Below, piece by piece: positions 1 through 31,489 of a stretch of 31,489 nucleotides of DNA. How positions within the stretch are numbered: position 1 is the stretch's first letter; every line of letters starts with the position of its first letter. A program made the position numbers and the translations under genes. Location: contig JBEHXF010000021.1 of the NCBI GenBank assembly GCA_048498835.1, positions 1 to 31,489 of the forward strand, in the 5' to 3' direction. The notes under the pieces were generated by a model that made no database searches, was not told the origin of the DNA, and saw only the letters and a program-made list of their open reading frames with translations. The DNA comes from Chlamydiota bacterium. Lineage in GTDB: Bacteria > Chlamydiota > Chlamydiia > Chlamydiales > SM23-39.

Positions 1-92
1 CTCTGTAAAGCGCTTCGCGCCTCTGCGTTAACTCTTTTTGGGGGAGGTGTGGAGGGCTTCCCTCCACCTCGGTGTTCTCTGTGGTGAATTTT
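1..92. repeat. REP-like palindromic intergenic element (partial, window edge)
   Basis: Hairpin GTGGAGGG-CTT-CCCTCCAC at 49-67, flanked by CTCTG(C/T)G-type short motifs. The same AGGG-CTT-CCCT core recurs at 9753-9769. Confidence 0.45.
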
Positions 93-111
93 TTCGAATC
101 GGGATCGATAT

Positions 112-1362
112 TTAAGCGGTGGCGACGCGAGGATAGTGTTTGCGGAGAAGGAACCAGACGACGGCGATCCAAAGGACGAAGACGGCGATGGAGGCGCTGC
201 TAACGTAGGGCAAAAGATTCGTGCCGACAGTAAATTGGAGGGCTAGAATGCCTAGCGAAACGAGCGCTTTAGAGGTGCGATAAGCAAAGACATCGATGAT
301 CGCTTTAGCCCGGAACTTCTCATCGATTTGCATCGGAATGTAGAGCATTTCACGGATCACTCCGAAGAGCGAATAATCGACTCCTTTCAGGAAGACAAAA
401 GTGAAAGAGAGGAGCGCAAAGGAGGGAAAAGCCATGCTGGCAAGCGCGTTGAGGAGGAGCGTGAGCGGGACAATCAGGTGGCTGTTGCGGACGCCAATGG
501 TGTGAACCATGAGAAAAGAGCCGATGAGCTGGAGCGCGCCGCTGAGTAGATTCATGATTGAGATGAGTCGACCCATGTATTCAGTTCTGAGATCTTTGTC
601 GAGGATGTGCTGTTCCAGATGGGCATTGAACCGGTATTCCATAAGCCCGACAGAAACTTGCATGAGGACGACGATGAGAAGAACGGCTAAAAGATAACGG
701 GAGCGGTAGATGAGGGAAAAACCTTCTCGTGGGGGTTTTTCGGTGGAAGAGAGGTGTCCAGAAGAGACCCCGCTTCGAAGAAATGCGTTGCGATAGGCAA
801 AGAGAAGGAGGAGATAGATTGGACAGGTGAAGAAAAAGAGATGTTCAGAGCCAATTTGAGTCGCAAAGAAGCCTGGGATGAGACTGCAAAGGACGGAGCC
901 GAGGGTGCCAACGCCGAAAATGAGGCCATAGAGATACTTGGCCCGTGCCGGCTGGATCGTACTGTGAATCATCGACCAGAGCTGTTTAAACATGAGAAGG
1001 ATATAAATGTCTTTCCAGATGAACTGGAAAAAGATCAGAGCCGGAAAAGTCTCGAGAAGCGAGGCAGTCGCCGTATTGATGAGGATGGCGACGAGAGCGA
1101 TTGCGCTCATCATTTTCCAAGGACCGATGCGGGGCAAATAGCGATTGTAGAGAGTAATGACGAGGAGATTGACGGGAACAGTTGCCAGCCAAACGTAAGG
1201 AAAGTAAGAGCTTGAATAGTAGGTTAAAAAGAGGGCGTTGCTCGCAGGCCTTGTGATTCCATACTCAGAGGCGATGAGAAAGCCGCTCATCATGGCGAAG
1301 AAGACAAAGAGTTTTTCAGCAGGAAGAAAGGTGGCCAACTCTTGGCGGATACGAGAAAGCAT
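112..1362 (-). CDS. NTT/TLC-family nucleotide transporter (short, divergent type)
   Basis: Multi-TM hydrophobic protein with NTT/TLC-like motifs (EYGITRP, ...EMLYIPMQIDEKFRAKAIIDVFAYRTSK). Start placed at ATG 1362, which overlaps the upstream stop (TAATG), rather than the ORF-track start at 1410. Confidence 0.85.
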   Translation of the reverse strand: MLSRIRQELATFLPAEKLFVFFAMMSGFLIASEYGITRPASNALFLTYYSSSYFPYVWLATVPVNLLVITLYNRYLPRIGPWKMMSAIALVAILINTATASLLETFPALIFFQFIWKDIYILLMFKQLWSMIHSTIQPARAKYLYGLIFGVGTLGSVLCSLIPGFFATQIGSEHLFFFTCPIYLLLLFAYRNAFLRSGVSSGHLSSTEKPPREGFSLIYRSRYLLAVLLIVVLMQVSVGLMEYRFNAHLEQHILDKDLRTEYMGRLISIMNLLSGALQLIGSFLMVHTIGVRNSHLIVPLTLLLNALASMAFPSFALLSFTFVFLKGVDYSLFGVIREMLYIPMQIDEKFRAKAIIDVFAYRTSKALVSLGILALQFTVGTNLLPYVSSASIAVFVLWIAVVWFLLRKHYPRVATA

Positions 1363-2675
1363 TACTTGGGCGTCCAGTTTTCCAGAAAGTTGACGAACTC
1401 CAGATCCCACTGGGGCGAGATGTAAACCCAGTTGATTTTTTTACCGGGCACTTTGAGCAAAAGATCAGATGCATCCCGCGCTTTTTGGACAACGACATGC
1501 CGTCTTGAAACGGGGAAAGAGAGGCGGTCTGGAATCGCTTCTTCGATGCGGAATTCCCACTCGACATCCCCTTCTTTCATTTTACTTTTGGCGATAAAAT
1601 CTTTGAGATCCTTTTCCGTCATCGTGTCGGGAAGTGCGATAGCGCGGTAGCGGTGTTGTCGGTAAATCACGCACTTTGCATCGGCATGACCGGGAAGCTT
1701 GGGGTCTTTCGCTGCTTTATTGAGAGATGAGATGACATCGGTATCGCTAATCGAGAGATACTCATCGACATTTTCGAGCATTTTCTGTGAGTAATTGGCT
1801 TTCATGTAGCGGCGAAGATGGAAGTTATAGGCCTTCACGGAGGAGTATTGATAGATGCGACGGTGCATAAAATGGCGCGCGAGAAGCAGCGCTTCGCATG
1901 ATTCAAGTCCATTTTCGTCTATGCCAAGTTGCAGCTCGTCTGTACCCCGATCCACGCTCGGGAGAATGCGAATCATTTCAATGAGTTGGTGGTAATCGAA
2001 AAGACCGTAGGCAACGCCCGTGCTTTTAGCATCTCGAAGAAGATAATCGATCCGGTCTGCTCCGAAAAAGTCGCCTGTGATGATTTCTGAGACGATCCGT
2101 TCCCAAGGCGAAAAAGATTTGCCAGTGAGCGCTTTCCATTTTGCTTCGCCGATGGAGATTTTTTTAATATCTTCTACAATGTCTCGATCAATCACATCAG
2201 CCATGTAGGCCGGCGCATTGCGAAGTTTTTCCCATACCGATTTTAAATAGTGGCTATCGATCACCTTGATCGTCATCTGCTCATGGCCGAGAGGACCGAG
2301 GAGCTCTTTTTCTGCGACGTGGGAGAAGGGCAGATGGCCCAAATCGTGACATAGAGCAGCCATGCGCAGAACTCTTCGCCAGTAGAGGAAATCAGAGGAT
2401 CCTTTGCGCGGAACGAAATGGAAGACGTCGGGGCGAACCGACTTGCAAATTTTATCGAACATGAGCGAGGCCAGAGCCATGACGCCCAAGGAGTGTTCAA
2501 AGCGGGTGTGAGTAGCGCCGGGATAGACGAGGTAGGCAATCCCGAGCTGATGGATGTAGTGGAGGCGCTGGAACGGAACCGAGTCGATTAGCTCTTTTTC
2601 ATACTCATCAAAGGGGATAAAGCCATGAACAGCGTCATAGATTTTCTTATCGGCATGTAGGAAGTCTTTTACCAT
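1362..2675 (-). CDS. HD-domain dNTP triphosphohydrolase (SAMHD1/EF1143-like)
   Basis: Motifs IYDAVHG, FQRLHYIHQLG, VYPGATHTRFEHSLG, ALCHDLGHLPFSH, ADRIDYLLRD. Confidence 0.9.
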   Translation of the reverse strand: MVKDFLHADKKIYDAVHGFIPFDEYEKELIDSVPFQRLHYIHQLGIAYLVYPGATHTRFEHSLGVMALASLMFDKICKSVRPDVFHFVPRKGSSDFLYWRRVLRMAALCHDLGHLPFSHVAEKELLGPLGHEQMTIKVIDSHYLKSVWEKLRNAPAYMADVIDRDIVEDIKKISIGEAKWKALTGKSFSPWERIVSEIITGDFFGADRIDYLLRDAKSTGVAYGLFDYHQLIEMIRILPSVDRGTDELQLGIDENGLESCEALLLARHFMHRRIYQYSSVKAYNFHLRRYMKANYSQKMLENVDEYLSISDTDVISSLNKAAKDPKLPGHADAKCVIYRQHRYRAIALPDTMTEKDLKDFIAKSKMKEGDVEWEFRIEEAIPDRLSFPVSRRHVVVQKARDASDLLLKVPGKKINWVYISPQWDLEFVNFLENWTPK

Positions 2676-2693
2676 CTGAGCCTCTTAAACCGT

Positions 2694-2722
2694 ATTATAC
2701 CCCAGTTGTCCCGGGGATGCAA
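2694..2722 (-). promoter_or_regulatory. sigma66/sigma70-type promoter for the HD-NTT pair
   Basis: TTGCAT-N17-TATAAT on the minus strand, starting right after the upstream stop codon, with the -10 box 18 nt before the HD start. Confidence 0.75.
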
Positions 2723-3724
2723 TCACTCCGGCCTGGGCTTGCTTTCATGGATGTAAGCTGGCGATACCTGGATAAACTCCGCTTTTCGCTGTAACTCCTT
2801 GATATTCCTAGCTCCCCCGTAGGTCATTCCGCTGCGAATTCCGCCTAAAAGAAGGTTTAATAGATCTTCGGTAGCCCCTGAAACGGCCCCCCAAAAATCG
2901 ATCCCTTCGGCTACCGTTTTCGCTTTAAGCCCACCATAAAATTCATTTTGAAAGTCGGCCGACGCCTGGCCGCGAAACTTCGCCTCCTCCCCTTTCGTCC
3001 CTTTTCTTTTCGGCGCGGCGCTCTCAGAGGTGAGCGCGAAGAGCTTGCCCACCATGACGGTGCTAGCTCCGGCCGCCAGAGCGAGGACTACATCGCGACT
3101 GGTTCGGATACCCCCGTCTGCGATGAGAGGAACTCGGAGCTTTTCTGCGATCCGGGCGCAATCTTGTACAGCCGTAAACTGCGGCACGCCAAACCCGGTG
3201 ACCATGCGAGTGGTGCAAGCCGCTCCCGGTCCCACTCCCACCTTAACGGCGTCTGCTCCGGCATTGACGAGATCGTGATAGGCCATTGCGGTGCAAACAT
3301 TGCCCGCAATGATTTCTCGGTCGGGATGGGTCCGTTTTAATTCTTGAATGTGGTGAAACATGCGGTCGGAGTGACCGTGAGCCACGTCGATGCAGACGCC
3401 GAGCGCTCCCAAATCGAGAAGGCGGCGCGTTTCATCGAGCTTTCCGATGCCACAAGAAATAAACGTTTTTCCCTCAAATTTTTTAACCCACTTGATTTGC
3501 TCTTCGATGGGAGTGAAACGGTGAAAGATTGGAATCGATCCCTGCTCGATCAGAATGCGAGCCATCTCTTCGCTAATGACCGTATCCATATTTGCTGCGA
3601 TGATCGGAATTCCAATTTTAAGCCGTCTCGTGAGCCAGCTCTCTAAAGAGGGCTCTGTTCTCGATGGAATGTTATTGAATTGAGGAACTAAGGCAACATC
3701 GTCGTAGGTCATCCCATAGCGCAT
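2723..3724 (-). CDS. guaC: IMPDH/GMP-reductase family oxidoreductase without CBS domains, probably GMP reductase
   Basis: Motifs ANMDTV, IDVAHGH, catalytic [15 protein letters not shown] and [12 protein letters not shown]. The flap (GQAS...[13 protein letters not shown]) lacks the IMPDH Arg-Tyr dyad and resembles GuaC. Confidence 0.7.
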
Positions 3725-3804
3725 AGAAAATCTCGTTAAGTCGGAAAAAGTCTATCTTTTTTCTCTATTCCTAGCGATCGATTTTTGCTATTCTTAGAGA
3801 CTGT

Positions 3805-4614
3805 ATGATCACGATTTGCATTTTAGCAAAAAATTCAGCTCAAACGTTGCGAGCCGCCCTCGACTCGGCTTCTGTATTTCCAGAAATCATCCTTCTGGAC
3901 AATGGCTCGACCGATGATACCATTCAGATCGCCCAAACCTATCCCAATGTAAAAGTGATTCGACAAGAATTCATCGGATTTGGCGCTCTGCGAAATGTGG
4001 CGGCCTCTCATGCAAAATACGATTGGATCTTAGCTCTCGATACCGATGAAATTCTCTCTGCAGATCTTTTAAGGGAGATTTCTCTTTTATCGCTAGAATC
4101 TAAAACGGTCTATTCGATTCCGCGCCACAATTTTTACAATCACAAACACATCAAGGGCTGCGGCTGGTCTCCCGATCGAGTTGTTCGTCTCTACAACCGC
4201 ACCTCAACCCGCTATTCTGATGCAGAAGTACACGAATCCGTCAAAATTGGAACGCTCACAATACAAAACTTGAAACATCCGATTTTTCACACTCCATTTC
4301 GTTCCACTTCAGAATTTCTAGCCAAAATGCAGCACTATTCTTCGCTCTACGCCCACCAATATCGGGGCAAAAAAAAGTCTTCACCGCTGAAAGCGTTCAG
4401 CCATAGCCTCTTTGCTTTTATCCGCTCTTATTTTTTTCAATTTGGATTTTTGCTTGGCGCGGAAGGATTTATCGTTTCTCTCTATAATTCCAACTCAGTT
4501 TTTTATAAATACATCAAGCTCTGGGAAGAAAATCGGAAAGTCTATAAGATGAAATCCATGAAAAGGCTTCCCTTTTACTCTCTTTCTCGTTGGTGGGCAT
4601 CCGCCCAGAAATAA
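3805..4614 (+). CDS. GT2 glycosyltransferase (KdtX/WaaE-like, LPS core)
   Basis: Motifs LDNGSTDDT, GFGALRN, WILALDTDE, VHES, GFLLGAEGF and KYIKLWE, followed by an extra C-terminal tail. Confidence 0.88.
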   Translation: MITICILAKNSAQTLRAALDSASVFPEIILLDNGSTDDTIQIAQTYPNVKVIRQEFIGFGALRNVAASHAKYDWILALDTDEILSADLLREISLLSLESKTVYSIPRHNFYNHKHIKGCGWSPDRVVRLYNRTSTRYSDAEVHESVKIGTLTIQNLKHPIFHTPFRSTSEFLAKMQHYSSLYAHQYRGKKKSSPLKAFSHSLFAFIRSYFFQFGFLLGAEGFIVSLYNSNSVFYKYIKLWEENRKVYKMKSMKRLPFYSLSRWWASAQK

Positions 4615-4661
4615 TCCTTTCGCTCTATTTTTAATCTTTTAACTTTAGGATCCACCAATGA
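4558..4661 (+). promoter_or_regulatory. Putative Trp-responsive leader peptide (MKRLPFYSLSRWWASAQK) and anti-RBS translational attenuator
   Basis: In-frame ATG at 4558 and TGG TGG at 4591-4596. 4587-4602 is complementary to 4648-4661, the RBS and ATG of the transporter. Confidence 0.6.
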
Positions 4662-5824
4662 CAACCATTTCTTTATCTAAACAAAACGTTTTCGGCGCTA
4701 CGATGATGGTGACCGGTTGCTGCATCGGCGCCGGAATGATCGGCCTGCCCATCGTCAGCGCAGCTGCAGGGTTCCTCCCCTCTTGCGTCGCCATGCTTAT
4801 TGCCTACCTCTTTACCACCTCAACAGGCCTGTTGCTGTTAGAAGCGACTCTCTGGTTCGACGGAAGAGTCAATCTGTTCACCATTTCTAACTTCGCGCTG
4901 GGCCGAATCGGCAAATACGCCGTAGCGACTTTATTTCTCCTCTTGTTTTACGCCATTTTTATAGCCTATTTCGACGGAGGGGCGCAGCTGTGCAATCTTG
5001 TTCTCGGTCCCCTGTTTACAGGGTCGCTACCCAAGAGCGCGGGGCACTTCCTCACATTAGGAGCCATTGCCTCCACACTGTATTGTGGCGCGCGAGGAGT
5101 CGATCGATTGAACCAGTTTTTGCTGATCGGACTTGCGCTCTGCTACGCTAGTATCGTGACGCTGGGCCTTTCTCATGTAGATGCGAATCGCCTTTCCCAC
5201 CAAAACTGGAGTCAATCACTCAGCATCTTACCCATTCTCTTCATCTGCTTTGGGTATCAAAATTTGGTTCCCAGCTTGACCCATTATTTGCAAAAGCAGG
5301 TTTCGGCAATCCGGTTTGCGATCATTGTTGGAAATCTGATTCCGATGCTCTTTTACGCACTTTGGAATTATACGATTTTAGGAATGATCGAACCTTCTAC
5401 GCTTTCTTCTGAACATGGGTTGATCGCAGAAATGCTCGCCAAAAGCGGGACTTCCATTCCCCTTTTGGTGCAATTCTTTTCATTTTTCGCGCTCTTCACC
5501 TCTTTCATTACGGTATCGTTTTCCTTTGTCGATTTTTTGCGCGACGGGTTCACCAAGCCTCCCCGAGAATTTACGCTCGCAGCACTTGCTCTGATTCCTC
5601 CATTTGCAATTAGCCTTACCTTTCCTGAGCTCTTTCTCAAAGCGCTCTCATTCGCTGGCGGCTTTGTCGATACCATTCTCTTTGGCATCATTCCCGTTCT
5701 GATTGTATGGATCGGTCGCTATCATAAAAAAGCGATCGGCTCCTATCAAATGGCTGGCGGAAAAGTGGGGCTCTCCTTTTTACTGCTTCTATCTTTTCTA
5801 TTTCTTGCACTTAGGTTTGTATGA
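4658..5824 (+). CDS. tyrP: Aromatic amino-acid permease (HAAAP; TyrP/Mtr family)
   Basis: Motifs GATMMVTGCCIGAGMIGLP, FGYQNLVPSL, FALFTSF and ALSFAGG; about 11 TM segments. Confidence 0.88.
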   Translation: MTTISLSKQNVFGATMMVTGCCIGAGMIGLPIVSAAAGFLPSCVAMLIAYLFTTSTGLLLLEATLWFDGRVNLFTISNFALGRIGKYAVATLFLLLFYAIFIAYFDGGAQLCNLVLGPLFTGSLPKSAGHFLTLGAIASTLYCGARGVDRLNQFLLIGLALCYASIVTLGLSHVDANRLSHQNWSQSLSILPILFICFGYQNLVPSLTHYLQKQVSAIRFAIIVGNLIPMLFYALWNYTILGMIEPSTLSSEHGLIAEMLAKSGTSIPLLVQFFSFFALFTSFITVSFSFVDFLRDGFTKPPREFTLAALALIPPFAISLTFPELFLKALSFAGGFVDTILFGIIPVLIVWIGRYHKKAIGSYQMAGGKVGLSFLLLLSFLFLALRFV

Positions 5825-6261
5825 TTCATGTTTTCGACACAAAGCCACCTTCTTTTAAAGCTGCCGTCGAGATAGCCGCTTGTTATGTAGAGTGGGATAA
5901 AACATTACTGCTTCTTCAGTTGCCTCTTCATAAAAAAGAGGCTGGCTACTGGGGTGTGCCTGCAGGCAAGCTGGAGCGCGGAGAAACTCCTCTACAAGCA
6001 GCTAGGCGGGAACTAGAAGAAGAGACCGGAATCGAAGCAAAAGAATCTCAACTGGTCTTTCTCGCAACTCTCTATATGCGTAAGCCAGAAATGGATTACC
6101 TCTACCATATGTTTCAAGTTCGACTTGATCGAAAGCCCAATGTCCATTTATCTTTTGAACACCAACTGTACCGTTGGATTCCAATCGATCAGCTCGAGGA
6201 GACTCCGCTTATGTTGGGTGCTAAAGAATCGCTGGAAAAATACTTTTTGGGGACGCTGTGA
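5821..6261 (+). CDS. Nudix hydrolase
   Basis: Complete Nudix box GKLERGETPLQAARRELEEETGI; ATGA overlap with the upstream stop. Confidence 0.92.
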   Translation: MIHVFDTKPPSFKAAVEIAACYVEWDKTLLLLQLPLHKKEAGYWGVPAGKLERGETPLQAARRELEEETGIEAKESQLVFLATLYMRKPEMDYLYHMFQVRLDRKPNVHLSFEHQLYRWIPIDQLEETPLMLGAKESLEKYFLGTL

Positions 6262-7010
6262 AATACGTTGGTCTACTACTATTTGCTCTTGTCTGCTTTT
6301 TTATTTGGCCAAGAAATTATCGCCCGTTTGAGCCCTCCTTGCTTGCTTATGATATCGTTGATGAAAGCTTTAGCGAATTCGATTGTCCTGGTTTCGATGA
6401 AATCGTGTCACAGCCCCTCACCTATTTAGGCCATGGCAGGCAGGCAATTGCTTTTTCGAGTGGGGATGGAAAGTATGTCCTTAAATTTTTTCTCTTTAAA
6501 CGTTTTCATGATCAAAGCCGAAGCTTTTCTTCCATTCGCAATCTATTCCCAGGGCATCGAAAAATGAAAGACGAGCGCCATTATGCAAGCAGAGAAAAAT
6601 ACATACGCAATGCTCTAAAAAACTACGACACTGTTTTCCGGTCTTTAAAAGAAGAGACAGGTCTTGTCGCTGTCCATTTAAAGGCTCAAATGCTCAACCT
6701 TCCCACTTGTCAAATCATTGATCTTTACGGCAAAATCCATACCATCGACCTCAATCGGGCTTCATTTATCGTTCAGAAAAAAGCTCAGGAGCGGGATTGG
6801 AGCGCAGAAGATATTCTTGCCGTCCGGAATTTGGCGAAGGAAAGAGCTTTAAAAGGCTTTACCGATCACAAGGGTCATCTCAGTCGTCGACATTTTGCAT
6901 TTTTGGACAATAAGCCCATCATGATCGATCCTGGCAATCTTGTGTTTCGCCCTGAAATCCTCGCTGATCCTACAAGTGAATTAGAGCGGCTTGATCATTG
7001 CCGTCTTTAA
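6258..7010 (+). CDS. Membrane-anchored protein with degenerate kinase-like fold
   Basis: N-terminal TM or signal segment; YLGHGRQAIAF (Gly loop-like), YVLKFF (VAIK-like), IMIDPG (DFG-like); GTGA overlap with the Nudix stop. Confidence 0.55.
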   Translation: MKYVGLLLFALVCFFIWPRNYRPFEPSLLAYDIVDESFSEFDCPGFDEIVSQPLTYLGHGRQAIAFSSGDGKYVLKFFLFKRFHDQSRSFSSIRNLFPGHRKMKDERHYASREKYIRNALKNYDTVFRSLKEETGLVAVHLKAQMLNLPTCQIIDLYGKIHTIDLNRASFIVQKKAQERDWSAEDILAVRNLAKERALKGFTDHKGHLSRRHFAFLDNKPIMIDPGNLVFRPEILADPTSELERLDHCRL

Positions 7011-7066
7011 TGATTGCCCTAAATAACCCGTTAAATTAAAGATCGGGTTAAGAATCGAGGGGTATC

Positions 7067-7849
7067 ATGAGTTGGACTGTCGCCTATCTTCCCGTATTTG
7101 TACCAATAGATCAGGGGCTACAAGAAGATGAACAGAAAAAAAAGCTAGCTTTTCGCCATGATCAAACGCAAATTGCAGTGGGTGGAAATAAAGAAGCCCT
7201 CTCGAAGCGAATCACTCAAATACTCAAAGGGCAGATATTAGGAGCTGAGTTTCCTCGCACTCCAATTGACTTACGTAATATCGATACGATTTGGGAATTT
7301 TATGCTCAAGCGTTCCGGTTTTATGGACCCACTTACAAAAAAAATGTTTGCCCGCTAGACCGAAATTGCCGATCAACAATTTATTGCAAAAATCGACATG
7401 AGACAGATCCGATCTTCCACATTACTCTTGGCCCATTGGAGGAAGTAAAAGAGATTCAAGTCATCGACTTTCAAGCGCGCGATGGAAAATCCTATGATGA
7501 GATAGGGAAGACCCATCTTGCATTTAGAAAACTATTTTTTCAGACCTCTGATTGGACTGAAATTATTCAAAGAAAAGTGAAAAAAGGGTGTCGTAAACAC
7601 AAAACCCCCTTTCTTTGCACTATGCATCGATTTAGCCAGCAAGAAAGAAGATGTGGATATGCTCACTCTTTTGAAACGCTTATTTCGCGTCTCATCATAC
7701 ACACTCCGGAACAAGCGATGACTGAAAAATGTGACTATGAACTAGCCGACTGTCCGTTTGGAGCAGCATGCCCAAAGTCCCATGAAGAAGAACCTGTTAG
7801 AATTGGAAATTTCTGGTTTTGGGACGGAGAAGAGAAAAAAGAGGATTAA
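7067..7849 (+). CDS. Hypothetical protein with three CCCH-type zinc-finger-like motifs
   Basis: GAGGGG RBS upstream. C95-x5-C-x5-C-x3-H, C175-x8-C-x11-C-x3-H and C222-x6-C-x5-C-x3-H. Confidence 0.7.
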   Translation: MSWTVAYLPVFVPIDQGLQEDEQKKKLAFRHDQTQIAVGGNKEALSKRITQILKGQILGAEFPRTPIDLRNIDTIWEFYAQAFRFYGPTYKKNVCPLDRNCRSTIYCKNRHETDPIFHITLGPLEEVKEIQVIDFQARDGKSYDEIGKTHLAFRKLFFQTSDWTEIIQRKVKKGCRKHKTPFLCTMHRFSQQERRCGYAHSFETLISRLIIHTPEQAMTEKCDYELADCPFGAACPKSHEEEPVRIGNFWFWDGEEKKED

Positions 7850-8190
7850 TGGAGTCTATTTCCATTCGGGATTGAGGTTCCTGGCTCTAAGAGAACAATC
7901 GCGCTAGATTCATCAGACAAGCCAAGAACTAATACCTCAGACATGAATTTACCGATCTGCTTAGGCGGAAAATTCACAACCGCAATCACCTGCTTGCCAA
8001 TGAGATCTTCTTTTGCATATCGGATCGTGATTTGGGCGGAGGAGCGCTTTTTGCCGAGCGGTCCAAAGTCAATCTCAAGTTGATAAGCCGGTTTTCGAGC
8101 TTCGGGAAAATCCCGTACTTGAAGGATTGTCCCAACTCGAATGTCGACTTTCAGGAAATCGCTGAATGAAATGAGATCACTACTTGTTAT
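7846..8190 (-). CDS. csaA: tRNA-binding OB-fold protein / chaperone CsaA (missed by ORF track; non-canonical start)
   Basis: Manual translation: (M)TSSDLISFSDFLKVDIRVGTILQVRDFPEARKPAYQLEIDFGPLGKKRSSAQIT...VIAVVNFPPKQIGKFMSEVLVLG...PNGNRLH*. Putative ATA start at 8190, 6 nt after GGAG. Confidence 0.9.
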   Translation of the reverse strand: MTSSDLISFSDFLKVDIRVGTILQVRDFPEARKPAYQLEIDFGPLGKKRSSAQITIRYAKEDLIGKQVIAVVNFPPKQIGKFMSEVLVLGLSDESSAIVLLEPGTSIPNGNRLH

Positions 8191-8860
8191 AGAGAGCTCC
8201 AGTTTTCATACCATTCCACTCTTCCTGCGAAACAAGATGAGTCCAATTTTCCCAATTTTGACGGTAGTTTTCGACTTCTGTCTCTTCGACCCAATGAAGC
8301 TTAGCGCCCTGTTCGATTTTGTCAGGAAAACGGATGCCATTGAGATGATCGATCTCATGTTGAAAGATGCGCGCCGTATAATCGGTATACTCGCCAGTGA
8401 TGAGCTGACCCTCTCTATTGTAAGCGCGGATTTTTACACTTTTCGCTCTCGGCACAACTCCGACTACATGATGGTCTACTGAAAAACATCCTTCTTTCCC
8501 TTCGACGAGTTCCGAAGACTCTGAGATGATTTCTGGATTGATAAAGACTGTGAGCGTTCCAAGTTCTTTTTTCGTCTGTTCGATACCGATATCAACCAAG
8601 ATGATCCTCTTGAGAATCCCAATTTGAGGAGCTGCAAGGCCAACCATGACTCGGCCCCCCTCTTCAGTTCGTTCGCCCTGAGCTATAGAGAACATCGTAT
8701 TGATCAATCCTTGAATTTCCGGGGATTGAATGTCTTCGGGAGGAACGGAGAGAGCGGTTGATTGGAGCAGAGGATCGGATGGGTGATTAAATGGAGTCAT
8801 AGAAGGCTCTTCGGCTGCGAGAGTTGCTGTAAGGATGAGGAGAGAAAGGAGGGTCTTCAC
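8180..8860 (-). CDS. def: Peptide deformylase with possible N-terminal signal peptide
   Basis: Motifs GLAAPQIG, EGCFS and QHEIDHLNG. The ORF-track start (8920) lies inside the tRNA, so the start is GTG 8860 (MKTLLSLLILTATLAAEE) or ATG 8800. Confidence 0.9.
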   Translation of the reverse strand: MKTLLSLLILTATLAAEEPSMTPFNHPSDPLLQSTALSVPPEDIQSPEIQGLINTMFSIAQGERTEEGGRVMVGLAAPQIGILKRIILVDIGIEQTKKELGTLTVFINPEIISESSELVEGKEGCFSVDHHVVGVVPRAKSVKIRAYNREGQLITGEYTDYTARIFQHEIDHLNGIRFPDKIEQGAKLHWVEETEVENYRQNWENWTHLVSQEEWNGMKTGALYNK

Positions 8861-8890
8861 AACACCGCCAATTTTTTTTGGAAAAAAAAT

Positions 8891-8964
8891 TGACGGTAGC
8901 CGGATTCGAACCAGCGACACGCGGATTATGATTCCGCTGCTCTAACCAGCTGAGCTATACCGCC
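8891..8964 (-). tRNA. tRNA-Met(CAT), probably elongator
   Basis: GGCGGTATAGCTCAGCTGGTTAGAGCAGCGGAATCATAATCCGCGTGTCGCTGGTTCGAATCCGGCTACCGTCA folds as a cloverleaf with CAT anticodon. CCA is not encoded. Confidence 0.93.
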
Positions 8965-8978
8965 AAACTTGTGGAAAT

Positions 8979-9051
8979 TAGCGGGGGCAGGACTCGAACC
9001 TGCGGCCTTTGGGTTATGAGCCCAACGAGCTAACCACTGCTCCACCCCGCG
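8979..9051 (-). tRNA. Initiator tRNA-fMet(CAT)
   Basis: CGCGGGGTGGAGCAGTGGTTAGCTCGTTGGGCTCATAACCCAAAGGCCGCAGGTTCGAGTCCTGCCCCCGCTA has an unpaired C1:T72 and three G-C pairs (GGG/CCC) in the anticodon stem. Confidence 0.95.
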
Positions 9052-9064
9052 ATAAGAAAGTAAA

Positions 9065-9093
9065 AGACTAACACACAATCGCTTTTTCACCAA
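9065..9093 (-). promoter_or_regulatory. Putative sigma66 promoter of the tRNA pair
   Basis: TTGGTG-N17-TAGTCT with a TGn extension, 13 nt upstream of tRNA-fMet. Confidence 0.55.
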
Positions 9094-9192
9094 ATTCTTT
9101 TCGCGTATTTGTATTTTCTCTCCATGAATTGTAAAAATATATTTACACAAAACTAACACATTCTTTATGAAATGAAAAAGGCGGAGGTTCTT

Positions 9193-9552
9193 ATGACTCC
9201 TTCCAATCCCATCCATAGTTTACCCGAAGAAATCCTTATTCATATCGGCACTTTCCTCGATGCAGAGGACGTCGGCTCTTGTCAAAAAGTTGCTAAAAGT
9301 TGGCACAAAGCGCTGCAAGATCGCTCTTTGTGGGAGGAACTGATCCGTCCCCTCCTCCTTCAATTCCCCGATTTTGAGCGGCTCGAAGATCCAAAGAAAA
9401 CCTATCGACTTCTATACAGATTGCTCTATACAAATGAAGAAGAATTAAACGTGCATCTAGAAAAGACCTGCGCCAAAATGAAAATGGATGACCGGATCTA
9501 CTTCTTCCATAATTCTGGCCTATCTAAACGCCACCTGATGATCGGCGTCTAA
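9193..9552 (+). CDS. F-box domain protein (eukaryote-like effector candidate)
   Basis: IHSLPEEILIHIGTFLDAEDVGSCQKVAKSWHKALQDRSLW matches the F-box consensus. GGAGG RBS precedes ATG 9193. Confidence 0.85.
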   Translation: MTPSNPIHSLPEEILIHIGTFLDAEDVGSCQKVAKSWHKALQDRSLWEELIRPLLLQFPDFERLEDPKKTYRLLYRLLYTNEEELNVHLEKTCAKMKMDDRIYFFHNSGLSKRHLMIGV

Positions 9553-9587
9553 CGGGATAAAGGAACAGGATAAGTAGGATTATCTTT

Positions 9588-9730
9588 TCCTGTTTTTCGC
9601 TCAATAATTTTATCGTTCCCATCGTTATATCGTTATATCGTTTTTTCAGTGTTATTCCTCAAAAGCTGTTCTGATTTAACCAAAACACAACGATTAAACG
9701 ATATAACGATATAACGATGAAAGGAGAACT
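9588..9730. repeat. Palindromic direct repeat, copy 1 (ATCGTT x4 ... AACGAT x4)
   Basis: Near-identical to 9806-9920. Internal inverted arms are built from 8-bp-period units ATCGTTAT/ATAACGAT. Confidence 0.9.
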
Positions 9731-9805
9731 TTAAACAGGATTATCTTTGGGTTGCAGGGCTTCCCTGCATCTTGCGAATCTTGCCTGATCCTTCCGCGAA
9801 ACGGA

Positions 9806-9920
9806 TCCTGTTTTTCGCTCAATAGTTTTATCGTTCCCATCGTTATATCGTTTTTTTAGTGTTATTCCTCGAAAGCTGTTCTGATTTAACCAAAAACACA
9901 ACGATATAACGATGAGAACT
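9806..9920. repeat. Palindromic direct repeat, copy 2 (ATCGTT x3 ... AACGAT x2)
   Basis: Shares TCCTGTTTTTCGCTCAATA-TTTTATCGTTCCCATCGTTATATCG...GTGTTATTCCTC-AAAGCTGTTCTGATTTAACCAAAA...GAGAACT with copy 1. Confidence 0.9.
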
Positions 9921-9931
9921 GTGATTTCTTC

Positions 9932-11125
9932 TTATTGAGTCAAGAGGGCGATGGTCTTATCCGTTGCTCCTTGCACAGATGTAAGAATAGCCGTCGCTTG
10001 CTTAGCGTAGCCCTCACGGAATGATGGCTCGAGGAGTCGTTCAAAATGGGGCGCGATGTCTGAGAGCTCAAGAATGTGTCCCGCTCCTCCTTGCTGAAGA
10101 ATTTGAGCGATTTCTCGCTGTGCATGCATGTGTGGCCCGAAAAAAGAGGGACAGCGATACAGGCAAGGTTCCAAGACATTGTGACCGCCGATGCGGGGGG
10201 TGTAGCTGCCACCCACGAGCGCGGCTACGCTGAGGGAGTAGCAGAGGGGCAATTGGCCGAGTCGATCGACTAGGATGACGCGAGAAGTGGAATCGGGGGA
10301 ATTCCAGCGGCTATACGAGATAGGAAGCTTTTGCAAGAGTTTCTCCATCGCATCGCTTCGCTCGGGATGGCGAGGAGCGAGAAAGAGTCGATAGCGAGTT
10401 AAGAGCGGCTGAAGAAGGGGCAAGAGCAACTCTTCTTCCGGATCGTGCGTACAGCTTAGAGTGATCCAGGGACCGGAACCGAAGGAGTGTTCTAAAGCGA
10501 CTGTTTGTGGCTTTAGATCGAATTTGAGATTGCCACCTATTTCGATCGGTGAATGGGTGAGGGGCTCAAAACGCCGTTTGTGTTCTTCGTTTTGCACAAT
10601 AATGAGATCGAAGAGATCGAACAGGCGGTGAGCGAGCGACTTGAAAGTGGAGAAACGAGCCGCAGATTTCTCAGACATTTTTCCACTGACTAAAGCTGCG
10701 CGTCCTCCCCTTTTTTTAACGAAATACAAAAGATGATACCAAATATCGGTCTCGATAAAGAGGAGTTGCTCGGGCTTTAATGTCTTGGCCCATCGTTTCA
10801 TGATCCAACTAAAGTCGAGAGGAAGAAAGCGGTAGGCATCTGCTTGTGGAAGAGAGCGTTTTGCCTCTTCTTGGCCTGTAGCAGTAGTGGTGGTGATCAA
10901 GAAAAAGGCATCTGGGCGGTCTTTGCGCAAGGTTTGAAAGAGGGGCTGAGAAGCTTTGACCTCTCCGACTGAGACAGCGTGAATCCAAATAACAGGGCGG
11001 TTTTGGGGATCAGGGATATCGAGCCCAAGTCGATCGCGTAAGTTCGGTCTATGACGTCGGAGCAAGATCTTAAGTGCCATAATCAGACACCCAAGTCCGA
11101 GCGTAACGTCGTAGAGTAGACTCAT
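9932..11125 (-). CDS. waaA: 3-deoxy-D-manno-octulosonic acid (Kdo) transferase
   Basis: Motifs IWIHAVSVGE, TTTTATG, ETDIW, GNLKFD, APRHPER, VGGS and GGHNVLEP; directly downstream of leuS, as in Chlamydia. Confidence 0.95.
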   Translation of the reverse strand: MSLLYDVTLGLGCLIMALKILLRRHRPNLRDRLGLDIPDPQNRPVIWIHAVSVGEVKASQPLFQTLRKDRPDAFFLITTTTATGQEEAKRSLPQADAYRFLPLDFSWIMKRWAKTLKPEQLLFIETDIWYHLLYFVKKRGGRAALVSGKMSEKSAARFSTFKSLAHRLFDLFDLIIVQNEEHKRRFEPLTHSPIEIGGNLKFDLKPQTVALEHSFGSGPWITLSCTHDPEEELLLPLLQPLLTRYRLFLAPRHPERSDAMEKLLQKLPISYSRWNSPDSTSRVILVDRLGQLPLCYSLSVAALVGGSYTPRIGGHNVLEPCLYRCPSFFGPHMHAQREIAQILQQGGAGHILELSDIAPHFERLLEPSFREGYAKQATAILTSVQGATDKTIALLTQ

Positions 11126-13629
11126 TTCGTAACGATATTGAGAAGTTTATTCGGCACGAAAACAGTTTTGACAATCTCTCCGATGATGAACTTCTCTACG
11201 TCTGGATTTTTTCGAATGAGGATCATCAATTCTTTTTCGGTGCGATCTTTCGGCAATTCAAAACGACCGCGCAGTTTTCCGTTCACTTGAACGACGTAAA
11301 GAGCTGTATCGTCGACGAGATATTCTGGATTGACAGCGGGGATTGATGCGTAGGTCAAAGACTCTGTTTCGCCGAGCTCTTGCCACATCTCTTCTGCGAT
11401 GTGCGGAGCGAATGGATAGACCATTTGGACAGCCATTTTCAGACAGCTGCGCGGATAAGCGGAAAGTGGAATGAAGTCGTTTAAAAACTCCATCATATGG
11501 GCAACTGCTGTATTGAATTGCATCTGCTCAATGTCTTTTGTCACCGTATCGACCAATCGATGAGCGAGTTTCAGCGCGTCGATCGATTCTTCATCGACGA
11601 CTTTATCGGAAAAGACCATATCGTAGAAACGGTTCAAGAACCGTTTGCAGCCGCTCACCGCGTCGGTGCTCCACGTTTTTTCCCGCTCAAAAGGCCCCAT
11701 AAACATCTCGTAGAGACGGAGAGAATCGGCGCCAAATTCCTCGATGATCTCATCGGGCGAAACGCCGTTGAGTTTCGACTTGGACATCTTCTCCGTTTGG
11801 ACGATCAGTTCTTGTCCTTGATAGGTGCATTGGCCGTCTCGCTCGGTTACTTGATTTGGATCGACGTAGCCTCCCTGAGGCAATTTAAAGGAGCGGGCTG
11901 TAACCAGTCCTTGATTGCGGAGCGTCATGAAAGGTTCTGGCGTGTGGACAAAACCAGAGTCGAAGAGAACCTTGTGCCAAAAGCGGGCGTAGAGGAGGTG
12001 GAGTACTGCGTGTTCGACGCCGCCGACATAGAGATCTACCGGCATCCAGTAGTTGTCAGCCTCTTGGCTCCACGCTTCTTTTTCATTGCGTGGGTCGCAG
12101 AATCTGAGATAATACCAGCAAGATCCAGCCCATTGCGGCATGGTGTTGGTCTCTCTCAGCGCTTTTTTTCCGGTGACCGGATCGGTGATTTCAACCCACT
12201 GCGGCACTTTTGCAAGTGGACTTTGCCCTGTTGAGGCGGGTTTGAAATCATCGAGCGCAGGTGGAGTCAGAGGAAGCTCATCGAGTTCTAATGCTCGCAT
12301 TGAACCATCTGCAAAATGGAGAATGGGTATCGGCTCTCCCCAGTAACGTTGGCGAGAAAAGAGCCAGTCTCGGAGTTTATAGTTGATCGTCCGCTTTCCC
12401 TTGCCATGTTGTTCTAGCCATTGCGCGATCTTCTCTTTGCCCCGTTCCATATTGAGGCCATTGAGCCACTCGCTATGGATGATGACTCCATCGCCGGTCC
12501 AACATTTTTTTCCAGCGAGCACTTCCTCGCGATCTTCATTCTTTGAATCATAAACGGGCACAATCGGCAATTGGTATTGCTGGGCAAACTCAAAGTCTCG
12601 CTCATCGTGCGCAGGTACGGCCATCACTGCGCCGGTTCCATAACCCATGAGAACATAGTCGGAGATCCAAATCGGAATCTGCTTGCCAGTCACCGGATGT
12701 TTTGCATAAGCGCCAGTCCAAACGCCAGTTTTTTCTTTTGCAAGATCGGTTCTTTCTAAATCGCTTTTTGCAGCGGTCGTTTTTTGGTAAGCTTCAACAG
12801 CTGTTTTATGTTTTGAATCGACAATCTGTTCAATGAGTGGATGTTCAGGTGCCAAAACGACATAGGTTGCGCCGAAGAGCGTATCGGGCCGAGTGGTGAA
12901 AACAGTAATCGGATCATGGCTTGTTTCAAATGTGATGGCAGCTCCTTCGCTGCGGCCAATCCAATTCGATTGCAACTTTTTCAAATGATCGGGCCAATCG
13001 ATGAGATCGAGATCTTCGAGAAGTCGATCGGCGTAGGCGGTGATGCGGAGAATCCACTGTTTGAGCGGGCGTCTTTCAACCGGATAACCACCTTCTTTGG
13101 AACGGCCATTTTCTACTTCTTCGTTGGCAAGAACAGTGCCGAGCGCGGGGCAGAAGTTGACGTTGATCTCCGCTTCATAGGCGAGCCCTTTTTCAAAGAG
13201 CTTTGTAAAGATCCATTGGGTCCACTTGTAATAAGTTGGGTCGCTGGTGGCGATCTCCCGATCCCAATCGTAGCTAAAGCCAAGCGACTGGAGTTGGCGT
13301 CGATATGTGTCGATGTTAGCGCGCGTAGTGACGGAAGGATGAGTGCCAGTGCGAATCGCGTATTGTTCAGCGGGTAGACCAAAGCTATCCCAGCCCATCG
13401 GGTGAAGGACATTGAAACCGCGCTGTCTTTTATAACGGGCTAAGATATCGGTTCCCGTGTAGCCAGTGACGTGACCAACGTGAAGACCAGCGCCCGATGG
13501 ATAAGGAAACATATCCAGAACGTAATACTTCGGTTTTGAGCGATCGATCTCCGATTTAAAGATTTTTTTATCTTTCCAAATTTTTTGCCACTTTTTCTCT
13601 ATAGAACGGGGATCGTATTTCGGTTTCAT
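11122..13629 (-). CDS. leuS: Leucine--tRNA ligase
   Basis: Motifs MFPYPSGAGLHVGH (HIGH), TTRPDT editing domain, KMSKS and VVQVNGKLRG. Confidence 0.98.
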   Translation of the reverse strand: MKPKYDPRSIEKKWQKIWKDKKIFKSEIDRSKPKYYVLDMFPYPSGAGLHVGHVTGYTGTDILARYKRQRGFNVLHPMGWDSFGLPAEQYAIRTGTHPSVTTRANIDTYRRQLQSLGFSYDWDREIATSDPTYYKWTQWIFTKLFEKGLAYEAEINVNFCPALGTVLANEEVENGRSKEGGYPVERRPLKQWILRITAYADRLLEDLDLIDWPDHLKKLQSNWIGRSEGAAITFETSHDPITVFTTRPDTLFGATYVVLAPEHPLIEQIVDSKHKTAVEAYQKTTAAKSDLERTDLAKEKTGVWTGAYAKHPVTGKQIPIWISDYVLMGYGTGAVMAVPAHDERDFEFAQQYQLPIVPVYDSKNEDREEVLAGKKCWTGDGVIIHSEWLNGLNMERGKEKIAQWLEQHGKGKRTINYKLRDWLFSRQRYWGEPIPILHFADGSMRALELDELPLTPPALDDFKPASTGQSPLAKVPQWVEITDPVTGKKALRETNTMPQWAGSCWYYLRFCDPRNEKEAWSQEADNYWMPVDLYVGGVEHAVLHLLYARFWHKVLFDSGFVHTPEPFMTLRNQGLVTARSFKLPQGGYVDPNQVTERDGQCTYQGQELIVQTEKMSKSKLNGVSPDEIIEEFGADSLRLYEMFMGPFEREKTWSTDAVSGCKRFLNRFYDMVFSDKVVDEESIDALKLAHRLVDTVTKDIEQMQFNTAVAHMMEFLNDFIPLSAYPRSCLKMAVQMVYPFAPHIAEEMWQELGETESLTYASIPAVNPEYLVDDTALYVVQVNGKLRGRFELPKDRTEKELMILIRKNPDVEKFIIGEIVKTVFVPNKLLNIVTK

Positions 13630-13658
13630 GGATGAATCTAGGGTTGTTGAATGGGCCG

Positions 13659-13687
13659 ATTATAACACCGATGGGATTTGGGCACTA
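13659..13687 (-). promoter_or_regulatory. Putative extended -10 promoter of leuS-waaA
   Basis: TGtTATAAT on the minus strand about 30 nt upstream of the leuS ATG; weak -35 (TAGTGC) at 17-nt spacing. Confidence 0.45.
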
Positions 13688-15211
13688 GGGCCGGATATGC
13701 TCGCGGTGGAATTTTCCTTGTTGGTAGGTGCCGATTTGAGCGCCGAGCTGCTCTACTTCTCTACTTCCAAAAATATTTCTCCCCAGATCGCGCATAGCTC
13801 GGATCAATTGCGCCGCATACGGTCCTATCGTTTGCCGAATGCACTCCTTTCCTGTACTCGTTCGGTCAAAAAATTGGTCGAGCTGCAACGTGCTATGTCC
13901 CCCCTCCATGCCAATGTAGTCAGCCTCCCGTCCCCAGACCGTCACGTGGGCGTGGAGCTGCGACACGTGTCGTGGATAGTAGCGGCGATAGTCGATCTCA
14001 ACGCCGGGAGTTGGGGCTTGGTACCCGAGATGGAATTGACCTAAAAGAGAGATGCCATCTGAATGGGTCTCTCGGATAATGAGCTTGAGGGGCCGAGTCG
14101 CCGATTTCATCCGGAGATTGAAAGCCAAAACCTCCCCCTGCGGCAATCCTGGCCCGTTATATAAATAGGCCGAATCGATGGTATCATTTCGCACGAGTTC
14201 ATACTGGGCAATGGTTGAACCAAGGCTGTGCCCGATGACCACAGAATAGGGAGTTTTGTCCCTCAGAACCGGTTGATATACTTGCCCTGATTCAAAAGCG
14301 GTTCGCCCCAGATCGCTTTCTAAATCGGTAATCAGACTGGAAGTTCCATCAATTTCGCCCGTTCGAAATGCAGAGCCTCGATAGAGCCGAATCGCGGGGA
14401 GATTCGTGTCGCGAGTAGCGGGAGTTAAAATATAGCTCACCATCCCCTCTCCGGTGATGATTTTTGACGAAACGCGATAGAATTGAGCATGCCCTTTTGG
14501 ATGATTGGGCGCAGGAACCAACATTCCGACATCCATCTCTCTTTTCACAACGCGAGCTGCCATATTGTGGGCAAATGTCTCGAAATGATCAGTCGGATTT
14601 TCTTTTGTCAGTTCCAATCGCTCGCGATCGGCGAGCAGCGGATCAAACCAAATTCGGGCGAGAGGTTGACTTGGGCGGCCTGTGATTCTCCCGGTGATGC
14701 GAGGAATCAAATTCAGCTCTCCAAACGGTTTGGATAAAACTTCCCTTACCCACGCAAATGTCGCCGCATCGAGATCTTCCGAACAGCGAGCCGATTGCAA
14801 AAGTAGCTTTAAACTCGGATCGACCCAAAAAGGCCACTCCGTTTTCTGAATCAACGCATCAATATCCGTTGCTTGCACATCTTGAATCCCTACCAAAATT
14901 TGCGCGAGCTCACGCGATAAAAGCGGACTCCCCTCTTTCTCTTTTTGCACTAGATCCAGAGAGTAGCGATTGCACAATCTTTGGAGTCTTTCTTCTCCGA
15001 GAGTTTCGATCAGATAAGATTTAAAACAAGCGACCGTGCGCCGGTTTTCATCGGTGTAAAAGGCGGGGGAATAGATCCAAGAAATGATTCGGACGAGCCA
15101 ATCGAAGAGAGAATGACAAAGGCGAAAAAAACAATCCCCTCCGCCCGCATCGTTCACGATCACGATCCGGTCGCTCAAATAAGGGCCAATCCTACCTAAA
15201 TTGAGTTCCAT
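13685..15211 (-). CDS. Alpha/beta-hydrolase (lipase class 3-like) domain protein
   Basis: VVIGHSLGS nucleophile elbow, YRGS oxyanion-like segment, YNGPG, D..SLLG and C-terminal HAH. The N-terminal region is uncharacterised. Confidence 0.65.
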   Translation of the reverse strand: MELNLGRIGPYLSDRIVIVNDAGGGDCFFRLCHSLFDWLVRIISWIYSPAFYTDENRRTVACFKSYLIETLGEERLQRLCNRYSLDLVQKEKEGSPLLSRELAQILVGIQDVQATDIDALIQKTEWPFWVDPSLKLLLQSARCSEDLDAATFAWVREVLSKPFGELNLIPRITGRITGRPSQPLARIWFDPLLADRERLELTKENPTDHFETFAHNMAARVVKREMDVGMLVPAPNHPKGHAQFYRVSSKIITGEGMVSYILTPATRDTNLPAIRLYRGSAFRTGEIDGTSSLITDLESDLGRTAFESGQVYQPVLRDKTPYSVVIGHSLGSTIAQYELVRNDTIDSAYLYNGPGLPQGEVLAFNLRMKSATRPLKLIIRETHSDGISLLGQFHLGYQAPTPGVEIDYRRYYPRHVSQLHAHVTVWGREADYIGMEGGHSTLQLDQFFDRTSTGKECIRQTIGPYAAQLIRAMRDLGRNIFGSREVEQLGAQIGTYQQGKFHREHIRP

Positions 15212-15235
15212 GCCGATAAAATAGCAGATCGATTC

Positions 15236-15883
15236 TTAAAAACCATGAATATATGCCTCCGTTTCGCCCCACGGAAAATGGACGGTAACAGAATGACTCA
15301 AAGCGAATTGTTTGCTCGTCAAGGATTGTCCGATCGTCACCACCCGACTCCCCTTTTTCATCTTCTCAAAACATTTAGTCATCGCATCGAATTGCTCATC
15401 CGTTAAATGAATTCCATACAAGTAGACAACAGTCGCATCGGATAAGTCGACGTCAAAAAAAGACTCCCGCCGAAATTGCGCTGGAATTTTAGCTACTTTT
15501 GCGATGAGGTTTGAGAGGTTAACAAACCGAGGAACCCAATCCACACCCAATACTGGACACCTATAATGGGCGGCCGCCCAGAAACAGCTTTTCCCCCTCC
15601 CCGATCCCAATTCGACATAGCGATCGTTAGGAGAGAGTTGAGCAGCCTCCATCAATTGATCAAAGACTCTCAGCGGCGTCTCCCCGTATAGGTCAACCTC
15701 CGACTCCCCTCTTCTCTCAAGAAACTTTCGGCAAGTCCTGTAAGGATTATAGAAAAGTGAGAAAAACCCTAAAAGCAAATCGGCGACCGCAAAGCGAACG
15801 TTTGTGTAGCGCTTTACCGTATTGATTTGTTCTCGAATGAGAAAGCCCTTAACTCGAAAATACAACAACATAATGCGGAACAA
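15236..15883 (-). CDS. Class I SAM-dependent methyltransferase, DOT1-like
   Basis: Motifs YGETP, YVELGSGRGK, GVD, DATVVYLY and KKGSRVVT. Start is TTG 15883 or ATG 15871. Confidence 0.8.
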   Translation of the reverse strand: MFRIMLLYFRVKGFLIREQINTVKRYTNVRFAVADLLLGFFSLFYNPYRTCRKFLERRGESEVDLYGETPLRVFDQLMEAAQLSPNDRYVELGSGRGKSCFWAAAHYRCPVLGVDWVPRFVNLSNLIAKVAKIPAQFRRESFFDVDLSDATVVYLYGIHLTDEQFDAMTKCFEKMKKGSRVVTIGQSLTSKQFALSHSVTVHFPWGETEAYIHGF

Positions 15884-16193
15884 CTAAGGGGCTATCTGCT
15901 CTTGGCAAAACGTTTGCCACATGATGGAGAAAGGGATCGAGATCAAAAATTCTCGCTCGAATATTTCCGTTGTGGTTTGCTGCAACACTGACTATCCATT
16001 CGGCAGACATAGGACTGTGGTTTTTGCACGGCAAAAGATCTTCACTTCTCCCAATCTCTCGTATTAAATCTTGGCAAATCTTCGCTTTTTCAATCGTTTC
16101 AAAAACAATTGTGGCTGAAGCTCCTCCCCAATAAGAATAAATGGCAACAGCGCCATCTACCGGAAACGATCTCTCTTTGATTCCTGTGATCAT
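15849..16193 (-). CDS. Small hypothetical protein
   Basis: ATG 1 nt after the ankyrin gene stop; motifs shared with 18206-18457 and with the ankyrin protein N-terminus. Confidence 0.6.
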   Translation of the reverse strand: MITGIKERSFPVDGAVAIYSYWGGASATIVFETIEKAKICQDLIREIGRSEDLLPCKNHSPMSAEWIVSVAANHNGNIRARIFDLDPFLHHVANVLPRADSPLVVPHYVVVFSS

Positions 16194-16194
16194 T

Positions 16195-18204
16195 CTATTC
16201 CTTTTCTTCAGATTTATTATCGCTCGTGGAGAAAAACGATTTTACTTTTTCAAAAATTGGCACGGCAACAACTCGCCCTTTTTTGCATTGGGCACATTCG
16301 GTAATTCCTAGCTTTCGTAAAAAGTCTGGGATAATTTTATTCTCAATTTCTTTTGCTGCATGTAAAAGGGAATGGTGGTTCTGGCTTGTTTTATGAAAAT
16401 CAAAACCATGATCTAAAAAACACTCTAAAATGGATTGAGTTATGTGAGGAGAGATATAAGCCATTCTTCCTACGTGTAGAAATAAAGAAGCAGGATCGTT
16501 TGCAGCTCCCTGTTCTATAAGATAAGAAAGTTTCTCTTTAAAACTGTTGCTATTATTTTGTGCCCACTCCAGCAAACATTCCTCTGCAATAGAAAAACGA
16601 GAATCAGTTGTAATTCCGAACTCCTTAAAATCAATCTTCCCAAATTCTTCTATTATTTTTAAAAGTGGTCGCCAGTGCCTTTTTAATAATGCCTGAACAA
16701 TCAATTTACGTTTCCATTCCGCATTCTGAATGGCTTTCTTTACAGTTAATTCATTAAGAATGCGAACTAGCTCCAGATTTATATCTTCTTTATCATCAGT
16801 GCAACTGGCTTGAATTGCGATTTCAAGTGGGGAAGTATGATTAGATGGATTGGGATCCGCGCCACCATCTAGCAATGTCCTTAATATGAAAATATGGCTC
16901 TGTTCTAGCCTATAGGGCGGCGGGTCCACTACACAATTAAGCGGTGACTCGCCTTTCTTGTTGCGAAGATTTAGATCAGCTCCCCTTAAGATGAGTTGCT
17001 GAACCTCTCCTATTTCGCCGCTTTCAACCGCCTCGTGAATAAGCGCATTCCCATTCAGATCTAATTGATTTACATCTAGAATGGAATAGAGGTAGTCAGC
17101 ATTCTCGTTGTGTCTTTTTTCTCTAGCTTTATTGAAAGCAGAAACCAGAGCCGCGGGATTTATATGTGGATGAGAAGCTAATTGTTTGACCACTTCTAAG
17201 TGGCCGTTTTCAGCCGCTAAAACAATCGCGTTTGGCTGATTTGGATCCACCTTTGCCGCTAATCTCGCTTCAATTGCAGCAGCATCGCCGTTTTCTGCCG
17301 CAACATCAATAGGTATTAAATTAACCAACCCATCGATGATTAGTTTGCCTTGTGAATGAAAAGCCTTTTGCAATCTTGCAATAAGCCGATTTTTTCTTTC
17401 TCCAAAAATATCGTTGAGATCTTCTAGCGAGTAGAGGGCGTAATCGGCTCCTTTAATTCCCGCTTTTTTGACATCTTCTTTAGAAATCGGTTTTCCACGA
17501 ATCGAAACGCCAATAAAATTAAATCCCGAAACGTCTACTTCTTCTCTCTTCAATTTAGAAAGCAGATCTATTTTAAAATTGAATCCTTGGGCGCGATCTA
17601 AGAGTAAATACAGGCCTTGAGCGCGCTCATTAGGAGAAAGGTTGCAATCAATAATACGGTTGAATGCATAAGTGAGATCTCCGCCATGATCCAACAGCAG
17701 GTCAACAATTTCTGGGCAGTTTTCGGTAGCCGCTAGCCATAAAAAATGATATCCACGAATCGGGTACGGCTTTTTAGATAAGAGATACTCTACAGCAACA
17801 CGATTGCCTGCCTTGGTAGCCTCTTCAAGTTCGTATTCTCTACCCACCTCACCTTTCTTGAATTTCCAAAGGTCACTTTCCAATGCACCGAGATCCACTA
17901 GACGTTTTACCTGGTCGAGATCGCCAACGCGTATGGCTAGGCAAGTTATAGGATATTTCCCATCAACAGCTTCAGAAACAGGAAAGGCTTCATCTAAAAA
18001 TAGTTGAGTTACATCATGTTTGCGATTCAAAACCGAATCTCGAATGAGCTGGCTCAATTTAATATTTGGGTGACCCGGCACATCTGCCTTCCACCAATCG
18101 TAAGATCGCCTTTTTTTTGCATTCTGTATAGCTGAACGAATTTCAAGGAGAGAAAGAGGATGGTCTGCTACAGGAAATGATCTTTCTTTAGTTTGTACGA
18201 CCAT
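16195..18204 (-). CDS. Ankyrin-repeat protein (effector candidate)
   Basis: Repeats such as GNALIHEAVESGEIGEVQQLILRGADLNLRNKKGESPL, AIVLAAENGHLEVVKQL and LWLAATENCPEIVDLLLDHGGD. Confidence 0.88.
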   Translation of the reverse strand: MVVQTKERSFPVADHPLSLLEIRSAIQNAKKRRSYDWWKADVPGHPNIKLSQLIRDSVLNRKHDVTQLFLDEAFPVSEAVDGKYPITCLAIRVGDLDQVKRLVDLGALESDLWKFKKGEVGREYELEEATKAGNRVAVEYLLSKKPYPIRGYHFLWLAATENCPEIVDLLLDHGGDLTYAFNRIIDCNLSPNERAQGLYLLLDRAQGFNFKIDLLSKLKREEVDVSGFNFIGVSIRGKPISKEDVKKAGIKGADYALYSLEDLNDIFGERKNRLIARLQKAFHSQGKLIIDGLVNLIPIDVAAENGDAAAIEARLAAKVDPNQPNAIVLAAENGHLEVVKQLASHPHINPAALVSAFNKAREKRHNENADYLYSILDVNQLDLNGNALIHEAVESGEIGEVQQLILRGADLNLRNKKGESPLNCVVDPPPYRLEQSHIFILRTLLDGGADPNPSNHTSPLEIAIQASCTDDKEDINLELVRILNELTVKKAIQNAEWKRKLIVQALLKRHWRPLLKIIEEFGKIDFKEFGITTDSRFSIAEECLLEWAQNNSNSFKEKLSYLIEQGAANDPASLFLHVGRMAYISPHITQSILECFLDHGFDFHKTSQNHHSLLHAAKEIENKIIPDFLRKLGITECAQCKKGRVVAVPIFEKVKSFFSTSDNKSEEKE

Positions 18205-18205
18205 T

Positions 18206-18457
18206 TCAAACCTTGAGAATTATTACTTCTGGAGAAAAGTAATTCATGCTCTTGCTTAGTTTTTGTATTTGCTCTTGGATAGTCTCAATCATTGCGTTTT
18301 GAACGCCTTTCGCAGCTTCGGCAGCTGTTTCAGCAGTTTCAAAGCAAAAAGTTGCTTTATAACGAATATCCAAAGAGAAGAGAATCGCTTGTAAACCGTC
18401 GATGAAATGACAGGAATAGTTCTCGTCTACTCGAAGAACAGTTAACAGCGCGGCCAT
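18206..18457 (-). CDS. Small hypothetical protein
   Basis: ATG start; stop 1 nt before the ankyrin ATG; similarity to 15849-16193. Confidence 0.55.
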   Translation of the reverse strand: MAALLTVLRVDENYSCHFIDGLQAILFSLDIRYKATFCFETAETAAEAAKGVQNAMIETIQEQIQKLSKSMNYFSPEVIILKV

Positions 18458-18517
18458 GAAGCTCTCTTATTGAGGAAAAATCATCAGCTAGAGAAGCCTT
18501 TTAAGGCAAGGGAATCA

Positions 18518-19480
18518 TCACCAATTAATATAGGTGCCGACGTCGATGGGAAGGAAGGTTTCGAAAGGGAGGTTTTTGGCTTTCATGGCGAGGTAGAGAT
18601 CGTAAGGTGGACGGTGGAGAGGCTCTTCAGCGAGTTTAAAGGTTTTCCAGTGCATGGCCAGGCTGAAGCGGGAGCCGACATCGAGGTGGATTTGGACGGC
18701 GTCGGCGGGACTGGTGTGAACCGGGGCCATGAAGCGACGGGGTACGTAAGCGCCGATGGGAATGAGGCTTAGATCAATGGGACCGAATTGTTTGCCGATA
18801 TTGACAAAGTCAACGGGGTTATAACCGGTATCTCCGACAAAGTAGAAGCGTTTCTTGGGAGAATCGACGATGTAGCCGTTCCAGAGCGTTTTGTCTCGGT
18901 CCCAGAGGGTGCGGCCCGAGAAGTGTTGAGTCGGAACGGCTGTGATCGTGCGGCCGTCGACTTGGATGCTTTGCCACCAGTCAAGCTCGCAGACGCGGTG
19001 AATGTGGCGACGGCGGAACCAGGGTGAGAGTCCTTTAGGGAGGATCCAGAGGAGATCGGGGTAGAGTTGAGCCAGGGCGCAGACCGTCTTTTCATCGAGA
19101 TGATCATAGTGATTGTGCGAGAGGAGAACGGCGTTGAGAGGAGGGAGAGCGGCAAGAGGAAAGGGAACTTCGGTACGGCGGCGAAGTCCTTTGATCGGTA
19201 TGGGAGAGCAATGTTGATCCCAGACAGGGTCGGTGAGACAGCTCCAGCCGTCACATTCAATGAGGTAAGTGCTATGTCCTACCCAAACAGCAGAGGGACG
19301 ATCTCTATCGAAGGGCTTTGGGCCTGCTGGGTAAATAAAGTTTGAGGGCATGGGCGGAAGAGTTTGCGCATCGGCATAGTAGCCGAAGCGCCAGAGGAGA
19401 AAATCCCAGAAAGAGCGTCGCTGGGAGTTCAGATGGGGGTTGATGTAGCGGCCGTGACGTAGGTATGGGGACTGGTTCAT
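18518..19480 (-). CDS. Metallo-beta-lactamase-fold hydrolase, NAPE-PLD/RomA-like
   Basis: Motifs WVGHST, LTDPVW, SHNHYDHLD, TQHFSGRTLWDR, GDTGY, PIGAYVPR and MHWKTF. Confidence 0.9.
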   Translation of the reverse strand: MNQSPYLRHGRYINPHLNSQRRSFWDFLLWRFGYYADAQTLPPMPSNFIYPAGPKPFDRDRPSAVWVGHSTYLIECDGWSCLTDPVWDQHCSPIPIKGLRRRTEVPFPLAALPPLNAVLLSHNHYDHLDEKTVCALAQLYPDLLWILPKGLSPWFRRRHIHRVCELDWWQSIQVDGRTITAVPTQHFSGRTLWDRDKTLWNGYIVDSPKKRFYFVGDTGYNPVDFVNIGKQFGPIDLSLIPIGAYVPRRFMAPVHTSPADAVQIHLDVGSRFSLAMHWKTFKLAEEPLHRPPYDLYLAMKAKNLPFETFLPIDVGTYINW

Positions 19481-19623
19481 ATCTGGAAAATATACAAATT
19501 TTAATTTCTAACAAGTATTTCATTAAAAGTTTGGTCTTAAAGGTTTTAATTATAAAGAATTCGTTGGGATGATTTTTAAGAATAAGTGTGTTATATTCAA
19601 CTTTACATCTTAATAAGATTCAT

Positions 19624-21015
19624 ATGACTACGAGCCTAACAAAATACCCGGAGGGAAGTATCCGGGAACTCTGGAGCATTTCACTGCCGTTGATGATTTC
19701 AACGCTGGCGTCGCTCTTTATGATTTTTACTGACCGTATTTTCTTGGCTCGTTATTCAGTGGAAGCTCTGAATGCATCGGTAAACGCCGGAACGTTAGCC
19801 TGGGCCATTTTAGTTGGCTTTGGAATGATCACCGCGATGTCGGAGGTGTTTGTCGCTCAGTACAACGGAGCGAAAAAATACGACCGGATCGGCATTCCGG
19901 TTTGGCAGATGATTTGGTTCTCGATTTTCTCGCTTGCCTTGTTTATTCCTCTTGGGATGTGGGGTGGCGATTGGATTTTCAAAGGAAACCAACTAGAAAC
20001 GACCTATTTCCGCTGGCTGATGTATTTTGGGCCCAGCTACGCTCTTTTAACTGCCTTTGCCGGATTTTTTATCGGTCGCGGTCAAACATCGGTCATGATT
20101 TGGCTTGCGGTCTTTGCCAACTTGTTGAATATCCTTCTCGATTGGGTGCTGATTTTTGGTATTGAAGGGTGGATTCCTGAAATGGGAATCCAAGGCGCAG
20201 CAATGGCAACGTGCACGGGCTACTTCTTTGAAGCGGCGATGCTCGCTTTTCTTTTCCTGCGCAAATCGAATCGAGAGGAGTTTGGTACGGGCAATTGGAA
20301 AATCGACTGGACCGAGATGAAGCGATGCATTCGGATCGGGTTTCCTCAGGGACTCTTTTGCGGTCTTGAAGTATTTGGCTGGTCGGTCTTCTATTGGATG
20401 ATGACCTCTCTCGGAGAAATGCATATTACGGTCTCGAGCATCTGCCAGAGTTTTACCATTCTCCTCTCTTTTTTCTGCGACGGATTGAGCCGAGGAGCTG
20501 CCTCGGTTGCAGGAAATTTGATCGGCGCTAGAAAAACAGAGCTTATTCCTCGCGTTCTTCGTTCTGGGGCGGTTTTATTGGCCCTTTTCTCGTTGGTGAC
20601 GGTCGGCTTTTTGGTGATCGATCCGCAAGATACCGTTCGCGTCCTCTTTTTTGAGAGCTTTGATGCAGCGCCAGCCGCTGTAGATCCCGCTTTGCAAGGC
20701 GCGTTAAAATCGTGCATGACATGTGCATTTATCTACATGTTCTTCGAGGGGTTTAGATGGCTCCTATCCGGAATTTTGGTGGCTGCTGGAGATACATTCT
20801 TTCTCCTCGTTGCCGGAGCGAGTTCCGTCTGGGTATTCTTGCTTTTACCGATTTATCTCATCGTCGTTCAAAATCATCTGTCGGTGGAGTACGCATGGGC
20901 CATTGCAGCTGTCTATAGCGCTCTATTATTGAGTGTTTATGGAATTCGTTTTGCGCGCGGTGCTTGGAAGGAGATGCAACTCATCGAACCTCCTACTGAG
21001 CCTGCTGAAGGGTAA
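19624..21015 (+). CDS. MATE-family efflux transporter
   Basis: About 12 TM segments; TDRIFLA, VAQYNGA, NILLDWVLIFG..MGIQGAAMAT and GNLIGA. Start placed at ATG 19624. Confidence 0.9.
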   Translation: MTTSLTKYPEGSIRELWSISLPLMISTLASLFMIFTDRIFLARYSVEALNASVNAGTLAWAILVGFGMITAMSEVFVAQYNGAKKYDRIGIPVWQMIWFSIFSLALFIPLGMWGGDWIFKGNQLETTYFRWLMYFGPSYALLTAFAGFFIGRGQTSVMIWLAVFANLLNILLDWVLIFGIEGWIPEMGIQGAAMATCTGYFFEAAMLAFLFLRKSNREEFGTGNWKIDWTEMKRCIRIGFPQGLFCGLEVFGWSVFYWMMTSLGEMHITVSSICQSFTILLSFFCDGLSRGAASVAGNLIGARKTELIPRVLRSGAVLLALFSLVTVGFLVIDPQDTVRVLFFESFDAAPAAVDPALQGALKSCMTCAFIYMFFEGFRWLLSGILVAAGDTFFLLVAGASSVWVFLLLPIYLIVVQNHLSVEYAWAIAAVYSALLLSVYGIRFARGAWKEMQLIEPPTEPAEG

Positions 21016-22192
21016 AGTGTAACAGATAAGCGATGGACTTCGCTCTCTCGGCCTGTTCTGCTGTCAACCTTGTCACGACATGATCGTTTAACTCAAACCA
21101 CTCACCGTTTTCTTTGACATACGAGATGTAATGGCCCATGTGTGGCGTGTTTCCAGGTCCTCGGTGAACGAGAAAAGAATCGAGTTCGTATTCGGGAGCC
21201 GCTCCATCGACAATTGGGAAGGGGGCTCTGTCTGGAACGGTTACAGGTGTTCCTATCTTGATTGCCTCACCGGGATAGATAAATCGTTTGAGTTGCACCC
21301 AACAAGCGGCTGGCGCTTCTGTAAATCGATAGGTTGTATCGATCGGTTTATAACGGTGCATTACTCCATCTACGCCCATCCTATCGATTCCATCTGGGTC
21401 GTGGTCTGTACCATGGAGACTGTTTGGAATGAGATCGAGAAGGTTTGCTGCCCCAGGCTCTTCTCCATTCACAGACATCTCGACAGGAAGTAGGCCGGGA
21501 TTTCGAGATGTGAGTTTAATGACAGCTTGAGGATTATCCAAAATGTCAGGAAGGCCTGTCGTATCTAAGCGAATGGTCGTTTCGATTACCGCTTTTTGGT
21601 TATCAGGAATGAGATGGTAAAGAATTTGGAGTCCTTCCGTAGGATCTTGTTGGGTCGCGCATGAGGGTGGAATTTGATTTGTGATTCCTGCGATGAATTC
21701 CCTCATCGGCTGAGTGGAAGTTAACGCATGACTCCAATTGTGTTCATAGGTACCTTGATACGATTCGTAAAAATGGCGGAGCGGCTCGCCGGCCTCATTG
21801 TTTTGAATCCAATCCATCAAAGGTCTATCTTTTCGAAGGAGTTGCAAGAGCGAATTTAGCCAGCAATTATTCCCCTCTCTTAGTAACCCGCGGGGAGCAT
21901 GAGGTGCCATGGCTGAAGGAGGTAGCTGTGGTTTTAATTGGATGCCTTGAGCGGGCTTATTGAAGAGAAAGGCTGTCGCAAAACTGAGGCCGATGGCGGC
22001 AAATGGAACTGCGAAAGCGGCCAATCCAACCGGAAGCGCCGAGTAGAGAAGAAAACAGGTGGCCAATGGAATTAAAATGCGAAAAGCGATTTCGGCAATG
22101 ACAGAAGAGGTTTGTTGCCAGCCCGGAATAGTTGTTTGAACAGATAGAGACTGGATTGGCGTTGGGGCAATTGGATTCAGTGCAGACATCAT
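20993..22192 (-). CDS. USP-family (peptidase C19) deubiquitinase with N-terminal hydrophobic hairpin
   Basis: Cys box GLLREGNNCWLNSLLQLL, QQDPTE, QLKRF, and His box YELDSFLVHRG...GHYISYVK...WFELND. Confidence 0.9.
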   Translation of the reverse strand: MMSALNPIAPTPIQSLSVQTTIPGWQQTSSVIAEIAFRILIPLATCFLLYSALPVGLAAFAVPFAAIGLSFATAFLFNKPAQGIQLKPQLPPSAMAPHAPRGLLREGNNCWLNSLLQLLRKDRPLMDWIQNNEAGEPLRHFYESYQGTYEHNWSHALTSTQPMREFIAGITNQIPPSCATQQDPTEGLQILYHLIPDNQKAVIETTIRLDTTGLPDILDNPQAVIKLTSRNPGLLPVEMSVNGEEPGAANLLDLIPNSLHGTDHDPDGIDRMGVDGVMHRYKPIDTTYRFTEAPAACWVQLKRFIYPGEAIKIGTPVTVPDRAPFPIVDGAAPEYELDSFLVHRGPGNTPHMGHYISYVKENGEWFELNDHVVTRLTAEQAERAKSIAYLLHFTLQQAQ

Positions 22193-22197
22193 TCCCT

Positions 22198-23739
22198 CTA
22201 TTGTAGCGTAATGGGAACTGTATCAGTCAGATCCGCCTCCCCATAAAATTGAATCGGTCCAGGATAACGGTAACTGTCTTCTAATTCCCATGCCTGTTTT
22301 AGGCGGCAAAAGTTTATAAAAGAAGGGGCTTTGATGTCTATAAGAGCTTTCTCAATGACCGGTTTCGATTTCCCTTTTCTCATTTCCAGCCTCATCAAAG
22401 CGACAATCGGAATGAATTTTACGCTCCACTCTTCTGGTGGCTGTTTCAGGTTTTGAATCGAGCAGATCACGCCCGTGAGACCGCTCCGAGCTGCAAGCGC
22501 AGCCGAAAGTCCCAAAGCATAGCCGTAATTGGCATCGAAATTCGACGGAAGGCACGCTCTCCCCTCATAACCGAGAAAATGATCTTGAACATTGAGCTTT
22601 CCTTTAAACTCTTTTCTGACAAGATCGATCAGAAGCTTTTCCGTCTCGATTTTAGAGACCTGCACGTTGCCATGCGGATCACGATCGAGAAGAAGCTGTT
22701 TTTGGATCTTTTCAGGGAGACGCTTAAATACTTCACGATTCGTCTCTGTTAAATGAGATTCAACCGATTCAGAAGGGTGTTTGGCGAGAAGCTGGTTCAG
22801 CTCTGCAATCAACCCTTTGATTTCAGGCAAAAATTCGATGAGACCTTCTGGAATCAATACGATGCCATACTCTTTTCCAGCATCAGCGCGCCGTTTGATG
22901 AGATTAGCTAAGTCTGCGACTATTTGAGCGAGCGTTTTTTCCTCTTCGCCGATGAGAACCAGGTTGGGATGTGTGGCCAGAGCGCATTCATGAGCAATGT
23001 GCGATGCGGATCTGCCCATCAACTTGATGAAGTGGTAGTATTTTTTAGCAGAGAGTGCATCGCGCGCAATATTGCCTATGATCTCAGAATAGGTCTTGCA
23101 AGCGCTGTCAAAACCGAAAGAAATTTCGATATCTTCGCTGCGCAAATCGCCATCAATTGTCTTCGGAATGCCGATGACACGGGTGGAGATTCCTTGAGCT
23201 AAAAAATATTCTGCGAGCATAGCGGCGTTTGTATTGGAATCGTCTCCGCCGATCACAACGAGAGCGTCGAGTTTATGAGCTTGCACTGTTTTAAGAGCAG
23301 CTTCAAATTGTTCCGGTTTTTCAAATTTGGTACGGCTCGAACCGATGAGATCGAATCCGCCTTGGTTGCGAACCGAGTCGATGAGTCCTCGCGTCAGTTC
23401 CTTTGAGCGATTTTCAATGAGTCCTGAAGGTCCATCGATAAACCCGATGAGCTTGGAACCTTTGGCCAGAGCATCGAATAAGCCGGCGAGAACGTTGTGA
23501 CCGCCCGATGCTTGACCGCCTGAAAAATAGGCGCCGATGGTGAGCGGAAGAACTTTTCCCTCCCCTTTCACCGCCCGATAAGCGCTCGCAGAAAAAGTGT
23601 GGGGAAAAAGTGGCTTCAAATCGGCCAGAGGTTTTCGGTGAGAAGAAATGGGTTCGACATGAACGCCATTTGGGTCTTTTAGAAGAGAGGGAATACGAGG
23701 AAGATAGGAGAGACGCTTTTTGTGTAGCGGACTTACCAT
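22198..23739 (-). CDS. pfp: Pyrophosphate-dependent phosphofructokinase
   Basis: Motifs [17 protein letters not shown] (PPi-type), PKTIDGD, MGRSASH and GYEGR. Confidence 0.95.
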
Positions 23740-23746
23740 AGACTCC

Positions 23747-25141
23747 TTAGCAGGTTGGACTACCTACAGAAATTTGCAAAGCGAGCCCTCCTTCTGAGGT
23801 CTCTTTGTAAATATTCATCATGTTTTTACCCGTTTCATTCATCGCGCGTATGCACGCATCGAGAGAAACGCGGTGGGTACCATCGCCGCGAAGAGCGAGT
23901 CTTGCGGCGAGAATCGCCTTGTTTGCGCCCATAGTATTGCGTTCAATACAGGGGATCTGAACGAGACCGCCAACTGGATCGCAAGTGAGCCCCAAGTGAT
24001 GCTCCATCGCAATTTCGGCTGCGTTTTCAATTTGCTCAACACTTCCACCTAATATAGCAGTCAGTCCCGCCGCCGCCATCGAAGAAGAGACGCCAATTTC
24101 TCCTTGGCATCCCATTTCTGCGGCCGAGAGCGATGCGCCTTCTTTATAGAGAATGGCTATAGCGGTCGCTGTGAGAAAAAATTGGATGATCGCTTCTTCA
24201 TCAAAGTCAGGGATGAACTTTTGCGCGTAGTGAAGGACGGCGGGAATCACACCTGCTGAACCGTTCGTGGGGGCTGTCACGACTCTTCCGCCAGCGGCAT
24301 TTTCTTCATTGACCGCGAGAGCAAACAGACTGACCCATTCCATCACAAGAGTTGGATCTGTTCCAAGACGCTCTTCTGAGCCGACGAGTGAATCGTAGAG
24401 AAGTGGAGCCCGTCTCTGCACATTGAGTCCGCCAGGGAGGATCCCATTGGTCAAAATACCCCGCTCCACCGATGTTCTCATCACTTCCCAGAGACGTAAA
24501 ATCCCGTTGCGGATCTCTTCATCACTATGTTTTACCCGCTCGTTTTGGAGAACGATTTCCCAAATAGGACGGCACTCTCGGTTACAATGGGCGAGGAGCT
24601 CTTCGGCTGTCTTATAGGGAAAAGGAACTTCTGTTTTTTGAGTGGGCTTGGGTCCATTCATCGCTTCTTCGTGATCGATGACAAAGCCGCCTCCAACAGA
24701 ATAATAGAGCTGGGAGTGAAGAAGGCGTCCATCTTTATCGAAAGCTCTGAATTTCAAGGCGTTAGAGTGAAAAGGGAGGCGCTTTCCTTTCAAAAATTGA
24801 ATGTGTTGTTCAGGATCGAATGAAATCTGTTCACGGCCAAAGAGGCGAAGGGTTTTGTGAAGCTGAATCGCTTCTACGCGACTTGCGACGCTATTCGGAT
24901 CAACACCTTCTGGCGTCTCCCCTTCTAGGCCCAGAAGAATCGCGATATCGGTCGCATGTCCTTTACCGGTCATGGCCAATGAACCGTATAGCTCGACGAT
25001 GATTTTGGCTGAATCTTCGAGAAATTCTCTTTCAAATAGCTCATAGAGAAAGCGGCGTGCTGCGCGCATAGGACCCACGGTGTGGGAACTGGAGGGACCG
25101 ATACCGATCGAAAAGATTTCTAGTACGCTAATCGAACTCAC
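23747..25141 (-). CDS. sdaA: L-serine ammonia-lyase (Fe-S, single chain)
   Basis: Motifs [34 protein letters not shown] and [18 protein letters not shown]. Confidence 0.96.
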
Positions 25142-25284
25142 TCAAAAAACTCCACTAGATGTGCCTCCATTTTTAACCGATTTTTTATAATCCCGGCAAG
25201 GGAAAAGCAGTCCTAGAATTGTCTATAAACAAATTATTAATTAAGAATATATTCTTGGAATAGTGTATTCTAGTACCTTTATTT

Positions 25285-27653
<2,369 letters not shown>

Positions 27654-28064
27654 ATGGGGCGAATCGCGGCGATTGACTTTGGCTTGAAAAGGATTGGAAT
27701 TGCTCTGTCCGATGAACGAAAAAAAATCGCCTTCCCGCTTGAAACCGTAGCAGGTGGAAAAAAGGCGATTGAGAATATCAAGAAGGCTTTGGGCAGTCGA
27801 CTCAAAGAGGTGGAGTTGATTTTGATCGGTCTACCCCTTTTAATGAATGGGCAAGAAGGCGATATGGCTCTGGCCGTAAAAAAATTCGGAGCTGAATTAG
27901 AAGCGTCTCTCACCATCCCCGTCCAAACCATCGACGAGCGTCTTTCGAGCAAAATGGCCGATCGAAGTATGCGCGAGTTTCATTTGAACAGAAAAGAAAG
28001 AACCGAGATGATAGATACTGCGGCAGCGGCCATGCTTCTGCAATCGTATTTGGATCGCGCATGA
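27654..28064 (+). CDS. ruvX: RuvX/YqgF RNase H-fold nuclease
   Basis: Motifs AIDFGLKRIGIALSD, IGLP, DERLSS and IDTAAAAMLLQSYL. Confidence 0.95.
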   Translation: MGRIAAIDFGLKRIGIALSDERKKIAFPLETVAGGKKAIENIKKALGSRLKEVELILIGLPLLMNGQEGDMALAVKKFGAELEASLTIPVQTIDERLSSKMADRSMREFHLNRKERTEMIDTAAAAMLLQSYLDRA

Positions 28065-29092
28065 TAATGAATGAGTGTTCGGCGGAAGAGCTCTTTGAGA
28101 AATTAAAGAATATCCATGTCGATCATCCTCTTTGCAAGTATACACTCGAGCGATGCCGCAATCTCGCCCCCGCCATCAATCGAATTCAAGAGCTAAAAAT
28201 CGAGCGCAAGGCAGTGGTTCTCGCCCATAGTTATGTCCACCCAGACATTGTTTATGGAGTGGCCGACTTTGTTGGCGACTCTTATGCACTTGCGAAAGCA
28301 GCGGTACAATCTCAAGCTGAAACGATCGTTTTCCCCTCTGTTCGGTTCATGGCTGAGACGGTGAAGATTCTCAATCCAGACAAAACCGTGATCGATCCAA
28401 ACCCCAATGGCGGCTGCTCTCTCGCCGATAGCATCACGGCGGATGAAGTGCGGGCTTTGAGAAAGAACCATCCCAACCATACCTTCGTCTGTTACGTCAA
28501 TACGACCGCTGCGGTGAAAGCCGCTTGCGACGTGTGCGTTACATCCTCCAATGTCTACCGAATCATGGAGCGCCTTCCGACCGATAAAATCTTCTTTCTC
28601 CCCGATCGATTGATGGGAGAAAATGTGAAACAGTGGCTTGAAAAACGGGGCGTGAGAAAAGAAATTCTCCTTCATCCAGGCACCTGTTACGTGCATGAGC
28701 AGATCGAGCCAAAACAAATCGATGAAATCCGCGCCTCTCATCCGAATGCTCTGGTCTTAGCCCACCCGGAATGTAAACCAGAGGTTGTCGCTAAAGCAGA
28801 TTATGTTGGATCGACCAGCGACATGCAGAGATATGTTTTTGAGACGCAAGGGCAGCAACGCCCCTTCTTTCTTCTCACAGAGTGTGGCGTAGCCTCTAGA
28901 GTGTCTGCAGAAATTCCCAACGCGAAATTAGTGGGTGGATGCTCGGTCTGCCAATTCATGCGGTCCAATTCCCTCTCTTCTATCCAACAAGCGTTAGAAA
29001 ATCCCAAACCACACCAGATCGTAACGATCGACCCCTCGATTCAACAACAAGCTTACAAGACTCTCGAAAGGATGTTTGATTATGCAGAATGA
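28061..29092 (+). CDS. nadA: Quinolinate synthase
   Basis: Motifs LAHSY, GDSY, VRFMAETVKILNP, GGCSLAD, YVNT, TSSN, GTCYVHE, AHPEC, GSTS and CQFM (three Fe-S cysteines). Confidence 0.93.
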   Translation: MIMNECSAEELFEKLKNIHVDHPLCKYTLERCRNLAPAINRIQELKIERKAVVLAHSYVHPDIVYGVADFVGDSYALAKAAVQSQAETIVFPSVRFMAETVKILNPDKTVIDPNPNGGCSLADSITADEVRALRKNHPNHTFVCYVNTTAAVKAACDVCVTSSNVYRIMERLPTDKIFFLPDRLMGENVKQWLEKRGVRKEILLHPGTCYVHEQIEPKQIDEIRASHPNALVLAHPECKPEVVAKADYVGSTSDMQRYVFETQGQQRPFFLLTECGVASRVSAEIPNAKLVGGCSVCQFMRSNSLSSIQQALENPKPHQIVTIDPSIQQQAYKTLERMFDYAE

Positions 29093-30623
29093 TCCCCACC
29101 CATTAGCCGAACAAGGGCGCAATACTCGTTTGATCGATCCTTGTGTCCTGGTCATTTTTGGGGCGACAGGCGATCTCACGGGGAGAAAATTGGCCCCTGC
29201 CCTCTACAATCTCGGGCGCGATGGACTTTTGCCGCCCAATTTTGCTTGCGTGGGTTTTGCGCGCAGAGATAAGAGTGATGAGCAGTTTCGAGAAGAGTTA
29301 AAAGAAGACATCAACAGTTTTTCCCGGGTCAAACCGATTGATGAGGCCTATTGGAAACACTTTGAAGAGCAGATTTTCTATCACCGCTCAGAATTCGATG
29401 ATGATCAAGGGTATGAGCAACTCGCCGAGCGACTCAAACAACTCGACACTCGTTTCGCCACGCGTGGCAATCGGGTCTTTTATCTCTCCGTACAGCCGAA
29501 ATTCTTCCCCGTTATCGTTGAAAAGCTCCGAAAACACGGCCTCATCTACGACACCAATGATCAAGAGGGGCGCTGGTCGAGAGTCATCATTGAAAAACCG
29601 TTTGGCCACGACTCCGCCTCTGCGGCCGCTTTACAAGCTGATATCTCCAAAAACCTCGACGAATCGCAAATCTACCGCATCGATCATTACCTCGGCAAAG
29701 AGACGGTCCAAAATCTCCTCGTCTTCCGCTTTGCCAATTCCATTTTCGAATCGCTGTGGAATTACAAACACATCGACCATATCCAAATCACGGTAGCCGA
29801 AGATATCGGTATTGGAACGCGCGGCCATTTCTTTGAAGAAGAAGGACTCTTGCGCGATGTGGTTCAAAACCACATGATGCAGCTCCTTTCGCTCGTCGCA
29901 ATGGAGCCGCCGGTCAGCCTATCAGCTGGAGCGATCCGCGACGAAAAAGTCAAAGTGCTCCAATCGATCCGACCTCTTACGCAAGCCGATTTCGAGCAGA
30001 CGGTCGTCCGCGGTCAATACGGAACCGGCTATATCAATGGAGAAACAGTTGTCGGCTACAGAGAAGAAAAAGATGTTTCGCCCCAGTCTAATATTGAAAC
30101 CTTTGTGGCATTGAAACTCTACATCGACAATTGGCGCTGGGCTGGGATCCCGTTTTATCTTCGAGCGGGCAAACGACTCCCCAAACGAGCGACCGAGATC
30201 GCCATCACCTTTAAAGATGCGCCAGGAGTTCTCTTTCAGCAGAGAGATCAACACAATCCGGCGAACGTCTTGGCGATGAGAATCCAGCCCGATGAGGGAA
30301 TTGCGATGCGAATCAACTGCAAAGTGCCCGGACCCTCAAGTCCGATTCAACCGGTGAAAATGGACTTCCGCTACGGTTCTTATTTCGGCCAAACGCCACC
30401 TGAAGCTTACGAACGACTCATCTGGGAATGCATGATAGGCGATAACACGCTCTTCGCTCGCAGCGATGAAGTCGCTCAGTCGTGGCGCATTTTAACGCCT
30501 CTGCTCAATTATTGGGCTGCCAATCCGGCAAAGGATTACCCCAATTATTCTTCAGGTACGTGGGGGCCGAAAAAAGCCGATGAGATGATGGCAAAAGATG
30601 GCCGGACCTGGAGAATTCTATGA
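29082..30623 (+). CDS. zwf: Glucose-6-phosphate 1-dehydrogenase
   Basis: Motifs GATGDL, EKPFG, RIDHYLGKE, RDVVQNH and AYERL. ATG 29082 follows an AAGGA RBS. Confidence 0.98.
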   Translation: MQNDPHPLAEQGRNTRLIDPCVLVIFGATGDLTGRKLAPALYNLGRDGLLPPNFACVGFARRDKSDEQFREELKEDINSFSRVKPIDEAYWKHFEEQIFYHRSEFDDDQGYEQLAERLKQLDTRFATRGNRVFYLSVQPKFFPVIVEKLRKHGLIYDTNDQEGRWSRVIIEKPFGHDSASAAALQADISKNLDESQIYRIDHYLGKETVQNLLVFRFANSIFESLWNYKHIDHIQITVAEDIGIGTRGHFFEEEGLLRDVVQNHMMQLLSLVAMEPPVSLSAGAIRDEKVKVLQSIRPLTQADFEQTVVRGQYGTGYINGETVVGYREEKDVSPQSNIETFVALKLYIDNWRWAGIPFYLRAGKRLPKRATEIAITFKDAPGVLFQQRDQHNPANVLAMRIQPDEGIAMRINCKVPGPSSPIQPVKMDFRYGSYFGQTPPEAYERLIWECMIGDNTLFARSDEVAQSWRILTPLLNYWAANPAKDYPNYSSGTWGPKKADEMMAKDGRTWRIL

Positions 30624-31489
30624 ACTCCATCCAGCAAATTGTTCCCCCTTCCAAAATCGAATCAGAACTACAGAAGATTTGGGAAGGGCTGGTTAAAGAG
30701 AACAAGATGCGGGCGTCTTTGTTTAATTTGATCGTTTTCAATCGCTATTCAGAGCGAACCGATTATTTTCGCAATATCGTCCAAAAAGTGATCGAAAAAT
30801 TTCCCTGCCGCATTTTATTTATTTCGGAAGATCCGAGCGCTCAGCAACCTTATCTTAAAACGGCCGTTTCTGTTGCGCTACCCAGCAAAGAGAGCACGAT
30901 CGCCTGCGATCAAATCGATATCGGTGTCGCTGGCTCTGATTTAGAGAAAATCCCCTATGTACTCCGTCCTCACCTCCTCCCTGACTTGCCCATCACCCTT
31001 CTTTGGGCGGAAGACCCTTCTCAACCACACCCTCTCTTTGAGCCGTTAGCCGCGATGGCCCATCGGATCATTTTCGATTCAGAGTCAGCCGACAACCTCC
31101 TCGACTTTTCTAAAACAGTGCTGGCGCTGAGCGAGAAAAGGGGGATCGATCTGGCCGATTTGAACTGGGCGAGAACAGAGGGGTGGCGCGATCTGTTGGC
31201 TTTTGTCTTTGATACGCCCGATCGAGTGCAAGAGCTCCTCTCTGCCTCAGATGTGAAAATTGTCTACAATAGTCGAAAAACGGAATTTTTTTGCCATTTG
31301 AAGATCCAGTCGATGATTCTACTCTCCTGGCTGGCCGTCCGATTAGAATGGTCACTGCAAAAGACATCCAAAGAGCTCAAATTTGAATTCCCCAATCTAT
31401 CCGCCTCGATTGAGTCGACCATTTGGGAAAAATTAGGCCCGGGATCGATTATTTCGATTCAACTGACGACAAAAGACGGGACTCATTTC
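30620..31489 (+). CDS. opcA: G6PDH assembly/activator protein OpcA (3' truncated by window edge; not in ORF track)
   Basis: Manual translation MNSIQQIVPPSKIESELQKIW...RASLFNLIV...FPCRILF...LLPDLPITLLW...RIIFDS...DLNWARTEGWRDLLA; ATGA overlap with the zwf stop. Confidence 0.9.
   Translation, partial: MNSIQQIVPPSKIESELQKIWEGLVKENKMRASLFNLIVFNRYSERTDYFRNIVQKVIEKFPCRILFISEDPSAQQPYLKTAVSVALPSKESTIACDQIDIGVAGSDLEKIPYVLRPHLLPDLPITLLWAEDPSQPHPLFEPLAAMAHRIIFDSESADNLLDFSKTVLALSEKRGIDLADLNWARTEGWRDLLAFVFDTPDRVQELLSASDVKIVYNSRKTEFFCHLKIQSMILLSWLAVRLEWSLQKTSKELKFEFPNLSASIESTIWEKLGPGSIISIQLTTKDGTHF

Follow-up and report, generated by a model that had tools for sequence, protein, structure and literature searches.

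A small open reading frame (uORF) with tandem Trp codons near its end, located directly upstream of an aromatic amino acid permease gene in a chlamydial genome, is a real, conserved leader that belongs to a chlamydial TrpL-type family, as judged by comparison across related loci. We consider it very likely that this element is a Trp-sensing leader. For its mechanism, we favour, with a probability of about 0.55, a two-layer model in which Rho-dependent termination is combined with occlusion of the permease start region. The window, i.e. the whole 31,489-nt stretch of DNA analysed, is contig C21 of a Chlamydiota genome (G000; 97% complete). The relevant features are:

3805..4614, + strand: GT2 glycosyltransferase ORF, 269 aa, whose frame continues into the leader
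4545..4550, + strand: TAAGAT, a -10-like box 7 nt 5′ of ATG 4558; candidate leaderless start
4549..4551, + strand: second in-frame ATG (ATGA), upstream of ATG 4558
4558..4614, + strand: leader uORF, MKRLPFYSLSRWWASAQK followed by a stop, homologous to chlamydial TrpL-like leaders
4567..4590, + strand: pyrimidine tract 1, 92% U/C over the 24 nt that precede W; rut-like and/or anti-RBS
4587..4596, + strand: locus-specific anti-start strand, able to pair with 4652-4661
4591..4596, + strand: tandem Trp codons, TGG TGG; putative sensor
4594..4607, + strand: conserved hairpin UGGGC-AUCC-GCCCA, whose 5′ arm begins within the Trp codons
4615..4646, + strand: pyrimidine tract 2, G-poor, non-coding, rut-like
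4647..4661, + strand: AGGA Shine-Dalgarno-like (S-D) site, spacer and permease ATG; target of the predicted helix
4658..5824, + strand: TyrP/Mtr-family aromatic amino acid permease, 388 aa; member of a trpR-linked clade
5821..6261, + strand: NUDIX hydrolase, overlapping the permease stop (ATGA)

The GT2 frame extends beyond KYIKLWE into MKSMKRLPFYSLSRWWASAQK and ends at the stop codon at 4612-4614, from which a spacer of 43 nt leads to the permease ATG (4658). The permease matches Trp_Tyr_perm, and scores below the cut-off of all three of the NCBIfam models araaP, TyrP and Mtr. It is probably co-transcribed with the NUDIX hydrolase gene. The GT2, permease and NUDIX proteins are all singletons in clustering at 90% identity. 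The coordinates given in a preliminary description of this locus were all correct on recheck, as was its statement that no intrinsic terminator is visible: none was found on the + strand in 3650-4900, and none is conserved across the family. Elsewhere in the window, positions 9172-9552 encode a 126-aa F-box-like protein; the F-box is a eukaryote-type domain common in environmental chlamydiae.

A leader family upstream of chlamydial permeases

We gathered permease homologues from 61 relatives and from 400 genomes of the order. Loci were those returned plus 60 more by rank, with 27 weaker listed matches left out and one duplicate of the window dropped, such that the sample represents the best-scoring homologues and not a random draw. 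A leader was defined as an ATG-initiated ORF of up to 45 aa, with W within the last nine residues, a pyrimidine content of at least 70% over the 24 nt preceding W, and a stop codon 30-270 nt before the gene. Among these best-scoring homologues, 32 of 117 chlamydial TyrP/Mtr loci, counting the window, passed the rule. The same rule picked out 17 of 1300 crude gene calls in G000, and two of these 17 are true leaders. This conserved uORF family supports the earlier suggestion of a Trp-sensing leader for the permease. Six further leaders (L113, L121, L123, L138, L140 and L007) can be seen by eye but fall outside the rule, and the family was defined at about 40 loci. Its peptides consist of an F/S-rich run followed by W(W) near the end of the uORF, and the spacers between leader and gene range from 43 to 198 nt. 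The expectation that WW peptides would precede tyrP/mtr orthologues was borne out, in the form W(W), in these 32 loci but not for the two closest permeases (58%, in G018, and 53%, in G448), where no leader was seen; the G448 locus has a gap of Ns 50 nt upstream.

The leader at L168 is identical, bar one residue, to the putative Chlamydia felis TrpL in the available text of PMC3937554, and was matched by our covariance model. As in that peptide, the window leader has tandem Trp codons near the ORF end and an F/S-rich stretch before them. A pattern scan of species-representative genomes returned six matches: three chlamydial, all following trpR, and three that are chance occurrences inside coding genes of non-chlamydial phyla. 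At one of the chlamydial matches, L209, where trpR, leader and permease are adjacent, the leader ends in KKRRLNSLFSSFRWWASAQ. It is identical to the window over 21 bases (4587-4607); the two permeases have 45% identity over 193 aa.

A covariance model built from 29 leaders and scanned across 150 genomes of the order gave 26 matches in 24 genomes, 11 of them training loci. Seven of the 15 non-training matches precede genes for TrpD-type proteins (two), a TrpB-type protein (one; Pfam PALP), a DAHP synthase (one; no in-frame ATG was found for this leader) or permeases (three). The remainder are two W leaders before unknown genes and six matches with no clear leader. The window leader scores 39 bits, with all family hallmarks intact. 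A second scan added six weak matches, none before a gene recognised as Trp-related, and weak matches to the model are unspecific. Rfam yielded no match near threshold, only two junk matches far below the cut-off. A metagenome scan found 11 permease loci; none of the ten inspected has a WW leader, and two of them had <35 nt of upstream sequence.

Several related elements were observed alongside the family. The window's own genome has a second family leader, MKDNQTSNSFFFFYWPWCQTPFFFI, at C15:31244-31315 (L162:1501-1572), with a consensus promoter (TTGACA-18-TATAAT-7-ATG). It precedes a 360-aa hydrophobic protein that has one weak homologue in 60 relatives, no Pfam family and only low-score, effector-like Atlas neighbours. 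The small genome G179 has two leaders (L179:1501-1572 and L189:1501-1572), one after trpR and before a TrpD-type gene, the other before a TrpB-type gene. The permease ATG of L077 is out of frame, probably due to a homopolymer indel, and the leader frame of L128 is interrupted just 5′ of FFWWQ. L182, L197 and L199 (each 1501-1572), all from one family of genomes, have the tract-hairpin-tract layout without Trp codons; they precede an MFS transporter and two other genes, and two of them have TGTGCC...GGCACA at a possible Cys codon. They may represent a sister leader that responds to a different amino acid. Other short ORFs without Trp lie upstream of the permease paralogues L024, L027 and L029, among them a His-rich one ending in SHFHHSLLGYIN and an F-rich one, MNFFFYQTLFFHP; these might sense other amino acids.

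trpR linkage and the glycosyltransferase frame

In a tree of the 117 permeases, the window permease falls in a clade of 20 rows (SH-aLRT 100) that includes all eight trpR-linked permease loci, six of which carry a leader; 13 of the 20 rows lack one. Relative to the trpR stop codon, the leader ATG is at -16 to +1 nt in six of seven loci, and many family leaders stand alone, without trpR. The window leader follows GT2 rather than trpR, and a search of G000 (97% complete) found no trpR (Trp_repressor). By its place in the trpR-linked clade, the permease directly downstream of the window leader is a putative Trp supply gene.

An operator-like palindrome similar to TGTAATGGTGTAACATTACA precedes trpR in six of the eight trpR-linked permease cassettes. 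It was seen before trpR in L003, L063, L065, L066, L072, L074, L168 and L189, and about 50 nt before the permease in L068, L084, L154 and L155; none was found near the window. From its position, this palindrome is probably the TrpR operator. Where a permease lacks the leader, the palindrome is often found immediately before the gene; repressor and leader thus seem to be alternative modes of control.

Neither a WW tail nor a permease gene downstream was seen in any of 29 GT2 orthologues, 27 of which stop 10-30 aa past the KY.K motif. In the window, the two remaining frames each reach a stop codon within 4545-4552, and a 1-nt indel would therefore be enough to uncouple GT2 from the leader. For these reasons, the leader-permease unit was most likely moved behind GT2, with the fusion being a local accident; possibly, the fusion is a 1-nt assembly error. 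In either case, a ribosome arriving through GT2 meets the WW codons. The regulatory leader is indeed embedded in the end of a putative LPS enzyme gene here, as had been described, but as an accident of this genome, and fusion to GT2 as a conserved trait is rejected. We conclude that the leader family is of more interest than the glycosyltransferase fusion.

Conserved RNA features and predicted folding

Across the leaders, a U/C tract of about 25-30 nt precedes W, and four-fold degenerate third positions before W are 79% pyrimidine, compared with 57% in coding sequence; both values are partly circular, because leaders were selected for at least 70% pyrimidine in this region. The second tract is unaffected by the selection rule. 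This post-hairpin sequence contains 22.6% C and 4.9% G, whereas sequence upstream of leader-less permeases contains 16.2% C and 12.6% G. Rho is encoded in G000, and the features of a rut as described in the accessible part of PMC12121999 for toiL, i.e. C-rich, G-poor sequence that overlaps the leader, are found in the family, although its tracts are richer in U than in C.

The hairpin between the two tracts is supported by 24 double-sided changes, a score equalled in 0 of 500 shuffles and higher than that of any slid register. Two registers are mixed, such that only 66% of hairpin cells pair, and the alignment was fitted to the model. Native hairpins are also more stable than those with swapped arms (-8.0 versus -5.7 kcal/mol). 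As in classical trpL, the tandem Trp codons of the window leader lie in the first arm. However, a classical antiterminator/terminator is rejected: only four of 39 leader spacers include a terminator-like stem, no covarying partner was found for the 3′ arm of the hairpin (p = 0.79), and the window has no such terminator. The hairpin itself is likewise rejected as an intrinsic terminator, since only six of 39 loci have a passable U-rich tail. The 39-locus set used here and below leaves out L066, in which another small ORF intervenes, and L186, which has no ATG.

TANNNT occurs 7-8 nt before the leader ATG in 14 of 31 leaders (40 candidate starts), compared with 92 of 1325 genes (7%). Leaders begin either next to trpR or 7-8 nt downstream of this motif, and many of them therefore look leaderless. 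A leaderless start, which had been proposed for the window, is supported as a putative family trait, whereas the box in the window lacks a good -35 and does not appear among promoter-scan matches, making this a weak promoter by consensus.

The preliminary description had also proposed that the Trp-codon segment pairs with the RBS and start codon of the permease, and that a stalled ribosome relieves this pairing. Positions 4587-4596 and 4652-4661 can form 10 bp, including one G-U, and 4599-4602 can pair with 4648-4651. The leader-permease region folds more stably than chance would predict, with a minimum free energy z-score of -2.18 (6 of 200 shuffles). The duplex between the WW segment and the start region is predicted at -20.1 kcal/mol, which ranks second among 1300 G000 start regions and places the segment's own start in the top two; the segment was picked after the match was seen, and the next-ranked start regions are close behind (-19.8 to -19.2 kcal/mol). 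No cross-locus leader:start pair of 930 reached -18. In the predicted ensemble, an 8-bp helix over the AUG has a probability of about 1.0, in keeping with the proposed duplex, but the additional 4 bp over AGGA reach only 0.23. The hairpin at 4594-4607, which had been viewed as a competitor, has a probability of 0.71 and coexists with the 8-bp helix, such that it is not a simple competitor.

Modelling supports the proposed direction of the switch at the window locus. Opening the start region is predicted to cost 10.0 kcal/mol in free RNA, 3.5 with a ribosome stalled at WW and 12.9 with a ribosome at the stop codon. In the stalled model, the AUG is about 0.2-0.65 unpaired, depending on the length folded. 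The S-D site is still mostly paired, to other U/C stretches; it is the AUG side that is freed.

We compared this pairing across loci. WW segments do not pair significantly better with their own RBS than with those of other loci (p = 0.15 for 31 loci; p = 0.10 for 39). The L209 duplex, despite 21 nt identical to the window, is predicted at -7.8 with no switch, and L074, which is colinear with the window from WW to ATG and has a 44-nt spacer, has a duplex of -6.3 and a switch of 0.4. Hence, the WW:RBS/AUG duplex is rejected as the mechanism of the family, and the anticipated covariation between Trp codons and RBS was not found: what the Trp codons pair with across the family is the local hairpin arm. 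By contrast, the tract before W prefers its own RBS over those of other loci (p = 0.0003, 39 loci), whereas control regions in the coding sequence and spacer show no significant preference of this kind; permutation p-values overstate significance because the loci are related. The mean predicted switch is 2.1 kcal/mol for native loci and 1.0 for chimeras (Wilcoxon p = 0.013), and exceeds 5 kcal/mol in 7 of 39 native loci versus 4.5% of chimeras. A switch of over 2 kcal/mol is predicted for 13 of 39 loci; the 26 loci at 2 kcal/mol or less include the nearest leaders (L074, L072, L168 and L189) as well as L209 and L212. In these models, occlusion of the start region appears as an extra layer at roughly one in three loci, in differing registers, and is strong in the window.

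Mechanism, alternatives and known systems

The shared RNA core fits a ribosome stalled at the Trp codons that hides a rut-like site. In the model that we favour, the element is a TrpL-type leader remaining from a cassette of operator, trpR, leader and permease; trpR would have been lost, and the leader-permease unit would now lie behind, and in frame with, the GT2 gene. Ribosomes would enter at ATG 4558, probably on a leaderless transcript, or through GT2. When Trp is plentiful, the ribosome would clear WW, halt at 4612 and depart. The naked RNA would then expose two U/C-rich, G-poor tracts flanking a short hairpin, which could serve as a rut-like loading site, and at the window locus the Trp-codon strand would pair over the permease AUG. 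As a consequence, the permease would be left untranslated and Rho would terminate transcription in the spacer or the early coding region; given a spacer of only 43 nt, this would have to fall within the untranslated permease gene, similar to toiL-topAI. When Trp is scarce, the ribosome would wait at WW and cover tract 1 and the hairpin, thereby freeing the AUG and blocking Rho, and the permease would be made. The model builds on the leader family, its covarying hairpin, the base content of the tracts, the distance to the -10 motif, the association with trpR, the presence of Rho and the predicted helix switch. It postulates the start site, translation of the uORF, ribosome stalling, a role for Rho and transport of Trp by the permease. 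Base composition suggests the involvement of Rho, and chlamydial Rho acts during Trp limitation according to the available portion of PMC7755916.

If attenuation were purely translational, with the U/C tract or Trp codons masking the RBS/AUG, stalling unmasking it, and Rho not primary, the strong helix and switch in the window would be expected, as would the preference of the pre-W tract for its own RBS (p = 0.0003 over 39 loci, with non-significant controls) and the larger switch of native loci than of chimeras (2.1 versus 1.0 kcal/mol). There is also a precedent in the leaderless polycysteine sORFs of mycobacteria, as far as the consulted part of 10.1101/834739 describes them. Nevertheless, 26 of 39 loci, the nearest leaders among them, switch by 2 kcal/mol or less, spacers vary from 43 to 198 nt, and the conserved hairpin and the G-poor tract past the stop would be left unexplained. 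We regard this explanation as rather unlikely.

Sensing might instead involve the Phe codons or the F-rich nascent peptide, either as joint Phe and Trp sensing or as TnaC-like, peptide-dependent arrest. Phe makes up 123 of 305 residues counted before W, and aromatic permeases as well as a DAHP synthase are among the putatively regulated genes. However, the window leader has a single Phe, the peptide sequence is poorly conserved except for W, and the (partly circular) pyrimidine bias at third positions points to selection at the RNA level; we consider this improbable. It is more doubtful still that the leader is a relic of the trpR cassette that no longer regulates, with a chance helix and a permease read from the GT2 promoter. 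The failure to find trpR in G000 or an operator-like palindrome near the window, the weak promoter, the GT2 fusion and the leader-less closest permeases are in line with decay, whereas the intact hallmarks (39 bits), the 21 nt shared with L209 despite permeases only about 45% identical over 193 aa, the second intact leader with a consensus promoter in G000 and a helix near the top of 1300 start regions argue against it.

We see even odds that the family is a Chlamydiota class of its own: a terminator-less Trp attenuator with a leaderless or trpR-coupled uORF and a Trp-codon hairpin between rut-like tracts. Its ribosome-read regulon would take in permeases, trp genes, a DAHP synthase and the hydrophobic protein, which is uncharacterised, and would operate even in genomes in which TrpR was not detected. 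Start-codon occlusion would have been added separately in some lineages, and at the window a full-length GT2 ORF could act as leader.

Leaders that sense amino acids are textbook knowledge, and the chief host defence signal that chlamydiae face is Trp starvation. One member of the family was flagged in 2014, in the text available of PMC3937554. Full-text literature searches turned up no description of the family upstream of chlamydial permeases or TyrP, nor of its hairpin, tracts, RNA structure or leaderless starts, although subscription papers or supplements may contain one. For C. trachomatis, the accessible parts of PMC7755916 and PMC6504234 treat cis-attenuation as open and trpL as atypical and unvalidated; about 40 covarying leaders, which include natural variants with or without start-codon occlusion, make this question testable. 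Leader presence helps to assign Trp specificity among the many chlamydial TyrP paralogues. Few leaderless mRNAs are known from this phylum (for C. pneumoniae, 5 of 437 in the part of PMC3333780 consulted), and the family points to leaderless uORFs there. 

In E. coli tnaC, a stalled ribosome hides a rut site beside a short Trp-containing ORF, and TnaC stalls at its own stop codon in Trp excess through the nascent peptide; the window leader is instead predicted to stall at its Trp codons under Trp shortage. The E. coli trpL attenuator works through 1:2/2:3/3:4 pairings. As in the trpL described in the accessible text of PMC7755916, the tandem Trp codons lie in the 5′ arm of a leader hairpin and stalling is expected to switch the genes on, but the window family has no conserved antiterminator or U-tailed terminator, and its start is leaderless or trpR-coupled. 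The putative C. felis TrpL, in the portion of PMC3937554 available, is located between trpR and the anthranilate phosphoribosyltransferase gene; that portion describes attenuator structures as unreported and proposes no mechanism. It shares with the window leader an F/S-rich run ending in WWAxAQ and a stop codon; however, it precedes biosynthesis genes, whereas the window leader is found before a permease, is fused to GT2 and no longer has trpR. The mycobacterial polycysteine sORFs, as presented in the part of 10.1101/834739 seen, are leaderless short ORFs at several loci per genome in which a stalled ribosome frees a sequestered RBS. The chlamydial family may resemble them in these respects; it differs in using Trp, in the prediction of RBS occlusion for only about a third of loci, and in having a conserved codon hairpin and rut-like tracts. 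Lastly, in E. coli toiL-topAI, going by the available part of PMC12121999, a uORF base-pairs with the start that follows it, translational repression results in termination by Rho, and the leader overlaps a pyrimidine-rich rut, as is predicted for the window locus. Unlike the window leader, toiL senses antibiotics rather than an amino acid; the two were compared by description.

Follow-up and report, generated by a model that had tools for sequence, protein, structure and literature searches.

Sequence comparison identifies P0001, the product of the gene at positions 7067–7849 of the window, as belonging to a chlamydial family of TTP-type tandem-finger proteins with a patchy distribution, within which it is an eroded form with two units. 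The window, the whole stretch of DNA analysed here, is one complete 31.5-kb contig of a chlamydial MAG (1.97 Mb, 97% complete). The finding is of a known TTP-type domain in an unexpected kingdom, in the form of a remodelled variant. A 2016 review notes that prokaryotic proteins with two or more CCCH fingers were yet to be identified (PMC5031192), and a literature search that extended to a minority of the subscription journals returned no report on multi-CCCH proteins in chlamydiae. Canonical chlamydial members may already have been labelled by automatic annotation. Within the genomes surveyed here, one chlamydial family has multi-CCCH proteins in roughly one genome in five; such proteins are also present in a second chlamydial family, and they often form tandem arrays.

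The original prediction had described an open reading frame with three Cys/His motifs, and each residue lies exactly where it had been placed (Table 1). Among 20,000 shuffles of the protein, none held three loose motifs and seven held two; of the strict pattern P0001 holds two, and no shuffle among 20,000 did so. The TTAA common to the stops of the gene and of convergent csaA is likewise present, and the gene is indeed AT-richer than its core neighbours, with 41.4% GC against 46.3% for def, 49.1% for leuS and 51.3% for kdtA. Against a background of 1,471 proxy genes from this genome (median GC 47.0%), it falls at the 13th percentile for GC and at the 7th for GC3 (34.2%). The gene is AT-richer yet no GC outlier, since two other genes are similarly low, namely the one just upstream (43.1%) and, elsewhere in the window, an ankyrin gene (40.4%). 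No promoter or terminator for the gene was found above chance. The identity of csaA is clear from TIGR02222 (152.9 bits against a cut-off of 119.65), and in same-genus genomes csaA lies among unrelated genes, hence it is not a conserved neighbour of the P0001 gene. The csaA frame (window 7846–8205, minus strand) contains no in-frame ATG, GTG or TTG, and its start must be CTG, ATA or ATT, overlapping the def stop. The gene upstream of P0001 (window 6258–7010, plus strand) has no Pfam match and belongs to a multi-copy family; 26 of 31 related genomes have this family, and its copies often form tandem arrays.

Table 1. Features of the P0001 gene, its product and the adjoining sequence (window coordinates)
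Feature	Position	Strand	Remarks
GAGGGG, Shine-Dalgarno-like	7057..7062	+	4 bases ahead of ATG; read from sequence
P0001 gene, 260-aa double-unit tandem-zinc-finger protein	7067..7849	+	
Family unit 1 (aa 37-158)	7175..7540	+	Profile A4 domain 1, aa 82-118, 13.8 bits
Finger 1, C95-x5-C101-x5-C107-x3-H111	7349..7399	+	All four putative ligands kept in paralog
Family unit 2 (aa 158-256)	7538..7834	+	Profile A4 domain 2, aa 176-248, 24.0 bits
Basic patch, aa 166-195	7562..7651	+	Net charge +9; flanks finger 2
Finger 2, irregular, C175-x8-C184-x11-C196-x3-H200 as first read	7589..7666	+	
Inter-finger linker, helical	7667..7729	+	21 aa; TTP has 18, most family members 20
Finger 3, C222-x6-C229-x5-C235-x3-H239	7730..7783	+	Model pLDDT 90-93
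Convergent csaA, neighbour outside the system	7846..8178	-	Shares TTAA 7846-7849 with P0001 stop

Eukaryotic contamination of the metagenome bin is hardly credible as the source of the gene. Such contamination probably does occur in another bin, where a CCCH match to a five-finger protein (L012, G228:C22) lies on a eukaryotic-looking contig. The P0001 gene, however, is intron-free and stands between bacterial genes (csaA, def, tRNAs, kdtA and leuS) on its 31.5-kb contig; moreover, a paralog is found close to gyrA on a different contig, and family members in other genomes are flanked by long bacterial-type genes.

A phmmer search over 1.84 billion representatives returned two proteins, P0001 itself and one protein of 348 aa (E 2.6e-15). 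This sole sequence relative is the paralog (P0002, locus L001) in the same genome (contig C12:38255–39313, 348–352 aa), and is 31% identical to P0001. It keeps eight of the nine cysteines (C95, C101, C107, C184, C196, C222, C229 and C235), the histidines H111, H200 and H239, and the 21-residue linker, with C175 not kept. Retention of 11 of 12 putative ligands and of the linker at 31% identity points to selection, and the conservation of Cys and His residues in homologs that the original prediction implied is borne out in this case for all but C175. The same retention, together with an intact frame that carries a ribosome-binding site, makes it quite improbable that P0001 is a decaying remnant that no longer has a function, even though its fingers are eroded, its GC3 is low and another CCCH gene of the genome, on contig C79, is split over two overlapping frames. 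That gene (C79:139–656, L003) lies in a contig end region, each of its frames holding one finger, and resembles at its N-terminus a further, intact CCCH locus (C18:33433–33975, L002). The paralog itself has a Pro- and aromatic-rich N-terminus and lies downstream of gyrB-gyrA-tmk-like genes.

Other direct searches gave little. No CCCH family of Pfam matched P0001 or its paralog at E ≤ 1, NCBIfam and PDB sequences contained no match for P0001 or for its two-row alignment with the paralog, and word-indexed protein searches, run with P0001, with the C18 protein and with the two-row alignment, yielded nothing beyond these proteins and the paralog. Scans of P0001 patterns against viral and genome collections, and of a family core against phage records, found no relative. 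Three weak genome matches of P0001 (E 0.004–0.008) were noise on inspection, and one metagenome match was a short chance alignment in a 1,507-aa eukaryote-like Cys-rich protein.

The wider family was seen in related chlamydial genomes. Of 103 genomes in the taxonomic family, 12 had PF00642 matches above its cut-off, as did 9 of 300 in the order and 1 of 14 controls; the last figure means that single matches need inspection. The shared build found on inspection comprises a leading helix, a finger, a linker of the form HS...P-x-(F/Y)-K, a second finger, His-x-Gly-Asp and a Trp-bearing tail. P0001 has the corresponding features, with a profile match, an HS-helix-P-x-K-x-x-x-C linker within the 20–21 residues of the family, His-x-(G/E)-(D/E) and a Trp tail. 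A first 7-row local model ranked P0001 only sixth of 6,715 ORFs. The 7-row profile (A2), built from five genomes, had the P0001 gene as its best match in the genome of P0001 (E 4.9e-4), and it matched in 21 of 102 other genomes of the taxonomic family, 16 of them outside the model. Four of these 21 genomes (G274, G301, G302 and G356) hold more canonical TTP-like proteins, which match over the fingers only.

Profile A4, which carries the family assignment of P0001, was made from 22 domains of related chlamydial genomes with no row from the genome of P0001 (two rows were omitted, one for its ambiguous residues and the other for its reversed finger order). When it was run locally on the 6,715 ORFs, P0001 came first (37.2–37.7 bits, E 9.8e-10), followed by the paralog (34.6–35.7 bits), with two domains in each. 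When both proteins were shuffled with Cys and His fixed, none of 1,000 shuffles reached the real scores (maxima 20.4 and 21.6 bits), hence the likeness exceeds ligand spacing. Removal of L035, a row weakly touched by the profile of P0001 itself, still left P0001 with 35.9 bits. A remote genome search with A4 gave no match in the genome of P0001 at E ≤ 0.005, for which the first-look filter of that search is the likely cause; the remote search with A2 had found P0001. At order level, A4 matched in 9 of 301 genomes; the clear new cases were two genomes of a second chlamydial family, with five and three matches in tandem arrays with 18-residue linkers, and the others were helicase-fused single fingers or weak. 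Genomes of this second family (G074 and G097; L156, L157, L165, L168 and L169) hold three to six tandem-finger genes each, with a three-strand-like tail.

Judged by these profile matches, P0001 is built of two copies of a family unit and not of three independent fingers. Unit 1 has a leading helix-like segment, no first finger, a linker ending in YGPTYK, a second-type finger and an extended tail. The loss of its first finger is mirrored in family member L114 in alignment A7, where the columns of C95, C107 and H111 are invariant across 26 rows. Unit 1 joins the chlamydial family at 95/91 support in a tree of 40 rows and 67 columns, in which 7 of 37 branches are well supported and the branch of unit 2 is long; this tree excludes every single-finger core and three rows that were single-finger or unparsed. 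Unit 2 has a leading helix, an irregular first finger, the 21-residue linker with its helix, a regular second finger and a Trp-bearing hairpin. Compared directly, the two units gave at most 4.5 bits, and since tandem paralogs are common in the family, fusion of paralogs is as likely an origin of the double unit as duplication. A dsRNA-binding domain at aa 70–175, considered for its strand-helix pattern, was dropped because both flanks match the family unit.

The ligand set of finger 2 is uncertain, as C175 is the only Cys dropped by the paralog. C184 and C196-x3-H200 are conserved, and the fourth ligand may be C175, H187 or missing. For the first Cys, C184 is more likely than C175: HMM alignments and the distance from the leading helix favour C184, which lies 21 residues from W163 (family range 20–39 in 21 rows; C175 would give 12), whereas MAFFT puts C175 in this position. 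In the paralog, finger 2 reads C-x4-C-x9-C-x3-H, the same spacing as in family member L110. AlphaFold2 with 31 rows gave unit 2 a mean pLDDT of 72.8, with 78–93 over aa 198–247 and 54–59 over finger 2 (aa 168–197), and modelled a helix at aa 202–212 and hairpin strands at aa 243–246 and 249–252; from the single sequence it gave a useless pLDDT of 32. Fold searches with the unit 2 model found no match at E ≤ 0.001, an absence that rules out no family, and the best matches, all insignificant, were CCCH structures (1rgo, E 0.97; 2d9m, Z 2.7, rmsd 7.5 over 57).

Among solved structures, A4 matched best to TTP (1m9o, E 4.1e-12) and TIS11d (1rgo, E 7.3e-12), with both fingers and the linker aligned, and the alignment to TTP/TIS11 (ZFP36; PF00642) also takes in YKT-type lead-ins. 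Against Unkempt (5elk), A4 reached E 4.8e-7 over one finger only (profile 31–59). PF00642 was matched by 8 of the 22 family cores at E ≤ 0.05, and PF23035 was touched by two. The link from P0001 to the TTP domain therefore runs through two steps, P0001 to A4 and A4 to 1m9o/1rgo, and is not direct. Hence the CCCH-type fingers of the original prediction stand by way of a chlamydial family of TTP descent, with no direct zf-CCCH match at E ≤ 1, and its likeness to TTP or Unkempt holds for TTP/TIS11d (E 4e-12), whereas Unkempt is further away (E 5e-7) and aligned in one finger.

P0001 nevertheless departs from TTP in several ways. TTP/TIS11 fingers are spaced CX8CX5CX3H, whereas those of P0001 are x5-x5-x3, x8-x11-x3 (or irregular) and x6-x5-x3; the linker has 18 residues in TTP in the 1m9o alignment, and 21 with a longer helix in P0001 and its paralog. 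Lead-ins are of (R/K)YKTEL type in TTP, and those of P0001 (TYKKNV, HKTPFL or RKVKKG, and AMTEK) are partially alike. In addition, P0001 is bacterial, has an added leading helix and Trp hairpin, holds two units per chain and is without long disordered flanks. TTP has two stacking aromatics per finger, and P0001 keeps two of six, at positions that we take to be the stacking ones from the 1m9o alignment. Finger 1 has neither (S103 and N109), finger 2 keeps Y198, and in finger 3 F231 is kept and K237 replaces the second aromatic. Across the chlamydial family, the aromatic at the position two residues before the His is present in 15 of 20 and 10 of 18 cases. By its defining features, P0001 lies outside the TTP family, and it probably works like a TTP protein in part.

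The loss of aromatics is one ground for a different host-directed role, in which the fingers are only a zinc-stabilised scaffold and a host protein, not RNA, is bound by the linker helix and the Trp hairpin. We regard this role as unlikely, although not negligible. Two of six aromatics are kept and none in finger 1; the linker helix, finger 3 and the hairpin are the best-conserved and best-modelled part; and family members L114, L105 and L109 persist despite loss of a whole finger or its His. However, Y198 and F231 remain, and a strongly basic patch, a candidate RNA-contact surface or nuclear import signal, flanks finger 2. In the TIS11d study, fingers of canonical CX8CX5CX3H spacing bind single-stranded AU-rich RNA, and each finger holds UAUU with main-chain pockets and a pair of aromatic side chains (PMC1635273). 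As base recognition in TIS11d is largely through main-chain atoms (PMC1635273), loss of side chains need not abolish RNA binding.

Export is suggested by the genome setting. Type III export genes of the sctU and sctV families (PF01312 and PF00771), the two components covered by our apparatus search, are adjacent on contig C11. The window also contains eukaryote-like candidates, namely F-box (9172–9552), ankyrin-repeat (16195–18204) and ubiquitin C-terminal hydrolase (20993–22192) genes, and encodes a TLC-family transporter. These three kinds of domain and the TLC-family transporter are expected in an intracellular chlamydia. N-termini rich in S/T/P/N are typical of type III cargo. In 41 chlamydial CCCH proteins, the median S/T/P/N content of N-termini is 32% against 20% for the genes of P0001's genome, a comparison whose p-value overstates the difference because kin are treated as independent and one genome serves as background. 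The first 25 residues of P0001 itself are not enriched (16%, 18th percentile), and this composition, unlike that of type III cargo, fits a protein that acts inside the bacterium as a regulator binding chlamydial RNA. Such a regulator is improbable, as the family was not found in any of five same-genus genomes (86–95% complete) or in about four fifths of the genomes of the taxonomic family; moreover, its members share 20–45% identity and occur at unrelated sites, unlike a housekeeping regulator, and csaA is no conserved neighbour.

Taken as an effector, P0001 would leave the bacterium by its type III system and enter the eukaryotic host cell, where zinc would give fingers 1 and 3 their fold, and probably also finger 2 with its irregular spacing. 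Fingers 2 and 3 with the basic patch would bind single-stranded host RNA, and P0001 would occupy host mRNA sites, shielding them from host CCCH proteins or competing with these. We propose site occupancy rather than deadenylase recruitment as by TTP, because P0001 has no catalytic domain and no NOT1 motif. The changed spacings and the linker helix suggest an RNA target other than the classic UUAUUUAUU element. In TTP, a C-terminal motif and low-complexity disordered flanks bring in CCR4-NOT (PMC12350847; PMC5031192), and the motif at the C-terminus that binds NOT1 is missing in many true TTP/TIS11 members (PMC12350847). A pattern for this motif occurs in none of 43 chlamydial CCCH proteins, and a looser pattern is found in P0001 only inside finger 2.

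A host-directed role is supported by the type III genes, the eukaryote-like domains in the window and a patchy, fast-evolving family that has expanded in tandem at variable sites. Against an RNA-binding effector of TTP descent stand the loss of aromatics, a finger 2 with no sure fourth ligand, the N-terminus, the lack of TTP-like flanks, the absence of direct Pfam, NCBIfam, PDB and fold matches, and the missing A4 match in the remote search. An exported competitor for RNA sites is favoured by the two of six aromatics, the basic patch, the absence of a hydrophobic segment (maximum 19-residue hydropathy 0.71; pI 8.0), of a catalytic domain and of a NOT1 motif, and the short flanks. On balance, the chances seem to us even that P0001 is a diverged zinc-binding TTP-derived protein acting as a host-directed RNA-binding effector that competes for host mRNA sites.

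As to origin, the original prediction had suggested acquisition from a eukaryotic host. A recent pick-up by the genome of P0001 is not needed, since the gene descends from a family already widespread in related chlamydiae. P0001 scored a median of 33.6 bits (19.1–42.3) with nine-row subsamples of this family, against 18.4 with a model of the second chlamydial family and 24.3 with a nine-row one of canonical chlamydial and viral domains; for the paralog, the respective values were 36.6, 10.1 and 5.4. Because the family subsamples outscore both other models, the immediate ancestor of P0001 is chlamydial. The tree was not used for origin, as it has no eukaryotic rows and poor support.

How the domain first reached chlamydiae is a separate matter, and its arrival from a giant virus of a shared protist host, not from the host genome, is in our view doubtful. 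Giant-virus and iridovirus CCCH/TZF proteins (PF19242 and unnamed clusters) resemble P0001 in being eukaryote-type tandem fingers in an intracellular parasite. TTP-like fingers occur at five viral loci, and iridoviruses encode TTP-like domains according to the 2016 review (PMC5031192). CCCH proteins of Nucleocytoviricota were near the top by language-model features and gave weak fold matches, all below significance, and those of giant viruses were nearest to P0001 by such features (0.82–0.88), which we treat as a lead only. However, no significant sequence or fold match was obtained, the viral domains examined have neither the leading helix nor the linker-helix pattern, viral relatives of helix-linker type were looked for in four scans and not found, and the model with canonical chlamydial and viral rows falls short of the family subsamples, above all for the paralog.

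More broadly, a tentative reading, to which we give slightly less than an even chance, is that environmental chlamydiae took up the TTP tandem-finger module and remodelled and expanded it into effectors that are injected and recognise host mRNAs by their sequence. On this reading and with the same reserve, the remodelling would comprise the leading helix, the helical linker, the Trp hairpin, new spacings and double units, and the class would range, equally tentatively, from near-canonical copies (G274, G356 and G412) to the eroded P0001. The near-canonical members make the effector idea directly testable with standard TTP assays. If these proteins are effectors, bacteria would control the fate of host mRNA by a sequence-reading domain borrowed from eukaryotes, and a class of bacterial effectors would mimic the host's own mRNA-decay adaptors. 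Moreover, the canonical-to-remodelled series would then allow us to ask how RNA specificity depends on the spacing of the fingers and the length of the linker.

Other known systems are similar in part. Unkempt (5elk and 5elh; PF23035), like P0001, has clusters of three irregularly spaced CCCH fingers. It has six fingers in two triplets plus a RING, whereas the three clusters of P0001 come from two tandem units about 63 residues apart and the RING is not matched. In Legionella, an intracellular bacterium, PieF offers a precedent, as it is reported to be a translocated protein that alters host mRNA decay and binds the nuclease module of CCR4-NOT (PMC11774319, PMC12255788); P0001 would differ by reading RNA with a borrowed host domain.

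Several relatives in other genomes have distinct settings or fusions. Three tandem TTP-like two-finger genes, one near-canonical, with Ser/Thr-rich N-termini (L031:6383–9299, G274:C2), lie between ABC permease and ABC ATPase genes resembling lolE and lolD. Proteins of about 1,050–1,110 aa (L011, G260:C49; L014 and L029, G220:C1) combine an IGHMBP2/Upf1-like helicase with one C-terminal CCCH finger; their helicase domain matches TIGR00376 at E 2e-70, below the cut-off, and they are candidate RNA-helicase effectors. In one genus, a single CCCH finger is followed by a common unnamed C-terminal domain of about 170 aa (L016, G194; L076, G334). In the single-finger members L104 and L124, a low-complexity stretch precedes a C-terminal PRNILFG motif, which presumably recalls cyclin-binding motifs. 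At L099, L104, L111, L120 and L121, an obgE-like GTPase gene or a neighbouring transporter gene adjoins the family gene, and the same site in the genome of P0001 (C48:4324–4788) is occupied by an unrelated 154-aa orphan, which suggests a hot spot for variable genes.
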